A stretch of DNA of 64,000 nt, from NCBI GenBank assembly GCA_963677495.2, contig CAXXOU010000001.1:96001-160000 (forward strand). The letters are read 5' to 3'. The notes beneath the pieces were generated by a model, which did no database searches, was not told the origin of the DNA, and worked only from the letters and a program-made list of their open reading frames with translations. The translations under genes and the position numbers were made by a program. Positions 1 through 64,000 of the stretch are shown one piece after another (within the stretch, counting starts at the first letter, position 1; every line of letters begins with the position of its first letter). Origin of the DNA: Candidatus Cloacimonadales bacterium. Its GTDB lineage: Bacteria > Cloacimonadota > Cloacimonadia > Cloacimonadales > JAFGVF01.

Positions 1-41
1 CAAATTCTTTCATCTATATTATCTATCCTTTTGCGTTATCA

Positions 42-2753
42 TTAATGAGCTTCATACCAGTTGTCACCTTCTCCAATGTCAACTGTTAATGGAATAATGC
101 CCTTATACTCATCAGGAAGTGCTTTTTCCATCTCCTCTTTGATCAGCTTCTTAGCTCTATCAATCTCAAAAGTGTCTACTTCAAAAATTAGCTCATCATG
201 TACCTGAATTATCATCTTAATATATTCATCATCTTTCAATCGCTGTTGCACATTATTCATTGCTACTTTGATTATATCTGCTGCACTTCCTTGAATTGGC
301 ATATTTACTGCGACTCGCTCTGAGTCTGAAGCAAATCTGTTCTCTTTATTTATGTTTGGCAAATAAAGCCTTCTTCCCAACATTGTTTCACAATACTCAT
401 TCTGCTTTGCAAATTTAACCTGTTCATCCATCCAGTTTTTGATTGTAGGGAAAGTTTTGAAGTAGTTTTCTATGAACTGTTTCGCTTCTTTTCTACTAAT
501 GTTTAGTGTCTGAGAGAGTTTTACTGATCCCATCCCATAGATAATTCCAAAGTTAATAGTTTTTGCTTGAGAACGCTGCTCTTTCGAGACCTGCTCTTCC
601 GGTATATCAAAGATAAGAGCTGCTGTTCTAGTGTGTATGTCTATCCCTTCACTAAAAGCCTTTATCATCTCTTTATCTTTAGAGAGAATTGCTAAAAGCC
701 TTAACTCAATCTGAGAGTAATCCGCTGATATTATCATGTTTGATGCTTCTTCAGCATGGAAAGCTTTCCTAATCTCTCTTCCCATCTCAGTTCGAATAGG
801 GATATTCTGCAGGTTGGGGTTTGTTGACGATAATCTACCTGTAGAAGCAATTGTCTGATTAAATGATGAATGAATCCTACCACTCTTACTGTTAATCAGC
901 TTAGGTAGAGCTGTTACGTAGGTAGAGAGCAATTTAGTTAGCTGACGATAATCACTAATATGTCTTGCTATCTCATGCTCATGTGCAAGTTTTTCAAGAA
1001 CCGTAGTATCAGTGGAATAACCGGTCTTAGTCTTCTTCACAGGTGGGATTCCCATATCTTCAAACAGAAGTTTACCAAGCTGTTTTGTAGAGTTTAAGTT
1101 TAACTCATAACCTGCAATCTCATAGATATTATTCTCTAGTTCCTCTCTTAGTTTCTCTATACGTTCTTCCAATCCACTTAAGAAATCAGTATCACAGAAC
1201 ACACCATTTTGTTCCATCACTAGAAGTGTAGAGATTAAAGGCATCTCCATTTCAAAGAAGAGCTTATCCAAATTGTTATTCTCAAGTCGTTCACAGTACA
1301 TCTTGTGAAGCAAGTATGTCACATAAGCATCTTCTGCAGAGTATTTACATGCTGTTTGCAAAGGAACTCTATCGAATGTAAGTTGATTCTTGCCTTTACC
1401 TATCAACTCAGAGATAGGCATCATTTCATAATCTAACTCAATCTCAGCACATTTATCCAGTGAGTAACCTCCACGACCTGCATCAAGCAGATAAGCAGCT
1501 ACCATGGTATCAAACAGCTTGTTCCTTAAGTCATAGCCCTCATAGTGCAATACATGTAGATCATACTTGATGTTATGACCAATCAAGATCTTGTTCTTGA
1601 GTGCTTTCACAAGTTTAGGCAAATACTTATCAATGTCTAAGTTATCAGCTTCCAAGTGCCTAAAAGGTATGTAGCAACCTTGTCCATCTTCAAAAGCAAT
1701 CGCAACACCAACAAGATCACAATCATGAGCATCAATTCCTGTAGTTTCAGTATCAAAAGCGATAAATTCATGCTTAACCATCTTATCTATCATCTCAAGA
1801 AATGACTTTTCTGTATTTACTAAGATTGGTTTGAACTCAACTTCTGATTCCTCTTTTATCTGATCCTCTTTCACAAAATCTTCAAGTTTCTCTCCAAAAA
1901 CTGTTGCCAGTTTCTTCTTCAAACTAGCTATCTCATAGAAATCAAGAAAATCACTTACCTTCTGGAAATCAGTCGGAGCAAAAAGAAACTCCTTTTCATC
2001 AGTTTCAATTGGTACATCCAAAACAATCTTTGCTAGTTTCCTTGAAGTGAAAGCATCCTCTTTGAACTCAATCAGTTTCTTCTGCTTTGAACCCTTAATC
2101 TCATCAACATGTTCATAAATTCCTTCAAGAGTGTCATACTCCTGTAACAATGCTGAAGCTGTTTTAGGTCCTATCCCCTTTACTCCGGGAATATTATCAG
2201 CTGAGTCACCCATCAATGCAAGATAATCCACAAACTGGTCAGGTCTAACACCATATTTCTCATATACCTTTTCAGGATTAAGGAACTGCTCTTTCTTTGG
2301 GTCGAAAATACCAACATTCTCACTTACAACTTGAGCATAATCTTTGTCACCGGTTACAAGCACAACATTGAATTTATCCTTGTATCGGTCAGCCATTGTG
2401 CAAAGCACATCATCAGCTTCATATCCCGGTAGTGAATACTCATCCATCCCAAGCAAACTGAAGAACTGACGTATAGGTTCCAATTGCGAAACAAGCTCAT
2501 TTGGCATAGGGGGTCTATTGGCTTTATAATCAGAGCTAATCTCAACTCTGAATGTTGGCTCTTTCCTATCAAAACCGATTGCAAAATACTTACCCTCTGA
2601 GACATCCAGTAATCTCAAAAATGAGTTTATTGTACCAAACAAGGCACTCGTATGTTGTCCTTTCGAGTTAATGAGTGGGTTCTTTATGAATGCGAAATAT
2701 GCTCTGTATAAAATTGCTGTTCCATCTATCAAATATAGCGTATCTTTTGCCAT
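42..2753 (-). CDS. polA: DNA polymerase I
   Basis: N-terminal 5'-3' exonuclease (LIDG, YKANR, EADD), 3'-5' exonuclease (FDTETTG) and polymerase A motifs (DYSQIELR, KTINFGIIYG, QVHDEL). Confidence 0.98.
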   Translation of the reverse strand: MAKDTLYLIDGTAILYRAYFAFIKNPLINSKGQHTSALFGTINSFLRLLDVSEGKYFAIGFDRKEPTFRVEISSDYKANRPPMPNELVSQLEPIRQFFSLLGMDEYSLPGYEADDVLCTMADRYKDKFNVVLVTGDKDYAQVVSENVGIFDPKKEQFLNPEKVYEKYGVRPDQFVDYLALMGDSADNIPGVKGIGPKTASALLQEYDTLEGIYEHVDEIKGSKQKKLIEFKEDAFTSRKLAKIVLDVPIETDEKEFLFAPTDFQKVSDFLDFYEIASLKKKLATVFGEKLEDFVKEDQIKEESEVEFKPILVNTEKSFLEMIDKMVKHEFIAFDTETTGIDAHDCDLVGVAIAFEDGQGCYIPFRHLEADNLDIDKYLPKLVKALKNKILIGHNIKYDLHVLHYEGYDLRNKLFDTMVAAYLLDAGRGGYSLDKCAEIELDYEMMPISELIGKGKNQLTFDRVPLQTACKYSAEDAYVTYLLHKMYCERLENNNLDKLFFEMEMPLISTLLVMEQNGVFCDTDFLSGLEERIEKLREELENNIYEIAGYELNLNSTKQLGKLLFEDMGIPPVKKTKTGYSTDTTVLEKLAHEHEIARHISDYRQLTKLLSTYVTALPKLINSKSGRIHSSFNQTIASTGRLSSTNPNLQNIPIRTEMGREIRKAFHAEEASNMIISADYSQIELRLLAILSKDKEMIKAFSEGIDIHTRTAALIFDIPEEQVSKEQRSQAKTINFGIIYGMGSVKLSQTLNISRKEAKQFIENYFKTFPTIKNWMDEQVKFAKQNEYCETMLGRRLYLPNINKENRFASDSERVAVNMPIQGSAADIIKVAMNNVQQRLKDDEYIKMIIQVHDELIFEVDTFEIDRAKKLIKEEMEKALPDEYKGIIPLTVDIGEGDNWYEAH

Positions 2754-2913
2754 AGTAATTCCTTAAGATTTTTGTGAAAAGTAAACTGTGTCTTAATGGT
2801 GTCAAGGAAAATGCAGAACATCTACCTTCGAAATGGTACTCTTGTCCATTCTCCTCTCGGAAAAGAGTTCCAGTATCTCTGAGTATCTTCACTTCAAGCT
2901 TAACGTTTCTTTC

Positions 2914-3265
2914 GCCTATCATCAGCCTATCTTAATACAGGTTTAATATCTATCTTTTTCTGCCTGCTTTCCGGACAGTCTCTTATCCTCCAGCCCCAGG
3001 GAGCCCCAAGAGACTCCCTGGAATCGGACAGTTTTCTCTGCTTTATTATGATAGGGCAAAGAGAGGATGATTATACTATTATCATTGTCCTCTACTTTTC
3101 TATATTCGTTCCGGTTTAGCTGATTTGTGGGTACAATGGACGTAATACTTGATTGCTCTATCTTAATAGAAAATGAGCTTGTATCTTTGGGCCATCTGAC
3201 TCCAATCCAATTCCCATCTGTTGTAACGGGAAGCTAACGGGGATCTAACGGGAAGCTAACGGGGA
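2914..3265. repeat. ~350-bp dispersed non-coding repeat, copy 1 (copy 2 at 52986-53336), ending in four 11-bp TAACGGG units
   Basis: Same-orientation similarity, including the near-identical core AGGGAGCCCCAAGAGACTC..GGAATCGGACA.TTTTCTCTGCTTTATTATGATAG; TAACGGG units at 3224, 3235, 3246 and 3257. Confidence 0.85.
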
Positions 3266-3379
3266 GCGAATTGGTAGTAAGAAGATGAAATTGGGGTTAG
3301 AATCATGGACAAGATTGGGGCCAAGGCATCCCTGTTCGGATTTGAAAACCGTATTCTTCTGCTTTTTAAGAGGGCAGAA

Positions 3380-3726
3380 AATATAACTAAGTTACTGTGT
3401 AAGGCACTATGTAGATATTTCAGTAGCTGTCGCAATAGCGACCGAAGGAAGATGGGCGAATAGAGAAAATAGCGAAAGTACATCACTATGAGTCCAACTC
3501 TCTTCGATCACTATGACTCAAATGATGTAAGTTATTGCAAATTGCACTGTGTATGTTTGCTTTCAGATGACGATTTTAAGGTTCATTTCAGGAAGTCCGT
3601 TCTCCTTATCAGTCTGACAAACTCCCTGAAATGCAGCAAGTTGTTTGTTTGCACTGAACTCATCGCGAAAGTGTGCAAAAATTAGATACATGACAAGACG
3701 CACCAACGCAGATGGTGCACTCCATA
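3380..3726 (-). repeat. Inverted, interrupted copy of the 141-bp palindromic (REP-like) unit at 17133-17410
   Basis: 3691-3726 is the reverse complement of TATGGAGTGCACCATCTGCGTTGGTGCGTCTTGTCA; ~3380-3475 is the reverse complement of the unit's second half (CCCATCT.CCTTCGGTCGCTATTGCGACAGCT); ~200 bp lie between the halves. Confidence 0.85.
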
Positions 3727-3764
3727 TTTTCGCAAGTTTCTATGAACGCTAGTTAGGTTGTAGA

Positions 3765-4070
3765 TTATTTCAACTTATCAGCTAAATCCCAACGTCTTCT
3801 TTGAATGAGGATTTCTGACAAAACTTCAAGATATAGGGATTCATTTATGATTTCATCTTCATCACTATAATATAGTTCAACATGTCCTTCAGGAATTGCT
3901 CCTTCGGTTTCAATATCATACTCATCAAGTTCTTCCGGGTAGATAATCCCCAGCGTAGTTTCAACACCATAGCCTTCACGATTAATAGCTTTCTCAACTA
4001 CCTCGTCAAGTGAGAGATGAGCCCTCTGAATCAACATCTCAACAATCTCTTTAACATCATTTTTATTCAT
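3765..4070 (-). CDS. Small acidic protein, possibly CdiI-like toxin-immunity protein
   Basis: 101 aa, very acidic; the REGYGVE..IIYPEELDEYD..VELYY..EIINESLY pattern recalls ribonuclease-toxin immunity (CdiI) proteins, recognised from memory only. Confidence 0.45.
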   Translation of the reverse strand: MNKNDVKEIVEMLIQRAHLSLDEVVEKAINREGYGVETTLGIIYPEELDEYDIETEGAIPEGHVELYYSDEDEIINESLYLEVLSEILIQRRRWDLADKLK

Positions 4071-4209
4071 ATATCTTTGCTAACCGGGGGAAAAAAACAG
4101 TCAAGAGAATTGATGGAAAAATAAGTAGTTAGGGATTTATATTGACAGAGTTTTGAAATACTAAAAATTGTTTGTAAAATACGCTAAATAAAACTATATA
4201 CGGAGGTTT

Positions 4210-5274
4210 TTGATGAGAACATGTGGAAATCGTTACGGCACACATAGAGTTGTTGAGCCACAAGGTGTTTTACCACAGCCTGCAAGAGTAGTTAACAATG
4301 ATATGACAGAGATCTGGGACAATGAAATGTTAATCGACGTAATTCGTCTTAATGTGGACTCAGCATCTTTCCATCAGATTAAAGAAAAACTTATTGCTCA
4401 GGGTCACGAGAATGATCTTGAACAGGCTTTTGCTGATCATGTTATTGATCTTACTGACAGAACAGGAAAACATAAAAATGAAGATACAGGTTCAGGCGGA
4501 ATGCTTATTGGTCGCGTATCTGCAATCGGACCTAACTTCGAAATGAAAGAGGAAGTTAAAGTTGGCGATAAAATCGCTACACTCGTATCACTTTCACTTA
4601 CTCCTCTGAAAGTAAACAAAGTAAACAAAGTTCATTTAAATAAAGATCAAGTTGATGTTGAAGGACAAGCAATTCTTTTCAGCTCAGGTATCTATGCTAA
4701 ATTACCTGAAGATATGGATGAGAACCTTGCACTTTCTATTCTTGATGTAGCCGGTGCTCCTGCACAGGTTGAAAGACTTGCAAAACCGGGTGACACAGTA
4801 GTTATCCTTGGTTCAGGTGGAAAATCAGGTATTCTTTGTAATGCAATTGCTAAAGAGAGAGTTGGTGTATCCGGTAAAGTTATTGGACTTGTACATCATG
4901 AAAACCATAAAAATGACTGCTACATTACCGGTTGTGACCATGTTGCTATTGGTGATGCAACTAATGCAGTTCAGGTTGAAGAAATTGTGCACAAAGCTAC
5001 TGATGGTAAGATGGCTGACCTTGTTGTAAACGTTGTGAACGTTGATAACACAGAGATGGCTTCAATCATGGCTTGTAAAGATAGAGGAGTGGTTTACTTC
5101 TTCTCAATGGCAACATCTTTCACAAAGGCTGCTCTTGGTGCAGAAGGTATTGGAGCTGATGTTGATATGATCCTTGGTAATGGTTATGCTCATAATCACG
5201 CAATGATCTCTATCGACCTTCTCAAGAGAAATGAAACTCTTATGAAGTTATTCAAAGAGAGATATACAGACTAA
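4210..5274 (+). CDS. kdd: L-erythro-3,5-diaminohexanoate dehydrogenase
   Basis: YGTHRVVEP N-terminus, GKHKNEDTGSGGMLIG, LVSLSLTPL, FFSMATSFTKAALGAEG; adjacent to kamA. Confidence 0.92.
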   Translation: MMRTCGNRYGTHRVVEPQGVLPQPARVVNNDMTEIWDNEMLIDVIRLNVDSASFHQIKEKLIAQGHENDLEQAFADHVIDLTDRTGKHKNEDTGSGGMLIGRVSAIGPNFEMKEEVKVGDKIATLVSLSLTPLKVNKVNKVHLNKDQVDVEGQAILFSSGIYAKLPEDMDENLALSILDVAGAPAQVERLAKPGDTVVILGSGGKSGILCNAIAKERVGVSGKVIGLVHHENHKNDCYITGCDHVAIGDATNAVQVEEIVHKATDGKMADLVVNVVNVDNTEMASIMACKDRGVVYFFSMATSFTKAALGAEGIGADVDMILGNGYAHNHAMISIDLLKRNETLMKLFKERYTD

Positions 5275-5291
5275 ATATTATTAGATAGACA

Positions 5292-5317
5292 TAAAAGCTC
5301 AGGAAACTGAGCTTTTT
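5292..5317 (+). terminator. Hairpin / intrinsic terminator between kdd and kamA
   Basis: AAAAGCTCAG-GAAA-CTGAGCTTTTT. Confidence 0.6.
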
Positions 5318-5340
5318 CTATCTTTCAAAGAGGTATTAAA

Positions 5341-6609
5341 ATGATTACAGATATAAAATCAACCGCAACTGAACAGGAGTGGAACGACTGGCATTGGCAG
5401 TTGAGAAATAGAATCTCAACAGTCGAAGAGTTAAAAAAATATATCGTTCTTACTGAAGAAGAAGAAGCACTTTTTGCTGATGAAGATTTCTCATTCAGAA
5501 TGGCCATTACTCCTTACTACCTTTCACTTATCGATCATTATGATCCTAATGACCCTATCAGAAAACAGGCTATTCCTGCTATTATGGAAAGCTTCCTATC
5601 TAAAAATGATATGGCTGACCCATTGCATGAGGATGTTGATTCTCCTGCAAAAGGTCTCACACATAGATATCCGGATCGTACACTTCTCTTAGTTACAGAT
5701 CAGTGTTCAATGTATTGTCGTCACTGTACTCGCCGTCGTAAAGCCGGTGAGAATGATATGGCAATGCCTATGTCTGAAATTAATAAAGGAATTGAATATA
5801 TTAGACAGCATAAAGAAGTGCGTGATGTAATCATCAGTGGTGGCGACCCACTTACATTAGGAGAGAAGAGACTTGAAGAGATTATCTCTCAGCTTTATGA
5901 AATAGAGCATGTTGACATAATCAGAATCGGTTCCAGAACTCCTGTTGTTCAGCCACAAAGAATCACAGATGAGCTTTGTGCGATGTTTAAGAAGTATCCA
6001 CCAATTTGGTTCAATACACATTTTAATCACCCTAATGAGATTACTCCTGAGTCAAAAGAAGCTCTAAGAAAGCTCGCAGAATCAGGTGTGGTTCTTGGTA
6101 ATCAGACAGTTCTACTTAAAGGTGTAAATGATCATGTTGAGGTTATGAAAAAACTCATGCACCTTCTTGTTAAGAACCGTGTTAGACCTTATTATATTTA
6201 CCAATGTGACCTTTCTGAAGGTATTTCTCACTTCAGAACTCCAATTTCAAAAGGTATTGAGATTATTGAGTCATTGAGAGGACATACATCAGGTTTATGT
6301 GTTCCTACTTTTGTTGTAGACGCACCGGGTGGTGGTGGAAAGATTCCAGTACAGCCAAACTACATCTTATCACAGATGCCTGGAAGAGTTATTCTTCGCA
6401 ACTATGAAGGCTTCATTACAACATACACAGAACCTCAGTATCAGATACAGAAACGCGAAGATTATCGTGGATTAGTTGAAGAGGTAAGACGTTCTGATGA
6501 TGGTGTTATGAATCTTCTCTATGGTAATAATCTTTCATTTGGTCCTGAAGATACCAAACGTAATGTTCGTCAGGAACAGATTAAAGCTTTTAAAGCTAAA
6601 CAAGACTAG
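5341..6609 (+). CDS. kamA: Lysine 2,3-aminomutase (radical SAM, PLP)
   Basis: WNDWHWQL, THRYPDR, CSMYCRHCTRRR (CxxxCxxC), DAPGGGGKIP. Confidence 0.97.
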   Translation: MITDIKSTATEQEWNDWHWQLRNRISTVEELKKYIVLTEEEEALFADEDFSFRMAITPYYLSLIDHYDPNDPIRKQAIPAIMESFLSKNDMADPLHEDVDSPAKGLTHRYPDRTLLLVTDQCSMYCRHCTRRRKAGENDMAMPMSEINKGIEYIRQHKEVRDVIISGGDPLTLGEKRLEEIISQLYEIEHVDIIRIGSRTPVVQPQRITDELCAMFKKYPPIWFNTHFNHPNEITPESKEALRKLAESGVVLGNQTVLLKGVNDHVEVMKKLMHLLVKNRVRPYYIYQCDLSEGISHFRTPISKGIEIIESLRGHTSGLCVPTFVVDAPGGGGKIPVQPNYILSQMPGRVILRNYEGFITTYTEPQYQIQKREDYRGLVEEVRRSDDGVMNLLYGNNLSFGPEDTKRNVRQEQIKAFKAKQD

Positions 6610-6616
6610 TTTCAAT

Positions 6617-6638
6617 GCCCCCTTTCATAGGGGGCTTT
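6617..6638 (+). terminator. GC hairpin after kamA
   Basis: GCCCCCT-TTCAT-AGGGGGC-TTT. Confidence 0.5.
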
Positions 6639-6645
6639 ACTTCTT

Positions 6646-7650
6646 ATGACAGCATACGATCAAATAAAACACTCTCTTTTTCCCAATGAAAGAATGGTAA
6701 TTGCAATTACCGGGCTTTCTAAGAATGCAGGGAAAACTTCTCTCCTAAATTGGTTGTTAAAGCATTTTCCACAGTATGAATATGGTTTAACAACTACCGG
6801 TAGAGATGGAGAGGAGAAGGACTTGGTTTTTGGAACCGAAAAACCAAAAGTAATCGTTTCTAAAGGAACAATAATTACGACTTTTGCTACTGAAATACAA
6901 CGTAACGCTCATTGTTATGAAGTACTTGAGAAAACAAGATTTCAGGCTGGAGGGAAGGATATTTGGATAGTACGGACAATCGCTGATTCCGAAGCTGAGA
7001 TTGTAGGCCCTGCCAGTGTAAGTGAACAACAAGAGATAATCAAAAGGCTACGCATTCTTGGAGCTAGTACCATAGTTATAGATGGTTCTTTAGATAGAAA
7101 AGCAGTTCTGTTAAATGAAAAGGTTCAAGCCATGATTATTGCTGCTGGTGCTAATTATGGTAATAGTGACTCCATTATCAAAGAACTTCGAAGATTGCAT
7201 ATTCTAAGAAATATTCCGATTGAGAGTGATGTACTAGCCAATCTGGACAATATTGCCATTTTCAAAGCTGGATGGATTCAAACAGAGTTACAGTCGTTAC
7301 TTGGAAATGAAAAGCAATTCCTTGAATTATGTCATGATCAGTATCCAGATAAGATATACATTCCAGGTGCGATTACAGGAGCAAATTGGCATAAACTTGG
7401 TAGTTTCTTTCTATCATTCCATGGGCGAGTTATAATCAGACATCCTTTTAATCTGCAGTTGAATCTAGTGAATGTCGAATTAATCTCAGAAGAGTTAGAT
7501 ATTACGACAGTCTATCCATTTATAATGAATGCAATAGCTGTGAATAGTGGGGCAATCAATGGTAATCACATAGATAGCGAGGCATTGTTAGCGGAAGTTA
7601 GAGAGTATATCCCAGAGTTACCTGTAATTGACATTATGGGCATCGAATAA
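6646..7650 (+). CDS. KamB-like P-loop protein (lysine 5,6-aminomutase reactivase subunit-like)
   Basis: ITGLSKNAGKTSLLN, TTGRDGE, IDGSLDR motifs; directly downstream of kamA as in clostridial lysine clusters. Confidence 0.7.
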   Translation: MTAYDQIKHSLFPNERMVIAITGLSKNAGKTSLLNWLLKHFPQYEYGLTTTGRDGEEKDLVFGTEKPKVIVSKGTIITTFATEIQRNAHCYEVLEKTRFQAGGKDIWIVRTIADSEAEIVGPASVSEQQEIIKRLRILGASTIVIDGSLDRKAVLLNEKVQAMIIAAGANYGNSDSIIKELRRLHILRNIPIESDVLANLDNIAIFKAGWIQTELQSLLGNEKQFLELCHDQYPDKIYIPGAITGANWHKLGSFFLSFHGRVIIRHPFNLQLNLVNVELISEELDITTVYPFIMNAIAVNSGAINGNHIDSEALLAEVREYIPELPVIDIMGIE

Positions 7651-7720
7651 ATATTTCATTTTTTTTATTGCCAAATTTACTCGAAACTGATTAACCTTCA
7701 TTCAATAAGGGGGTTGTCAG

Positions 7721-8701
7721 ATGAAAAACTCGGCAGTTGTAGTTACAATTACCGATAAGGGTTATATAATACCAACCTTTATCTTGATTCTGTCACTAAA
7801 ATATTTCAAAGTACAAGCACATGTAAATGTACTTTGTGTTGGATTATCTGAAGCAGAGAAGAAGCTATTCTCTCAATTTGAGGATGTGAATACTTTTGAT
7901 GCTGATTTGGATAACCATCGCAATCCAACCACTCGAAAAGCAGAAGCTATATTAACAGCTAAAGATGGTGGTTATGAGATGATAAGCTTATTTGACGGAG
8001 ACTGTATAGTAACAGGAGACATAACTCCATTCTTCAGACAAGATGAGCCGTCCTTATCTGCTAGATTCAAATCACCCAAAGAGGATGGTTGGGTGTTCTC
8101 AAAGTATTATCAACCCGATGATATATATGGATACATACCCAAAGTTATACTTGAGCAATGGAAGATGGATGTTGGAGAATCTGAAACACCACGAAGGAAG
8201 AACACAGTTGCTGGAGGTAATCTATCAATTCATAAAGACTACTTATGGTTTATCGATAAGTGGCATACACAAATGATGAAAGTACTTCCTAATTACAACA
8301 CGGGTGTTGCATATGATTACTCACTAACAGCTTATTCTCAACTGGATGAATCAGTGCTAAACTCACTTCTTACTTTTGCTGATAAAGTACCCCCATTAAC
8401 AGCAGGTAAATTTGATACTGATCCAAACATTTATTTAGCTCATCTAGGTCCTGGACGACCTAGATACTGGAAGCGATTCCCTAAAAGAAAACTTGTCTAT
8501 CTTGACTCAATACTTACTTTTATTAAATGGGGAAGAGAGAAAGGATATAGCTTCCCAATACTTTCTTGGCCTTTAAACCCGAAGTTGCGACTGTTTACAA
8601 AGGCTATTGCATATCTTTTCGAGACTAAAGAACTTGCCAAAAAGATAGTAAAAAAGATTTTGATTATCCTACATTTAAGAAAATATCAGGAGGAGATTTG
8701 A
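7721..8701 (+). CDS. Putative GT-A fold glycosyltransferase (GT8-like)
   Basis: N-terminal VTITDKGY..ILSL, DxD motif (FDGDCIVTGDI), later DESVLN. Confidence 0.55.
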   Translation: MKNSAVVVTITDKGYIIPTFILILSLKYFKVQAHVNVLCVGLSEAEKKLFSQFEDVNTFDADLDNHRNPTTRKAEAILTAKDGGYEMISLFDGDCIVTGDITPFFRQDEPSLSARFKSPKEDGWVFSKYYQPDDIYGYIPKVILEQWKMDVGESETPRRKNTVAGGNLSIHKDYLWFIDKWHTQMMKVLPNYNTGVAYDYSLTAYSQLDESVLNSLLTFADKVPPLTAGKFDTDPNIYLAHLGPGRPRYWKRFPKRKLVYLDSILTFIKWGREKGYSFPILSWPLNPKLRLFTKAIAYLFETKELAKKIVKKILIILHLRKYQEEI

Positions 8702-8709
8702 TAGAAGAA

Positions 8710-9357
8710 ATGAAAAGAGTAATCATCTTTTTTTTCATGATTATGGGTGGATCGATTTTATTTAGTGCTGGTAGCCATTCATGTTGAGGACCTCCACCTA
8801 AATATGTCGAGTTCGACAATGGAGTTAAGGTTCTTACCAGTGAGTTGTCAAAATACGAAAAAGCTTTTACAGGATGGGAACTAGAGAATGGAGAGTTAAC
8901 AGGTAAAAAGATTAAGTTCATTCAAGTAGCAACAAGTGCTAATGGAAAACACCTGTTTGTTGAACATAGCAAGCTAGATCATTTTTCACGTTATAGTGGA
9001 ATCAAACTTAAAGCGAAGAGATATTTTAAAGCCTTGTTAAAGGGAAAAATAGAAGCTAGGTCCATAAGTACATCCCTTAGGAAATTTGACAACTATGGTT
9101 TTGTATCAAGAGAAGTAAAACTCGCTGATGGTGTTAACTTGTTTGTTTTTTCTAATGAATCCAAAAAAGGTTTAGCTATTCAGGGTCCTAATTCACTCTA
9201 CTTTGATTTCTTTCCCGCTAATAACAGTGAGTTGATAAATAAGATAACCGATATGTTGATTGAATCTAATTTAACTGTTGCGAAAGAACCTCAGAACAAC
9301 TATATTAGTTTACGAGATATAGGAATATCAAAAAAATTTAAGGAAAACTTACAATGA
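8710..9357 (+). CDS. Putative secreted selenoprotein, paralog 1 (215 aa; UGA at 8785-8787 in a Cys-Sec dipeptide)
   Basis: ATG 8710 is in frame with ORF 8845-9357 and reads MKRVIIFFFMIMGGSILFSAGSHSC*GPPPKY; signal-peptide-like N-terminus; hairpin downstream of the UGA. Confidence 0.75.
8788..8833 (+). promoter_or_regulatory. Candidate bacterial SECIS element 1
   Basis: Upper stem TGTCG-[AGTT]-CGACA (loop 8810-8813); lower stem CTCCA/TGGAG. Confidence 0.6.
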
Positions 9358-9971
9358 AGAGAACTATCATTTTATCTATTCTAATAGCATATGCTATTAG
9401 CTTATTTGGAGCCGGTTGAGCTCCACCATCGTTTATTACCGGGTCCGGTAATGACCAGAAACATATCGTTTCAGAATTTGAAATGGTACAACACTCAGTG
9501 ACAAAAGACCCCACTGCCCCGGGTGGTATGAAAGAAGAAGTAACAGTAATCGTTAATCTAACAAAGGATGAAAAGACATTAATTTTCCCACATGATAAGC
9601 TTACTAAAAGGACAAAACTGGTTGGTAGTAAAGGGAAAGCATTGAATCTTCTGAACTCAGTCAAAAAGCAGACAAAGATTTGGTCTACTTGTGAATCCAT
9701 AAGAACAATAAGTGCCATCGGGACTGTGAATAAAGAGATTATCATGAATGATAATACAGAAATTCTTCTAATAGATAAAGAGAATAAGCCTTATGGATTA
9801 GCTATCAAGAAAGCTGATGGACTAGCGTTTGATTTCTTTGCACTAGAGTCAGATTATGGTGATATACTAAAAGCAGTTTATAAAAAACTCAATGACTATT
9901 CTCCTGCAGATTGTGGTTCATGTCGGAGAGAAACGATTGACTTTAGAGGATTAGGAACCAGCATCAAGTGA
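9354..9971 (+). CDS. Putative secreted selenoprotein, paralog 2 (205 aa; UGA at 9417-9419)
   Basis: ATGA overlap with the stop of paralog 1; reads MKRTIILSILIAYAISLFGAG*APPSFITGSGN, in frame with ORF 9483-9971; C-terminal CGSC. Confidence 0.78.
9420..9455 (+). promoter_or_regulatory. Candidate bacterial SECIS element 2
   Basis: ATTACCG-[GGTC]-CGGTAAT perfect stem, loop 9442-9445. Confidence 0.65.
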
Positions 9972-10579
9972 TTGCTTTAGTGACACTCTTAATCTTGTGG
10001 TCAGTTTCTACTTCAGTTTTTGGTAGTAATTGAATGCCTTCGTCTTCTATTATCGGTTTCGGTAATAGCGAATATGAATTTATCAAATCAGATTTTGAGG
10101 ATATAGAATACAAAGAGATTACTGTAACCGGTGCCAGTACCTATGTTAAAGAGAAGGTAACAGTATACGTTAACCCGACTACAAATGGAAAGACACTGAT
10201 TCACGGACATAAGAAGTTAAAAAAGAAAACGCAGTTATATGGATCAAAACTGAGAGCAGTATCTCTGCTTAGTGAGATTGCAAAAAGTAGATCAGTACAA
10301 ACCTATTTTGAATCAAAACGTGTAATTGATGATTATGGAATAGTCTACAAGGAAGTGACGATGAATGATTCAACAATGGTACTTCTATTTGAACCCAAGG
10401 AAGAATCTGTTAGCATTGCATTGAAACCTAAAGATGGAAAAGTCTTTAACTATTTTTCATCAGCTAAGGACTATAAAGGATTGATTGAAAGAGTGTATAA
10501 TAGATTGAATCTCATGGGTCCGAATGAGATGACCACAAAGCAAAAAATGGCTATTGATTTTAGAGGATTAGGAGAATAA
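9968..10579 (+). CDS. Putative secreted selenoprotein, paralog 3 (203 aa; UGA at 10031-10033)
   Basis: GTGA overlap with the stop of paralog 2; reads MIALVTLLILWSVSTSVFGSN*MPSSSIIGFGN, in frame with ORF 10034-10579. Confidence 0.72.
10034..10072 (+). promoter_or_regulatory. Candidate bacterial SECIS element 3
   Basis: CTATTATCG-[GTTT]-CGGTAATAG (one G-U pair), loop 10056-10059; lower pairing TTCG/CGAA. Confidence 0.65.
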
Positions 10580-11593
10580 CTAATCCTCTTTTTTTAATGT
10601 TCTTGTCATTAAAGATTTTATTGCTTCTAACGGATTCTTTTCATTAAAAAGTACTTCGTGCACCTGCTCTGTGATTGGCATCTCGACATCATACTTCTTA
10701 CTAAGAGCATAAACTGAAATAGTAGAATCTACTCCCTCTGCAACCATCTTCATAGTTTCCAGGATTTGGTTAAGAGTCTTACCACTTCCTATCTCAAAAC
10801 CTACATATCTATTACGACTGTGTTTGCTCATTGCTGTCGTTATGAGGTCTCCTATGCCAGATAAACCTAAAAAGGTTTCCGGGTTTGCTCCCATTACTTT
10901 ACCTAGACGCTTAACTTCAGCAACACCTCTTGTTAATAAAGCTCCCATAGTATTGTCACCTAACCCAAGACCTTCTGTGATTCCTGCAGCGATAGCAATA
11001 ATATTCTTAACAGCACCACCAAGCTCTACTCCCATTAGATCATTGGAGCTATATACTCTGAAGTAGTTATTACTGAAGGTATTTTGTACAAGCTTCTGGT
11101 TATCTTTTGTTGATCCGGCAATCACAACAGCAGTTGATACTTCTTTAGCTACTTCTTCTGCATGACTTGGACCCGAAAGTGTCATTATTTTCTCACTACT
11201 AAGTACAGTTAAGGACTCACTTAGAACTTCAGACATTCGTTTTAATGATTGCTTTTCAACCCCTTTAGCTACATTGATAACAGCTTCAATTCCATTGGAT
11301 TTTAAGAGTAGTGGATTCACTTGTTCAGCAACTTTCCTTAGAACCTGTGAAGGAACAGCAAAAAGAAGGATGTCGAACTCTCCGGTAACAACATCATCAA
11401 GGTTATTACTAAAACAGATAGTCTCATCGAGATGGATACCGGGAAGAAAAACGGTATTAGTGTGTGTGTGTATGAGCTCATCGGCTCTTTCTTTATCAAA
11501 TTCCCAAACCTTCACTTCATGTCCATTAACAGCTAAAAGGTTAGCTAATGCCAAACCCCAGCTACCACCACCGATTACTCTAACTCTTTGCAT
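10580..11593 (-). CDS. gpsA: NAD(P)H-dependent glycerol-3-phosphate dehydrogenase
   Basis: GGGSWG, SGPSHAEEV, GGAVKNIIAIAAG, GIGDLITT..SRN. Confidence 0.97.
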   Translation of the reverse strand: MQRVRVIGGGSWGLALANLLAVNGHEVKVWEFDKERADELIHTHTNTVFLPGIHLDETICFSNNLDDVVTGEFDILLFAVPSQVLRKVAEQVNPLLLKSNGIEAVINVAKGVEKQSLKRMSEVLSESLTVLSSEKIMTLSGPSHAEEVAKEVSTAVVIAGSTKDNQKLVQNTFSNNYFRVYSSNDLMGVELGGAVKNIIAIAAGITEGLGLGDNTMGALLTRGVAEVKRLGKVMGANPETFLGLSGIGDLITTAMSKHSRNRYVGFEIGSGKTLNQILETMKMVAEGVDSTISVYALSKKYDVEMPITEQVHEVLFNEKNPLEAIKSLMTRTLKKED

Positions 11594-11656
11594 ATATACT
11601 CCTAAAGAAAAAGCCGGATAACTCCGGCATAAAAAATCTCAATCTCATACTAATGA

Positions 11657-11932
11657 CTAAAAGTCATCATCGTCATCATCATCATCCCAGTCATCCTCAC
11701 CGTTTACCCAGTCAGGACAGAACAAGGCATCTTCTTCGAAATCCCATCCATCCACGTTTTCTAAGCCGAAACGATTGAGAATATCCTCTTCCCACAACGA
11801 ATATTGAACTGTTCCGTCAGTTACCTGCCAGACCAGTATAGGCTTAGAATACTTTCGCAATTCGATAGTTGGATTCTCTGTCATTTGCAGAAATTCGACT
11901 ATCTTCTCTCTGCGAGATTCCTTTTGCATCAT
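11657..11932 (-). CDS. Small hypothetical protein with poly-Asp tail
   Basis: ORF with AAGGAG RBS ahead of ATG 11932; ends DDWDDDDDDDDF. Confidence 0.6.
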   Translation of the reverse strand: MMQKESRREKIVEFLQMTENPTIELRKYSKPILVWQVTDGTVQYSLWEEDILNRFGLENVDGWDFEEDALFCPDWVNGEDDWDDDDDDDDF

Positions 11933-11944
11933 GATTGACACTCC

Positions 11945-12997
11945 TTACTCAAATAAGTCAAACTTATAACCAAAACCTAAACTGAGAGTATTATCTAAAT
12001 ACTCTTTATATTTAGGTACTGAGTTATATGGAGATTCAACCGTACGATTACAATAAGAATAGTCAAGATGAATATCTATTGCCTTACCAAGATAGAATAC
12101 AAGTGATGGTGAGACAGTTGTTTTTGTATCTTCTCTTTTATAGTGATAATCGTCGCTACCTTGATAGTAACGCTTCTCTAGATCAAAGTCGACGGTAAAC
12201 CTGTATTTTACATCATCCCATGATGTGTCTATCTTCTTGAGTGTAATACCAAACTCATAGATGTCACTTTCATAAGATGAGTCAGATGGGATGGTATCCC
12301 AATCAATATCGTCAGTATAAAGCGCTTGAATATCATCTTCTGTAACAAACTCTTTGAATGAATAAGCAAAGTTTAGATATACACCGGGGAATGAACCTCT
12401 CCAGCCGGCTTTATATGTTGTAGCAACTCCATCATATTCAGTGAAGTACTCATTATGAAAGAGCTCTTCCATTTTACCTTCTGCAAAGAATCGATGTTTC
12501 TTGAGAGCTTGCCAAGACAACTTAACTCTATATTGGTTTTTATCATATTCAAACATCTCATACTCACCTGTTCCATTATAAAGGTGATTTTTATCATCTT
12601 TATAATCTCTCAAATAGTTACCGGGATTAAAACCATATTCTACAGTTAAGTAAAATGGTTTATACATAGCGTTAATTCCCGATAGAATACTGCTTTTTGT
12701 TTTGTCTGAGTTTGATGTATAGTAGTTATAACTAAGCTTAACGAATGGATCTATTGATACATGTTTTTTAAGCTTGAAAGAGGTTTTAGCTCGTACTGAA
12801 GATTTAACAACCAGGTCATCAATTGTCTCAACGAAAGGTAATGAATCACTACCCTCTTCAGCTCTTTCTATATCATAATCGGAAAGGTGCCAAATATTCT
12901 CACTATACTCTGTCTCAAGAGAATAATCAATATTCAAAGGAACTGCAAACAGAGATACAGTTGCTAATAGAAGACTGAAAACTACTAACTTACGCAT
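11945..12997 (-). CDS. Putative outer-membrane beta-barrel protein
   Basis: Signal peptide (..VSLFA), alternating Tyr/aromatic beta-strand pattern, terminal strand LSLGFGYKF. Confidence 0.65.
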   Translation of the reverse strand: MRKLVVFSLLLATVSLFAVPLNIDYSLETEYSENIWHLSDYDIERAEEGSDSLPFVETIDDLVVKSSVRAKTSFKLKKHVSIDPFVKLSYNYYTSNSDKTKSSILSGINAMYKPFYLTVEYGFNPGNYLRDYKDDKNHLYNGTGEYEMFEYDKNQYRVKLSWQALKKHRFFAEGKMEELFHNEYFTEYDGVATTYKAGWRGSFPGVYLNFAYSFKEFVTEDDIQALYTDDIDWDTIPSDSSYESDIYEFGITLKKIDTSWDDVKYRFTVDFDLEKRYYQGSDDYHYKREDTKTTVSPSLVFYLGKAIDIHLDYSYCNRTVESPYNSVPKYKEYLDNTLSLGFGYKFDLFE

Positions 12998-13818
12998 TAG
13001 TTTACCTTCTTTCTTATTTTCATTACACGTACAAGAATTGGATTAGGGTTTTGCGGAACAATCTTAAAGGTATTATTCCCGGCAATAGTATTAAGCTCAA
13101 TTCTTTTACCAATACTAAGACACTCATATCCATCGCAACTGAACTTACCTGATCTTTTTAAATCTATACTGACAGTTTTTATCAACTCACCATTCTGGTA
13201 GATATCAAAGGCAGGTTTCACGTTCTCTTCAATTGCTGATCTTACGAAGAAATACGCATCAAATCTTCCATCAACAGAGAACACAATCTCATTCCCTTCA
13301 TCTGCCATATAGTAATCGCTAGAAGCCTTACTGCTTTTAACAACTACTTTCTTCAAACTTTTGGTAGGTTTTACTGCAATAGGATCCTCTGAAAGGTGAA
13401 GCACAGCTTTTTTGAAGAATCTAAAATAGGCATTCCTATTCATTGTTCTAATTCTTACTTCATCTACTCCTCTTGGAATGTTTAACTTATACTCATTAAA
13501 GAATGTATATTTGTTGTTGAAACCAAGCTGTGTGAGATGTACTGGAGTTGGAGTTCCGTCAATTATCACATCTAAATCTAGTGATAAGTCTTGAGCTTTT
13601 GAAACTGATTTAAGAGTGTATTCACCTGATGCAGGCTTTCTTAAAACCAAATCTTCTCCACGTACAGAGCGATAATAAAAGACTTTTCTTCCTTTTACTT
13701 CTACAAGTCTACGAGTTCCATGACTACTAAAATCTTTAGCTCTGTAGATAACTTTATCATAAGCAAACAAAGGAAGAAGAACAGTAATAAGTAAGCTTAA
13801 AATTATTAACTTTTTCAT
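12997..13818 (-). CDS. Secreted basic beta-rich hypothetical protein
   Basis: MKKLIILSLLITVLLPLFA signal peptide; coupled to the neighbouring genes. Confidence 0.65.
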   Translation of the reverse strand: MKKLIILSLLITVLLPLFAYDKVIYRAKDFSSHGTRRLVEVKGRKVFYYRSVRGEDLVLRKPASGEYTLKSVSKAQDLSLDLDVIIDGTPTPVHLTQLGFNNKYTFFNEYKLNIPRGVDEVRIRTMNRNAYFRFFKKAVLHLSEDPIAVKPTKSLKKVVVKSSKASSDYYMADEGNEIVFSVDGRFDAYFFVRSAIEENVKPAFDIYQNGELIKTVSIDLKRSGKFSCDGYECLSIGKRIELNTIAGNNTFKIVPQNPNPILVRVMKIRKKVN

Positions 13819-13828
13819 AAGACCTTCT

Positions 13829-14962
13829 TTAGTCCTCATGTGCTACAATGTTTTTCGCAAACTTTCTATCATGTCTGTCAAAAGCGACTACTGCGATAAT
13901 AGAGACTAAAAGGATAACAAAGCATATAGCGATAACAAACGGGTTGTTTACTACTGATCTGAAAATCATACCTTCACCGGGAGTCTGCAATTCAAAAGGT
14001 TTCTCAGATTTACTTACAGCAACAGGCATCTCATACTTTTCAGCTAATGGTTGAGCTCTGTAAGTATGAATAACCGGTATTCCCTTTTTAGCGAAACTGA
14101 ACATAACACCAGGGTTACTAAACTCTTTTTCAGCAAGCTTTCTATTAACTCCACTCTTTACAAGCTTAGCATTAACAGCGCTACCTACGTTTGCAAGACC
14201 TGAACCAATATTGACAAAAGCTTTAAATCTTTTGCCTTCTGGTATCGAGTTCTGATAAGCTTCTTCCCTAAGTTTTATGCTTTCTCTAAGGTTTTTTCCA
14301 TTAATCAGTTTTACATTATTTCGCACAATTGAGTTTGCTAGGTTCTCAAGACCAACTTCCGATAACCCTTTTCCTTTATCCTCATTACCACCAAATGATG
14401 CATAACTACTCTTGAAATCAATTAAACCTTTCTCATTGAGGAAGCGCTCGATATCAAGCCAGGTAAAGTTTTCTCGGTTTGCTCCATACATAGCTGAACC
14501 ATTTGCTGTGATGATAACCGGTTTTGCCCCAATCACCTTAATAGCAGCAAAAAGTGCTATGTTAGAAGCCGGTGTTGAACCTGTTAACCCGATAGCTATA
14601 TAGTCACCTTTTTTAACACGAGCTTGTTTTAGCTGTTCAACATATATAGCAGCAAAATTAGGATTTATAGCTGTTTGCTTATCGTAAAGCAAACCTCTAC
14701 TTGTTGTGATAGTTGTTACTTTTCTGCCAATTAATCCAGTCTTATTAGGGTCATCGAGAACATTGTAGTTAAGCTCTTCACTCTCATAAGCTGTCTTCAC
14801 AACATCCATCATGGACTGCATTTCATTAGCAGCTTTAACTTTCAAGTCATAATGACTCGCTTTTATTGTCTTTTTACTTGTCTGGGCAAAATAGAATAAA
14901 ACTAAACTTAGGATTGCCAAGGTTGCAAGGCTCCAATTTGATCTTAATGAAGGTCTATACAT
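13829..14962 (-). CDS. pgsW: Poly-gamma-glutamate system protein (PgsW-like)
   Basis: DPNKTGLIG..ITTSRG..KQTAINPNFAA, SAMYGAN; N- and C-terminal TM segments; follows pgsC. Confidence 0.8.
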   Translation of the reverse strand: MYRPSLRSNWSLATLAILSLVLFYFAQTSKKTIKASHYDLKVKAANEMQSMMDVVKTAYESEELNYNVLDDPNKTGLIGRKVTTITTSRGLLYDKQTAINPNFAAIYVEQLKQARVKKGDYIAIGLTGSTPASNIALFAAIKVIGAKPVIITANGSAMYGANRENFTWLDIERFLNEKGLIDFKSSYASFGGNEDKGKGLSEVGLENLANSIVRNNVKLINGKNLRESIKLREEAYQNSIPEGKRFKAFVNIGSGLANVGSAVNAKLVKSGVNRKLAEKEFSNPGVMFSFAKKGIPVIHTYRAQPLAEKYEMPVAVSKSEKPFELQTPGEGMIFRSVVNNPFVIAICFVILLVSIIAVVAFDRHDRKFAKNIVAHED

Positions 14963-15410
14963 TGAACACCACCTCGCCACCTGAAATTAACATGATTAAA
15001 AGTCTTACAAATACAGCAGCAATAATCATAGTTGAGATAGTTTTAACAACTCCCTGTCTTTCCATCCAGTTTGCAATTAAACCTGGAACAATGTAACCGA
15101 TTGACTGCATCTCTAAGTCATAGATAGACATGTTGTGGAACACAAGGTGCCTTGAGGCCCAACCAACAATAAAGCCAAGAAGAATAGCTAACACCATTCT
15201 ACGTCTTCCGAATAATAAAGTTACTTGTGAGATTAATCTAATCAATCCCCATGTCACGAGACTAACAAGTAATGTTCCAATAATCTGCATCGGACGATCC
15301 AAATACATTGCAATATAACCCGGTACAACAATACCACCTGCTGATGCACCTAAAAGTTCTGCAAAGATTAAACTGATTATGACGCCAATACCAACTGCGG
15401 CTTCAACCAC
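14955..15410 (-). CDS. pgsC: Poly-gamma-glutamate biosynthesis protein PgsC/CapC
   Basis: AGGIVVPGYIA, LFGRRR, IGYIVPGLIANW. Confidence 0.93.
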   Translation of the reverse strand: MVEAAVGIGVIISLIFAELLGASAGGIVVPGYIAMYLDRPMQIIGTLLVSLVTWGLIRLISQVTLLFGRRRMVLAILLGFIVGWASRHLVFHNMSIYDLEMQSIGYIVPGLIANWMERQGVVKTISTMIIAAVFVRLLIMLISGGEVVFNV

Positions 15411-15419
15411 TGTTTCCTC

Positions 15420-16610
15420 CTATTTATTTGCCTTTTTATTTTTTCTTGATTTATGCTTGAAATGAGCAACAATAGTCGCACCATACTTTCTTTCACCTGC
15501 AATGTTACCAACTCCGATAACATGTGCTTCGGATTCAGTTCTTTTAAATATCTCTTCATATATTCTTTCGGGAAGCACTTCACCCATTGTAATAAGCTTA
15601 TCTTTCTGTACACCATGGCTAAGAGCAAAACCTTCAACTTTCTCAGGAACTTCACCGGTAAGAATCATATAATCGTAATCCTGATTCTTCATAGCTTCTA
15701 TAAGCTGCTGTGAACGGAAATAACGATCTGCTCTACTGTTTACAACAAGAAACTTATGAGCATCCGGACTTAACTTCTTAGATATAAGATTCCAAATGAA
15801 GTTAGAGGAATCAGCATCATTTGCAGCAAAAACATTATAGAAAGTAATCTCTTTACCTTTCTCTTTAACAGTGTATTTTGTCAAAGCACCCGGGTCTGGA
15901 TGTGAAGCCCACATACCTTCTAGAGCTTTTTGTCTGTCAACACCGAGTTTCAGACAAACTTCTAAAGCTAACTGTACATTCTCCTCATGCTCAATGTATG
16001 AGAACTTATGCATCTCTTCAGGTGTTACATCGTAAGGACGTACTTTGTGAATCGTGCATGATCGCTTGTCAGCAACTTTCTTCATTATTGGGAACATCTT
16101 TTCTTCTGCAGTATAGCACTCACCATGTTTTGGAATTGTATTACACAAACACTTTGTTACAGATTCAACAGTTTCACCCATTAAATCTGTGTGATCGAGT
16201 CTACTGTTTGTGATAACAGAGTGAGTTGCTTTTACGAAATGCTTTTCAGTAATCCATTGGTAAACAGGGTTAACAGCCATACATTCAATAACGAATGCTT
16301 TGGGCTGCATATCTGCAGCATAGCGGAACATATACTTCTGTTCGAGTATGTTTGCCCCGGCTAAACGAATAATTGCAGCTTCTTCTCCACCTTTCATAAT
16401 AAAGCGTGGGAGTGTCCCTGTGATCTTAGCCACAGTTGGTATCCCACCATTTCTTAAACCGGCAGTGATTAATCTTGTTACACTAGATTTTCCTCTCGTT
16501 CCATTTACATGAATACGAATAGGGATATTACTGACATTCTTCTGATGGCGGATATATTCATATACCCAATACAACACCAATACTGCTGTTGCAATTATTA
16601 AAACTATCAT
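15420..16610 (-). CDS. pgsB: Poly-gamma-glutamate synthase PgsB/CapB
   Basis: IRIHVNGTRGKSSVTRLI, ECMAVNP, DHTDLMG, DPGAL, FAAND. Confidence 0.95.
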   Translation of the reverse strand: MIVLIIATAVLVLYWVYEYIRHQKNVSNIPIRIHVNGTRGKSSVTRLITAGLRNGGIPTVAKITGTLPRFIMKGGEEAAIIRLAGANILEQKYMFRYAADMQPKAFVIECMAVNPVYQWITEKHFVKATHSVITNSRLDHTDLMGETVESVTKCLCNTIPKHGECYTAEEKMFPIMKKVADKRSCTIHKVRPYDVTPEEMHKFSYIEHEENVQLALEVCLKLGVDRQKALEGMWASHPDPGALTKYTVKEKGKEITFYNVFAANDADSSNFIWNLISKKLSPDAHKFLVVNSRADRYFRSQQLIEAMKNQDYDYMILTGEVPEKVEGFALSHGVQKDKLITMGEVLPERIYEEIFKRTESEAHVIGVGNIAGERKYGATIVAHFKHKSRKNKKANK

Positions 16611-16745
16611 CTAAACCTCATCATAACGGTAAAACTAAATATTTTGAAATATTATTGCAATAAATATTCCATTTTGCCTGTGTCAAACAATATTTATCTA
16701 TCTATTTTAACATGAGCCAACTGCTCATTAAAATATATATGTTTA

Positions 16746-17054
16746 TCAGTGGGAGATCTTAGGGAAGCACGTGTTTGCTTTTCTCAAATTGTTGAGTCTG
16801 GAATTTATGTCTTTGAAGAAATCTTCCTCCGGAATTGAAGGATTCTTCGTCTCTTTTAACCAAATGTCACACGGTCTGTTAGAACACTCACCACATGACT
16901 TGAAACCCTTCTTTTCAACACATGTGTATATCGGGCAAATCTCTTTCCCAATTTCGGGTGCCCAGCTAACTTTGCCTTTTAACTGGTTACAACCTTTGCA
17001 ATTTTCCCCGAAAGCAGAACAATCTGTCTCACACACAACTCCGCATACTGTCAT
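16746..17054 (-). CDS. Cys-rich DUF3795-like protein
   Basis: CGVVC..C..CKGC..CPIYTC..CGEC..PC pattern. Confidence 0.75.
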   Translation of the reverse strand: MTVCGVVCETDCSAFGENCKGCNQLKGKVSWAPEIGKEICPIYTCVEKKGFKSCGECSNRPCDIWLKETKNPSIPEEDFFKDINSRLNNLRKANTCFPKISH

Positions 17055-17132
17055 AACTTTCTCCTTGCACGGAGATTTGAACCAAAGTGATATTTGTCAA
17101 CTCTTTTGACACAATTACGGACTTATAACATT

Positions 17133-17410
17133 TATGGAGTGCACCATCTGCGTTGGTGCGTCTTGTCACGAATTTGATTATAGCCAATTTTCGCTATTCC
17201 CCCATCTCCCTTCGGTCGCTATTGCGACAGCTTTAGAAATACATACACAGTGCCTTTTGCAATCACTTACAACTATGGAGTGCACCATCTGCGTTGGTGC
17301 GTCTTGTCACGAATTTGATTATAGCCAATTTTCGCAATTCGCCCATCTCCCTTCGGTCACTATTGCGATAGCTTTAGAAATACATATACAGTGCAGTTTT
17401 CAATGACTTA
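17133..17410 (+). repeat. Tandem duplication of a 141-bp palindromic (REP-like) unit
   Basis: Units start at 17133 and 17274; internal hairpins GCACCA-TCTGCGT-TGGTGC and GTCGC-TATT-GCGAC. Confidence 0.9.
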
Positions 17411-17445
17411 GATATATTTATTACCCTTTTTACTCTCTTTTACTG

Positions 17446-17573
17446 CTCTATTCACCATCGCACTGTGTACGCACTGTGTCCCCACTGTGAAGGCACTGCT
17501 AACCCACTGTTTCACTGGGTGCACAGTGCGTGCACAGTGGGAAAACAGTGGGATGACTGCGTTTTGGTGAAGA
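17446..17573. repeat. Palindromic array of 11-bp-spaced CACTG(T) units
   Basis: CACTG at 17461, 17472, 17483, 17494, 17505; inverted ACAGTG at 17523, 17534, 17545; flanked by TTCACCA/TGGTGAA. Confidence 0.8.
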
Positions 17574-17759
17574 GTTTATTAAAAGTTTGCAATATCGCAA
17601 AAGAAGTGCAAGATGATTCAGAGTAATGTCTAAGATTCGAAGTACTTAAATTATTCCCTTGACATAAGAAATAGTAATGTTCTATTTAACATGTAATGTA
17701 GATACGACTTCTATACTATAGGAGTCATACCTACATTTCAGAAATGAAATGGAGGAATC

Positions 17760-20033
17760 ATGAAGAAAATTCTATTCCTGATAGCCATAGTGCTATCTCT
17801 TTCACCTATCCTTGCTGATGGTATTGCTCCATCCGGCACCGGGACACCAACTGACCCATACCTAATCGAATCACTTGATAACCTACTTTGGTTAAGTACT
17901 ACAGACTCTGTATGGGATGATAATGCATACTTCCAACAAACTTGTGATATTGATGCTTATGAGACGAGATACTGGAATGATGGTGCTGGTTTTAGGCCTA
18001 TTGGTCTACCTTTTTATCCAAATACTCATGATAGCTTTCATGGGAATTATAATGGTGATAATAATGCTATTGAAAATCTTTATATCAACAGACCTACAAC
18101 TGATGAAGTTGGTTTTTTCTCTCATACCACAAGGTCTGTTAAGAACATTAAACTCACGAATTGCAATGTTAAAGGAAACCAATTTGTAGGAGGAGTCACT
18201 GGAATTTTAGAATGCAATGTTGAAAATATTTATGTTTCGGGGGAAGTATATGGATATACAGGAGTTGGTGGAGTATTTGGAGCGCACTTATTCAATTGTA
18301 TTAATATAGAAAGCATAGTTTTCGTGGGAAATGTAATTGGGCATGATCATGTTGGCGGTATTATTGGTGCTCAAGGGCATCCAGCCAATAGAATGACGAA
18401 TCTAAGAAGCTCAGGATTTATTCATGGTGAAGAATATATCGGTGGAATAGCCGGTATGTGCAATGGAAATATAATGAAAGATATGGAGTCTATGTGTACT
18501 ATTGAAGGTTCTAAGGCTATTGGTGGATTGTTTGGGAGATTGAAAGCAAATGCAATAAATAATTGTTATTACAATTATGATAACATTTTGGTTAATGGTT
18601 CTCCACATTACAGCTTTGGTGCTTTACCTAATGATATATATCAAACCTGGATTCAAAATAATCGTCAATTGGATATTGATGACTACTTAAGCTTTGATGG
18701 ACAGGATTATTTGATTAATAATGCGGAAGATATTCGGTATATGGCCATGTTTGGAGCTAATATCAAATCATATAAAGTATGTAACAATATTGATTTATCG
18801 CAAGAGGAGAACCTATTTATACCCTACTTTAATGGAATAATTAAAGGACAAGGTATGACAATAACAGGGCTGAATGTTTCTAATCCTTATGGTTATAGTA
18901 CTGGTTTTATTGGCAAAGCAAGTCAAGTGGTTATTCTTGATCTGAACATTGAAAATGCAAGCATTGAGGGTGGTGATTACGTTGGTATTATGATTGGGGT
19001 ATCAAGTTTTGGATGGTTACAGAACATCAAATGTTCAGGAACTGTTAGTGGTGCTGAAAACGTTGGAGGTATATGCGGATTCTTTAGCAGAACAATGCAT
19101 AATTGTGAAGTTTCAGGTATAGTTGCAGGAGAGAAAAACGTTGGTGGAATGATTGGTTATAGCTTTTTCCCACATATTGATAAATGTCAAAGTTTATGCG
19201 ATGTTGCCGGTGAAAAAAACATAGGTGGTTTTGTTGGATATGTGAATCAAACTAACCGGTTTGAATATTGTTGTGCAGTTGGAAATATTACAGGAGTAGA
19301 TAATGTAGGAGGGTTTGTAGGGCAATGTGACGGATGGGTTGCAAATAGTTACTTTGTAGGAGATGTGATTGGGGATAACTGTGTTGGAGGTTTCGTAGGT
19401 GAAGCAATACATGGTGTTTATGATAGCTACTCTTCTGGATCAGTTTCTGGACAACTCAATGTGGGTGCTTTTGCAGGAAAAGCTTATAGGCTTAGAAATT
19501 GTGTTTGGAATAGTGATGAAGCAAATTGTGATGTTGGAATTGGTTCCGAATATCTAGGTAACTTAGTTGGTTTGAATAATCAGGAATTTAGAGATATTGC
19601 AAGCTTTGAAGCCATTAGATGGAATATAACTGAAGATGAGGGGAACATAGATCCCGGCATTTGGACAATAGATGCATCTGTAAATGATGGCTTCCCATAT
19701 CTTTCCTGGCAGGATTTCTCGACCACTGGATTAGATGAGTCAGACGAAGACGTATACAAACTGCAGACAAGTCTTGGTAGGGCTTACCCAAATCCATTTA
19801 ACCCAAGAACAAGCATAGGATTTCATATTAAACAGGGAGAAGTAGGTGAGATGATTATATACAATGTTAGAGGAGAGCTGGTTACTAAGTTTAAAGATTT
19901 GAAACCCGGGAAGCAATCAATTGAGTGGAATGGAGAAGATAGGAATGGTAAGCGAGTAGCATCAGGAGTATACTTCTATAACTTAAAAACTGAATCAGTA
20001 AATGTATCAGGAAAGATGATTTTATTGAAATAG
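17760..20033 (+). CDS. Secreted GLUG-repeat protein with C-terminal FlgD-Ig/T9SS-like sorting domain
   Basis: Signal peptide, GSG/GTGTPTDPYLI-type start, many VGGxxG repeats, AYPNPFNP..IYNVRGELV..WNGED..VASGVYFY..KMILLK. Confidence 0.88.
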   Translation: MKKILFLIAIVLSLSPILADGIAPSGTGTPTDPYLIESLDNLLWLSTTDSVWDDNAYFQQTCDIDAYETRYWNDGAGFRPIGLPFYPNTHDSFHGNYNGDNNAIENLYINRPTTDEVGFFSHTTRSVKNIKLTNCNVKGNQFVGGVTGILECNVENIYVSGEVYGYTGVGGVFGAHLFNCINIESIVFVGNVIGHDHVGGIIGAQGHPANRMTNLRSSGFIHGEEYIGGIAGMCNGNIMKDMESMCTIEGSKAIGGLFGRLKANAINNCYYNYDNILVNGSPHYSFGALPNDIYQTWIQNNRQLDIDDYLSFDGQDYLINNAEDIRYMAMFGANIKSYKVCNNIDLSQEENLFIPYFNGIIKGQGMTITGLNVSNPYGYSTGFIGKASQVVILDLNIENASIEGGDYVGIMIGVSSFGWLQNIKCSGTVSGAENVGGICGFFSRTMHNCEVSGIVAGEKNVGGMIGYSFFPHIDKCQSLCDVAGEKNIGGFVGYVNQTNRFEYCCAVGNITGVDNVGGFVGQCDGWVANSYFVGDVIGDNCVGGFVGEAIHGVYDSYSSGSVSGQLNVGAFAGKAYRLRNCVWNSDEANCDVGIGSEYLGNLVGLNNQEFRDIASFEAIRWNITEDEGNIDPGIWTIDASVNDGFPYLSWQDFSTTGLDESDEDVYKLQTSLGRAYPNPFNPRTSIGFHIKQGEVGEMIIYNVRGELVTKFKDLKPGKQSIEWNGEDRNGKRVASGVYFYNLKTESVNVSGKMILLK

Positions 20034-20034
20034 A

Positions 20035-20060
20035 GAAAGGCTACCACAAAGGTAGCCTTC
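20035..20060. terminator. Hairpin between convergent genes
   Basis: AAGGCTACC-ACAAA-GGTAGCCTT. Confidence 0.6.
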
Positions 20061-20084
20061 AATAACAATGTATCGGGTAAGAAA

Positions 20085-20435
20085 CTACTCAGTCTCTTCG
20101 AGATATTCCTCTTCATCTTCTTCGTTTAAGACTTGTTCGAAAGTATCCACAACTTTCTTGAACTCATCTTCATCAGTGATATTGTCGAGTTGAATTGAAT
20201 CATCTTGTTCTTCATACTGGTAAACCCAGAAAGTTTCACTTTCTTCTGGAAGAACAGCAATATAATCCTTTCCTTCAATCTCAATTGTGCCTAAGACTTC
20301 ACAACTAACTGTAGAACCGTCTTCGAGTTCCATATCGATGAATAAACTATCATCCATCACATCTTCGTGTTTGTGGTCATGGTCATGTCCACAATCACCA
20401 CCGCATTGGCAATCATGCTTCTTATCTTCAGTCAT
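20085..20435 (-). CDS. DUF1292-like acidic protein with His/Cys-rich N-terminus
   Basis: ELEDGSTVSCEVLGTIEIEGKDYIAVLP..ITDEDEF; GGAGG RBS before ATG 20435. Confidence 0.8.
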   Translation of the reverse strand: MTEDKKHDCQCGGDCGHDHDHKHEDVMDDSLFIDMELEDGSTVSCEVLGTIEIEGKDYIAVLPEESETFWVYQYEEQDDSIQLDNITDEDEFKKVVDTFEQVLNEEDEEEYLEETE

Positions 20436-20531
20436 ATTGACCTCCAAAATAGTAATAAAGGCAGGATAAATCATATCAGTGAGAAGGCAAGCAAATAATT
20501 AAGAAAAGATTACCTTTCTGCAACAAAAAGT

Positions 20532-20560
20532 TTGACACCCTATATATACTCCTATAGAAT
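20532..20560 (+). promoter_or_regulatory. Sigma70-type promoter for the methyltransferase
   Basis: TTGACA-17 nt-TAGAAT, 20 nt upstream of ATG 20581. Confidence 0.6.
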
Positions 20561-20580
20561 CAGTATGATTAGGAGCGTAA

Positions 20581-21369
20581 ATGAAAAGAGCAGACAAACA
20601 TTGGGAAACGTATGGAAAGGAAGATCCATATTACTGGGTTACTACACAAGAGAAGTTTAAAGGTGATATAAGTGAATCGGAAAAACTTGATACATTCTTC
20701 AACGAAGCTGATCAGTATAGAGAGAAACTTTTTCAGATAATCAGAAATCGACTAGATAAGAATTTTAATCCAAAGAGGGTTTTGGATTATGGGTGTGGTG
20801 TTGGTAGAATTCTAATACCTATGGCAAAGCACTGTGAAGAAGCTGTTGGAACTGACATATCGCAACCAATGCTGGACAAGGCAGAGTTACATGCTGAAGA
20901 GCTTGGATATAAACACGTTAAACTTGCTCTGAGTGATGATTCTCTATCAAGAATTGAAGGTAAGTTTGATTTCATTCATTCGATCTATGTTTTCCAGCAT
21001 ATACCGATTCAGCGAGGGATGATTATTTTAGAAAGATTGTTAAGAAGATTGAATCCTGGTGGGGTGGCGATGATTCAGATGACATATTCAAATGACATGA
21101 GTAAACATAGACAGTTTCTTGACTGGATGAAGATGAACTTTCCACTTTTTCTTGAGCTCAACAACTTAATTCATTTGAGGAAGCCGGATACTCCCATTAT
21201 GGAAATGCATAATTATCCTATGAATAGGGTTGAAGAGTTACTGCATAAAATGGATATTGCTCATAAATATACCAGATATACTAAGGATGGACCTTTTAGG
21301 GGAGTTATGTTGTTTATACAGGTTTCAAGTAATGAGGAACAATATGTTACTCTGCCGGAGATTCCTTAA
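20581..21369 (+). CDS. Class I SAM-dependent methyltransferase
   Basis: VLDYGCGVGR motif I, GTDISQPML, FDFIHSIYVFQHI, LNPGG. Confidence 0.9.
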   Translation: MKRADKHWETYGKEDPYYWVTTQEKFKGDISESEKLDTFFNEADQYREKLFQIIRNRLDKNFNPKRVLDYGCGVGRILIPMAKHCEEAVGTDISQPMLDKAELHAEELGYKHVKLALSDDSLSRIEGKFDFIHSIYVFQHIPIQRGMIILERLLRRLNPGGVAMIQMTYSNDMSKHRQFLDWMKMNFPLFLELNNLIHLRKPDTPIMEMHNYPMNRVEELLHKMDIAHKYTRYTKDGPFRGVMLFIQVSSNEEQYVTLPEIP

Positions 21370-21808
21370 TTGATTTAACTTGGTTCAAAGTATTAATGTA
21401 GTGAGTACCTTTCCAGTAGTACTTACCGCAATGACGGCAATACTTATACTCATCATAGTTCTCAAGAACTTTAGAAGGTAGTTTAATAGCAATCCTCTCT
21501 TTTGAGATTGAGTAGAGATTATGATTACACTCTGAGCAGATTGTGAATGCGTTGTCAGCATTAAGATTAAGTTGTTTTACAATAGACATAAACTGCTCTT
21601 GAGGATCTGAGCTGTGAATGAGAATTCTCTCAAATTGACGCTTATCATTGAACAACTTTTTACTTCTAGTTAGAGCAATTCGATGCTCTTTTATTGCAAC
21701 TCTAACTAAAGTATGTGAACTCAAACTCCGGTTAACGGTAGAGTTATAACCGATAAACCGGAGCTTTTTGGCCAATTTATTGAGTTCTGAGGTGAGGATA
21801 AATTTCAT
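21347..21808 (-). CDS. Mut7-C RNase-domain protein
   Basis: LAKKLRFIGY, RIALTR, CSECN..CRHCGKYYWKGTH. Confidence 0.85.
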   Translation of the reverse strand: MKFILTSELNKLAKKLRFIGYNSTVNRSLSSHTLVRVAIKEHRIALTRSKKLFNDKRQFERILIHSSDPQEQFMSIVKQLNLNADNAFTICSECNHNLYSISKERIAIKLPSKVLENYDEYKYCRHCGKYYWKGTHYINTLNQVKSIKESPAE

Positions 21809-22491
21809 TAATTCCTGTTTCCACGCAGGATAATCAATCTGATAAGTTGTACAAGAGCCATAAGAGTCGATGCTACATAAGTGAGTGCAGCAGAATTAAG
21901 AATCTTACGTGCTCCCGGCATCTCATCAGGTTCGATGATTTTACCATACTCCAGTTCAGCATAAGCTCGTTTTGATGCATTGAATTCCACAGGTAGCGTC
22001 ACAAGATGAAAAAGTAGAGCTGCTGCAAATAGTACAATTCCAATATCCATTAATGGTCCAATACTAAAAAGAAAACCAGCTAGGAAAAGCGGAAAAGCTC
22101 CTTTTGAGCCTATGTTTGCTATCGGCAATATCTGTGCTCGAATAGTAAGAGGAGCATAATTGTCTGCATGTTGAAGAGCATGTCCACATTCATGTGCAGC
22201 AATAGTAATAGCTGAGACAGAGGGTTGCGAATAGTTATGCTCAGAGAGTCTCACTGTTTGGGTACGAGGGTCATAATGATCAGTTAGTTCACCTTTTACA
22301 GCTTCTATCTGAACATCATTTAATCCATTATCGTCAAGAATTTTACGAGCAGCTTCTGCTCCTGTTAACCCGTTATAATTTCTAACTTTTGCAAACTTTC
22401 TATAGTTGGATACAACCTGGCGCTGGACTACCATAGCCAAGATGAAAACCGGTATAATCAGCATAAATGTAGGATCACCGAATAGATACAT
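21808..22491 (-). CDS. Membrane zinc metallopeptidase (YugP family)
   Basis: LTDHYDP, AAHECGHALQH, TLPVEFNAS, AALTYVA. Confidence 0.92.
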   Translation of the reverse strand: MYLFGDPTFMLIIPVFILAMVVQRQVVSNYRKFAKVRNYNGLTGAEAARKILDDNGLNDVQIEAVKGELTDHYDPRTQTVRLSEHNYSQPSVSAITIAAHECGHALQHADNYAPLTIRAQILPIANIGSKGAFPLFLAGFLFSIGPLMDIGIVLFAAALLFHLVTLPVEFNASKRAYAELEYGKIIEPDEMPGARKILNSAALTYVASTLMALVQLIRLIILRGNRN

Positions 22492-22563
22492 ATACGACTC
22501 CTTTTATTAATTTACAACTGATATAATCCGCTTATTCTGTAAAGTTACAAAAGGTGTTATCTG

Positions 22564-23016
22564 TTATTTAACAAGTTCAGAACCGAAATTTCTGCACTTT
22601 TCCAGATCCCCTCTTGTTACGGGATACCCTTTCCAAATAGATAGAAAACCTCCGGCTTGCATTACAGGGCCATGAACAAAATCAACACACCCTTTTTCCA
22701 TTGAGAGAAACTCAACTTCTTTGACTGCCTTATGTCCACCTGAACCACCCATAACAGCAAAGGATGCACACATTTTATCGCTTAGATCCTTATCTTGAAT
22801 CTTGTGAATAAAAGATTTAATAGGTCCGCAAGCTCCACCAAACCAAGTTGGTGTTCCAAAAATTATTATCTCGAAATCCTTTAGTTTTGAATGATTACAT
22901 TCTTTAACAGGAACTACTTCAATTGCGTGCCCTGCATATCGAACACCTTCTTCGATAGCTTTGGCTGCTTCAAGGGTATGTCCTGATTTTGTATGGTAAA
23001 CAAGCAGGACTTTCAT
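22564..23016 (-). CDS. Flavodoxin family protein
   Basis: VYHTKSGHT, IFGTPTWFGG. Confidence 0.85.
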   Translation of the reverse strand: MKVLLVYHTKSGHTLEAAKAIEEGVRYAGHAIEVVPVKECNHSKLKDFEIIIFGTPTWFGGACGPIKSFIHKIQDKDLSDKMCASFAVMGGSGGHKAVKEVEFLSMEKGCVDFVHGPVMQAGGFLSIWKGYPVTRGDLEKCRNFGSELVK

Positions 23017-23030
23017 AGATACTCCTTTAC

Positions 23031-23906
23031 TTAAATAAGATTTAACCTCTTAAGGCAGTTTTGGAGAATAACCCTGTTTGACTTTTGAAGTGGATACATA
23101 GGAAGTCTAAATTCCAAGTCGATCATACCCATCATGACAAGAGCTTCTTTTACAGGGATTGGATTAGTTTCGATAAACATTCTTCTGTTTATCTCCATTA
23201 ATTCCTCATGGAGATTCTTTGCTTTTGAATACTCCCCTTTCAATGAAAGAGAGACTAATTGATGAACTTTCGCAGGTAATATATTTGCTGTTACTGAGAT
23301 GCAACCCTTACCACCTATTGCCATTGTAGGCATCACTAATGGATCTTCACCAGACATAAGTGAGAAACCTTCCGGGGCATCACGTATAATCTCAGTTGCT
23401 TGAATCAAATCACCTGAAGCTTCTTTAATACCAACTATATTTTCGCAATCCCGAGCTAAAGCAACTGTGGTTGCTGAACTGATGTTTACACCTGTTCTAC
23501 CGGGAACATTATATATAACTATAGAACCTTTAACCTGCTCTGAAACAGCTTTAAAGAACTCATACATTCCTTGCTGAGTTGGTTTTATATAGTATGGTGT
23601 TATAACTAAAGCATAGTCAGCACCTAGATCAAAAGCTTTTCTTGTATTGGATATTGTCTGTTTTAAGTTATAGCTTCCTGTGCCTACCATGATTGGCACT
23701 TTACCTTTAAGTCTTTGAATTGCAAAACGTAGTAAGCTTTCCTTTTCATCACTTGCTAAAGCTGTAGCCTCTCCGGTTGTTCCAAGAAGAAGTATTCCGT
23801 CTGTCTGATTGTCTAAATGAAACTGTAGAAGTCTTTCCAGACTATTGTAATCTATCTCACCATTTTTAAATGGAGTTACGAGCGCAACATACGAACCTTG
23901 TAGCAT
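23031..23906 (-). CDS. dapA: 4-hydroxy-tetrahydrodipicolinate synthase
   Basis: ALVTPF, GTTGE, YNVPGRTG, GIKEASG, ETNPIPVK. Confidence 0.96.
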   Translation of the reverse strand: MLQGSYVALVTPFKNGEIDYNSLERLLQFHLDNQTDGILLLGTTGEATALASDEKESLLRFAIQRLKGKVPIMVGTGSYNLKQTISNTRKAFDLGADYALVITPYYIKPTQQGMYEFFKAVSEQVKGSIVIYNVPGRTGVNISSATTVALARDCENIVGIKEASGDLIQATEIIRDAPEGFSLMSGEDPLVMPTMAIGGKGCISVTANILPAKVHQLVSLSLKGEYSKAKNLHEELMEINRRMFIETNPIPVKEALVMMGMIDLEFRLPMYPLQKSNRVILQNCLKRLNLI

Positions 23907-23924
23907 TTCTAAATCCCTTATTAT

Positions 23925-25850
23925 TTAGTTTACTTTTCGCTCCTCTGCTTTCACTAGAAGCATTTCAATTATGAAAAGAATTAAAACTATGACAAGTAAT
24001 ATTTTCCATAACTCAAATCCATACCGGGCACGGAAGATAGTTTTCTTCCAATTGCTTCCCACTACTTCACTTCCTGATATTGTTGAAAAATCTCCTTGTT
24101 TATAGCTACTCTCCAAGTTTTCTAAGTTCACGGCGTAGATACTTTTAGAACCTTTATTATCGACATGATAGATCCCAGGTTTAGGGGGTGTAAAGTTTCT
24201 ATTTGATGGAGTAATAACATTATTATCCGGCAATATTATCTGTTCAGCATAAAAACCTGAACCCAGCGTTAGGTTGAAGTTCTTAATGTCCTTATTCGAG
24301 AGGTCTGTTAATAATTTATACATTATTACAGGCCAGTTGCTATCTAGAAAAAAATTGTTTCGCATACTGGTCAAATCAAGATTGAGAACCCAATTAGGTC
24401 TGGGATTAACCAATATGGGTGAATCATCAACTGAGATTACTGACGAATTATCATTAGTACTACTGGATCTCCAAAAATCTCTCATTCTTAAATCTTTTAA
24501 AGCTCTTTCAGCAGAGAGATTAAGTAGTTGATGATGCTTGTTAAAATAACTAATTCTATGTTCTTCATCAGAATATTCTTGAATACTCATTCCTAAGTAG
24601 CTATGATAGAACTCTTTTATCTCGTTAGGAATCTCTTTTCCGGCACAAAACAAAATACCTTTTCCTAACTCATTATACTTCCTAAACACAGTTTCTAATC
24701 GTGTATCAATACTCATTAAGCCATATACAACTAGAAAGTCATATTTGCTAACAATATCAAAGTTGAGGTTTTTCGAGTTTAGATACTTAAGATTAGTAGC
24801 GTCTGAAGTATACAGTTCTAACACAGATTTGAGCACTATAGGGATATCCTGCTCTTCAGAAATAATAGCAACTTCAGGTTTGGTGTTATATGGGAAGCTG
24901 AAGTATTTTCTGTTATCAATCGTAAGTAGTTCATCTTGAACTTCAACATAACCATTATACCAGCCACTTTTACCAAGCTCAAGTCTAAAGAAATCAGAAT
25001 TAGTCTCATGAGGTTTCAAATCAATGAATTTTTCTGCTGTAAGTTTATCATTCAAAACAAGTCGACAAAGTACATCTTTACGCTCTATCGCTGAATGGTT
25101 CTTAACTTTGAAATCTATTGTTCTCTCAAATTCTCGATTAATAATCCTAGCATCAATATTTGCAGAGACACAGCTAATATTGAGCCAAGAATCAATCTTT
25201 ATCGGAACAATTTGCAACGGAAATTTTGATTCAATTGGCAATTCTTGTTCCTGCATGTCTGTTATAAGGTAAACCTCTCTATTAGAAAGTTGGGCTTCCT
25301 TAAGTAGTTGTTCAGATATTTCAAAAGCTTCTTTCAAAGCAATTGGTGTTTCTGAGATATCAAGTGAAGAAATCAGTTCCTCATTTATTTCAGATTGGTT
25401 TACTGCATACAGGTTATTCCATTCTCTAGAAAGTGAGACAACTGATACTATATCTCTACTATTCAACATAGAGTTGATTTCACTAAGTATTTCAGTTGCT
25501 TTATTAAGGGATGATGTTTGCTCTGATAGATACTGCATACTCCAAGAAGTATCAATAATAATCGATATGGCAGTTGGAGGATGCTTCGTAGTATTTGATA
25601 GACCTTGAATCTTGAGGAATGGTCTTGAGATAGCCAGAATCGTTAGTAGTATGATAAGAATCCTAATAATCAGTAGAAGTATATTCTTAATATTAAGTTT
25701 CTTCTTCTGACTATCGTTACTCTGCTGGATAAACCTAATAGAAGAGAATACTACCTTTTTAGGTCGTTTCTTAGCAAACAAATAGATAAGCAGGGGTAGA
25801 ACCCCTGCTGCAAGAAATATTAATATACCTGTATTTAGGAATGAAAACAT
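23925..25850 (-). CDS. BatA-type N-terminal double-TM / VWA-domain protein
   Basis: MFSFLN..PLLIYL..FSSIRF..LLIIR..ISRP (BatA), IDTSWSM MIDAS-like motif, LITDMQ, C-terminal TM ELWK. Confidence 0.8.
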   Translation of the reverse strand: MFSFLNTGILIFLAAGVLPLLIYLFAKKRPKKVVFSSIRFIQQSNDSQKKKLNIKNILLLIIRILIILLTILAISRPFLKIQGLSNTTKHPPTAISIIIDTSWSMQYLSEQTSSLNKATEILSEINSMLNSRDIVSVVSLSREWNNLYAVNQSEINEELISSLDISETPIALKEAFEISEQLLKEAQLSNREVYLITDMQEQELPIESKFPLQIVPIKIDSWLNISCVSANIDARIINREFERTIDFKVKNHSAIERKDVLCRLVLNDKLTAEKFIDLKPHETNSDFFRLELGKSGWYNGYVEVQDELLTIDNRKYFSFPYNTKPEVAIISEEQDIPIVLKSVLELYTSDATNLKYLNSKNLNFDIVSKYDFLVVYGLMSIDTRLETVFRKYNELGKGILFCAGKEIPNEIKEFYHSYLGMSIQEYSDEEHRISYFNKHHQLLNLSAERALKDLRMRDFWRSSSTNDNSSVISVDDSPILVNPRPNWVLNLDLTSMRNNFFLDSNWPVIMYKLLTDLSNKDIKNFNLTLGSGFYAEQIILPDNNVITPSNRNFTPPKPGIYHVDNKGSKSIYAVNLENLESSYKQGDFSTISGSEVVGSNWKKTIFRARYGFELWKILLVIVLILFIIEMLLVKAEERKVN

Positions 25851-25853
25851 GCT

Positions 25854-26936
25854 TTAGAAGCCAAGTGTTAGTGATACCAGATAGTCGTTACTTTCCCATT
25901 CAAATTCAGGACTTACAAGACCAAAATCTATCTTGATCCCACTCATATTATAACCAATACCCATTGTATAGTTAACAAGTTTTTCCTCTTCTCCCTCTGC
26001 ATTTACAACGTATTCCCAGAAGGTACCTACTCTCAATCCCATTGACTGTGGATTCTCTTCAGTTCCGGAAGTATAAGGAGTGAAATTCATTCCCATATGA
26101 TTTGTAAGTTTTACTTCCTCTTCAATTCTTCCCTTTAAAGTGTACATTAATTGGAGTTTCTGTAAGTCATATTGAGTTCCAACCGCCCAATTTCTAACAA
26201 GACGCTCATTATCGTAATGTTCCCAATAGAGCTCAGAGTATACATCGAGTAAACTTGCAGCCATAGTAATGCGACCAACTTTGTATATACCTCCAACATC
26301 TACAGAGAAACCCTTCACTTTCGAGTCTAGGAATGTGTTTTTATCTGTAGAATTGGGCTCATTATAAGTAATTTTATGCACAAGTCTACCAAAGAGATAT
26401 TTGACACCAAATCCCAAAGAACCGTTAGGTACTTTCTTATCAAGAAGCGCAAAAGATGTTTGGAATGCATCTAACTTGTAATCATAATATTCCTGCTTCC
26501 CTATAGATGTATTCTTATCAACAAAGTGAGATTCAGCCAAGATTTGATAACTGAAAGAGAATGTCTTTGCAGCTAAACCAACATAGCTCAATCTTGTTTC
26601 ATTTAAAAGATTACTGTATTCTATCATATCTTGAAAGTTCATTACTCTTTCAGAACTGCTTCGACCGGATACAGCGAGATACATCTTCTCATTCTTAAAG
26701 AGGAGAGCAGGGTTATCATAACCACCAAAGATGTCACTTCCGTTTGTAATATTGATTCCACCAAGTGACATAGCTACGGGTGAGACATGTGCATAAGGGG
26801 TATGATAATCAAATTCTTTAATAGGAAGCTTTGATGGTGTTGAGTGATAATTAGTAAATTGTGCGAATACTGTATTGCCAATAATAAGTAGCAATAATAA
26901 CATTAAATACGTTTTTTTCATATCTGTTTCCTTCAT
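25854..26936 (-). CDS. Outer-membrane beta-barrel (PorV/FadL-like)
   Basis: Signal peptide, AMSLGG..YDNPALL N-terminal motif, C-terminal LVSLTLGF. Confidence 0.65.
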   Translation of the reverse strand: MKETDMKKTYLMLLLLLIIGNTVFAQFTNYHSTPSKLPIKEFDYHTPYAHVSPVAMSLGGINITNGSDIFGGYDNPALLFKNEKMYLAVSGRSSSERVMNFQDMIEYSNLLNETRLSYVGLAAKTFSFSYQILAESHFVDKNTSIGKQEYYDYKLDAFQTSFALLDKKVPNGSLGFGVKYLFGRLVHKITYNEPNSTDKNTFLDSKVKGFSVDVGGIYKVGRITMAASLLDVYSELYWEHYDNERLVRNWAVGTQYDLQKLQLMYTLKGRIEEEVKLTNHMGMNFTPYTSGTEENPQSMGLRVGTFWEYVVNAEGEEEKLVNYTMGIGYNMSGIKIDFGLVSPEFEWESNDYLVSLTLGF

Positions 26937-26950
26937 GGGTTTCCCATTCT

Positions 26951-27883
26951 TTATGCAAAGTCTGTTCTTTTCTTAGAATAAAATCTCAAAGCTAAGAAAT
27001 ATCCAAAGTAAGCTAATATTATACCGCCTATTACGTCAATAAGATAGTGATAATGGCAATATACTGTTGATAGGCAAAGCAGGACTACGATTGGGGCAAC
27101 TATCCTTCTCATCTTAGGTAGATATCGATTTATTGCAAGAGCAATTGATATTGCAACTGCTACATGTGAGCTTGGAAATGCTCCACCTGCATGTGGGCTT
27201 TGAATATATATATAAGCCATGATTCGCGTGAACGGTCCATATCTATAAAGTGTAGTTAATTCAGCTGTGTTGATACTTAGTGGATTTAATGCTGCACCTG
27301 ATGCAATTTCCGGGAAACGAGATATAAACTCCTGCCCAAATGCTCTTGCTCCAATTACAGGTAACCACGAGAATATAAAGAAGCAGAGGTAGAACACTGT
27401 AGAGGTTGTAAACACAAATTCACCTAAGTTCTCTCTCTGTTTAAAGTATAGGTATATTGGAGTAATCACAACTAATGGATAGTAAGCAAAGTAAGCAAAG
27501 TGCATCAGTTCCTGTAACCAAAAGTAATCGAAATTTACTCCCCAAGAAATACTTGGTTGAGAGCCAAATACCCATTGCTCCAAAGCTTGGAACGAGGGAT
27601 CTATATATCCTTTAAAGAAAACCCGATTTGTCACCATGGTAATCTCAAAGAAGTAAGCTGTTAACATCAGAGGATATATGTTACGGATTAAATTAATCAC
27701 CGGATTCTTAAACTTGTTATCAAGTAAAATTACAGTAAATACACCAAACGTTATAAGCCCAAGATTCAGAAGATGATGATACGGATCTTCTACAGTTTTA
27801 ATCCCCCAAAGAATCATGAATATTATCCAAACGATATACCCCAAAGCTACTACATCAATCTCTTTAAAACCCTTCAATTTCAT
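26951..27883 (-). CDS. PAP2-superfamily membrane protein (Aur1/IPC-synthase-like)
   Basis: Multi-TM; AFPSSHV and STVYCHYHYLIDVIGG catalytic motifs. Confidence 0.85.
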   Translation of the reverse strand: MKLKGFKEIDVVALGYIVWIIFMILWGIKTVEDPYHHLLNLGLITFGVFTVILLDNKFKNPVINLIRNIYPLMLTAYFFEITMVTNRVFFKGYIDPSFQALEQWVFGSQPSISWGVNFDYFWLQELMHFAYFAYYPLVVITPIYLYFKQRENLGEFVFTTSTVFYLCFFIFSWLPVIGARAFGQEFISRFPEIASGAALNPLSINTAELTTLYRYGPFTRIMAYIYIQSPHAGGAFPSSHVAVAISIALAINRYLPKMRRIVAPIVVLLCLSTVYCHYHYLIDVIGGIILAYFGYFLALRFYSKKRTDFA

Positions 27884-27884
27884 A

Positions 27885-29006
27885 TCAAATATTCATCTCC
27901 AATATCTGGTAAGTCTTATATGCCTCAGCCCCTAAACTCTTAGCTAGCCTATTCATCATAACATTGTTTTCAAGAACCCATGAGAATTCTGCTTCTGTCC
28001 AACCTTCAGGTAATCCATATTCGTAAAACTTATAATGGAACATGGCATCTACACCAAGGTTTCTATAACCATCAAGTATTCCCATAATCATCACCCTAAC
28101 AGAACGAATCTTTCCCTTAGCTTTTAAGGCTTTCATGATAGTAATAGGATTAATCTTTCCGTTCATTGCTTTGAAAACATGGTTATAATTTGGAATACCC
28201 ACAGAGAAACCAATTGGTTTGCCATCTTTTCTCGCAATCATAACGAAGTTAGGGTTAACAATAGGTATTAGTTCATCCTTAAGCCTATCGAACTCTCTTT
28301 TGCTCATAGGGACATATCCCCAATTATCTTTCCATGCCTCTCTATATATTTCGAAGATAATATCAATATCCTCTTTCCTATCAGCTTTACTTTTACGCAG
28401 TGTGTGGAAGGTGATATTCTCTTTTTCTAGTTTCTTCGTTATAATCTTTGCAACTCTAGCTAGTTTAGGTGGTATCTCTTCAGTAACTGTGTGATATGAA
28501 AACATACCCATTGCTTTAGTTAAACCATAATCATTGAGAAGCTCTTCAAAATAAGGTTTGTTATGTGTCAGCATAATGAATGGAGGAGTATCAAAGCCAT
28601 CTACTAATAGACCACACATATCATTAATTGTGAAGTTAAAAGGACCTGATAATACATCTTTACCATGCCTTTTGTTCCATTCAACAGCTTTATCTAAAAG
28701 AGCTTTAGAAACTTCTCTATCATTGATGCAATCAAAGAAGCCAAAGAATCCTTTCTTATCACTATAATGCTTATTATGAAGTTCATTTGTATGTGCGGAT
28801 ATTCTACCTACAACCACTCCATCTTTCAAGGCAAGAAAATAGTCAGCTTTAGAGTGCTCAAAATGTGGGTTCTTAGATCTATCAAAGAATTTCATCTCCT
28901 CACTGATTAGAGGGGGTACCCAATTGGGATCATCTTTATACAGCTCAAATGGAAACATCACAAACTGTTTTAACTGTTTCTTATTCTCTACCTTGATTAT
29001 TTGCAT
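27885..29006 (-). CDS. GNAT-fold N-acyltransferase (YghO / bacterial ceramide synthase-like)
   Basis: FVMFPFELYKDDPNWVPPL, VVGRISA, GFFGFFDC, NWGYVP, SWVLENN..M. Confidence 0.8.
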   Translation of the reverse strand: MQIIKVENKKQLKQFVMFPFELYKDDPNWVPPLISEEMKFFDRSKNPHFEHSKADYFLALKDGVVVGRISAHTNELHNKHYSDKKGFFGFFDCINDREVSKALLDKAVEWNKRHGKDVLSGPFNFTINDMCGLLVDGFDTPPFIMLTHNKPYFEELLNDYGLTKAMGMFSYHTVTEEIPPKLARVAKIITKKLEKENITFHTLRKSKADRKEDIDIIFEIYREAWKDNWGYVPMSKREFDRLKDELIPIVNPNFVMIARKDGKPIGFSVGIPNYNHVFKAMNGKINPITIMKALKAKGKIRSVRVMIMGILDGYRNLGVDAMFHYKFYEYGLPEGWTEAEFSWVLENNVMMNRLAKSLGAEAYKTYQILEMNI

Positions 29007-29632
29007 TATATCTCTCCTAATCTCTTTGAAACTACTAGGTTAATTATACCCATAAGTGCAGCAACCCCACCTAGTTTAACGATATCAGCTGAGGTGAAGG
29101 TACCTATGAATCCCGGAATTGCAATATTAAGTATTTGTGCAATCACAACCGGTAGAATTACAATTGTATACTGACCAAATCGCATCTGTTTGAAAAAGAT
29201 GATAAAGATCAAAGCTAATCCAGTGGCGATGGCAGTTGGTAAAAATGCGAAATATCCAATGTAACCAATATACGTAAGAATTCCTCTACCACCTTTAAAC
29301 TTATGAGTTAAAGGTAAACAGTGTCCAACTAGCATAAACAAACCATAAAGCATTAACCAGTTTTCGTTTGTAAATGGAATTCCCGTCTCAAAACCGGACA
29401 ACAACCATTTTAACAGTGATAGAAAGAAATAAGCCTTACTAATATCCACAGCTGCACTTAATACACCAAGTGGTTTACTCACATTTGAGTAAATATTCTC
29501 TGTATCAGGATGTCCTGTACCAACTTTATATATGTTCAAATGTCTAAATGTTTTAGCTATAAGTCTTGCTGTTGAAAAACAACCAAAGAAGTAAGATATG
29601 ACAAGGGCTCCGATTGGGATTATAAAGCTCAT
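29006..29632 (-). CDS. PlsY-like membrane acyltransferase (divergent motifs)
   Basis: SYFFG, DISKA, GHCLP..FKGGRG; motif 1 altered to GTGHPDTEN. Confidence 0.7.
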   Translation of the reverse strand: MSFIIPIGALVISYFFGCFSTARLIAKTFRHLNIYKVGTGHPDTENIYSNVSKPLGVLSAAVDISKAYFFLSLLKWLLSGFETGIPFTNENWLMLYGLFMLVGHCLPLTHKFKGGRGILTYIGYIGYFAFLPTAIATGLALIFIIFFKQMRFGQYTIVILPVVIAQILNIAIPGFIGTFTSADIVKLGGVAALMGIINLVVSKRLGEI

Positions 29633-30333
29633 TGTTGCTCCTTATTGTAGTTTCTTCTTCCGAAGATTGCACTACCTACCCTAATTAAGTTTGCTCCCTC
29701 TTCTATTGCTATCATGTAATCATCTGACATACCCATTGATAAATAATCAAGATTCACGTTAGGTATATCTAACTGCTTTAGTTGCTCCCTAAGCTGATAA
29801 AGTGCTTTAAAATATTTCCTATTATTCTCCGGATCTGCACTTAGCATTCCGATTGTCATCAATCCTCGAACCTGGATATTGGGAAGCTTGGCAATCTCTC
29901 TAACCAGTTCAATTGCTTCAGTCTCATTAATACCAGATTTCTGACCTTCGTCCGTTGTGTTAATCTGAATAAGGACATCTTGCTTCAGCTCGTTCTTAAC
30001 AAGGTATCCACTCAACTTTTCAGCAGTTGAGAGTTTATCTAATGAGTGAATAAGTGCCGGTTTTAATGGGATAAGTTTCTTAATTTTATTAGATTGCAAG
30101 TGTCCTATAAAATGAAATTCCGGTCTCCTTGAGAGTTCCGGTAACTTTCTTTCAGCTTCTTGAATCTTGTTTTCACCTACCAGATCCACTCCTAAAGCCA
30201 AAACCTCTTCAAGTATCTCAACAGGATGTGTCTTAGTCACTGCTATCAGCTTTACTTCACTGATATCACGTCCGGTTTTCTTACAAGCCTTTTCTATATT
30301 CTCTTTTACATTACGCAAATTATCTGCTATCAT
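29629..30333 (-). CDS. yggS: PLP homeostasis protein
   Basis: LIAVTKT, GENKIQE, HFIGHLQSNK, LSMGMSDDY, IRVGSAIFG. Confidence 0.95.
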   Translation of the reverse strand: MIADNLRNVKENIEKACKKTGRDISEVKLIAVTKTHPVEILEEVLALGVDLVGENKIQEAERKLPELSRRPEFHFIGHLQSNKIKKLIPLKPALIHSLDKLSTAEKLSGYLVKNELKQDVLIQINTTDEGQKSGINETEAIELVREIAKLPNIQVRGLMTIGMLSADPENNRKYFKALYQLREQLKQLDIPNVNLDYLSMGMSDDYMIAIEEGANLIRVGSAIFGRRNYNKEQQ

Positions 30334-30562
30334 TCATTCCTCCATGGAGTAAACATTCAAATTCAGAGAAAAGCACTCTTTGTCAAGTTGTAAATGGAAT
30401 GTTAAACACCCCTCTCCATTGAAATCATAGCGAGTTTCAACTCATAAGGGGAGTTTGCCGGAGATGTCAATGGCAGTGAGAAATGGTACACGATGGCAGT
30501 GAAAAGTGGTACAAAACTGCCAACCTTTAAAAATGACTACTTCAAGACAGTTTGGAGTAGGT

Positions 30563-32039
30563 ATGATTGGAGTAGAAGTGTATCATTCAATAAAAACTAT
30601 GCATAAGCAAGGGCATAGTCAGCGTAAGATCGCAGAGGAGTTGTCTCTATCAAAGACAACAGTAGGTAAATACATAAATATGACACTTGATGAGTTCATG
30701 GAACTAATAAACAATAGCATTCGTGAAAGCAGTTTTGCCATATGTGAGCAATATGTCCGCGAAAGGCTTAGCAAATATCCACGATTAAGAGCTAGTGTAC
30801 TATATTTAGAAGTTAAGAAAAAGTTCCCTGAGATAAAAGCAAAAGACAGAGCTTTCCGAGATTTTGTTCGTAAGCTAAAGCAGACTTATCCTGTCGATAA
30901 ATACCGTAATTATGCAGTTATCGAGACGGCTCCCGGTGTTCAGGTTCAAGTTGATCCAGGTGAGATGAAAGTAGTTTTGGGTAATAAACGTCAAAGAGTT
31001 TATTTTATAGTTTTTGTGCTTTCCACTCGCGTCAAAGCTATGTCCATTGGAGCACAACACCATATAACACATCAAGGTTTATTGAAGCTCATCGTGAAGC
31101 TTTTATCTATTTTGAAGGTATCCCTTCAGAGTGTGTTTACGACCAGACAAAGCTTGTAGTAATACAGGAACGCTATCGGGAAGTAATCTTAAATAATCAG
31201 TTCCATCAGTTTGCAGCAAAAACGGGCTTTCATCCTCATGTATGCGAAGGCTATGATCCACAAAGCAAGGGTAAAGTAGAGCGTAATGTCTCAGAAGTAA
31301 AGCATGGCTTTATGTATGGCAAAGAGTTCAAAGACCTGGCAGACCTGCGTTCACGCGGACTTGAGTGGCTTTTACACTTTAACGGCAGAACCCATGGCAC
31401 AACCCGTAAAGTACCATCAGAAGTATGGCAAGAAGAGAGGTTAAAGCTAAAAGATATTCCAGAGTTTATCTTCACTTTAGAAGTTCGTAATGCAGATAAA
31501 ACAGGCTTAATCTCGTATGAGGGTAATAAGTACTCTGTTCCATTAGAGTATCAGCGAAAACAGGTATATGTGCAAAAAGAAAAAGAGCACTTTAGTGGTG
31601 ATGGATATTTATACAAGAAAGGAAATCTGCCAACATGAGCTATGCACAGAAAAAAGGCAAAATCATCAAAAACACTAATCATTATCGGGATTTTACGGTA
31701 GTGCTACAAGAGCTTATTGAGCGAGTAAAGGATGAGATGAGTGAATATATCCAAGGAGAAGAACTAATCCAGAGGCTTGTTAATGATAACCCTAAAATAG
31801 CAAGGGATCAGTTGAGAGCCTTAAGCAAGTTTAAGCGTAACTATGAAACAGATGTATGGGAGTCAGTGCTTCCTGAGGTAATGACTCTTTCGCATGTAAA
31901 GGCAACAGCCATAGAGAAGCTTCTGAATGCAAAAGTAAGACAAATGAAGCTAAATGAATTATCAGAATCAGAACCACAACAAGACTCAGAGAGTTCATTA
32001 ATAGAGCGCTCATTAGATGACTACATGAAGGTGTTATAA
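30563..32039 (+). pseudogene. istA: IS21 transposase IstA, three single-base frameshifts (~31024, ~31591, ~31655)
   Basis: HTH start, ETAPGVQVQVD, then in shifted frames YDQTKLVV, PQSKGKVER, HGTT, GLISYEGNKYSVP; indels fall in short homopolymers, so may be assembly error. Confidence 0.8.
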
Positions 32040-32040
32040 G

Positions 32041-32773
32041 ATGATAGAGATAACTAAAACATACATCAAAAGGGCTCGTTGTACTCATATTTTGAATACT
32101 CTTGAAAGTGCAGTTTTTAGAAGCAGAGAAACAGAATATGACTTATCTGGAGTTCGTACATTATCTATTTGAAAAAGAGAACTCAGGAAGGAATCAAACC
32201 AATATCAACAGAAGACTTAAACAGGCTCACATCCCGGTAATAAAGACCTTTGATGAGTTCGACTATGCTTATCAACAAGTAATAACCAAAAGACAAGTAA
32301 AGGAGTGGAAGAACTTTGTCTGGCTGGAGCAGAGGAGGAATATAATTTTAATGGGACCTCCGGGAGTAGGTAAGACTCATGTTGCAACAGCACTCAGTTA
32401 TGAAGCAATAAAGGCAGGCTATAAGGTGGTGTTTTATAATCTGAACAACCTTATCGAAGAACTTGTACTAGCTGAAGCAGATAACAACATAGATAAATAT
32501 CTAAGCAATATAGCCAAGAATGATCTGATAGTTATAGATGAGATGGGGTATCTTCCTCTCCAGACAAAGGCAGCTAATCTGTTCTTTAGACTCATCCATC
32601 TCTTATACGAATTTAGATCAGTAATCATAACATCGAATAGGTTGTTTAATGAATGGGGAGCTATTTTTAACGACAATGTGATAGCAACTGCTATTCTTGA
32701 TAGATTACTCCATCACTCACAACCAATTACAATGCTCGGAGATAGCTTTAGACTAAGGAATTTTCAAAAATGA
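32041..32773 (+). CDS. istB: IS21 helper ATPase IstB (apparent +1 frameshift near 32105)
   Basis: GPPGVGKTH Walker A, LIVIDEMGY Walker B, ITSN, ILDRLLHH; upstream ATG 32041 is out of frame by one A. Confidence 0.9.
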
Positions 32774-33006
32774 AGACTGTACCATTTTTAAATGCCAAAC
32801 TGTACCAATTTAAAATGCCATTGACAGCCGGAGATGAACGAAGTAAAACGAAAGAGGACTTCCTCTATGAGTTGAACGTAAGTTGAACTCATAGTTGTGT
32901 ACATTGCAAACTCGCTTAATCTTTTAACATCGGTTCCCTTTTCCCCTTTGGCGTCAATAGCTTCTCTTTATCTAATCCCTACAAGAATCTTTTTGCACCG
33001 TTAAAT

Positions 33007-33075
33007 AAGTTATACACACGATGTGGATAACTTTAGGGGTTCATAGGGAGGGTCTAGGGAGACTAAAGGGAGGGA
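33007..33075 (+). repeat. Inverted DnaA-box-like pair plus 11-bp-periodic AGGG units (copy A)
   Basis: TTATACACA (33010-33018), 3-nt gap, TGTGGATAA (33022-33030); homologous to 43060-43131 in inverted orientation. Confidence 0.7.
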
Positions 33076-33305
33076 CAAGCGAGATTCTAGGTTTTTGATG
33101 CAGCACGTACCAGACTCGTAGTGGACATGAAGAGAAAAAATAGAAGTCATAAATTATATTATTTAACTACAAAGCAGCTACAACATAACCTCAGAACTCG
33201 TGGTTTAGAACTAGGTAAGTCCGTTAACATAATTAATCTATTGACTGAATAAATGGTGAATATCTTATAGATAATAAATATTCATTCTTGCGATGAGGTA
33301 GATAG

Positions 33306-33878
33306 ATGAAGCTGTTAATGCATGTTTGTTGTGCTCCCTGTTTTATTGCACCATGGAAGCATTTGAAAGATAAAGAAGAATTAGAAGTTACGGCATTTTG
33401 GTACAACACCAATATCCATCCCTATACAGAGTTCCGTAAAAGACTAGAAACACTTAGAGAGTTCAGTACTAAAGAGGGCTTTGAGCTTATTGAGGATAAT
33501 AGTTATAAGCTTTTAGAGTTCTTTGAAGAAGCTCTTCATGGTCAAAAAGCAAGATGCTATTACTGCTATCTTGATAGAATGACTAAAACTGCAGAAGTTG
33601 CTAAAGAACGTGGTTTCACTCACATTTCATCAACTCTATTATATAGTAAATTCCAGAATCATGAGTTAATTGTTGAGATAGCTAAAAAAGTATCTGAAAG
33701 ATTTGGCGTAAAGTTCTATTATGAAGATTTTAGAGAATACTGGAAAGAGGGTATTGAGCTATCCAAAGAGGATGGAATGTATCGTCAGCAATTCTGCGGA
33801 TGTATATTCAGTGAAAGAGACAGATATGAAGATTACTATCACCGAAAAGATAAACGTGAAGCAGGAGAGAACAAGTGA
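33306..33878 (+). CDS. queH: Epoxyqueuosine reductase QueH (DUF208)
   Basis: LMHVCCAPC, NIHP..E, RCYYCY..R, MYRQQFCGCIFS. Confidence 0.92.
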   Translation: MKLLMHVCCAPCFIAPWKHLKDKEELEVTAFWYNTNIHPYTEFRKRLETLREFSTKEGFELIEDNSYKLLEFFEEALHGQKARCYYCYLDRMTKTAEVAKERGFTHISSTLLYSKFQNHELIVEIAKKVSERFGVKFYYEDFREYWKEGIELSKEDGMYRQQFCGCIFSERDRYEDYYHRKDKREAGENK

Positions 33879-34336
33879 AGAAATACGTTATATTGTTTGT
33901 ACTATTAATCACAACACATATGTGTAATGCAGTTGAACGCGAGACAAAGCCTGTTCCATGGAAAGCTGCAACTCTCTCATTTGTTTTACCTGGTGGTGGT
34001 CAGGTTTATAATAAAAGCTACTATCGAGCAGGACTCTTCTTTGCTGCAGAAGCAGCCTTCCTTGGAATGTCTGTTTACCATCACAATGAGATGAAAGATT
34101 TTGAAGGAAAGCGTAATAGCGCAGGTGAGGATCTAGACCTTTACGCACTTCATGATGAAGATTATGAGTTCCATTACAGACGTAGAAACTCCTACTACTG
34201 GTGGTTAGGTATAAGTATTGTAGCAAGTATAACTGATGCATATGTAGATGCCAGCTTGTGGGACTTCGAAGCTAAGAAATCAAAGATTCACCTTGAGATG
34301 GGTGAACGTAATATCGGACTTTCCTTGAGGTTCTAA
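33875..34336 (+). CDS. DUF5683-like exported/membrane protein
   Basis: Signal peptide, KAATLSFVLPGGGQVYN, ITDAYVDA. Confidence 0.75.
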   Translation: MKKYVILFVLLITTHMCNAVERETKPVPWKAATLSFVLPGGGQVYNKSYYRAGLFFAAEAAFLGMSVYHHNEMKDFEGKRNSAGEDLDLYALHDEDYEFHYRRRNSYYWWLGISIVASITDAYVDASLWDFEAKKSKIHLEMGERNIGLSLRF

Positions 34337-34806
34337 TGAGTTATCTGACATGGATAGAAACCGATTATGGAACATTTGCTATTGAGGGCAATGATGAAGC
34401 GATAATACGTATCGGTTTCAACTACTCCCCTGCCCCACCTGCAAGAGCTTATCATAAAATTGATAATAAGAACCTTCAATTAGCGATTAAAGAGTTCAAA
34501 CTATACTTTGCTGGTAAACTGAAACAGTTCACATGCAAGATTGATCCTGAAGGCACACCTTTCCAAAAAGCAGTATGGAAAGCAACTAGCGAGATACCCT
34601 ATGGTAAATACATGTATTACTCAGATATTGCAATTGCTATTGGCAGACCAAGTTCAGCAAGAGCTGTAGGTACAGCCTTAAACAAAACACCTACTCCTGT
34701 TATTATACCATGTCATCGTGTAATTGGAAAAGGTGGAATCACTGGTTATGCCGGTGGACCATCTACACGTCTGAAACTCTTACAACTCGAAGGTGCTGAT
34801 GTTTAA
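34336..34806 (+). CDS. ogt: Methylated-DNA--protein-cysteine methyltransferase
   Basis: GTPFQKAVW, IPYG, ARAVG, IIPCHRV, GYAGG. Confidence 0.93.
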   Translation: MSYLTWIETDYGTFAIEGNDEAIIRIGFNYSPAPPARAYHKIDNKNLQLAIKEFKLYFAGKLKQFTCKIDPEGTPFQKAVWKATSEIPYGKYMYYSDIAIAIGRPSSARAVGTALNKTPTPVIIPCHRVIGKGGITGYAGGPSTRLKLLQLEGADV

Positions 34807-35785
34807 GAGATATTCACTTGTATCTCTATACTTTCTAATATCAATAGCACTATTCTCTCAATTCCCTTCTACACTTACAATACAAGGTGATATCACAACA
34901 ATAAAATGTATACCGCAGCAAAAAAAGTTGGGACAACATCTTAGCAAAGAGATGGATATGTACATCACTGCGTTTCAAAAGCAGATGGGTGTATATCCTG
35001 ATGAGCCTGTTACTGTAATACTTTCACCAAATGCAGATTGGTATGAGAAACATACATTCGGAAAGCGTGAGATTGTCCAACAAGCAAATGCATTTTATAA
35101 TAAACGAGATAGAACTATTATCCTTCGCACGAAGAAGAATAGTAGCGGTTTAAGAGGACTAAAGCAAGTATTTCTACATGAGTATATCCACTATTATATA
35201 GACTCGTATATTGCCAATGCACCACTTTGGTTTCATGAAGGTATGGCAGTATACTTTTCAGGGCAGCACAACTTTAATCGAGAAGTACTTTTCACATATA
35301 GTTACCTTTTTGGGGACAGAGCAAGTCTGATGGAGATGAGAAGAACCTACCCGGAATCCAAGAACGATTGGGAAGCTTTTTATGCAGTGTCATCTCTGGC
35401 AGTGAAGACTCTCTATAAAGAGCAAAAACCCGGATTCTATAAGTTCTGGTATATAGCTGAACAACTTAAATCACAAGGGAAAATAGTTCATTTTTCAAAG
35501 CTGTTTAACGCTACATTCTTTATGACTACTTCTGCATATGACAAATACTTCGAGAACATACAAAAGAATACTTTTTTGGGGCATCTGTTCGGAGTGTTAG
35601 CAAGTTTTGTAGGTCCTTTGTTGACAGTTTTCCTTATTATTGCATATGTTCGTAAGCGTAAAGAGTATAAACTTCTGACTAAACGATTAGATGAGGAGGA
35701 GCAACGTGAAGAGTCTGACGATGGAGGAGATTCAATACCTAAAGGGAGTGGGACCGAAGAAAGCACTTCTACTGAACAAGCTTAA
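34793..35785 (+). CDS. Peptidase MA-like metalloprotease with C-terminal TM
   Basis: HEYIH..PLWFHEGMA. Confidence 0.75.
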   Translation: MLMFKRYSLVSLYFLISIALFSQFPSTLTIQGDITTIKCIPQQKKLGQHLSKEMDMYITAFQKQMGVYPDEPVTVILSPNADWYEKHTFGKREIVQQANAFYNKRDRTIILRTKKNSSGLRGLKQVFLHEYIHYYIDSYIANAPLWFHEGMAVYFSGQHNFNREVLFTYSYLFGDRASLMEMRRTYPESKNDWEAFYAVSSLAVKTLYKEQKPGFYKFWYIAEQLKSQGKIVHFSKLFNATFFMTTSAYDKYFENIQKNTFLGHLFGVLASFVGPLLTVFLIIAYVRKRKEYKLLTKRLDEEEQREESDDGGDSIPKGSGTEESTSTEQA

Positions 35786-37785
35786 CATCTTCACTGTTGA
35801 AGATCTGCTTGAGTTCTTTCCTCGTGATTATATTGAACGTTCGGTTCAACGTCCAATCGGTACTCTAAATGAAGGTGAAAATGTCACAGTTGTAGGGCAC
35901 ATTATATCAGTTGATAAGCGTATCACCGGTAGAGGTAGAGAGCAACTCAATATAATAATTTCTGATGGACGAAGTAACCTTCTTTGCAGTTGGTTCAGAT
36001 TTGGAAAGTGGATAACTAAAGATATGGAGATAGGTAAAACTATCTGGGTTGGTGGAAAGGTTGAATATTATCGTGAGATGCCTCAAATTATACATCCGGA
36101 ATATGAGATAATCGACGATGACCATGAGGAAGATGACTTTTGGAAGAAGCGTCAAGTTCTGCCTGTTTATCCCTTAACTGCTGACTTTAAAATGAAGCAG
36201 ATGAGAAGGCTGATCTATACTGCTTTTGAGAAATATCATGATAGCATTGATGAATCTTTACCACAATATATCCTAGACAGATATGGATTCCCTGCACGTA
36301 AAATTGCTCTGCAGAAGATTCATTTCTTAAGTGATGTAAAAAGACTACCTCAGATCAAAGCACGCTTTATCTTAGAGGAATTTTTATATACACAACTACT
36401 TTGGTTAAGAACTAAAAAGGATTTCTTCCGTTCAGGTATCTGTTTTAAACCTACAGGTGAGTTGACGAAGAGACTTTACGAAGATCTCCCCTATCAATTA
36501 ACTGAAGCTCAGAAGAGGGTAGTGAAAGAGATATTTGCTGATATGACATCTAACCGTCAAATGAATAGACTCTTACAAGGTGATGTTGGGGCAGGCAAAA
36601 CTATTGTTACTCTCTTTGCTATGCTCTTAGCTGTTGAGAATAACCATCAAGCAGTTCTCTTAGCTCCTACTGAGATTTTGGCTGAACAACATTATAAAAC
36701 TATCTCAAAACTGCTTTCTATCTTCCCACATATTGAAATTGCTCTGCTTAGAGGTGGCAATTACAAAGGCAAGAAAGATACTTTAGCTCGAATAGCGAGT
36801 GGAGATGCAATGGTGATTGTTGGTACTCATGCTTTGATCCAAAAGAGTGTTGAGTATCACAAAGTCGGGCTAACTGTTGTAGATGAACAACATAGATTTG
36901 GCGTTCAACAAAGAGCTGAACTGGCAAGAAAGAACGGATGCCCTGATATGCTTTATCTTTCAGCTACACCTATCCCCCGCTCTTTAGCTCTAACAGTTTA
37001 TGGAGACCTTGAGATCAGTGTACTCGATGAGCTTCCTCCGGGAAGAAAACCTGTTAGAACCCTCTGGAAAAGTGAGTCCAAGAAACAACTTGTTTATAAT
37101 GAAATAGAGAAAGAGCTTAGAAATGGGCATCAAGTTTATATTGTCTGTCCCCTTATCTCTGATACAGAAAAATCGGATCTTTTAGCTGCTGAAACTTTGT
37201 ATGAGCATCTCTGCTCAAATGTATATCCTCAATATAAGATTGCGCTTCTGCATGGTAGAATGAAGAATGCAGAGAAAGAGGAAATTATGAACTCCTTCAA
37301 GGATAAGAAAGTCGATATCCTTGTTTCGACTACAGTGATTGAGGTTGGAATCGATGTCCCAAATGCATCTGTTATGATGATAGAGCATTCGGAAAGGTTT
37401 GGACTTAGTCAGTTACATCAATTACGAGGAAGAGTAGGAAGAGGCTCTGACGAAGCATATTGCTACCTTATCTCCTACCCACCCATGAGTAAGATAGGAG
37501 CTGAACGCTTAAGAACCATGACTTCATCAAATGATGGTTTTTCTGATCGCAGAGAAGGACCTTGAGCTCAGAGGACCGGGAGAGTTCTTTGGAACTAAGC
37601 AATCGGGTGTCCCTGCCTTTAAATTTGCAAACATAGTTAAAGATAAAGCACTATTAGATGAAGCGAAAATATTAGCAAAAGAGATACTAGCAAAAGACCC
37701 CAATCTCTCTTCGAGTGAAAACCGACTTTTACGCGAACGATATGACAAGTACTACAGGCATAGGGAGAAGCTTTTCAAATATTAA
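35721..37785 (+). CDS. recG: ATP-dependent DNA helicase RecG (apparent +1 frameshift in T-run 37538-37542)
   Basis: YLKGVGPK, QGDVGAGKT, DEQHRFGV, QLHQLRGRVGRG; the conserved DGF.IAEKDLELRGPGEFFGTKQSG continues in the shifted frame. Confidence 0.93.
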
Positions 37786-37823
37786 TCACAGCATAGATAT
37801 TATACACTAGAATTAGTATCGAT

Positions 37824-37892
37824 ATTAATATTATTAATACTGACATTAATTATTTTAATTTTCTTCTTGACATTATTAATCCCCATATTAAT
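37824..37892 (+). promoter_or_regulatory. Phased ATTAA-N5-TTAAT palindromes overlapping a TTGACA -35 element
   Basis: Sites at 37824, 37845 and 37866 (imperfect), 21-bp period; TTGACA at 37867. Confidence 0.5.
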
Positions 37893-37947
37893 TTAGACCC
37901 AGAATGAGATGATAGTTATGCTCATTTGTGTCCTAAAGGAGGAAATA

Positions 37948-38307
37948 ATGAAAAAGGATACCTTACATATCTGCCCGGTTTGCGACCACGATTTAGAGAT
38001 TGTGAAATATACATGTCCAAATTGCAAAACATCTATTGAAGGCAGATTTACTCCATCGGGAATTTCAGCGTTAACAAATACTCAGCAAGAGTTTGTGACA
38101 ATCTTCATGCTTGCTGAGGGTAACATAAAAGAAGTAGAGAAAGTACTCAACATCTCATACCCAACTGTGAAAGCACGCTTAAGAGAGATTAGGGAAGCAT
38201 TACAGAAACCAAGTGAAGAAGATGAACTTCTACTGATACTTGAAGGTATAGAAGATGGAGAGTTTAGTGTAGATGATGCAATATCCGAAATAGAAAAAAG
38301 GAGATAA
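37948..38307 (+). CDS. DUF2089-family Zn-ribbon/HTH protein
   Basis: CPVC..CPNC..IEGRF, GNIKEVEKVLNISYPTVKARL; AAGGAGG RBS. Confidence 0.88.
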   Translation: MKKDTLHICPVCDHDLEIVKYTCPNCKTSIEGRFTPSGISALTNTQQEFVTIFMLAEGNIKEVEKVLNISYPTVKARLREIREALQKPSEEDELLLILEGIEDGEFSVDDAISEIEKRR

Positions 38308-38309
38308 CG

Positions 38310-39749
38310 ATGAAAAAAGAAATTAATCAATCACATGTCATCCCCCTTAAGTCAAACCCGACAATTGAGATTGAGTCTAACTATGTCAATGTTTTTGTTG
38401 AAGCCTCTCCTGACGAGAATGTAACCTTTGATTTGCATTTAGTCAGTCGAGGACATGACCTTGATAAATGCGAGAATATCTATGAATTCAGTTCAAATGA
38501 AACAGATAACAAAGCATGGCTTCAGTTTAATGATGATGAAAGTTGTCACTTAGACAGCAAAGAGAGCAGAATCCTGGTAAAAGCACCGGAAAATTCAAAG
38601 CTTCAGGTCGAGAATGAGAATGGCAGAATTCACTGTAAAAATGTAACTGCTACTTTCTCTATAGAAACAGAGAATGGTTCAATAGCTACCATTAATTGTA
38701 AAGGCACTATGAATGTCCAAAGCGAGAACGGGGCAATAAAGATACATGACATGGAGGGAGAAATCAATGCAGAAACAGAAAACGGACTTATCAAGCTCAG
38801 TGGAGGAAAAGGTGAAGCCCTTAACTGTGAGACGGAGAATGGTAAGATTAAGATCGAAAAAGCCGACTATAGAACGATTAATCTTGAAACAGAGAACGGA
38901 CGTGTTATCTGTGAGGTTCCCGTTAGAAGTGAAGGGAACACAAACATTGAAACTGAAAACGGTAGTATAGATATTGTTATTCCTGAAGAGCTGGAGTTTA
39001 CAGCTGATTGTTCAATGGAATACGGTTCTTTCAGTAATTCAGTTAAGGCAAAAGTAGAAACTATCAGCTCAGATCATGACGAGAAGAAGTTCCATATCGA
39101 AAGAGGAAACGGAAGCTACAAGATAGCAATTGAGACGGAGAATGGCAGTATACGCATGATCGACAGCAACACTATCGGAATGGATGGTGTGAAAGTTGAA
39201 GTAAACCGATTCAAGAAGAAGTGGAAAAAACTCAGCGATGAAGAGATGAACATTGAAGACAAGGTTCAACAAGCCCTGAAAGATGTTGATTTCGATAAAA
39301 TATCTCGTGTATTAGAGAAAAAAGCTGCCATTATTTCAAAAAGATCAGTCCAAAAATCTATTGATGCTGCGCTTAAGACTGTTAGTAGTCTACAAGACAA
39401 ACTTTGCAACCTTGAAATCAAGATCTCTGATGATGGTGATGAACCAAAAGTCTATACAAAGAAAGTCTTTGTTAAGAGAGAAAAGCCTGAGAAACCGGCA
39501 AAACCTGCAAAGCCTGATTGTCCTGATTGCCCCGAGGTACCGGATATCCCTGATCTTGATGAGATTGAAGATACTGTAAGTGTTGTAATAAATGACATCA
39601 CAGATGCAGTAAATAAAGCAGATACTGCTACAAAGCCTGTGGCAAAGTCAAATGATAAAGGTCAGAGCAGACTTAAGATCTTAGACCTTCTTGAGAAAGG
39701 TGTGATTACATCTGAGCAAGCAGAAAGGCTACTAGCTGCAATTAAATAA
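38310..39749 (+). CDS. DUF4097-type beta-strand repeat protein with C-terminal SHOCT-like domain
   Basis: Repeated ETENG motifs; RLKILDLLEKGVITSEQAERLLAAI. Confidence 0.82.
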   Translation: MKKEINQSHVIPLKSNPTIEIESNYVNVFVEASPDENVTFDLHLVSRGHDLDKCENIYEFSSNETDNKAWLQFNDDESCHLDSKESRILVKAPENSKLQVENENGRIHCKNVTATFSIETENGSIATINCKGTMNVQSENGAIKIHDMEGEINAETENGLIKLSGGKGEALNCETENGKIKIEKADYRTINLETENGRVICEVPVRSEGNTNIETENGSIDIVIPEELEFTADCSMEYGSFSNSVKAKVETISSDHDEKKFHIERGNGSYKIAIETENGSIRMIDSNTIGMDGVKVEVNRFKKKWKKLSDEEMNIEDKVQQALKDVDFDKISRVLEKKAAIISKRSVQKSIDAALKTVSSLQDKLCNLEIKISDDGDEPKVYTKKVFVKREKPEKPAKPAKPDCPDCPEVPDIPDLDEIEDTVSVVINDITDAVNKADTATKPVAKSNDKGQSRLKILDLLEKGVITSEQAERLLAAIK

Positions 39750-39799
39750 CCAAAGCAAAACATAAATGACCTAAAAGGGTCTTCTTCAAAAAACTCCCG

Positions 39800-39828
39800 G
39801 GCTGGTGCGTGCCATCAGCCTTTTTTTT
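39800..39828 (+). terminator. Intrinsic terminator
   Basis: GGCTGGTG-CGTGC-CATCAGCC followed by T8. Confidence 0.75.
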
Positions 39829-39835
39829 GTATTTA

Positions 39836-40550
39836 CCTCACCCCTCTGGGGAGAGGTCGATATCCGTTGAGGATATCGGGTGAGGGGTCGATAGTTTATC
39901 ACTGACTTTCAAAGGGAAACTTCCTTGCCCCCAGACATAGTAAATCAAGAGAATCTTGTATATACCCCTCACCTTAATCCTCTCCCCAGAGGGGCGAGGA
40001 AAATATATAATGATTTATCAGTTTGCTTAAGCTCTCACCCAACTTATTATATCCAAATGAGTCAAAGGATTACATCACGAAAAAGAAGCGAACTAACTTC
40101 AAGACTTAGAGATTTTGCAAGAGCAAATCGAATGAATACAACTAATGCAGAATCCAAATTATGGGCATACCTACGTAATCGGAACCTATTTGGGTTCAAG
40201 TTCCGACGTCAACACCAAATTGGTTACTATATAGTAGATTTTATTTGTATTAAGAAAAACTTAGTAATCGAGCTGGATGGTGACCAGCATTATGTAGGGC
40301 AAGGGCCGGGATATGACCAAGTAAGGACAAGTTATCTCAATTCAAGAGGGTTAAGAGTTGTTAGGTTCACTGATTATGAGACTCTAACCAATATTGATGG
40401 TGTTATTGTTACTATCTTAGAGGAATTGGGTATTGAGTTTGAAGAGTGAAGAGTTTGTTTTGTTTGCAAAGGATAAAAAGAAAATCTCGTACCTACCCCT
40501 CATCTTCCGAGTTAAAGCTCTCCCTCTTCTCCCCAAAGGGGCGAAGAAAA
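39836..40550. repeat. CCCCTCACC..CCTCTCCCC.GAGGGG palindromic repeats flanking the DUF559 gene
   Basis: Copies at 39836-39887 (inverted), 39964-39999 and 40495-40550. Confidence 0.8.
40057..40449 (+). CDS. DUF559 / Vsr-like endonuclease-domain protein
   Basis: AESKLWAYLR, KFRRQHQIG.YIVDF, IELDGDQH, GLRVVRF. Confidence 0.9.
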   Translation: MSQRITSRKRSELTSRLRDFARANRMNTTNAESKLWAYLRNRNLFGFKFRRQHQIGYYIVDFICIKKNLVIELDGDQHYVGQGPGYDQVRTSYLNSRGLRVVRFTDYETLTNIDGVIVTILEELGIEFEE

Positions 40551-42848
40551 TAACTCCCCAATACTATCAGCATGCATAATCTTACGATAATGTTTCCATT
40601 CCTGTGGAAAAAGCCTCGTATATCCTCCAAATCTTCTATCGAGGAGAAGGATTACACCCTTATCTTCAGCAGTTCTGATTACCCTACCACCTGCCTGCAT
40701 GACTCTGTTTAGTCCCGGGAACTTATACGCAAAATCGAATCCGTTTTTATCTTCTGAGTCGAAGTAATCACGTATCAGGTTTCTTTCTAAGCAAATTTGA
40801 GGAAGTCCCACTCCAACGATTACGCAGTTAGAGAGCTTCTCACCTCTCAGATCAATACCCTCTCCAAAGATTCCACCCATCACAGCAAATCCGATTAAAC
40901 TACGTCCCGGTTCAAATGCTGCTAAGAACTCAAGTCGCTTTTCCTCTTTCATACTTCGCTTTTGTACTTGAATATGTTTATCAGGATACTTCTCTTCAAA
41001 CTTTTCCAAAACACTTTCCATGTACTTATATGATGGGAAGAACACTAGCATATTACCTTTTCTAGCATTTGATAGCATATAAATGTTCTCAACAACTTCC
41101 GGTATAGAGTCGGTTCGACGCTGATAAGTTGTTTCAACGGTAGTATTAATCAGTAGTTTCAAGTTCTCTTGCGGGAAAGGTGAGGTTAGTTTAAGAAACA
41201 GCTCATCCCCTGTTCCTCCACAGAAATAAGTGAAGTACTGTTCTGGTAGAAGTGTTGCTGAGAAAAACACTGATCCAATAGCTCTTTTCAAGCTCTCACG
41301 ATTCATCTCAGAGGGATCCATACAGTAGATTTTGATAAAGAACTTACCTGTATTCGAAAGGTAGAAAGTGAACTTCTCGTTCATGAACTCACTGCTTCTC
41401 ACGAACTGCCTGAACACGAAGTAGATATCTAATAAATCCTGTCTCCAAGCAGTTTGTGTATTCCGAGCCAACCATGTCTCTGCATTGTTGATAAACTTTC
41501 GAATCTTCCTCATCAGGTTCTTATCAAGCTCCTGCACCTCTTCCTGCTGAAGCTCTTTCTTCATCTCCCTTCGCCACTTCATCATGTGTCGTTCTACACT
41601 CTTCAGAGGTTTAATTATATCCTCTCCGGCATCTTCTATCAAGGCTTTCACAGCTTTCTTAACATCTCCAAGCTTGATATCAGCAGAATACATACCACGC
41701 GTTCGTTCAGGGAAGTTATGGGCTTCATCAATCAGAAAGAAGTAATCACCGTTCACCGGGTCAAAGAACCTTCGTAAATAGACCGCCGGATCGAAGGCAT
41801 AGTTATAATCAGCAACCACAACATCAGCAAACAGTGATAGGAACAGTGAGAACTCGAAGGGGCAGATATAGTATTTATCAGCAATTTCATCAATCACATC
41901 TCGTTCGAATATATCGTAATTGAACAGCTCAACACTCGCATCTTTCTGTCTGTCAAAATAACCTTTAGCAAGAGGGCAATCATCCCCGTCACATCTTCTA
42001 CCCGGGAATCTGCAAACCTTATCTTTAGCTGTAAGCACAACAGATTTTAGCTTATGCTTCTCAGTTACATCTCGCAGAGTATTCAAAGCCACAGTGCGTC
42101 CAACAGTCTTGGCAGTAAGGTAGAATATCTTTTCAGCTTTCCCCTCCCCCATTGCTTTCAATACAGGGAACAGCGTTCCAATCGTTTTACCTATCCCTGT
42201 TGGTGCTTGAATAAAGATGTTCTCCTTATTCTTCACAGCATTATAAGTAGCAACAGACATATCTCGCTGGTTCTTCCTAAACTCCCCATATGGGAAAGTA
42301 AGCTCTTGCAACCAAGTATCACGGGCAGTATGCTGATCAGCAATTCTTATTGCCCAATCGTAATATAAGCGGATTGTTTCCAGAAAGAACTCTTCCAATT
42401 CAATAAAAGTAAATGGACGAACAATCTCCCTAATTGCATCATCATCTAATTGGTAATAGGTTAGCTTGATATCAACATTGGAAAGCTCATTCTCTTTGGA
42501 GAAAATAAAGGCATAGATTTTTGCTTGAGCCCAATGCATGAAAGAGTTCTCGTAAGTAATCTCATCTAACAACCTAAATGTCGACTTAATCTCTTCAATC
42601 AGATAGGTCTCCCCCGGTTGCACTCCATCAATACGTCCCTGAATCTGTATATCCAACTTCTCGGTCTCATGAATATACTTAAAAGCAACTTCTGCTAAAT
42701 AGTCATCAGGTCTTGACTTCTGGATTTTCTGGTGTGCCCGTGTTCCGGCCAAAGCCCTTTTCTGACTGACAAACACTGACTTCATATCACCTGACTGATA
42801 TGAGAATCCTATTAGGTCACGAACTGATATCTTCAATCTCTCTTTCAT
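40512..42848 (-). CDS. DinG/Rad3-like Fe-S helicase with N-terminal PD-(D/E)XK nuclease domain
   Basis: GRIDG..EEIKST nuclease motif, APTGIGKT, Cys cluster, IDEAHN, QAGGRVIR. Confidence 0.9.
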   Translation of the reverse strand: MKERLKISVRDLIGFSYQSGDMKSVFVSQKRALAGTRAHQKIQKSRPDDYLAEVAFKYIHETEKLDIQIQGRIDGVQPGETYLIEEIKSTFRLLDEITYENSFMHWAQAKIYAFIFSKENELSNVDIKLTYYQLDDDAIREIVRPFTFIELEEFFLETIRLYYDWAIRIADQHTARDTWLQELTFPYGEFRKNQRDMSVATYNAVKNKENIFIQAPTGIGKTIGTLFPVLKAMGEGKAEKIFYLTAKTVGRTVALNTLRDVTEKHKLKSVVLTAKDKVCRFPGRRCDGDDCPLAKGYFDRQKDASVELFNYDIFERDVIDEIADKYYICPFEFSLFLSLFADVVVADYNYAFDPAVYLRRFFDPVNGDYFFLIDEAHNFPERTRGMYSADIKLGDVKKAVKALIEDAGEDIIKPLKSVERHMMKWRREMKKELQQEEVQELDKNLMRKIRKFINNAETWLARNTQTAWRQDLLDIYFVFRQFVRSSEFMNEKFTFYLSNTGKFFIKIYCMDPSEMNRESLKRAIGSVFFSATLLPEQYFTYFCGGTGDELFLKLTSPFPQENLKLLINTTVETTYQRRTDSIPEVVENIYMLSNARKGNMLVFFPSYKYMESVLEKFEEKYPDKHIQVQKRSMKEEKRLEFLAAFEPGRSLIGFAVMGGIFGEGIDLRGEKLSNCVIVGVGLPQICLERNLIRDYFDSEDKNGFDFAYKFPGLNRVMQAGGRVIRTAEDKGVILLLDRRFGGYTRLFPQEWKHYRKIMHADSIGELFSSPLWGEEGEL

Positions 42849-43022
42849 TATGAAGGTTTTAAAGACCAATCCACATTGTCAACGAAAACTTAAGCATCTC
42901 TTAATCAAAAATTGCATATTTCAACCCAAGTGGAACCGCATTATTGACCATTCTACACAAAACTCCGATCCCAATTTCTGACTCTGATTTAATCAAATAA
43001 TCCCGTTTTTGGTCCTGCTTCA

Positions 43023-43176
43023 TCCCTTCCGGTTTCCTGACTAAAAAAGGTGTTTCAAAGGTCTCCCACAGGTGACCCTCTCGTGACCCTCTCGTGGAAA
43101 GCCTCAAGTTATTCACATCATGTGGATAACTACAAAACATATGGATTACTTTTCTTAGTCACGGAACCGGAAGGGA
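43023..43176. repeat. 22-bp inverted repeats enclosing 11-bp units and a DnaA-box-like pair (copy B)
   Basis: TCCCTTCCGGTTTCCTGACTAA (43023-43044) vs TTAGTCACGGAACCGGAAGGGA (43155-43176), 20/22; GTGACCCTCTC x2; TTATTCACA-TCA-TGTGGATAA (43109-43129). Confidence 0.75.
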
Positions 43177-43453
43177 AGCATAGGGCACAAATCAATCACA
43201 AATTGCTTTTTGATTTGTTCATTCATTATAAATCTGCTAAATCCTGCTTAGAAAAGAGAAAAATATCGATGCAGACTTGCTAGTTGAGAGAGTACTGATG
43301 AACAATAAGTTAAGTATAGTAAAAGCACCTGTAATAATGAGTCAAACTCAGTGGTTACAAAAAAAAGTGATAATATAGTTTGACTTATTAAGGTATAATA
43401 GCATATTCTTGTGTTCGGTGTGAGGATGCTACTATAAATCCGGAGGAACAACA

Positions 43454-43684
43454 ATGAACGAAGAATTAATGAAAGAGATGCTTGAAGAGATAAAAATGCA
43501 AACAAGGCTTCTTGCGAAGATTTCAAGAGATATCCATCAGATGAGAGAAGCAGCAACTTTAACAGAATTTTACGGTAGTTCTGAGATTGATATTGAACCT
43601 ACATTAGGTTGGAAGAAACATATTCACTATGTTGATGAACTTATGAAAAAAGTAGATGAACCAGAGGAAGAAAAGTACTATTAG
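43454..43684 (+). CDS. Small hypothetical protein
   Basis: 76-aa ORF with GGAGG RBS. Confidence 0.6.
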   Translation: MNEELMKEMLEEIKMQTRLLAKISRDIHQMREAATLTEFYGSSEIDIEPTLGWKKHIHYVDELMKKVDEPEEEKYY

Positions 43685-43745
43685 ATAATCATAAGCTCTC
43701 ACACCCCTTCCTTTTTTCATAATATTTAATCAAAAGGCTATCCCT

Positions 43746-46511
43746 ATGTGTAAGTCTATTTTTCTGCCATTAAAGACAGATTCTATTCAGTATATACTAA
43801 AAAACTATACAAATTCCAACACTTTGCTAGTATTCCCAACGAAGGCTAACTCCCGAAAAGCTCAAAAAGCGTTACAAACACAATGGAGTTTCAACCGTTT
43901 AGTTTGCAAGAGTATTGAAGAGTTTAAAGATGAGTTGTTTTTGCCCGGGATCCCCATACTTGAAGATCAAAAGCGTTATCTTGCCTTATACTCATGCCTT
44001 AATAATGAGTTGAAAGAGTTCTTTAACTGCAAAAGTTATGTGGACTCTGTTTCTTTTGCCAATGCGTTCTTTACTTTCTTTGCTGAATTAAGAGATGAAA
44101 ACATTGAGCCTGCATCTGTTCCAGTCCTATTGTCAGAGAAGATGATTGAGACAAGCCCCTGGCAAGATGAGCATTATGATAAACTTCTAGAGGTCTTCCG
44201 GATTTACAAGGACTATCTCGATAACCGTGATCTAACTGATACTATCTACCTGAATGATTTAGATTTGATTAATCTACACAACACTTTTGAGAAGGTTGTT
44301 TTTGTTAACCAAGTCTACTATTCAGGGCTTGAAAGGATGATGCTTGAGAAGCTAAGCTCTGTGCTACCTGTTGAGCTTTTGTTTTTCGGTGATGAAGAGT
44401 TCTTTAATCAAGAGAACCTAAGAGTTATGAGTAATAACTACAACAAATATGTAAATCCTGAAAGCATAACAATATCATTAGCAGAGAATGAGCTTTCAAT
44501 GTTGCAGCACTTCTGTGAAGAGATAGAACACGGAATGCAATTTGAAAGTATCGTTTACCCTAACTTTGAGGGCTCTTTTGGTGGCAACATGCTTTCCCCT
44601 GAACGGTTTAACATTCCTACCTCCAGATCATTCCGTGAGTCTGGGATTAACAGGTTTCTAAATACTCTTTCGATTCTTTTCAATGGCATTGTCTACAGCG
44701 GATCAACAAAGTTAATTAAGTTAAACTGTTTAATAGAAGCTCTTAGTGAAGACGTGTTCGTTAGCTACTATGAGTTAGATAAGCATGAGTTAATGAAAGC
44801 ATTATCGTATCAAATCGATCAGGGATTTATCTATTTTGACCTGGGTTTGCAAAACTGTAAGAAGTGGATAAATTCTAAGAGTTTAGTGCATTTTCTGGAT
44901 TTAGTTGAAGGTATAATGCTGGAACTATTTAGTGTTACTAATCCCACTGGTCTTGTTAATCTACTTGCTAACTATTTGAATCCCGAGAGTATGTTGAATG
45001 ATTGGGAAAAGACACACACTAATGCCCTCTCAGTATTCTTTGAAGGATTAGCGAATTACAAGACTATCGGTGAGTTCCCCATAGTTGAATCTTGGAGCAA
45101 GTTTGCCGGAGGAGTAAGCAAAGTTCCAAAGATATTGTTATCGTTACTGCTTGAAAATCTTAGTAGCCGTAAGATAAAATGTCAGGTAAACATTGCAGGG
45201 AATCGAATTAAGCTTAGGAATTTCCTGGACACTCGTAACATCAGTTACCGGAGCATTGCTGTGTTAAACATGCAAGAGGGCTTACTACCGGGAAAAAGGA
45301 ATCAACCATATCTGTTTACAGATGTACAACGCAAAGCACTAGGCATGAAGACTTATGAGCTTATAGTTGCACGCGAGAAGTATTATTTCTTCAGGTTACT
45401 CGCTAGTTCAAAGAGGACAAGCATCTACGGATTGAGAAATGGAGATGAGGGTATAGAAGTAAGCTCCTATATTGATGAGCTTATCGTACACTTCCCTGAG
45501 TTGAAACCAAATGAAGTAATATCTGAAAGTGATAGTCATTCCAGAAACCTGAGTATTTTAACAAAGAACAGAAGCGACTGGCAGATTCCGGATATTGAGT
45601 TAACAAATAGCTTTGCTCAAATACCTTTTGAGATTACAGACTTACCACTCTATGATAATAAGTATATGCTTTCTTTTACTGCGTTTTCTGCTCTGAGAGA
45701 CTGTCCGTTTAAATATTATCTTGAGAATATTTGTAAACAAAGACGAATGACAAAACGAGCTGAAGAGAACTTCAGTGCACTGCTGTTTGGTAAATTTGTA
45801 CATATTCTAATGTCAAGAATTGTGAAAAGATTAAACGAAACCTATAAAGACAAACTTATGCATAGACCCGAATGGCTCAATCATAAGTATGTTGAAACTA
45901 CTATAAATAGCTTGATGAACTCTAACACTAAAGAGTTTTATGGGATACCGCAATCAGTGGGAAAATACTATTATGAGGAAGTAATTAAGCCTGTGATTGC
46001 TAATAGTATCTTATCATTCTTTGCTAATATTGAGGAAAGGTTTACAAGTCTCTCGTCCGGCATGTACAAATGGATTCCGGAAGAGGAGACACAAGATGAT
46101 CTTACTGCATCAATCTCTCCATTTGTGGAAATTGAGCATGATGGAAAGCCATTGAAGGTATACCTTGTAGGTAAAGCAGACCTTCTGCTGGAAAGTGACC
46201 ATGATTGCATCATCGTTGATTATAAAACCGGTCACTACACCCCGTTTAATGATTATCAACTAATCATGTATAGTACGGTTTATCATGAACTCCTCAAGAA
46301 ACCGGCTTTTGCCTATTTTTGGTATTTTAAAGATAGTAAGCTTAAAGAACCGGGAACAAAAAGGACTCCACTTGAAAACATTATTTCTGAGAGTATGATA
46401 GGTCTTTTCGTAAATGGATTTGATGTTATAAAATTTAAGCCATATGAGAAGGAGCATCTAGATGCTCTTAGCAGATATAGCCTTGTCAAAAGGCATCTGG
46501 GAGTGAAATAG
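43746..46511 (+). CDS. AddB/RexB-like subunit with C-terminal PD-(D/E)XK nuclease
   Basis: LVFPT, CPFKYY, FGKFVH, GKADLL..IVDYKTG..YQL.MY; directly precedes the AddA-like gene. Confidence 0.8.
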   Translation: MCKSIFLPLKTDSIQYILKNYTNSNTLLVFPTKANSRKAQKALQTQWSFNRLVCKSIEEFKDELFLPGIPILEDQKRYLALYSCLNNELKEFFNCKSYVDSVSFANAFFTFFAELRDENIEPASVPVLLSEKMIETSPWQDEHYDKLLEVFRIYKDYLDNRDLTDTIYLNDLDLINLHNTFEKVVFVNQVYYSGLERMMLEKLSSVLPVELLFFGDEEFFNQENLRVMSNNYNKYVNPESITISLAENELSMLQHFCEEIEHGMQFESIVYPNFEGSFGGNMLSPERFNIPTSRSFRESGINRFLNTLSILFNGIVYSGSTKLIKLNCLIEALSEDVFVSYYELDKHELMKALSYQIDQGFIYFDLGLQNCKKWINSKSLVHFLDLVEGIMLELFSVTNPTGLVNLLANYLNPESMLNDWEKTHTNALSVFFEGLANYKTIGEFPIVESWSKFAGGVSKVPKILLSLLLENLSSRKIKCQVNIAGNRIKLRNFLDTRNISYRSIAVLNMQEGLLPGKRNQPYLFTDVQRKALGMKTYELIVAREKYYFFRLLASSKRTSIYGLRNGDEGIEVSSYIDELIVHFPELKPNEVISESDSHSRNLSILTKNRSDWQIPDIELTNSFAQIPFEITDLPLYDNKYMLSFTAFSALRDCPFKYYLENICKQRRMTKRAEENFSALLFGKFVHILMSRIVKRLNETYKDKLMHRPEWLNHKYVETTINSLMNSNTKEFYGIPQSVGKYYYEEVIKPVIANSILSFFANIEERFTSLSSGMYKWIPEEETQDDLTASISPFVEIEHDGKPLKVYLVGKADLLLESDHDCIIVDYKTGHYTPFNDYQLIMYSTVYHELLKKPAFAYFWYFKDSKLKEPGTKRTPLENIISESMIGLFVNGFDVIKFKPYEKEHLDALSRYSLVKRHLGVK

Positions 46512-49500
46512 ATGGATAATACCTTTTTTAAAGTCATAACTGCATCCGCCGGTACCGGTAAAACATATCGGTTATCCTTGGAATATATCAGAATACTGAT
46601 TGAGTATAGTAAATATGATGAGTTTCACTATTCACAAATACTTGCCATAACCTTCACCAGAAAAGCAACAGCAGAAATTAAAGAGAGAATCTATCAACAC
46701 CTTCAGCTCATATATACCAATAATAAGGAAGCAGAGATTCTAATCGCTAATCTGGAGAATCTTCTTGGTAGAACTATAAGCAGAGATGAGATACAGTCAC
46801 TCAAAGAGATATATCTTGAGATGCTTTTGCATAAACAGGATGTTCATATCTCGACAATTGATTCTTTTGCAGGTAGTATCTTCAATAGCGTTATTGCTCC
46901 CTGGAAAGGCATTAACGAGTATGAGATCGATTTAAACTATAATGAAGAGATTCTGCCTGAGATACTCGAAAACCTTCTACGAAAAGGGCTTATCACTGAC
47001 GAGATACTTGCTTTCCTAAACAACGATTTAAGGATAAGACCGGAACTTCACACTAGAGATTTGGATAATCTTATAACACACAGATGGCAAGTCCACTTTC
47101 TTGAGAAGTATGATAATACGATGTCCGTAGAAAACTTTAAGCAAGCTTACTTAAACTATCATGACTTAGTAAACAACCTTATGGAGCTTATCCTAGAGCT
47201 CCATGCCCTGAAGGGTAAAGCCGGACTGGAAAGCTATATTAAGCCGGCAATCCGGCAAGAGTTCAACAGTTTCTCTCCACTAGAACTACCCCAGATTATA
47301 TTGAGTAATTTCACTGACTTAGATTATTTGAAAGAGAATTATCGATTTGTTATGAAGAATATAACAATATATGATGGTAGAAGACTAAGAGATAAAGATC
47401 TGAAGGCATTGGCACAAGAAGTTCAAACAGCACTTGCAGACCTTTTATATTACCATGTATATCTTAACGAATGGATCGAAATCAAGAACTTCTGGACCAA
47501 TCTCTTAGCTGAATATGATGAGATGAAACTTACTTCCGGGAAGTTGACTTATAGTGATATAACAGACTACACTTTCAACTATCTCTATGATAAAGACATC
47601 TCCATTGTTGATGCTAATACAGGAACTGTTACGAATAGGTTCTATGAAGCTCTATCTTATAGAACAAGGTTTCTGTTGTTTGATGAGTTCCAGGATACAA
47701 GCATTGTACAGTTCAAATTATTCCAACCAATGATAGATGAGATGATAAGTGGATCGGGAACCTTTCCTTATGGTGGAGTAATCATTGTTGGAGATGAGAA
47801 GCAGGCAATTTATCAGTGGCGATCAGGTGAAATGGAGTTAATCAATAAACTTGAGAATATCTATGATGTACAATATTCTAGATTAGAGACATGCTATAGA
47901 AGCTCTAAGAGTGTAATTGATTTCATCAATGAAATGTTTAGTTCCCCCAGCTTGAATCTTGTAAAGGATGAGATGGGAATAGATTGGAACTATGAAGATG
48001 TTATGTGTGCCAGAAAGAATGCACATGGAAGTGTAGCTTTTAAAGAGTATGGTTACACTACAAGTTCAGGTTCACTACAAGAAAGCTTTGAACAGTTTGT
48101 AAATGAATATCTTATCCCTCATATCCGGGTTGGGAATGATTACAATTGTGAAGGTGTTGCTGTAATTGCCAGAACAAACAGAGAGCTAACTGCAATAGCT
48201 GATTTACTTACACAATCAGGAATATCTTTTATTCAAGAGAGTAACAACTCTCTCTTCAAACATCACGCTATAACACCGATTCTTCATCTCATGGATTGGA
48301 TTGCTTATGGTGATAGATTATCCTTACTTAAATTCTTCCGGTCAGACCTTTATATGCTCCCATCTGATATTATGAAAGAGTTCTTACAGAATAGTCACAA
48401 ACTTAGTGATGAGAAGTTCAATGAATATCTTAATGACTTGTCCGCTATGGATAAGATACAAGCTTTATCTGAACATCAATCGAATCCTTTCATATTTGCC
48501 ATCAAAGTAATTGAGGCTTTCAACTTTGAGTCAATATTCAAAACAGATAATGAGAAGAAGAATTTAGATAAGTTCCTAAACATTGTTCATTCGTTTACTA
48601 CCGAGCGACATGATTATACTAATAACTTAGCAGGATTCCTGCAATATTGTATTGAGCTGGAAAAAGAGGAATCAAACCGGCAGGAAACTGTAAATAATGA
48701 TAATGCGATAACACTTATAAGTATTCATAAATCTAAGGGCTTAGCTTTTAAAACTGTTTTCTTTTATTCATCAGTTGGAACCGGTATCAGACATGGAAGT
48801 GACCTATTCGTTAATTATCGTTTTGATGATAAGTATATAGGACTTACAGATTATGATATTTCCATGCGATGTCGAGAGATTCTAAAGTTAACATCTAAAA
48901 CGGATACTATAATCAGAAAGGAGTTGAGTGAAGAGATTCAGGAGCTGAATGCTATCTATGTTGCTATGACCAGAGCGGAAGATAATCTTTATCTGTTTTA
49001 TGCTGTAAAACAACTTAAAGGTGGTGAACCCGGGGCTGACTTTAGGATAAGCAAAGTAATCTATTCTTGTGCTAAGCACTTACTGAATAATACAGAAGTT
49101 GTTAAAAATGAGTTTACTAAGAAGATTAAAGAGATAACTCACACCAAGAATCAAACAAATATCAGTCACTATTTTTCACCTGATAAGACAGAGCTTTTTG
49201 AGGAACTCAAACCGGAAAACATAATGAGCAAAGAGGAACTGACAGCTCTATACATTACAGGTAAAAGAAACGTAATCGGTTCAGTTGTGCACCATTATCT
49301 CTCCTTTATTGAGTATAATCATAAGAATGACCATGAGATTGCTCTTAAACAAACTATATCAGCATATGGCAATCTCATCCCTTATAATGAGCTGTTAAGC
49401 TATGTAGAGGTAGCTCGTAGATTTGTTGATACTAGTCCAGAGGTATTCTCTGACAAGTGGGATCATGTTTTTAATGAATATACTATTTATCATCCACAAA

Positions 49501-49697
49501 CAGAGCAAGAGTTCCGTATCGATAGACTTCAGATATCGGAATCTGAGAAGTTGATTGTTATCGTAGATTATAAAACGGGTAGCATTAAAGATGAAGCTCA
49601 GCTTGATAACTACAAAGAGATAATTTCATCACTACCACATGTTAGAAATGGAGGATATAGAATTGAAACAGAATACATTAAAATCCATACTACCTGA
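46512..49697 (+). CDS. AddA/UvrD-like helicase-nuclease
   Basis: ASAGTGKT, AITFTRKA, DEFQDT, VGDEKQAIY.WR, SIHKSKGL, YVAMTRA, RIDRL..VDYKTG. Confidence 0.9.
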   Translation: MDNTFFKVITASAGTGKTYRLSLEYIRILIEYSKYDEFHYSQILAITFTRKATAEIKERIYQHLQLIYTNNKEAEILIANLENLLGRTISRDEIQSLKEIYLEMLLHKQDVHISTIDSFAGSIFNSVIAPWKGINEYEIDLNYNEEILPEILENLLRKGLITDEILAFLNNDLRIRPELHTRDLDNLITHRWQVHFLEKYDNTMSVENFKQAYLNYHDLVNNLMELILELHALKGKAGLESYIKPAIRQEFNSFSPLELPQIILSNFTDLDYLKENYRFVMKNITIYDGRRLRDKDLKALAQEVQTALADLLYYHVYLNEWIEIKNFWTNLLAEYDEMKLTSGKLTYSDITDYTFNYLYDKDISIVDANTGTVTNRFYEALSYRTRFLLFDEFQDTSIVQFKLFQPMIDEMISGSGTFPYGGVIIVGDEKQAIYQWRSGEMELINKLENIYDVQYSRLETCYRSSKSVIDFINEMFSSPSLNLVKDEMGIDWNYEDVMCARKNAHGSVAFKEYGYTTSSGSLQESFEQFVNEYLIPHIRVGNDYNCEGVAVIARTNRELTAIADLLTQSGISFIQESNNSLFKHHAITPILHLMDWIAYGDRLSLLKFFRSDLYMLPSDIMKEFLQNSHKLSDEKFNEYLNDLSAMDKIQALSEHQSNPFIFAIKVIEAFNFESIFKTDNEKKNLDKFLNIVHSFTTERHDYTNNLAGFLQYCIELEKEESNRQETVNNDNAITLISIHKSKGLAFKTVFFYSSVGTGIRHGSDLFVNYRFDDKYIGLTDYDISMRCREILKLTSKTDTIIRKELSEEIQELNAIYVAMTRAEDNLYLFYAVKQLKGGEPGADFRISKVIYSCAKHLLNNTEVVKNEFTKKIKEITHTKNQTNISHYFSPDKTELFEELKPENIMSKEELTALYITGKRNVIGSVVHHYLSFIEYNHKNDHEIALKQTISAYGNLIPYNELLSYVEVARRFVDTSPEVFSDKWDHVFNEYTIYHPQTEQEFRIDRLQISESEKLIVIVDYKTGSIKDEAQLDNYKEIISSLPHVRNGGYRIETEYIKIHTT

Positions 49698-50082
49698 TAC
49701 ATTGAAAGCAAATTATCTGATACTTATAGAAATCCCTATAGTAGTTATTCTTGGATTGTTATCAAAATTCTATCCCGGTCCTTATCGGGAGTGGGTAAAC
49801 AACTCTTTAGGTGGTGTGTTTTATGTTGTGTTCTTTATCTTGATTTTTGCACTCTTTGCCCGGAAGAACAGGATTTGGTTAGTAAGTCTCTCTGTTTTAC
49901 TTGTAACATCAGGTCTTGAGTTTTTGCAACTCTGGCAACCTCCCTTTCTACAAGCGATTAGAAGTACTTTTATAGGTCGTACTTTGATTGGTACGACATT
50001 CGTTCCGAGTGATTTCAGTTATTATGTAATAGGAGCAGTACTTGGCTATATATTGGCATACAACCTAAAGAAAGAAGTTTAA
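49639..50082 (+). CDS. DUF2809-like membrane protein
   Basis: EFLQLW..IRST.IGRTLIGTTF..SDF.YY.IG; start uncertain. Confidence 0.7.
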   Translation: MLEMEDIELKQNTLKSILPDTLKANYLILIEIPIVVILGLLSKFYPGPYREWVNNSLGGVFYVVFFILIFALFARKNRIWLVSLSVLLVTSGLEFLQLWQPPFLQAIRSTFIGRTLIGTTFVPSDFSYYVIGAVLGYILAYNLKKEV

Positions 50083-51134
50083 AGATCTGAAAATACTTCC
50101 ATCATAAACACATTCTGAGTTATATATAGTAGAACTAATGCTAAAATACAAGTAGCAATTGGAGTTATAATCCAACCTAAGGCTATCTTAAGAAGTACTT
50201 TCCCTTGTAAATTCTTACCACCTTTTGCCAAGCTGATACCAATCACAGCACCTACAATTGCTTGTGAGCTTGATACAGGCACAAGTGGTAATGATGGCAA
50301 ACCATGTGATGTTAGGAAGTTCTTTAATCCAACAGATGCGAACAGGAACATAGTAACGGACACAGCATATACAACTATCAAGGCAGTTACCGGAGATAGT
50401 TTATAGATGTCTGTACTAACTGTAGTCATTACCCTTTTAGAGTATGTGATTACACCGACAGCAATCGCAATTCCACCTAATAAGAAAAGCTGTTGAATAG
50501 AGCTTAATGTGAATAGGTTGAAAACGTTCAGTTCATTAAAAGGTGAAGCTTGGATAAACACACCCATAACATTACCAATATTATTGGCACCCAAGGAGTA
50601 GGAACCAAATGCTCCCACGATGATTAGTAGCCATCTTGTCCAGGAGTCAATTCTAAGCATGTGCCACTTACCATTATCCAGTATTAGTTTCACAATGAAG
50701 AACATAACGAAGGCCGTAAATGCTGTTAATACCGGTGAGAAAACCCATGACATTGCTATTTTACCTAGTACCGAATAGTCAGTAGCAGATTGGGTAAAGA
50801 TATTCCAGCCAATAATACCACCAATCACAGCTTGTGAAGTGGAAATTGGGATTCCTGACTTTGTCATTAGGAGTGAGACCAATGCAGTAGCGAGTGCAAC
50901 TGTGAATGCACCACCAAGGCTGTTTATCCCACCAAGTTTACCAATGGTTTGTGATGCTCCGGCACCACTTATTACTGCTCCAAGTACTACAAGAATACTG
51001 CATATTATTGCTGCAGTTCGGAACTTGACCATTCGAGTTCCAACTGCTGTCCCCCAGAAGTTAGCTGCATTATTGGCACCCAAAGACCAACCTAAAAAGA
51101 GTCCGCTTGAAAGATACATCAATATTACAAACAT
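50079..51134 (-). CDS. PiT-family inorganic phosphate transporter
   Basis: Two GANN signature repeats, PISTSQA, PVSSSQA. Confidence 0.92.
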   Translation of the reverse strand: MFVILMYLSSGLFLGWSLGANNAANFWGTAVGTRMVKFRTAAIICSILVVLGAVISGAGASQTIGKLGGINSLGGAFTVALATALVSLLMTKSGIPISTSQAVIGGIIGWNIFTQSATDYSVLGKIAMSWVFSPVLTAFTAFVMFFIVKLILDNGKWHMLRIDSWTRWLLIIVGAFGSYSLGANNIGNVMGVFIQASPFNELNVFNLFTLSSIQQLFLLGGIAIAVGVITYSKRVMTTVSTDIYKLSPVTALIVVYAVSVTMFLFASVGLKNFLTSHGLPSLPLVPVSSSQAIVGAVIGISLAKGGKNLQGKVLLKIALGWIITPIATCILALVLLYITQNVFMMEVFSDL

Positions 51135-51143
51135 TAATCCAAC

Positions 51144-51794
51144 CTATAGTTTGCGTTTTATTGCTGATATTTCAAGTCGTTCTGCTACTACTTCCGATTC
51201 ATCTGAAGGCAGTGCGATTCTATCAATAATATATCTTAAGTGTATCTTCTCACTCAGTTCAAGTTCTTTGGAATCAAATACTTTACGCTTGATTCTATCT
51301 TCCATCTTATCTGCTTCATGTTCATAGAAGTAAACTTTTCCAACAAAGTTACTTACAAGCTTAAGCTCTGTAAAAAATGCTCGTGAAGCATTGGCAACTG
51401 CTTCTACTGTCAATTGGGAAAATCTTGCCAACTCACCAAAGTCGTCTCTAACATTATCAGGAATATCCGGATGCTCAACTGATAGCTGTTCCATCACTTT
51501 ATGGCAAACATCAACTACATTATCAAGCGTTTCAAGTAACCCTAACACATCTCCTCTTGATTCCGGGATTAACATGTAAGCATAAAGTTTAACTTTAATA
51601 TCTCTTCTAAGTGCATCTGCTGCTTCCTCAATATCATTGAGCTCTGTTCTATACTCTTCAAACTTGTCTGTATCCCATGCTAAGTAAGCTTTCACACCTT
51701 CCAAGAATATTAGCCCTGAATGCTCAACATGAGCAAGAAAATGGTCAATCCCAATTTGTATCTCTTTTGTCCTGTCCGTAAATAGTTTCTGCAT
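51144..51794 (-). CDS. DUF47 / PhoU-like phosphate transport regulator
   Basis: EEAADALRR, EHEADKME; adjacent to pit. Confidence 0.88.
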   Translation of the reverse strand: MQKLFTDRTKEIQIGIDHFLAHVEHSGLIFLEGVKAYLAWDTDKFEEYRTELNDIEEAADALRRDIKVKLYAYMLIPESRGDVLGLLETLDNVVDVCHKVMEQLSVEHPDIPDNVRDDFGELARFSQLTVEAVANASRAFFTELKLVSNFVGKVYFYEHEADKMEDRIKRKVFDSKELELSEKIHLRYIIDRIALPSDESEVVAERLEISAIKRKL

Positions 51795-51895
51795 AAAACC
51801 TCCTGTATATAATATCCTCAAAGCTTGGATAGAGGCAAACAGCAATATATACTGATTACCATTTTAAGTGTCAAGCAGAAATTCGGTTCTTTAAT

Positions 51896-52876
51896 CTAAT
51901 AACTTGGTCTGATATTACTATGATGTAAGTATGGATCTAGTTGTGAGTCCTCAAGTGCTCTGGAAACAGGAACAATAAAGAAACTATGCTTTTTCTGCTT
52001 ATGCAAAGCCGGATAAAAGTCATACATCTTAATTGTCTCAACACCATGTTCGATATGGGTATCATCTATCTTCAAAGGTTTGGGAGTTGCTACTACAACA
52101 ATGACAGACTCATCTTTTAGAAGGTCATTTGCTTTGTATTTATCTATCTTATTGTTAGGAAAGAAGTTTCTACCTGCTTCACTAATCTCAGTAGCAATAC
52201 TGTATACTTTCAAATCATCAAGGTAAAGCATAAAGACAGATATATACGCCGGTTCATTGATAGTGTATTCAAGCTCAATTCCCTGCCTTTCTTCCAATAT
52301 AGTTGTACCGGAAACACACTGTAAGTTATATGGGTTATAGTCTTCAGCAACTATGTTAAAACTACATTCCATGTCTGCTGAAAAAGGTTTATTTCGAACA
52401 TTTGCACGTTTCGTTTTGCGCGTGCTTGTAAACAGTTCTTCATAAGCTGTAATTTTTGCTTTAGTTGTGTAGAGGGGGTATAGATAGACTAACCACTCTT
52501 CGAAGGTTTTGCTCCATGTAGATTTGGTAAAAGCTTTTCTGTTAGTGGATATGAGCTCTTCGAAATCATAATCAAGGTTATCTTTAATGTATCGTATAAT
52601 TGCATAGTTCAGAGCTCTTTTCTTGAATGGCTCTTTCTCATAATGAACTCGACTTACATTATACTGGTACTCGAATCCTCTTACTTTCACTGCCACTCTT
52701 GGATCATAAGTCATTGTGACAAAAATCAAACCTATAATCACTATCACTGCTGCAACTACTAAATGAGGAACGTAATCTATCAGATATTCAAACTTCTTTC
52801 TCTTCTCTTCTTCCTCTTCTTCAGGTTTATCTTGATTCTCATTAAATTCTAACATGCAAAACTCCATTGTTTTCAT
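51896..52876 (-). CDS. Hypothetical single-TM protein (C-terminus possibly DUF4384-like)
   Basis: Long ORF, one hydrophobic segment, NEPAYISVF..FFPN. Confidence 0.55.
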   Translation of the reverse strand: MKTMEFCMLEFNENQDKPEEEEEEKRKKFEYLIDYVPHLVVAAVIVIIGLIFVTMTYDPRVAVKVRGFEYQYNVSRVHYEKEPFKKRALNYAIIRYIKDNLDYDFEELISTNRKAFTKSTWSKTFEEWLVYLYPLYTTKAKITAYEELFTSTRKTKRANVRNKPFSADMECSFNIVAEDYNPYNLQCVSGTTILEERQGIELEYTINEPAYISVFMLYLDDLKVYSIATEISEAGRNFFPNNKIDKYKANDLLKDESVIVVVATPKPLKIDDTHIEHGVETIKMYDFYPALHKQKKHSFFIVPVSRALEDSQLDPYLHHSNIRPSY

Positions 52877-52985
52877 TCCTGATTATTGTTAATGTCTATA
52901 GTTTACTGTCAATCATTAATCCTCCTCCTTAAGAATACACTTTAGATTTTCCAAGGATTAACCCGTGGTCGGGAATCAGAGATCT

Positions 52986-53336
52986 GCCTATCATCAGCCC
53001 CTCATAATGCGGTACTAATAATTGTCTTCTTCTGCCTAGTTTCAAGACCTTCTCTTATGATTTTGCCCTAGGGAGCCCCAAGAGACTCACAGGAATCGGA
53101 CAATTTTCTCTGCTTTATTATGATAGAGCAATGAGAGGATAATTATATTGCACTCATTGTCTTGTGCCTGGTTACTATTGTTCCGGATTACTCGATTTGT
53201 GGACATAGTAGACGGGAGTGGACTTAGTGTTTGATTGCTCTCTCACAATAATAATCTAACATGTATTTCTTAGTCATTAGAAAGCAATCCCATACCCATT
53301 CGCTGTAACGGGGATCTAACGGGAAGCTAACGGGGA
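52986..53336. repeat. ~350-bp dispersed non-coding repeat, copy 2, ending in three TAACGGG units
   Basis: Similar to 2914-3265; units at 53306, 53317, 53328. Confidence 0.85.
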
Positions 53337-53396
53337 TTCAATAGGTGTCTCATTGGAATTAAGGCAGAGCAGTACATCGAAATTGCACGTCGAAAC

Positions 53397-53886
53397 GTAG
53401 GACATGCTGCCAGCTTGTCCGCTTAGCGTAGCTAAGCCCCGCCACTGACGTTAATTGGCATAAACTACTAAAGTTCTTTAGTAATTATTATCAAGTTCTG
53501 TCTCGGGGAATACAGCTCTGTCGAGCTGTGAGCAAGCAGGCTGCATGCCCTACAATTTTACATGTAATACTGATGTACCTTCCAGCTCTGAAAGAGCGAT
53601 TGTTTAATAGCCCCATGCGACAACTTGTCGCTTGGGGTTAAAGATCTCGGACATTGTTCTAGCCCTGAAGGGGCGTAAGAGCTCAAACGTGTTAATCTTT
53701 CGCCTCTATAGGGCTACAATCTTCTTTTATGACATTACCACATGCCAAAGCATGTGGCTATTGAACAGACGCCTTTTCAAGGCTAAATCAAAATAAGAGA
53801 GTTGCTTACAAGTGAGGCACTCGCACTACTTTCTAGCCCTAAAGGGGCTGAAAATTAATAACCTCGGGCTTTGTGAACCCGGGGTC
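53397..53886. repeat. Cluster of REP-like palindromes (GTAG-type pair and AGCCCTGAAGGGGC-type units)
   Basis: GTAGGACATGCTGCCAGCTTGTCC (53397) with inverted partner at 53530-53553; AGC(T/C)CT(G/A)AA.G.GC units at 53584, 53661, 53835 and inverted ones at 53701, 53770. Confidence 0.7.
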
Positions 53887-53896
53887 GTGTACTCCC

Positions 53897-53930
53897 CAAA
53901 AAAAAGGGTGCAACATTGTTGCACCCAAAA
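53897..53930 (-). terminator. Intrinsic terminator of ffh
   Basis: GGGTGCAAC-ATT-GTTGCACCC with A8 on its left (U-tract on the minus strand). Confidence 0.8.
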
Positions 53931-53945
53931 GATAGATTACATGTC

Positions 53946-55268
53946 CTAGAATTGTAGATTCTTAAACTGTTTAGCGAACTTAGGGTTGTTCATCTTCTTC
54001 ATCATCTTCTTCATATCTTCAAAGTTGCGAAGCAGGCGGTTTACTTCCTGAACAGGGCGTCCGGCACCGAGAGCAATACGTTTACGTCTTGAACCGTTTA
54101 GGACTTGTGGTTTCTCACGTTCTCTATTTGTCATAGACTTGATAATAGCTTCAATATGTGCTAATTGCTTTTCATCGATGTTGACATTCTTCATCATCTT
54201 TGAGTTAACACCAGGAATCATCTTCATGATAGAATCAAGTGGACCTAGTTTCTTTATATGCTGTAACTGACTAAGGAAATCGTTAAGGTCAAACTTGTTC
54301 TTTTGCATCTTCTTTGCGAGTTTCTCTGCTTCTTCTTCATCAAAAGCTTCTTCCGCTTTTTCGATAAGGCTAAGAACATCACCCATACCGAGAATTCTAG
54401 ATGCCATTCTGTCTGCATGGAAGAGTTCAAGGTCACTAACCTTTTCTCCCATACCAACGAAGACTACAGGTTTACCGGTAACTGCTTTAATAGAAAGAGC
54501 TGCACCACCACGGGCATCACCATCAAGCTTTGTAAGGATAACCCCATGGAAGTCCATCTTGTCATTGAACTCTTTGGCAACTGTTACAGCATCCTGACCT
54601 GTCATAGAATCTGCTACGAAGAAGATGTAATCAGGTTTAATCTGCTGTTTAAGATTATAAATCTCATCCATCATATCCCCGTCAATATGCAAGCGACCGG
54701 CAGTATCGAAGATAAGGAGATTAGTCATCTCTCTGTCAGCAGCTTTAAGAGCTTTGTCAGCTATCTTAGTAACATTATTGCTATCGTCATGGATTACAGG
54801 AATATTAATCTGCTTACCTAAAACCTGAAGCTGATGAACAGCAGCAGGACGATAGATATCACATGCAACCATCATTGGTTTAATCTTTTTCTTTCTATAA
54901 TAACTTGAAAGCTTTGCACATGCAGTAGTTTTACCTGAACCTTGAAGACCAACAAGCATAACTTTAGTTAACTTATTGTCATATACATTCAGGTTAAAAC
55001 CATCTGTGTCCATGAGTTTAACAAGTTGTTCATTAACTATCTTCACTACCTGCTGACCCGGAGTTAGAGATTTCATAACCTCTTGTCCCATTGCACGCTC
55101 TTGAACAGCTTTCACAAAGTTCTTAACAATCTTATAGTTCACATCAGCTTCAAGAAGAGCCATGCGAATCTCTTTCATAGAGTCTTTTATGTTTTGTTCT
55201 GAAAGGACGCCACGACCCTTAAGTTTCTTAAAAACACCTTCCAGCTTTTCACTTAAATCATTAAACAT
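53946..55268 (-). CDS. ffh: Signal recognition particle protein
   Basis: GLQGSGKTT, DTAGR, TKLDGDARGG, Met-rich M domain. Confidence 0.98.
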   Translation of the reverse strand: MFNDLSEKLEGVFKKLKGRGVLSEQNIKDSMKEIRMALLEADVNYKIVKNFVKAVQERAMGQEVMKSLTPGQQVVKIVNEQLVKLMDTDGFNLNVYDNKLTKVMLVGLQGSGKTTACAKLSSYYRKKKIKPMMVACDIYRPAAVHQLQVLGKQINIPVIHDDSNNVTKIADKALKAADREMTNLLIFDTAGRLHIDGDMMDEIYNLKQQIKPDYIFFVADSMTGQDAVTVAKEFNDKMDFHGVILTKLDGDARGGAALSIKAVTGKPVVFVGMGEKVSDLELFHADRMASRILGMGDVLSLIEKAEEAFDEEEAEKLAKKMQKNKFDLNDFLSQLQHIKKLGPLDSIMKMIPGVNSKMMKNVNIDEKQLAHIEAIIKSMTNREREKPQVLNGSRRKRIALGAGRPVQEVNRLLRNFEDMKKMMKKMNNPKFAKQFKNLQF

Positions 55269-55271
55269 TAT

Positions 55272-55919
55272 TTATCCTTTCAATAACTGATTAACCTGAT
55301 TAGAGTAAGGTTTACTCTTAAATACGAATGAACCTGCAACAAGAAGTTCAACACCTGCATCGATAAGTTCTTGTACATTATCAGCGCAAACACCACCATC
55401 AATCTCAATTAACAGGTTTGGATTATACTTCGCTTTGTACTGATTGAGTAGTTCTAACTTCTCATATACTACAGGAAGGAACTTCTGACCGCCAAAACCG
55501 GGGTTTACGCTCATTATTAAGACAAAGTCAAGGTCACAGACTAAATGCTTGATAGTTTCTACAGGAGTAGCCGGATTTAAAGCAATACCAGCTTTACATC
55601 CAAGTTCCTTAATCTCCATAACTGCACGCTGTGCATGGAAGACAGTTTCCTGATGGAATGATATATACTTAACACCCATTTCTGCTAATGGTTTGAAGTA
55701 ATCCTGCGGATTAGTCACCATTAGATGAGCATCCAAATCAAGGTCAGTTGCTTTTCTAATAGATTTAATAACAGGCATACCAAAAGTAAGGTTGGGGACA
55801 AAGTGTCCATCCATAACGTCAAGGTGCAGAATTTTAATACCTGCATCTTTAAGAGCTTTCATTTCATCTTTAAGTATACTGAAATCAGCTGATAACAGAG
55901 AGGGAAGTATTTTAGGCAT
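55272..55919 (-). CDS. rpe: Ribulose-phosphate 3-epimerase
   Basis: HLDVMDGHFVPN, MSVNPGFGGQ, IDGG. Confidence 0.97.
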   Translation of the reverse strand: MPKILPSLLSADFSILKDEMKALKDAGIKILHLDVMDGHFVPNLTFGMPVIKSIRKATDLDLDAHLMVTNPQDYFKPLAEMGVKYISFHQETVFHAQRAVMEIKELGCKAGIALNPATPVETIKHLVCDLDFVLIMSVNPGFGGQKFLPVVYEKLELLNQYKAKYNPNLLIEIDGGVCADNVQELIDAGVELLVAGSFVFKSKPYSNQVNQLLKG

Positions 55920-56210
55920 TTAACTACTCTTTATATAATAAACTATATCTTTGATTTTACCTCTGTGTTCTCTATTAAGTCTTTCAAGAATAAGAGGTTT
56001 GTTAAGAGACAATTCCTGTAACCATACGCTATTGGTAACACCAACATACAGGATATGATTATGGAATCGCTCAACAGAAGAACGCTCTGCCATGGTTGAG
56101 CCGACGACTCTTTCCCAGGACAGAGCGAATAATACTAGATCTTTATATCTGTCCCCGGCAATTTTTAGCAGTAGACTTTTGACGCCTCTGCCGGCGTTTT
56201 GCCAGGACAT
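55920..56210 (-). CDS. DUF721/DciA-family protein
   Basis: W..VVG..MAERS..LYVGVTNSVWLQEL..K..ILERLN. Confidence 0.75.
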   Translation of the reverse strand: MSWQNAGRGVKSLLLKIAGDRYKDLVLFALSWERVVGSTMAERSSVERFHNHILYVGVTNSVWLQELSLNKPLILERLNREHRGKIKDIVYYIKSS

Positions 56211-56215
56211 ATAGA

Positions 56216-57577
56216 TTATCTTTTCTTTGTTGTGATGAGAGAGAGTCCCAACCAACTAAGAATTGCGATTGCAACAGCTACGAAATAAACAGTTCCAAGA
56301 GTATTGGAAGTTGCGTCGTAAGGTTTGATTGCAATAGCAGGGAGACAAGAGATTACGATAAGAATAAGATATCCAACATAGCCAAGCGCCTTGTTAGGAG
56401 TCTTAGGTTCAGTGTTCTCTTTACCTCCGAGCTGATGTCTGATACCTTTAGAAAGGTTAATCATAACAACAGCAGCAGCACCAATAGCTACAACAACTGC
56501 AGTAAGCAGTGTTACAACTGTTAAAGCTCCTCCGGAAATCTCAGCGAGTTTATCACTGAAATGAACTTTCTGGAGTGTATATGCAGGCATATAAATAGCT
56601 GCAAATGTAGAAACAGCGCCTATAGCTCTAAATATCCACACTTTGATATTACTTTCTTCATTACCACGTTTATGCTTCATAACAAGTGATGCATAAATTC
56701 CACCGAAAACGATGAGGAAGAAGAAGAAATAAAGAGCGAACATAGACTTTGGATTATCAGTTACGAGTACGAGACAAACCATTACTATGAAAAGAAGAAC
56801 ATTAACTAAAATATTTCCAACCATAAACATAGTTTTGTTTGGAGCTTTATCTTTACCACCACTAAGTTTAGTAGAGAGGAAGAATAAAGCAAAAACAATA
56901 GCAAAGAAGATGCCGTACATAACAACACCTGAGCCAGGGTTATCTGTAACAACACCGATAGCAGCAAGAATAACAAAGAGAATTGCTATAGCTGCGATTC
57001 TTTGAATCATGAAGACAGTTGGATTAGTCTTCTTGAGCTCATGTTTCTGAGATTTAACAGAATAAAAAGCAAGTGCAAACACAGCTGCAAATACTACAAG
57101 CCAGACGAAAAACTTCCCGGTTTTTTTACCTGCTAATTTGGCTTTCATCTCTTCAGGTGTTAATGCTTGAAGATCAGATAAGACTTTTGAAAGTTCACCA
57201 TTTTGATTGATTACTTTCTCACCATTCATTAAGCTGGTGTAATTTAGCATGAACCAATCATTATTATGCCAGAACATATCTTCAGTCTGCAAGATATTAG
57301 TTCCATCTTTACTGATTAAAACTTTTGAGAAAAGTTTTTCAACTGCAAGCTGGGAACCATCCATCTCCTCATTTGAAGGTCTATCTGAAGCATCATTCTT
57401 ATAGAATCTGCCTTTATAGACTATACCACTATATGAATCAGTATAGCTATCAAAGGAAACATCATAAGAATCATTGCCGGTAACATTGAGATCTTTGTAA
57501 CCGGTTGTCAGATTACCAAATGAGAAAGCAAAGACTAAAATTATGGCAAGCCATATAATAATCTGTTTTATATTCAT
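56216..57577 (-). CDS. Hypothetical polytopic membrane protein with N-terminal extracytoplasmic domain
   Basis: Signal/TM, ~130-aa soluble domain, many TM helices, internal TDNP repeat. Confidence 0.7.
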   Translation of the reverse strand: MNIKQIIIWLAIILVFAFSFGNLTTGYKDLNVTGNDSYDVSFDSYTDSYSGIVYKGRFYKNDASDRPSNEEMDGSQLAVEKLFSKVLISKDGTNILQTEDMFWHNNDWFMLNYTSLMNGEKVINQNGELSKVLSDLQALTPEEMKAKLAGKKTGKFFVWLVVFAAVFALAFYSVKSQKHELKKTNPTVFMIQRIAAIAILFVILAAIGVVTDNPGSGVVMYGIFFAIVFALFFLSTKLSGGKDKAPNKTMFMVGNILVNVLLFIVMVCLVLVTDNPKSMFALYFFFFLIVFGGIYASLVMKHKRGNEESNIKVWIFRAIGAVSTFAAIYMPAYTLQKVHFSDKLAEISGGALTVVTLLTAVVVAIGAAAVVMINLSKGIRHQLGGKENTEPKTPNKALGYVGYLILIVISCLPAIAIKPYDATSNTLGTVYFVAVAIAILSWLGLSLITTKKR

Positions 57578-57622
57578 TAAAACCTCCGGGTTTATTAATT
57601 TCCAATTATTAAAGAAATTATG

Positions 57623-58072
57623 CTATTCCTCTTCGGCTTGAACAGTCACAGTAATATTTGCTTTGATTTCGTTATTCATCTCCACAACCAACTCCTGTGA
57701 GCCTAATTCTTTAATGTGCTTTTCAAGAGTCAGATTGTTTTTATTGATGTCAATATCTTTTTCTTTAAGAGCTTGAATGATATCGAATTCAGAAACTGAA
57801 CCATAAAGGTGGCCATTTTCATCAACTTTTCTATCGAAAGTAAGTTCCATTCCTTCAAGTTTAGCCGCAATCTCTTTCATTGCAAGAGCTTCTTTCTCTC
57901 TAATAGTAGCTGCATCAGCTTCAATCTTTTCGATTTTCTTCAAGTTACCAGGGGTTGCAAGAATAGCAAAGCCCTGAGGTAATAAATAGTTTCTGGCGTA
58001 TCCGTTTTTTACTTCAACCACCGCACCGGCATTACCAAGTCTGTGTATATCTTTAACTAAGATGATTTTCAT
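57623..58072 (-). CDS. rplI: 50S ribosomal protein L9
   Basis: VKNGYARNYLLP, LYGSV. Confidence 0.97.
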   Translation of the reverse strand: MKIILVKDIHRLGNAGAVVEVKNGYARNYLLPQGFAILATPGNLKKIEKIEADAATIREKEALAMKEIAAKLEGMELTFDRKVDENGHLYGSVSEFDIIQALKEKDIDINKNNLTLEKHIKELGSQELVVEMNNEIKANITVTVQAEEE

Positions 58073-58934
58073 CTAAGTCCTCCTTAGTATATATTTTTCT
58101 GAAATTAAACCAGACGTCAAAGAGTCCGGTAAATGTTATAACAATTAGCATATATGGATTCAGCATCAATGCGATGATCAGTATGAATCTTAAAACAACT
58201 GTTTTTGCTAAAAACCTGCCCCAATAGAAATCTAAAACAGAAATTCCTTGTATTAGATAAACCGGAGCGAGAATCAGCAAAAGATTCATTGGGTAAGTTT
58301 TATCGGGAAGGAACAGAAAAGCTATTAGCGTAATCAAGAGTAAATAAATAGATTCATAAGGCATCTTTATAAGCTTATGATTCCAAAATATTATCTTTGA
58401 TTTCGATAAAGCTACTGCACCAAGATAAGCGCCCATTATCGCTGAACATGTCCAGATTGCAGGATTGAAACTTCTGTAAGATTCAATAATTGAACCGATC
58501 ATGAGATCAAAATCTGATTCACTGATTCCACTGTTAACAACATAACTCCTAACAGTTGCTGCTGATTCGCTCATTGAGTTCAGTAACAAATCCATGAGGA
58601 AAAATTGTCTGAAAACAGAATACAGTAGCGAGAACAATCCGAATGATAGTATTGCATATTCAAATTTCTTAAACTTAAGTAGTGTTAAGAATAGAATCAA
58701 AGAACCTATTCCAACACCAACTACTGAGTCAAGAGTTGAAGCAACAACCATTCGACTATCTTCTGCTAAAAAGTAACTTGTACCAATAGCAGTAGCACTG
58801 AACAATGCTAAATACACATATATTTGGCGATAGCTTTTAACTACGTATCTACCACCAATACCTATGAGAAAGATCAAGCCCAAAAAGGGTGAAACGGCTG
58901 CCACTAGAGCAGCCAACACGGCTGACAGAATCAC
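58053..58934 (-). CDS. DUF2232/YybS membrane protein
   Basis: Polytopic, QGISV, GLFDVWFNFRK; usual position between rpsR and rplI. Confidence 0.85.
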   Translation of the reverse strand: MILSAVLAALVAAVSPFLGLIFLIGIGGRYVVKSYRQIYVYLALFSATAIGTSYFLAEDSRMVVASTLDSVVGVGIGSLILFLTLLKFKKFEYAILSFGLFSLLYSVFRQFFLMDLLLNSMSESAATVRSYVVNSGISESDFDLMIGSIIESYRSFNPAIWTCSAIMGAYLGAVALSKSKIIFWNHKLIKMPYESIYLLLITLIAFLFLPDKTYPMNLLLILAPVYLIQGISVLDFYWGRFLAKTVVLRFILIIALMLNPYMLIVITFTGLFDVWFNFRKIYTKEDLDENHLS

Positions 58935-58939
58935 CTTAA

Positions 58940-59176
58940 TTAATCAATAATGTAAGGGATTAATGCCATTTGGCGTGCACGCTTGATTTCACTGGCTAAT
59001 TTGCGCTGATGCTTCGCACAAGTACCTGTTAAACGTGCCGGTTCGATTTTACCAACTTCATTTACGTATCTGCGTAACATCTCGAAGTTTTTATAATCTA
59101 ATTTAAGCTCCGGGTCTTTGCAGAATTGACATACTTTTTTGCGTGTAAAACGTTTTCTTCTTTTTATATAAGCCAT
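58940..59176 (-). CDS. rpsR: 30S ribosomal protein S18
   Basis: CQFC, DYKN, TGTCAKHQR, IKRAR. Confidence 0.97.
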   Translation of the reverse strand: MAYIKRRKRFTRKKVCQFCKDPELKLDYKNFEMLRRYVNEVGKIEPARLTGTCAKHQRKLASEIKRARQMALIPYIID

Positions 59177-59195
59177 TTATTAACTCCTGTATTTA

Positions 59196-59639
59196 TTAAA
59201 ATGGAACATCATCATCAGTAATCTGAGTGTTTTTAGGTGCGCTATTATAGTTTGGTTCCTGAGGAGTAGTATTACTACTTTCAGGTCTTGGATTAGCTTT
59301 CAGGAACTGAATGCTATCAGCAACAATTTCTACACTCTTACGATTTTGATTATTCTTATCTGTATAAGTTCTAGTTTCGATTCTACCCTCTACTAATATT
59401 GGGTAACCTTTGCCTTTTCCATCGCATCTTTCAGCGAGTTTAGACCAAGCAACAACATCCATGAAATTAGCTTGTTCTCTCCATTCACCTGATGCTTGAT
59501 CGCGCCAAACACGATTAAAGGCAATTGAGAGGCGTGCAACGGGAGTACCACTAGGTGTATATCTTAGTTCCACATCGCGTGTGAGATGACCTGAGATCAT
59601 TACTTTGTTAATACGCGGGAATTTAAGATCCATAGCCAT
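59196..59639 (-). CDS. ssb: Single-stranded DNA-binding protein
   Basis: NKVMISGHLTRD.ELRYTPSG, C-terminal DDDVPF. Confidence 0.96.
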   Translation of the reverse strand: MAMDLKFPRINKVMISGHLTRDVELRYTPSGTPVARLSIAFNRVWRDQASGEWREQANFMDVVAWSKLAERCDGKGKGYPILVEGRIETRTYTDKNNQNRKSVEIVADSIQFLKANPRPESSNTTPQEPNYNSAPKNTQITDDDVPF

Positions 59640-59648
59640 GTTTCCTCC

Positions 59649-59939
59649 TTAGTTTTGTTCAAGTACTATGATGTTGAATCTGATAATCTGTTCTTTGAGT
59701 TTGTAGTTACGTTCTAATTCAGGAATCTTATTAGTGGCTAATAAGAAAGTATTTATATAATAATATCCTTGATTTTTCTTCTCAATTTCATAAGCAAGTT
59801 GTCTCTTGCCCCAATCGAGAGTTTCAAGGACTTCACCACCATTTGAAGTGATGAATTCAGTAATCGTTTGATTAACTGTGAGTGCATCGTCTTTTGAAAG
59901 TGCACCGTCAACTATAAGCATGCTTTCATACTTATTCAT
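59649..59939 (-). CDS. rpsF: 30S ribosomal protein S6
   Basis: YESM, WGKRQLAYEI, GYY. Confidence 0.96.
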   Translation of the reverse strand: MNKYESMLIVDGALSKDDALTVNQTITEFITSNGGEVLETLDWGKRQLAYEIEKKNQGYYYINTFLLATNKIPELERNYKLKEQIIRFNIIVLEQN

Positions 59940-60531
59940 TAAAATCCTCCTCTGGACTTACTGATCCCGACTTTTGGGTATCGGAATAGGCTAGTTTGTT
60001 TCTACTATAATAATCAACCATAGCTTGATAATCTTTCTGAATATAGATATCTAATAAATCTGTGACTATCGAGCTAACCTCTGAAATTTGTTCTATCTCA
60101 TCTTTTGAGAACTTATCAAGAACATATTTCTTCAATTCTGAAGTTGGGCTGTTGATACCAACTCTGATTCTAGGATAATCCATAGAACCATTTGATGCCT
60201 GAATCGATTTGAGACCATTGTGCCCACCTGCTGAACCTTTCTGACGGATACGAATCGTGCCCATTGGAAGGTTTATGTCATCAACAAGTACCATGAACTC
60301 ATCAATTCTAAAAGAAGTTCTAATAGATGTTAAAGCGTCACCGCTTAGATTCATATAAGTTCTTGGTTTTACAATCAGGCAATTGCGATACTCGATAAAC
60401 TCATATTTAGGTTTCTTCTTAAATTTAAGATCATGTTCCTTTGCAAAACGGTCTGCAATAATAAAACCGGCATTATGTCTTGTTTTCTTATATTTTAATC
60501 CAATATTACCAAGGCATATGATTAGTTTCAT
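59932..60531 (-). CDS. pth: Peptidyl-tRNA hydrolase
   Basis: LGNIG..TRHNAGF, KPRTYMNLSG, GGHNGLKS. Confidence 0.96.
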   Translation of the reverse strand: MKLIICLGNIGLKYKKTRHNAGFIIADRFAKEHDLKFKKKPKYEFIEYRNCLIVKPRTYMNLSGDALTSIRTSFRIDEFMVLVDDINLPMGTIRIRQKGSAGGHNGLKSIQASNGSMDYPRIRVGINSPTSELKKYVLDKFSKDEIEQISEVSSIVTDLLDIYIQKDYQAMVDYYSRNKLAYSDTQKSGSVSPEEDFNE

Positions 60532-60566
60532 TAAATCACTCTATCCCACTATTTCTTGTGTTGAAC

Positions 60567-61178
60567 TTATTCAACAACAGCTTCTACTGCTTCCTCTTCA
60601 TCAGTTTCTTCTTCTTCGTCACTTGCTGTCTTAGGAGCATGTACGATTACTAAAGCAACGTCATCAGAAAGTTCAAAACGAACATTCTCAATTTTAATTT
60701 CAGCAACATTAATTGAATCACCTATATTAAGAGAAGATACATCTACTGAGATAGCCTCTGGGATATCTTTTGGTAAACAATGTGCTGTAATCTTTCTAAT
60801 AAGAACATCAAGTTCACCACCAAGAGCTTCACCAGCTGCTTCCCCAACATAATTGATTGGGATATCAATGGTAATTGCTGTACCTGGATGTAGCTCTAAG
60901 AAATCTACATGCAAGATCTCTCTAGAAACTGGATGAATTTGACGTGATTTGATAATAGTATGAATTTCCTTACCATCTACATTGATATGGAATAATGCAG
61001 TGTCACCAATACTCTTCTTATAGCTTTTCATAAAGCTAACTTTGTCGAGTGTGATGTGCTTCGCATCTTCTCCACCACCGTAGATAACAGCAGGAATTCT
61101 CCCACTTTTACGTAGGTCTTTCGCAACAGATTTCTTGTTGGAAATAGTACGTTGATCGGCATTGATTTTGAGAATCAT
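60567..61178 (-). CDS. rplY: 50S ribosomal protein L25/CTC
   Basis: LRKSGRIPAVIYG, QIHPV..HVDF. Confidence 0.95.
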   Translation of the reverse strand: MILKINADQRTISNKKSVAKDLRKSGRIPAVIYGGGEDAKHITLDKVSFMKSYKKSIGDTALFHINVDGKEIHTIIKSRQIHPVSREILHVDFLELHPGTAITIDIPINYVGEAAGEALGGELDVLIRKITAHCLPKDIPEAISVDVSSLNIGDSINVAEIKIENVRFELSDDVALVIVHAPKTASDEEEETDEEEAVEAVVE

Positions 61179-61196
61179 ATGATTTCCTCCATTTCG

Positions 61197-62144
61197 TTAT
61201 CTAAATAATATACTGAGGGATTCCTCAATATGGATTTTTTTAATTGCCATCGCTAACATTTCAGCAATAGACAACTGGACTATTTTATTACACTTCTCCT
61301 TTTCGGGAGTAAGAGGGATAGAATTTGTTATATAGAGTTTGTCTATAGGAGAGTTCTCTAGGTTTTCAATAGCTTTACCGGATAAAACTCCATGTGCACA
61401 AGCTGCTATTACTTTTTTAGCACCTTTAGCTTTCACTGCAGCTGCTACTTTACACATACTTCCACCTGTATCGATGATATCATCAAACAGTATCGCTACT
61501 TTCCCATCAACATCACCAATAATATTCTGTAATACAGCATTATCATCATTTCCAGTCCTTCTTTTATCTCCAATCGCCAGATTGCATTCAAGCCTTTCTG
61601 CAAATGAACGGGCTCTATTGGCCCCTCCAGAATCTGGAGATACTACGACTAGATCCTCACTTTTAAACTGCTGTTTAAAATATCTAGCAAATAAGGGTGC
61701 AGACATTAAATGATCTACAGGGATATTGAAAAATCCTTGAATTTGATCAGCATGTAGATCCATGGTTGCAATACGACTAGCTCCGGCAACAGTTATCAAA
61801 TCAGCGACTAACTTAGCTGTGATAGGTACTCTAGGTTGATCTTTCTTATCTGATCTAGCGTATGCAAAATATGGCATCACACATGTTATTCTATTTGCTG
61901 ATGCTCTGCGTAATGCATCAATCATAATGAGTAATTCCATGAGATTATCGTTTACTGGTGCACAGGTTGGCTGAAGAATAAAAACATCAGCTCCTCTAAC
62001 ATTATCCTTTATCTTTGCAAATGATTCATCGTTAGAAAACTTAAACAAATCGACCTTAGTCAAAGGCACTCCTGAGAACTCTGATACTTCTTTAGCAAGC
62101 TTCATGTTAGCATTTCCAGCTATCAATTTCATTCTAGAATACAT
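61197..62144 (-). CDS. prs: Ribose-phosphate pyrophosphokinase
   Basis: PYFAYARSDKK, DLHADQIQGFF, VSPDSGG, DDIIDTGG. Confidence 0.97.
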   Translation of the reverse strand: MYSRMKLIAGNANMKLAKEVSEFSGVPLTKVDLFKFSNDESFAKIKDNVRGADVFILQPTCAPVNDNLMELLIMIDALRRASANRITCVMPYFAYARSDKKDQPRVPITAKLVADLITVAGASRIATMDLHADQIQGFFNIPVDHLMSAPLFARYFKQQFKSEDLVVVSPDSGGANRARSFAERLECNLAIGDKRRTGNDDNAVLQNIIGDVDGKVAILFDDIIDTGGSMCKVAAAVKAKGAKKVIAACAHGVLSGKAIENLENSPIDKLYITNSIPLTPEKEKCNKIVQLSIAEMLAMAIKKIHIEESLSILFR

Positions 62145-63010
62145 TATTCACCATTTAGTGTTTCTGTTGCGTATGTCCAATAACCATACCTATTTTTAAA
62201 CAATTCTGAAGCTCTTAACAGCTCTTTTCGACTTGAAAACAGTCCAAAGCATGTTGCTCCACTCCCACTCATCATTGATTTTATGGCACCAAGAGCCTTA
62301 AGCTCATTAATAATCTCACTTATCTCAATATACTTTCTGGTTACACCAGATTCCAAATCATTAGAGAAGTCTCCAATGTTCAAAGACTTTGTAACATCCA
62401 ACAAACTAGGAGTCGAGAAATTTCCTTCTCTTAAGTCATACCCCTCTTTAGCGGATATTTCTATGCCTGGATTCACAAGAAGTATATTCTTCCATTCAAA
62501 CTCTTTTATAGCAACAATTTTTTCACCTCTACCTGTTCCGATAGCTGTGTTAACTCCATCTATAAAAAAGTTCAAATCACTTCCAAACATAGAAGCGATT
62601 CTATGTAAATTTTGTTTAGAGATCTTTAAATCCCATAAGTCATTTAGCGCTAATAGTGCTGTAGCAGCATTACTACTGCCACCTGCTAAACCTGCTGCTA
62701 CAGGGATTTCTTTCAAAATAGAAATATCAATCCCAAGCTGAACGTTATAAATATCTTTAAGATACATAGCTACTTTATGAACTATATTCTTGTCTCCATT
62801 GAGATAAGCTATGTTAGACACAACATTTACCTCTCCGTTTTCTGTCAATTTAAAAGTTAGCTTATCAGATAGTGATACTCTTGAGAAAATTGTCTCTATA
62901 ATATGAAAGTTGTCGGGATATTTCCCGACAACCTTTAATATCAAATTAATTTTTGCGTAAGAATTTATTGAGACCTTTTTTCTTATGCTTATTCGGTGCT
63001 TGTTCGCCAT
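62144..63010 (-). CDS. ispE: 4-diphosphocytidyl-2-C-methyl-D-erythritol kinase
   Basis: AKINL.L.V, H.IET, IPVAAGLAGGSSNAA, GSD, NDLE, MMSGSG; start placed at ATG 63010 (uncertain), overlapping wzc. Confidence 0.92.
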   Translation of the reverse strand: MANKHRISIRKKVSINSYAKINLILKVVGKYPDNFHIIETIFSRVSLSDKLTFKLTENGEVNVVSNIAYLNGDKNIVHKVAMYLKDIYNVQLGIDISILKEIPVAAGLAGGSSNAATALLALNDLWDLKISKQNLHRIASMFGSDLNFFIDGVNTAIGTGRGEKIVAIKEFEWKNILLVNPGIEISAKEGYDLREGNFSTPSLLDVTKSLNIGDFSNDLESGVTRKYIEISEIINELKALGAIKSMMSGSGATCFGLFSSRKELLRASELFKNRYGYWTYATETLNGE

Positions 63011-63998
63011 AATAGTAATAATAATAATAGTAGTAATAATAGTTATGTTTGTATTTTGAGTAGTACTTTTGTGTGTAAATTCCATTCACTACTACACCGT
63101 TAATAAATTCATCGACATTTTTAAAGAGCTCTTTTGTTCTTTGGAATACCTGCTTTTCAGTTTTTCCGATTCGAATAACTATAATCTTCATATCTACTTT
63201 CTTAGCTAAGATCATCGCATCGGTTACAGCCACTACTGGAGGTGTATCGAAAACAATATAATCATATTCCTCTTTTAATGCAGCTAACAGTTTATCCATG
63301 TTTGGTGAAGATATCAATTCAGCTGGGTTTGGTGGTATAAAACCACTTGTAAACACATCTAAATTGTTAACATCAGTTTGCTTCACATATTTGCTTAGGG
63401 TATAGTCATCCTCAATAAGCATATCACTGATTCCTATCTCTTTCTCTAATCCAAATTTCTGATGAACAGTTGGCCTTCTTAAATCAAGGTCAATAAGACA
63501 AACTTTTGTGTTCATATTAGCAAAAGTTATTGCAAGATTTGATGCAGTTGTTGATTTACCCTCTTTCGGCCCAGAGCTTGTAACTAAAAGTGTGAGAGAA
63601 CCTTCATGCTTCTTCTTTGACATGATATTAGTTCTAAGTGTCCTATAGGATTCTGCAACTGGAGATTTTGGAGAATAGTGGGCAATTAAATTACCACCAA
63701 TATATGCTAAATTCTTTTGGAGCTGAACTTTGTTTTCCCCTTCAGCTTTTTCTATCATCTTTGTCATCTCAGTAAGTTGCGTTTCAGATTCATGAATCAT
63801 TGGAATCGTTCCTAAGACAGGCAACTTAACATGAGTATAGATATCTTCAATTGTTTTCAACTTTGTATCAAGCGTATGAATTAAGAATGCCAATCCAAAA
63901 CCTGCACCTAACCCCATAACAATACCTATAAGAAAACTTTTTCTCTTATCTGGTTTTATTGGAACAACAGGCAATTCTGCCTCTTCAATTATTCTAAC
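62946..63998 (-). CDS. Wzc/CpsD-type polysaccharide export tyrosine kinase (5' end outside window)
   Basis: TM segment, AESYRTLRTN, TSSGPKEGKST, IDLDLRRP, FDTPP, C-terminal Tyr cluster. Confidence 0.93.
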   Translation of the reverse strand, partial: VRIIEEAELPVVPIKPDKRKSFLIGIVMGLGAGFGLAFLIHTLDTKLKTIEDIYTHVKLPVLGTIPMIHESETQLTEMTKMIEKAEGENKVQLQKNLAYIGGNLIAHYSPKSPVAESYRTLRTNIMSKKKHEGSLTLLVTSSGPKEGKSTTASNLAITFANMNTKVCLIDLDLRRPTVHQKFGLEKEIGISDMLIEDDYTLSKYVKQTDVNNLDVFTSGFIPPNPAELISSPNMDKLLAALKEEYDYIVFDTPPVVAVTDAMILAKKVDMKIIVIRIGKTEKQVFQRTKELFKNVDEFINGVVVNGIYTQKYYSKYKHNYYYYYYYYYYYGEQAPNKHKKKGLNKFLRKN

Positions 63999-64000
63999 AT

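Follow-up and report, generated by a model that had tools for sequence, protein, structure and literature searches.

Three tandem genes with in-frame UGA codons as a candidate family of exported selenoproteins in a Candidatus Cloacimonadales bacterium

Three consecutive genes of an uncultured, anaerobic Candidatus Cloacimonadales bacterium, here called g1, g2 and g3, contain a TGA codon shortly after a signal-peptide-like start. These codons may terminate translation or may be read as selenocysteine (Sec, U), and the two readings predict different proteins in different compartments. We analyzed the locus within a stretch of 64,000 nt (GCA_963677495.2, contig CAXXOU010000001.1, positions 96,001 to 160,000, forward strand), which is referred to as the window. 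As set out below, g1 to g3 very probably represent a genuine and undescribed selenoprotein family that is restricted to one genus of Cloacimonadales.

Three tandem paralogs with one in-frame UGA each

The features of the locus are listed in Table 1. Each gene consists of a signal-peptide-like start, one in-frame TGA and about 180 further codons. The predicted N-termini read MKRVIIFFFMIMGGSILFSAGSHSC-U-GPPP in g1, MKRTIILSILIAYAISLFGAG-U-APP in g2 and (M)IALVTLLILWSVSTSVFGSN-U-MPS in g3. Neighboring genes overlap by their start and stop codons: an ATGA (9354-9357) contains the start of g2 and the TGA stop of g1 (9355-9357), and a GTGA (9968-9971) contains the start of g3 and the TGA stop of g2 (9969-9971). 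When the whole genome was searched in six frames with g2 as the query, g1, g2 and g3 were the only three matches, with g3 at an E value of 1.7e-37 (38% identity) and g1 at 5.9e-8 (29% identity). Coordinates, translations and search agree with the original prediction, which had described three tandem divergent paralogs, each with a single UGA after a signal-like start, and had claimed both start/stop overlaps. The Cys-Sec pair that it reported in one paralog is the SCUGPP of g1, and its CxxC near the C terminus of paralog 2 is CGSC (C187xxC190, residues 187-190); g2 also carries Cys113.

Table 1. Coordinates of features at the g1-g3 locus (positions within the window)
Feature	Position	Strand	Remarks
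Upstream 326-aa gene, distantly GT8-glycosyltransferase-like	7721-8701	+	ends 8 nt before g1
g1, paralog 1	8710-9357	+	215 codons, putative Sec at codon 26
g1 signal-peptide-like region, MKRVIIFFFMIMGGSILFSAGSHSC	8710-8784	+	likely SPase I site after LFS
g1 in-frame UGA (putative Sec)	8785-8787	+	codon 26; Cys-Sec dipeptide, SCUGPP
g1 SECIS-like hairpin	8805-8818	+	5 bp, loop AGUU from +26 of U in UGA
g2, paralog 2	9354-9971	+	205 codons, putative Sec at codon 22
g2 in-frame UGA (putative Sec)	9417-9419	+	codon 22
g2 SECIS-like hairpin	9433-9454	+	9 bp, loop GGUC from +26
g3, paralog 3	9968-10579	+	GTG start, 203 codons, putative Sec at codon 22, stop TAA
g3 in-frame UGA (putative Sec)	10031-10033	+	codon 22; AUG immediately 3'
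g3 SECIS-like hairpin	10047-10068	+	9 bp, loop GUUU from +26
Terminator-like hairpin (10 pairs) and T-run over g3 stop	10562-10597	+	probable transcription-unit end

The genes g1 to g3 lie among lysine-fermentation genes, the GT8-like gene and gpsA. The GT8-like gene is probably cotranscribed with g1 to g3, and the transcription unit probably ends at the hairpin and T-run that cover the stop codon of g3. In both congeneric genomes, too, this gene lies next to the family. It proved uninformative as to function, because relatives of its product with approximately 45 to 55% identity occur in other phyla, which do not have the g1-g3 family. Other genera of the same taxonomic family encode only paralogs with 32 to 35% identity.

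UGA is an ordinary stop codon in the window, as had been stated. TGA terminates 12 of the 58 stop-to-stop open reading frames (ORFs) of at least 150 codons, g1 and g2 among them, which rules out a genome-wide reassignment of the codon. None of the other TGA-bridged frames inspected in the window (6 of about 29) looks like a single gene. Using a pattern of a signal-like peptide of 15 to 40 aa, a stop codon and at least 120 open codons, we scanned the whole genome and retrieved 11 cases with TGA, 5 with TAA and none with TAG. The TGA cases comprised g1 to g3, two genes for exported selenoproteins with a thioredoxin motif and six unconvincing candidates. The arrangement of signal peptide, UGA and domain in g1 to g3 is not due to chance.

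Selenocysteine machinery, downstream hairpins and conservation of the UGA

The genome encodes the full set of selA, selB, selC and selD, the presence of which had been proposed as a check. The hits to selA (535 bits), selB (323 bits) and selD (381 bits) all exceeded the curated cut-offs, as did that to tRNA-Sec (57 bits), which has the anticodon UCA (tca). The selD gene has an in-frame TGA of its own (TAAG-U-GAK). Moreover, selA and tRNA-Sec scored over the cut-off in all three congeneric genomes (G001 to G003). When we scanned for the whole selenoproteome by coding potential, the criteria proved too strict, yielding nine candidates and missing selD, g1 and g3.

Bacterial selenoprotein genes that depend on SelB and a SECIS element, with E. 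coli fdhF as the prototype, combine an in-frame UGA with a stem-loop in the coding region, G/U in a small apical loop and the selA, selB, selC and selD genes; g1 to g3 are alike in all of these features. The bacterial SECIS model places the element approximately 16 to 37 nt from the UGA. The hairpins of g1, g2, g3 and the orthologs from G001 and G002 share one register, with the loop beginning at +26 in every case. That of the G001 ortholog has 11 bp, and that of the G002 ortholog keeps the loop position but has a C·A mismatch after two pairs. When the five genes were aligned, 86.7% of the cells were paired and 4 of the 9 pairs had changed on both sides in a compensatory manner, compared to 29 to 62% paired cells and 0 to 1 such pairs in out-of-register control pairings. 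The covariation score was reached by 14 of 500 shuffles. As for the background, hairpins of this type with at least 5 bp follow 1,941 of 155,542 TGA trinucleotides (1.25%), and those with at least 7 bp follow 328 (0.21%); no such hairpin follows any of the 10 terminal TGAs that we examined in the window. The minimum free energies of the 66-nt windows after the UGAs were unexceptional relative to shuffles (z of -0.6 to -1.5), and an Rfam scan of positions 8600-10700 gave only chance-level matches to unrelated families.

The loop sequences recur in other Sec genes of the same genome. The loop after the UGA of a peroxiredoxin gene (FTFV-U-ATE; AhpC/TSA, 9.7e-39) is AGUU, identical to that of g1, and the genes for two T9SS-sorted proteins with a thioredoxin motif (W-U-GYCP and T-U-GFCP) have the loop GGUC of g2. 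A downstream hairpin, which the earlier reading had assumed, is thus present in register in all members, covaries and looks like those of bona fide Sec genes of this genome. It is strongly supported that these hairpins have the placement and loop type of the organism's SelB-binding SECIS elements.

The TGA occupies the aligned position in all five signal-peptide-bearing members (g1, g2, g3 and the G001 and G002 orthologs), which come from three species, and no sense codon, Trp or other, was found at this site among them. This is the outcome that the proposed homolog comparison required for Sec, as opposed to Trp or variable residues. Conservation of the codon partly reflects shared ancestry, because only three species of one genus are represented. 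With regard to the sequence itself, Logan contigs from four runs showed 0 differences and 0 gaps against positions 8600-10700 at a depth of 5 to 28, where the four runs represent one sample of one study and are possibly the source of the window's own assembly. The three TGAs, for which a check of the reads had been suggested, are kept in all of these contigs. The runs that match the locus are all DNA runs (four), with no RNA run listed.

Each mRNA carries one UGA 21 to 25 codons after the start, followed at +26 by a stem-loop with a GU-containing tetraloop. Owing to this hairpin and the available SelA, SelB, SelD and tRNA-Sec(UCA), the internal UGA is most likely read as selenocysteine, whereas translation would end at the terminal TGAs of g1 and g2, neither of which is followed by the hairpin.

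Predicted processing of the N terminus and probable translation across the UGA

Signal peptides and cleavage sites were called by simple rules of our own, not by a trained predictor. By these rules, all five members have an h-region and four of the five have Lys or Arg in the n-region; the n-region of g3 lacks both residues if the GTG start is used. All five contain (L/V)F(A/G/S) 1 to 6 residues before U. This motif is a common signal-peptide ending in the organism: of the 768 signal-like ORFs of the genome, 150 have [LV]F[AGS] at residues 13-30, versus 13 at residues 61-78. The calls correspond to a Sec-pathway secreted protein of the signal peptidase I (SPase I) type, with the Sec residue 2 to 7 residues from the predicted cleavage site. 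Cleavage after (L/V)F(A/G/S) also fits the original placement of Sec near mature residue +3. The exported proteins would begin with AG-U-APP (g2), SN-U-MPS (g3) and AGSHSC-U-GPP (g1).

The same decoding could be followed by a different processing. In that case Sec would occupy position +1 of a lipoprotein signal peptide, with Lgt adding diacylglycerol to the selenol and LspA cutting before it, which would give a selenoether-anchored lipoprotein. The genome has lgt (228 bits) and lspA (109 bits), U is found exactly at the end of the h-region after small residues (FGAG-U, FASG-U), and a disordered tether follows it, as in many lipoproteins. If U is read as C, two of the five members match a permissive PROSITE-type lipobox rule. 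However, the lipobox L-[ASTVI]-[GAS]-C is absent, as four of the five members have U instead of Cys at +1, and the 112 lipobox-like sites of the organism are canonical. At position -3, 91 of these sites have L, I, V or F and none has G; at position -1, 104 have G, A or S, two have N and none has Q. The five family members carry G, A, F, G and H at -3, where none resembles the genome's own lipoboxes, and three of them have Q, N or C at -1. The distance from the h-region to U varies, with six residues (LFS to U) in g1 and one in G002, which is better explained by an upstream SPase I site. In addition, no Sec-lipidated protein was found in print among the papers listed, judged by title or abstract. 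Lipid attachment to Sec therefore appears improbable, and cleavage by SPase I upstream of Sec is the preferred reading.

Gene callers annotate the locus differently, with the UGAs as real stops, the upstream segments as hydrophobic mini-ORFs and the domain made separately, in the cytoplasm, from a downstream start. The database entries are indeed truncated forms of 162, 181, 170, 276 and 96 aa; truncation by gene callers had been foreseen, and it affects all known forms (96-276 aa). Internal starts are available: the AUG of g3 directly follows the UGA, so that termination and reinitiation could yield a signal-less protein, and g2 has an ATG 22 codons and g1 a TTG 20 codons after the UGA. Against this, no Shine-Dalgarno-like motif was seen before the internal starts, and AGGAG lies 5' of the signal-peptide starts in G001 and G002. 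The G001 gene contains no ATG, GTG or TTG in the 77 codons after its UGA, a stretch that encodes conserved domain sequence. Moreover, the reading frame is continuous over the UGA in all five genes, and the substitutions that follow have a coding pattern. Over the first 11 codons past the UGA, g2 and G002 differ by four synonymous and two nonsynonymous changes, distributed over the codon positions as 1, 1 and 4. Three tandem signal peptides in frame with paralogous domains would be unexpected by chance, and each UGA precedes a conserved, covarying hairpin typical of the Sec genes of this genome. Separate translation of the domain is thus very unlikely.

Less probable still is readthrough by a near-cognate tRNA (e.g., Trp, Cys or Arg) without SelB, in which the hairpin would only boost leakiness and no selenium would be incorporated. 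In general, downstream structure can stimulate stop codon readthrough. The complete Sec machinery argues against this reading, as does the use of the same loop types at UGAs that stand in for a catalytic Cys codon in Prx, SelD and thioredoxin-type motifs. All five members have UGA and none has UAG or UAA, in keeping with Sec decoding. Finally, decaying pseudogenes or assembly errors can be practically dismissed, as had been argued from the implausibility of independent mutations: the family is tiny and genus-restricted and the G002 ortholog has lost about 60 domain residues, but decay would need five independent nonsense mutations at one aligned codon, always to TGA, in frames that are otherwise intact and encode a conserved domain (mean column identity of 47%), and the contigs of the four runs agree letter for letter and the assemblies of two other species have the TGA. 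Together, the Sec machinery, the conservation of the UGA and the covarying hairpin support the candidate new selenoprotein family, and we consider it likely that g1 to g3 are Sec-decoded, exported proteins.

A small family with a possible role for selenium outside the cytoplasm

The family has six representatives among 1.84 billion proteins. No Cys-containing homolog was found among the six, where the N terminus of one, the outside relative P0010, is not covered. A word-indexed homolog search with g2 returned only the genome's own truncated protein, the ESM Atlas gave no usable match, and scans of metagenome contigs with the family alignment and with P0010 revealed no confirmed member; a contig search with a four-row family alignment retrieved the G001 record only. 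There were no Pfam-A families at an E value of 1 or below for g1, g2 and g3. NCBIfam, including the SAO/Hgc models, had none for g1 and g2 and only a chance-level match for g3 (E value of 0.057, unrelated family). A profile search of the PDB gave no matches at an E value of 5 or below. The literature search on Cloacimonadota selenoproteins turned up one paper, on the identification of tRNA-Sec, and the Ace Lake Cloacimonadota paper (PMC8542988) contains 0 occurrences of "selen." Passages of the deep-Sep paper (PMC12013277) state that "almost all selenoproteins" show a Sec/Cys homolog pair. Such a pair customarily supports a Sec assignment but does not define one.

Structure prediction also left the fold unrecognized, as it had been at first sight. 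Searches with models of moderate confidence gave best Foldseek E values against the PDB of 0.055 and 0.037, at a TM of about 0.2, and a best VIA-align Z of 3.9 (a single polo-box/AcrIF13-like beta-sheet plus helix), which is under the usual noise level. In the AF2 model of g2, residues 24 to 36 have a pLDDT below 50; a model of the domain alone reached a pLDDT of 83.5 and a pTM of 0.80. The mature protein would thus carry its selenol on a Pro-rich, disordered arm of about 15 residues, followed by a beta-rich alpha/beta domain of about 165 aa. A complex prediction for mature g2 and mature g3 scored 0.00 and, made without controls, carries no weight either way.

In the sister species G001, a g2-type and a g3-type domain are fused in one polypeptide. 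This fusion suggests that paralogs of the two types may act together. The second domain of the fusion, the sixth of the family, has no signal peptide, no Sec and no N-terminal arm; judging from this copy, Sec is dispensable for some copies of the domain.

To our knowledge, nearly every selenoprotein of bacteria is an oxidoreductase that holds Sec in a structured active site and has many Cys relatives. In contrast to known SelB/SECIS-dependent genes, g1 to g3 encode a new protein family, possibly with a new fold, which has no known Cys homologs and whose Sec would lie outside a folded CxxU- or UxxC-type site, on the disordered arm. The exported thiol:disulfide-oxidoreductase-type selenoproteins of the same genome (thioredoxin/DsbA-like UxxC; L040 and L041) are similar in that Sec soon follows the signal peptide and the SECIS loop is the same. 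However, their folded domain opens with a W-U-G-x-C-P redox motif that contains the U, whereas g1 to g3 have no UxxC or CxxU around Sec and the CxxC of g2 is 165 residues away.

Further parallels are selenoproteins with a CU motif. The parts of the Haft preprint (10.1101/2022.07.06.499078) on which this comparison draws describe an N-terminal PCUGP in HgcA, comparable to the SCUGP of g1, and exported SaoB and SaoC with a terminal or pocket CU/CC that is argued to bind metal. As described there, these proteins were likewise overlooked, are cut at the UGA in databases and have Sec in poorly structured terminal extensions; SaoC resembles g1 to g3 as a small exported "dark-matter" protein with a signal peptide from strict anaerobes, and a role as a soft-metal ligand has been proposed. 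By the NCBIfam models, CU-motif selenoproteins have no sequence relationship to g1 to g3. The g1-g3 locus lacks an SAO- or Hgc-type neighborhood, and the CU pair is confined to g1, the other members having a lone U followed by x-P-P.

Reasoning from motif analogy and chemistry, we tentatively propose that in this strict anaerobe the arm may act extracytoplasmically as a highly nucleophilic selenolate "hook" that captures a thiophilic metal or metalloid. In g2-type members the hook would work together with the CxxC and Cys113, and in g1 with the adjacent Cys. Capture of a metal or metalloid is the target that we prefer, if only weakly, and a partner protein is also conceivable. Alternatively, the paralogs could be joined by Se-S or Se-Se links that resist reduction. 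A broader and rather doubtful reading would make g1 to g3 examples of a wider, unrecognized class of exported proteins of anaerobes, in which Sec stands at the mature N terminus, outside a folded active site, and is used for its chemistry and not for catalysis. Sec cross-links (Se-Se or Se-S) could then survive sulfidic, disulfide-hostile surroundings and tie together the three paralogs or envelope partners. At its boldest, this reading would have the lipid of a selenoether lipoprotein attached to Sec itself.

What sets the family apart is the combination of an unrecognized fold, the lack of known Cys relatives, three tandem copies and a Sec residue predicted to lie on a floppy arm behind a cleavage site. 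All known members are truncated by gene callers, and such proteins are therefore systematically invisible in metagenome annotation. If confirmed, g1 to g3 would add a new selenoprotein family and would suggest that strict anaerobes use selenium noncatalytically outside the cytoplasm, for instance to capture metals or to form cross-links that withstand reduction.

Tandem genes bridged by TGA in a selenocysteine-decoding genome

The three genes at 8710-10579 (g1, g2 and g3) share one orientation. The original prediction described them as divergent homologs with overlapping ends, and both points held: g2 matched g3 (E 1.7e-37, 38% identity) and g1 (E 5.9e-8, 29% identity), as expected of true paralogs, and stop and start codons overlap as ATGA between g1 and g2 and as GTGA between g2 and g3. 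All three share an (I/L)D(F/L)RG(L/M)G motif at the C-terminus, and a genome search with g2 returned no further copies. The 326-aa product of the gene that ends 8 nt upstream of g1 belongs to no Pfam family; it is distantly GT8-like, as some remote homologs (33-35% identity) carry PF01501 (GT8), and other phyla have relatives at ~45-55% identity, Hydrogenedentes being among the names. Farther upstream are the lysine-fermentation genes kdd, lysine 2,3-aminomutase and a KamB-like reactivase subunit gene, the last scoring 186 bits, under its 210-bit cut-off. Downstream of g3, gpsA is convergent. Elsewhere in the window we noted a 94-aa ORF with an Asp-run end (…WDDDDDDDDF; 11657-11941, minus strand) and no family match, and an adjoining ORF pair (~30430-32790, plus strand) that resembles a helix-turn-helix transposase and a P-loop helper (GPPGVGKTH) and could be an IS21-type element.

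Coordinates of the paralogs, their neighbours, their orthologs and other Sec genes of the genome (window positions unless a locus is named; U, selenocysteine)
Feature	Position	Strand	Details
Lysine-fermentation set	4210-7650	+	L-erythro-3,5-diaminohexanoate dehydrogenase, 239 bits; lysine 2,3-aminomutase, 583 bits
Terminator-like hairpin in lysine-fermentation region	6617-6635		
326-aa gene	7721-8701	+	
g1	8710-9357	+	MKRVIIFFFMIMGGSILFSAGSHSC-U-GPPPKYVEFDN...; TGA at 8785
g2	9354-9971	+	MKRTIILSILIAYAISLFGAG-U-APPSFITGSGN...; TGA at 9417
g3	9968 (GTG)-10579	+	(M)IALVTLLILWSVSTSVFGSN-U-MPSSSIIGFGN...; TGA at 10031
Terminator-like hairpin and T-run	10562-10597		overlaps g3 stop
Peroxiredoxin	L042:175-891 (G000:C1 near 302147)	-	AhpC/TSA, E 9.7e-39; U at peroxidatic position, FTFV-U-ATE
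selD	L010 (G000:C1:618556-619476)	-	in-frame UGA, TAAG-U-GAKLG
L040 protein, 621 aa	L040:61-1926 (G000:C4 near 1359026)	-	W-U-GYCP
L041 protein, 962 aa	L041:144-3032 (G000:C4 near 348629)	-	T-U-GFCP
G001 ortholog	L025:982-2103	-	MKVVILVLTVLFTINVFASG-U-VPPAFITGSGD...; 373-aa ORF
G002 ortholog	L027:1297-1728	-	MKKIMLLLVVAVIGINLFAQ-U-APPSFITGSDD...; 143 aa

As had been argued, the genetic code is not altered genome-wide: TGA terminates 12 of the 58 window ORFs of at least 150 codons, g1 and g2 among them. Six other TGA-bridged frames in the window were read, and none looked like a single gene. Assembly error at the codons was checked in contigs assembled independently from four public runs; these showed zero differences over 8600-10700, the runs being from one sample of one study, possibly the window's own source. 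Scanning the genome for a signal-like peptide, a stop and then at least 120 open codons gave 11 TGA cases, namely g1-g3, two genes for exported thioredoxin-motif proteins and six that were not convincing; the same scan gave five cases for TAA and none for TAG.

The Sec machinery on which the prediction depended was present in the source genome (G000, 3.4 Mb, 99.5% complete; the window is G000:C1:96001-160000), with selA at 535 bits, selB at 323, selD at 381 and a tRNA-Sec (57 bits) with the anticodon tca. The organism decodes Sec, and both selD itself and a peroxiredoxin gene contain an in-frame UGA. Two further genes, L040 and L041, encode a signal peptide, an N-terminal Sec motif read through an in-frame TGA and C-terminal sorting domains of the T9SS type (Por_Secre_tail, FlgD_ig); the products are probably thioredoxin-motif selenoproteins that are secreted and that annotation cuts short.

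Conservation of the UGA and the hairpin that follows it

The family is very rare: among 1.84 billion representative proteins, a profile search matched six, namely the three truncated proteins of G000, truncated proteins from two congeneric genomes (G001 and G002) and a 166-aa JGI protein, P0010, which starts 17 residues past the aligned U position. None of these six offered a Cys homolog aligned with Sec; Cys homologs exist for almost all selenoproteins according to the deep-Sep paper (PMC12013277). By six-frame search, the family occurred in 3 of 61 related genomes and, across the phylum, in 3 of 232, both counts including the window's own genome. All carriers belong to three species of one genus, whose fourth genome is 72% complete. 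In G001 and G002 the gene occupies the same locus, between the GT8-like gene and gpsA. The UGA, originally noted in the three paralogs, stands at the same aligned position in all five members that bear a signal peptide. The G001 ortholog is an in-frame fusion of two domains: a g2-type one that carries a signal peptide and U, and a g3-type one from which both signal peptide and UGA have gone, so that this domain copy is Sec-less. The G002 ortholog lacks ~60 residues of mid-domain and still has the signal peptide, U, the Pro-rich arm that precedes the domain and a C-terminal CxxC...DLRGMG. Cysteine C113 and the CxxC are conserved in g2, G001 and P0010; G002 has the CxxC only.

Several observations bear on translation across the UGA. 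Over the first 11 codons past it, g2 and G002 differ by four synonymous and two non-synonymous codons (1, 1 and 4 differences at codon positions 1, 2 and 3). In G001, no ATG, GTG or TTG occurs for 77 codons past the UGA, although this stretch is conserved domain sequence. An AGGAG-type motif precedes the signal-peptide starts in G001 and G002, and none precedes the internal candidate starts. Counting against readthrough, g3 has an AUG immediately 3' of its UGA.

We folded the 66 nt past each UGA. A 9-bp stem-loop formed at nt 17-38 in g2 (loop GGUC) and g3 (GUUU), and a 5-bp one at nt 21-34 in g1 (AGUU). Compared with shuffles, the minimum free energies were unremarkable (z -0.6 to -1.5), so the case for a hairpin is carried by register and covariation. 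Between the UGA and +45, the alignment of the five genes is gap-free. Across the 9-pair helix, 86.7% of cells were paired and four pairs had changes on both sides, compared with 29-62% and 0-1 pairs when the partner was shifted by 1-3 columns; 14 of 500 shuffles matched or exceeded the covariation score. We also used a fixed rule requiring a stem of 5 bp or more, a 4-nt loop whose bases 1-2 or 2-3 are GU, and a loop beginning 21-32 nt from U; by this rule, the loop started at +26 in g1, g2, g3 and G001 (11 bp). The G002 loop also started at +26, but a C·A mismatch breaks its stem past two pairs; this stem and that of g1 are both weak. Of the genome's 155,542 TGA trinucleotides, 1,941 (1.25%) satisfied the rule and 328 (0.21%) did so with at least 7 bp; none of 10 terminal TGAs from the window did, the g1 and g2 stops included. 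In bacterial SECIS elements bound by SelB, the apical loop contains GU and lies at a distance of similar order from the UGA (E. coli fdhF; bSECISearch model). In the genome's bona fide Sec genes, the loop after the UGA is AGUU in the peroxiredoxin (7-bp hairpin), GGUC in both thioredoxin-motif genes and G-rich in selD; the g1 and g2 loops are the same as the first two. Rfam gave no relevant match. Since the hairpin itself encodes part of it, the conserved FITGSGN peptide past U may reflect RNA rather than protein constraint.

Predicted export and structure

The genome has both lgt and lspA, so we tested U as a stand-in for the lipobox cysteine. Such a lipid anchor, a selenoether lipoprotein, is improbable: the genome's 112 lipobox-like sites are canonical, with L/I/V/F at -3 in 91 and G never, and G/A/S at -1 in 104, N in 2 and Q in 0, and the family residues before U (GAG-U, ASG-U, FAQ-U, GSN-U and HSC-U) fit them poorly. 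Instead, (L/V)F(A/G/S) lies 1-6 residues N-terminal to U in all five members. At residues 13-30 this motif occurs in 150 of 768 signal-like genome ORFs versus 13 of 768 in a control slice, and it appears to be how signal peptides cut by signal peptidase I usually end in this organism. From its place ahead of U and this enrichment, we infer cleavage before AG-U, SG-U, Q-U, SN-U and AGSHSC-U, which would make Sec residue 2-3 of the mature chain, or residue 7 in g1.

An AF2 model of g2 (6-row alignment) reached pLDDT 74 and pTM 0.73. Confidence dropped below pLDDT 50 in the signal peptide and over residues 24-36, and the model thus places U on a disordered arm. Modeling the domain only (7 rows) gave pLDDT 83.5 and pTM 0.80 at best, the remaining four models lying at 57-66. 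The predicted domain comprises a beta-hairpin, a helix, a five-to-six-stranded sheet and a second helix. Foldseek with the predicted models found no fold above noise (best E 0.055 and 0.037), an all-against-representatives structural search peaked within noise at Z 3.9 (single polo-box, AcrIF13-like units), and searches of Pfam, NCBIfam, PDB sequences and the ESM Atlas were empty.

Proposed working and function

SelB-type recoding at one UGA per gene is strongly supported, and the decoding mechanism is one already known. Weighing on the other side are the failure to find a Cys homolog, the range of three species in one genus, the weak g1 and G002 stems, the Sec-less domain copy in G001 and the AUG behind the g3 UGA. 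The protein family, its tandem triplication and its Sec placement had no description in Pfam, NCBIfam, PDB or the searched literature, and the fold has no recognised match. In the proposed working, SelB-type recoding would insert Sec at the single in-frame UGA of each gene; the protein would then be exported and cleaved, leaving an N-terminal arm that bears a selenol. U always lies on the flexible arm, with x-P-P after it. Judging from the G001 fusion, the g2 and g3 types may act as a unit for which a single arm is enough.

What the proteins do is the least secure part of this picture. A rather unlikely second choice is that Se-S or Se-Se cross-links, resistant to reduction, join the paralogs to each other or to envelope partners, and pure selenium-dependent gating of synthesis is possible. 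The reading we tentatively prefer, by analogy, is a selenolate hook. The g1 Cys-Sec pair (SCUGP) resembles the PCUGP that the Haft preprint (10.1101/2022.07.06.499078) places in an N-terminal extension of HgcA; the preprint also describes exported proteins of the SAO system with CU/CC motifs and argues that such motifs are ligands for metals or organometals. The three conserved cysteines of g2-type proteins, C113 and the CxxC pair, bear on function as well. In a sulfidic, anoxic habitat, the organism might use the exported arms to hold a thiophilic metal or metalloid.

Follow-up and report, generated by a model that had tools for sequence, protein, structure and literature searches.

In-frame UGA codons followed by SECIS-type hairpins in three tandem genes of a Cloacimonadales bacterium point to a small family of exported selenoproteins

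The window analysed here, a stretch of 64,000 nucleotides from the genome of a Candidatus Cloacimonadales bacterium, carries three tandem genes in each of which a hydrophobic leader is joined to a downstream frame by read-through of an in-frame UGA codon (Table 1). The best 11-residue hydropathy of the leaders is 2.65-2.98, and in all three paralogues the UGA lies just past the predicted signal peptide. Starts and stops overlap by 4 nucleotides, gene 2 opening on the end of gene 1 (ATGA) and gene 3 on the end of gene 2 (GTGA). The products are 23-38% identical. That of gene 1, which has no cysteine besides C25, is the most divergent of the three and is aligned by hhalign with the profile of the gene-2 group (98%, E 2.6e-13); gene 2 is of the type conserved in relatives. 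A pN of 0.29-0.40 against a pS of 0.66-0.74 indicates that the frames are under purifying selection, and a pseudogene reading was rejected. The interval 8600-10700 recurs unchanged in the contigs of four runs, all of one sample that may be the sample of origin.

Table 1. Coordinates of the genes, UGA codons and hairpins of the locus, in window positions.
Feature	Position	Strand	Description
Gene 1	8710..9357	+	215-aa predicted exported selenoprotein; leader, then vicinal C25-U26
In-frame UGA (U26), gene 1	8785..8787	+	TGA at codon 26
SECIS upper stem-loop 1	8805..8818	+	5-bp stem, loop AGTT 8810-8813; continues into longer imperfect stem
Gene 2	9354..9971	+	205-aa predicted exported selenoprotein; U22, C113, C187-x-x-C190
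Perfect 8-bp hairpin, 20-base palindrome	9381..9400	+	G-less loop ATAT; in gene 2 leader, 17 bases before Sec codon
In-frame UGA (U22), gene 2	9417..9419	+	equivalent place in G001 and G002
SECIS upper stem-loop 2	9433..9454	+	9-bp stem, loop GGTC 9442-9445
Gene 3	9968..10579	+	203-aa predicted exported selenoprotein; GTG start, U22, no Cys
In-frame UGA (U22), gene 3	10031..10033	+	TGA at codon 22
SECIS upper stem-loop 3	10047..10068	+	9-bp stem, loop GTTT 10056-10059
Terminator-like hairpin and T-run	10562..10597	+	end of gene 3; 5' arm formed by codons of conserved C-terminal DFRGLG motif

Below, G000 denotes the genome of the window, G001 and G002 denote two other species of the same genus, and G003 denotes a further genome included in the comparison. 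Upstream of the three genes, lysine fermentation genes occupy 4210-7650 (a dehydrogenase-like gene, lysine 2,3-aminomutase and a KamB-like reactivase subunit), and a gene at 7721-8701 encodes a 326-residue protein that has no Pfam, NCBIfam or PDB sequence match. A DxD-like motif in this protein may suggest a glycosyltransferase. G001 and G002 have the gene in syntenic position, at 71-79% identity, and a paralogue of 33-36% identity is found in 12 of 12 genomes of the taxonomic family. An identical 14-base stretch within the DFRGLG motif occurs at 9942-9955 in gene 2, where it lies upstream of the gene 3 start, and at 10559-10572 in gene 3, where it supplies the 5' arm of the terminator-like hairpin.

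The three proteins matched no family in Pfam at E 0.1 or in NCBIfam 20.0 at E 0.01, and none contains a thioredoxin-type UxxC or CxxU motif. PHROGs returned nothing for P0002 and scattered weak matches (best E 0.0026) among the nine aligned members. An AlphaFold2 model of the gene 2 product, computed with C for U from a nine-row alignment (pLDDT 75.8, pTM 0.74), has a body of mixed sheet and helix and an N-terminal arm of low confidence, with pLDDT below 50 at residues 12-24 and 29-34. Fold searches gave no clear match: Foldseek found nothing in the PDB at E 0.001, and the best VIA-align hit among 48,161 chains (Z 4.0) was a weak polo-box-like sheet-plus-helix resemblance, from which neither kinship nor a novel fold follows.

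Bacterial SECIS elements lie directly 3' of the Sec codon and carry a G early in a small apical loop, and it is this G-bearing loop that SelB with Sec-tRNA recognizes in decoding the upstream UGA. The initial annotation of the window had reported tetraloops (AGTT, GGTC and GTTT) beginning at +23, that is, after 22 intervening nucleotides, behind the UGAs ending at 8787, 9419 and 10033, each closed by CG..CG and bearing a G at loop position 1 or 2. All of this was confirmed for the three hairpins, and RNAfold over +1 to +45 returned the same stems, at -11.1, -9.9 and -10.3 kcal/mol for hairpins 1, 2 and 3. The accompanying statement that the stem sequences differ holds for hairpin 1, which shares 11 and 12 of 22 nucleotides with the others, but is overstated for hairpins 2 and 3, which are identical at 16 of the 22 positions from +14 to +35. 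The bSECISearch consensus, in the available text of PMC13188914, comprises a loop of 3-9 nt with G in position 1 or 2, an upper stem of 4-16 bp, a UGA-loop distance of 16-37 nt and an MFE of -7.5 kcal/mol or lower. When a mechanical version of these constraints was applied, the window hairpins fell within all four limits, with contiguous stems of 5, 9 and 9 bp, 22 nt from UGA to loop in every case, and MFEs over 40 nt of -9.1, -9.7 and -10.3 kcal/mol (hairpins 1, 2 and 3, respectively). From the consensus as that text gives it they differ in nothing essential, the GTTT loop of hairpin 3 being a variant of the AGTT/GGTC loops of the lineage. An Rfam scan of the window gave no match at the gathering score. 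Most likely the three hairpins are standard, ordinary bacterial SECIS elements.

Chance expectation was assessed by counting hairpins across G000, with stop codons taken from a gene set of our own dicodon model. The exact pattern reported in the initial annotation follows 4 of 155,551 genomic TGA triplets, and three of these four are the window hairpins. The initial annotation had also raised the possibility that equally stable hairpins at this distance are common after true UGA stops. None of 171 such stops is followed by a tetraloop that contains G, starts at +23 and caps a stem of 5 bp or longer; the corresponding counts are 2 of 1040 for TAA stops, 4 of 603 for TAG stops, 33 of 7348 for Cys codons and 491 of 155,551 for all TGA triplets. 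Stability alone is not rare, since 11 of the 171 true TGA stops are followed by a fold of -9.9 kcal/mol or lower, and the mechanical constraints are passed by 11/171 TGA, 148/1040 TAA and 79/603 TAG stops. The true UGA stops of the operon itself (8701, 9357 and 9971) all fail them. Past the true stop of gene 1 lies the palindromic hairpin at 9381-9400, which was flagged as terminator-like and is not SECIS-like; it constitutes an internal negative control or a weak terminator. As a separate observation, SECIS-like hairpins are rarer after true UGA stops (11/171) than after UAA and UAG stops (227/1643; Fisher p 0.006), which could reflect avoidance of false read-through or a more frequent overlap of UGA stops with the next start.

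Whether the structure of the hairpins is under selection was considered with five related sequences, namely the three window hairpins and those of G001 and G002. Across these sequences 86.7% of cells pair, against 29-62% in slid controls, and RNAalifold returns the same helix. Base changes on both sides occur in four of nine pairs, a number reached by 13 of 500 shuffles, and the covariation score of 0.367 is reached by 24 of 500; one stem pair varies as U-A, U-G and C-G. Within the hairpin, conserved residues keep identical codons at 6/6, 4/5 and 5/6 positions versus 53/98, 28/62 and 21/55 elsewhere, in three pairs of sequences that are not independent of one another. A synonymous null was built by redrawing codons from genome usage, with 2000 draws per gene. 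An equally long stem at +23 arose in 807, 103 and 16 of these draws for genes 1, 2 and 3, and an equally good fold in 11, 104 and 58; for G001 and G002 an equally good fold arose in 505/2000 and 1574/2000. Much of the pairing thus follows from the encoded peptide. The G002 hairpin is weak (-4.5 kcal/mol, with two mismatches) and fails the published constraints. Given the small number of related sequences, the outcome of the synonymous null, the weakness of the G002 hairpin and the likeness of stems 2 and 3, the evidence for selection on hairpin structure is moderate.

The genome possesses the machinery required for Sec insertion. In G000 selA, selB, selD and tRNA-Sec all score above curated cut-offs, selD itself carries a UGA, and one canonical tRNA-Sec(UCA) is present; selB and tRNA-Sec were found in G001, G002 and G003 as well. 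ARAGORN additionally called a 96-nt tRNA with anticodon ACA at G000:C4:243769-243864 (-). This candidate was rejected as a real tRNA, since its cloverleaf is poor and it is not among the 18 matches to the tRNA-Sec model; it sits in a dispersed repeat that is partly palindromic and of which at least four further copies exist, and it probably does not represent a tRNA.

A scan of G000 for TGA codons with coding continuation and a hairpin reduced 40,112 sites to 10. Nine of these are coherent; the remaining one has a start of its own farther downstream. The nine comprise the three window genes, SelD, PrxU, two Omp28-like UxxC proteins and two other T9SS-tailed proteins. The same filter passes 4 TAA and 4 TAG control sites, and the loop rule was written after the first scan result, so that the scan is not a blind test. 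The Omp28-like candidates, encoded at G000:C4:345843-348764 (-) and C4:1357260-1359128 (-) (L019 and L020), are large T9SS-tailed proteins with an N-terminal UxxC (TUGFC and WUGYC), weakly like NF045500 below its cut-off, each with a GGTC-loop hairpin at +25. The other two, at G000:C1:84066-85130 (+) (L016, CVSU, loop at +30) and G000:C3:454615-456705 (-) (L018, CDYGU, loop at +23), are T9SS-tailed candidate selenoproteins that match no selenoprotein family.

The initial annotation had proposed that the +23 spacing defines a lineage-specific SECIS model by which further missed selenoproteins could be found. As a bare pattern the +23 geometry performs at chance: TGA-N20-CG-RGTY-CG occurs 1-2 times per genome versus 2-4 times for a reversed control in four genomes, and its G003 match has a second in-frame TGA. 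Nor did the spacing hold as a mark of the lineage. Among the six other candidate Sec genes the loops start at +18 in the canonical SelD and PrxU genes, at +23 in one T9SS protein, at +25 in two genes and at +30 in one; because loop positions differ among gene families, spacing belongs to each family. The SECIS elements of SelD (TIGR00476) and PrxU (NF040737) in G000 and its order resemble those of the window in their short GC-closed upper stems, and PrxU also in its AGTT/GGTC loops, but they differ in loop position and, for SelD, in a GGG or AGG loop. Of the 13 UGA-type PrxU genes of the order, 12 form a hairpin whose AGTT or GGTC loop lies at +18. A SelD motif search recovered 5 of 30 loci. 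What the lineage shares is a loop type (AGUU/GGUC), which already falls within the general consensus. Both Cys-type PrxU genes (L064 and L065) keep the hairpin, with GGTC at +18; a hairpin alone is therefore no proof of decoding, and its retention is consistent with recent loss of Sec or with a ready-made SECIS.

Relatives of the three proteins are few. A profile search over 232 genomes of the phylum located the family in three of them, G000, G001 and G002, all of one genus, with no match in G003 (72% complete). HMMER over 1.84 billion representatives found six proteins, five from the G000-G002 species and P0008, and all six database records start downstream of the UGA position, so that signal peptide and Sec are lost. 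Searches for near-length and longer homologues added nothing, and scans of genome contigs and viral contigs found no relative; a metagenome scan found two loci that are identical to G002 around the UGA and hence provide no new independent sequence. One member of a homologue's cluster is labelled Candidatus Zophobacter franzmannii in its source database; Zophobacter is a Cloacimonadota genus (PMC8542988), and the available main text of that report does not mention selenium. The gene has the same neighbours in G001 and G002, the ortholog of window gene 7721-8701 on one side and gpsA on the other; in both, a UGA comes right behind the leader and a GGTC loop starts at +23. The G001 gene (L007) joins a gene-2-like domain to a gene-3-like one. 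Its second domain, the ortholog of gene 3, has an adjacent Cys-Cys, no leader, no UGA and no codons for the 5' arm of the hairpin. In G002 (L008) a single gene is present, which has lost about 60 internal residues. The locus is thus rapidly remodelled, with three genes in G000, one fusion in G001 and one shortened gene in G002. Throughout, the codon at this position, in five copies from three species with signal-like leaders in frame, is always UGA and never UAA or UAG. In G001 and G002 the coding sequence is conserved to either side of it, and all four gene-2-type sequences keep the C-terminal CxxC unchanged. The homologues found are few, represent four species-level samples and include database records that begin past the UGA; none of them has Cys at the Sec position, which counts against the Sec reading.

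Taken together, we consider it highly probable that the UGAs are decoded as Sec by means of coding-region SECIS elements and that the three tandem paralogues encode exported selenoproteins. SelB with Sec-tRNA would bind the apical loop 22 nt past the UGA and insert Sec at codons 26, 22 and 22. Genes 1-3 are best viewed as tandem duplicates of one selenoprotein gene that would have inherited its spacing, while the stems may have drifted with some compensatory changes. The initial annotation regarded conserved structure and spacing as independent support for Sec decoding; the support is of the SECIS type, but it is not independent, since in paralogous genes an equal spacing represents one inherited event and counts once, not three times. 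The joint loss of UGA and 5' arm from the second domain of the G001 fusion is counted in favour of SECIS function.

Signal peptidase I would cut the leader after its xF[AGS] ending, an ending shared by 41 of 111 T9SS-tailed proteins of G000. After such cleavage Sec would be carried on a flexible arm, no more than a few residues from the mature N-terminus. The position of Sec would also suit a very different fate, in which it replaces the lipobox Cys as first mature residue and, once lipidated, anchors what would then be lipoproteins. Sec does stand at position 21-26, right after the hydrophobic leader, and is followed by a Pro/Ser-rich, low-confidence stretch resembling a tether. Two of the five copies, gene 2 and G001, have Gly directly before Sec; the remaining three have Asn, Gln and Cys there. 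However, Asn (gene 3) and Gln (G002) precede Cys in none of the 85 leader-Cys proteins of G000, the 64 lipobox-like leaders of this genome are mostly hydrophobic at -3, whereas the leaders discussed here end in xF[AGS], and Gln is the commonest residue after such endings genome-wide. We regard a lipidated Sec as very unlikely; if it did exist, with no Cys form, membrane anchoring would depend on selenium.

It is also extremely improbable, in our estimation, that the UGAs are true stops terminating short leader peptides, that internal ATG or TTG starts give cytoplasmic proteins of 162, 170 and 181 aa, and that the hairpins are by-products of the peptide. The database records that begin downstream of the UGA fit such an arrangement, as do the ATG right after the UGA of gene 3, which would allow stop-restart, and the tendency of the peptide to favour pairing in the synonymous null. 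Against it are the signal-like in-frame leaders in all five copies, the 4-nt overlaps at the upstream rather than the internal starts, homology in the region between the UGA and the internal starts, and the exclusive use of UGA, lost with the hairpin arm from the G001 domain. Least probable of all is SECIS-aided read-through with Cys or another residue by a non-canonical tRNA, or leaky reading as Trp: tRNA-ReC-like tRNAs that recode UGA at SECIS elements do exist, according to the available text of PMC13582414, and the ACA call might have represented one, but that call has the defects described above, a canonical tRNA-Sec(UCA) is present with selA, selB and a UGA-type selD, and 171 other genes use UGA as an ordinary stop.

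If the UGAs are read as Sec, the residue pattern suggests that the proteins act outside the cytoplasm in thiol/selenol redox chemistry or in metal(loid) binding. Judged from that pattern, redox chemistry with the CxxC as partner is the somewhat probable role, binding of a metal or metalloid an unlikely one, and any other role less likely still. In the gene-2 type the C-terminal CxxC would be the likely partner of Sec; gene 1 may use its vicinal Cys-Sec pair, and in gene 3 Sec would be the sole such residue.

Exported bacterial selenoproteins are already known, MccSep being an example in the available text of PMC13510729. There, as in the Omp28-related NF045500, MccSep/ExtKL combine a signal peptide, a UGA and a coding-region SECIS in genes that are split in annotation, as found here. 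The window family has no sequence similarity to either and lacks haems and the thioredoxin UxxC; and whereas the same text describes Sec and Cys homologues of MccSep across many taxa, Sec in the window family would be at the mature N-terminus and no Cys form was found. The vicinal Cys-Sec of gene 1 is like that of CU-motif selenoproteins (SaoL, SaoC, HgcA, MbdU and KCU-star; Table 1 of PMC13188914, in its available text), but genes 2 and 3 have no vicinal Cys and none of the three proteins matches an NCBIfam model at E 0.01. None of the 119 families tabulated in the available text of PMC13188914, where entries are given by domain or HMM name, corresponds to a match obtained here. The family was likewise not met in the literature on Cloacimonadota and Zophobacter or on exported and lipobox selenoproteins, a coverage made up mostly of papers open without subscription. 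It is apparently a small exported selenoprotein family that is uncatalogued in Pfam, NCBIfam and the available text of PMC13188914.

According to the available text of PMC12013277, every selenoprotein known so far seems to have Cys homologues, and the pipeline described there filters out candidates that have none. The window family would escape methods based on Cys homologues if no Cys form exists; that it is an exported family existing in Sec form alone is, in our judgement, evenly balanced. As the UGA lies directly behind the leader, failed Sec insertion would yield a signal peptide only, making the mature proteins selenium-dependent, and the overlapping starts could carry this dependence along the operon. 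The RNA elements themselves are ordinary, and the value of the locus lies in the evidence it provides for a family that is truncated in database records. Seven of the nine likely selenoprotein genes of G000, the three in the window and the four for T9SS-tailed proteins, have exported products; this suggests that selenium is put to use outside the cell in this uncultured anaerobic lineage, and Sec directly behind a leader would constitute a simple, testable selenium switch on export.
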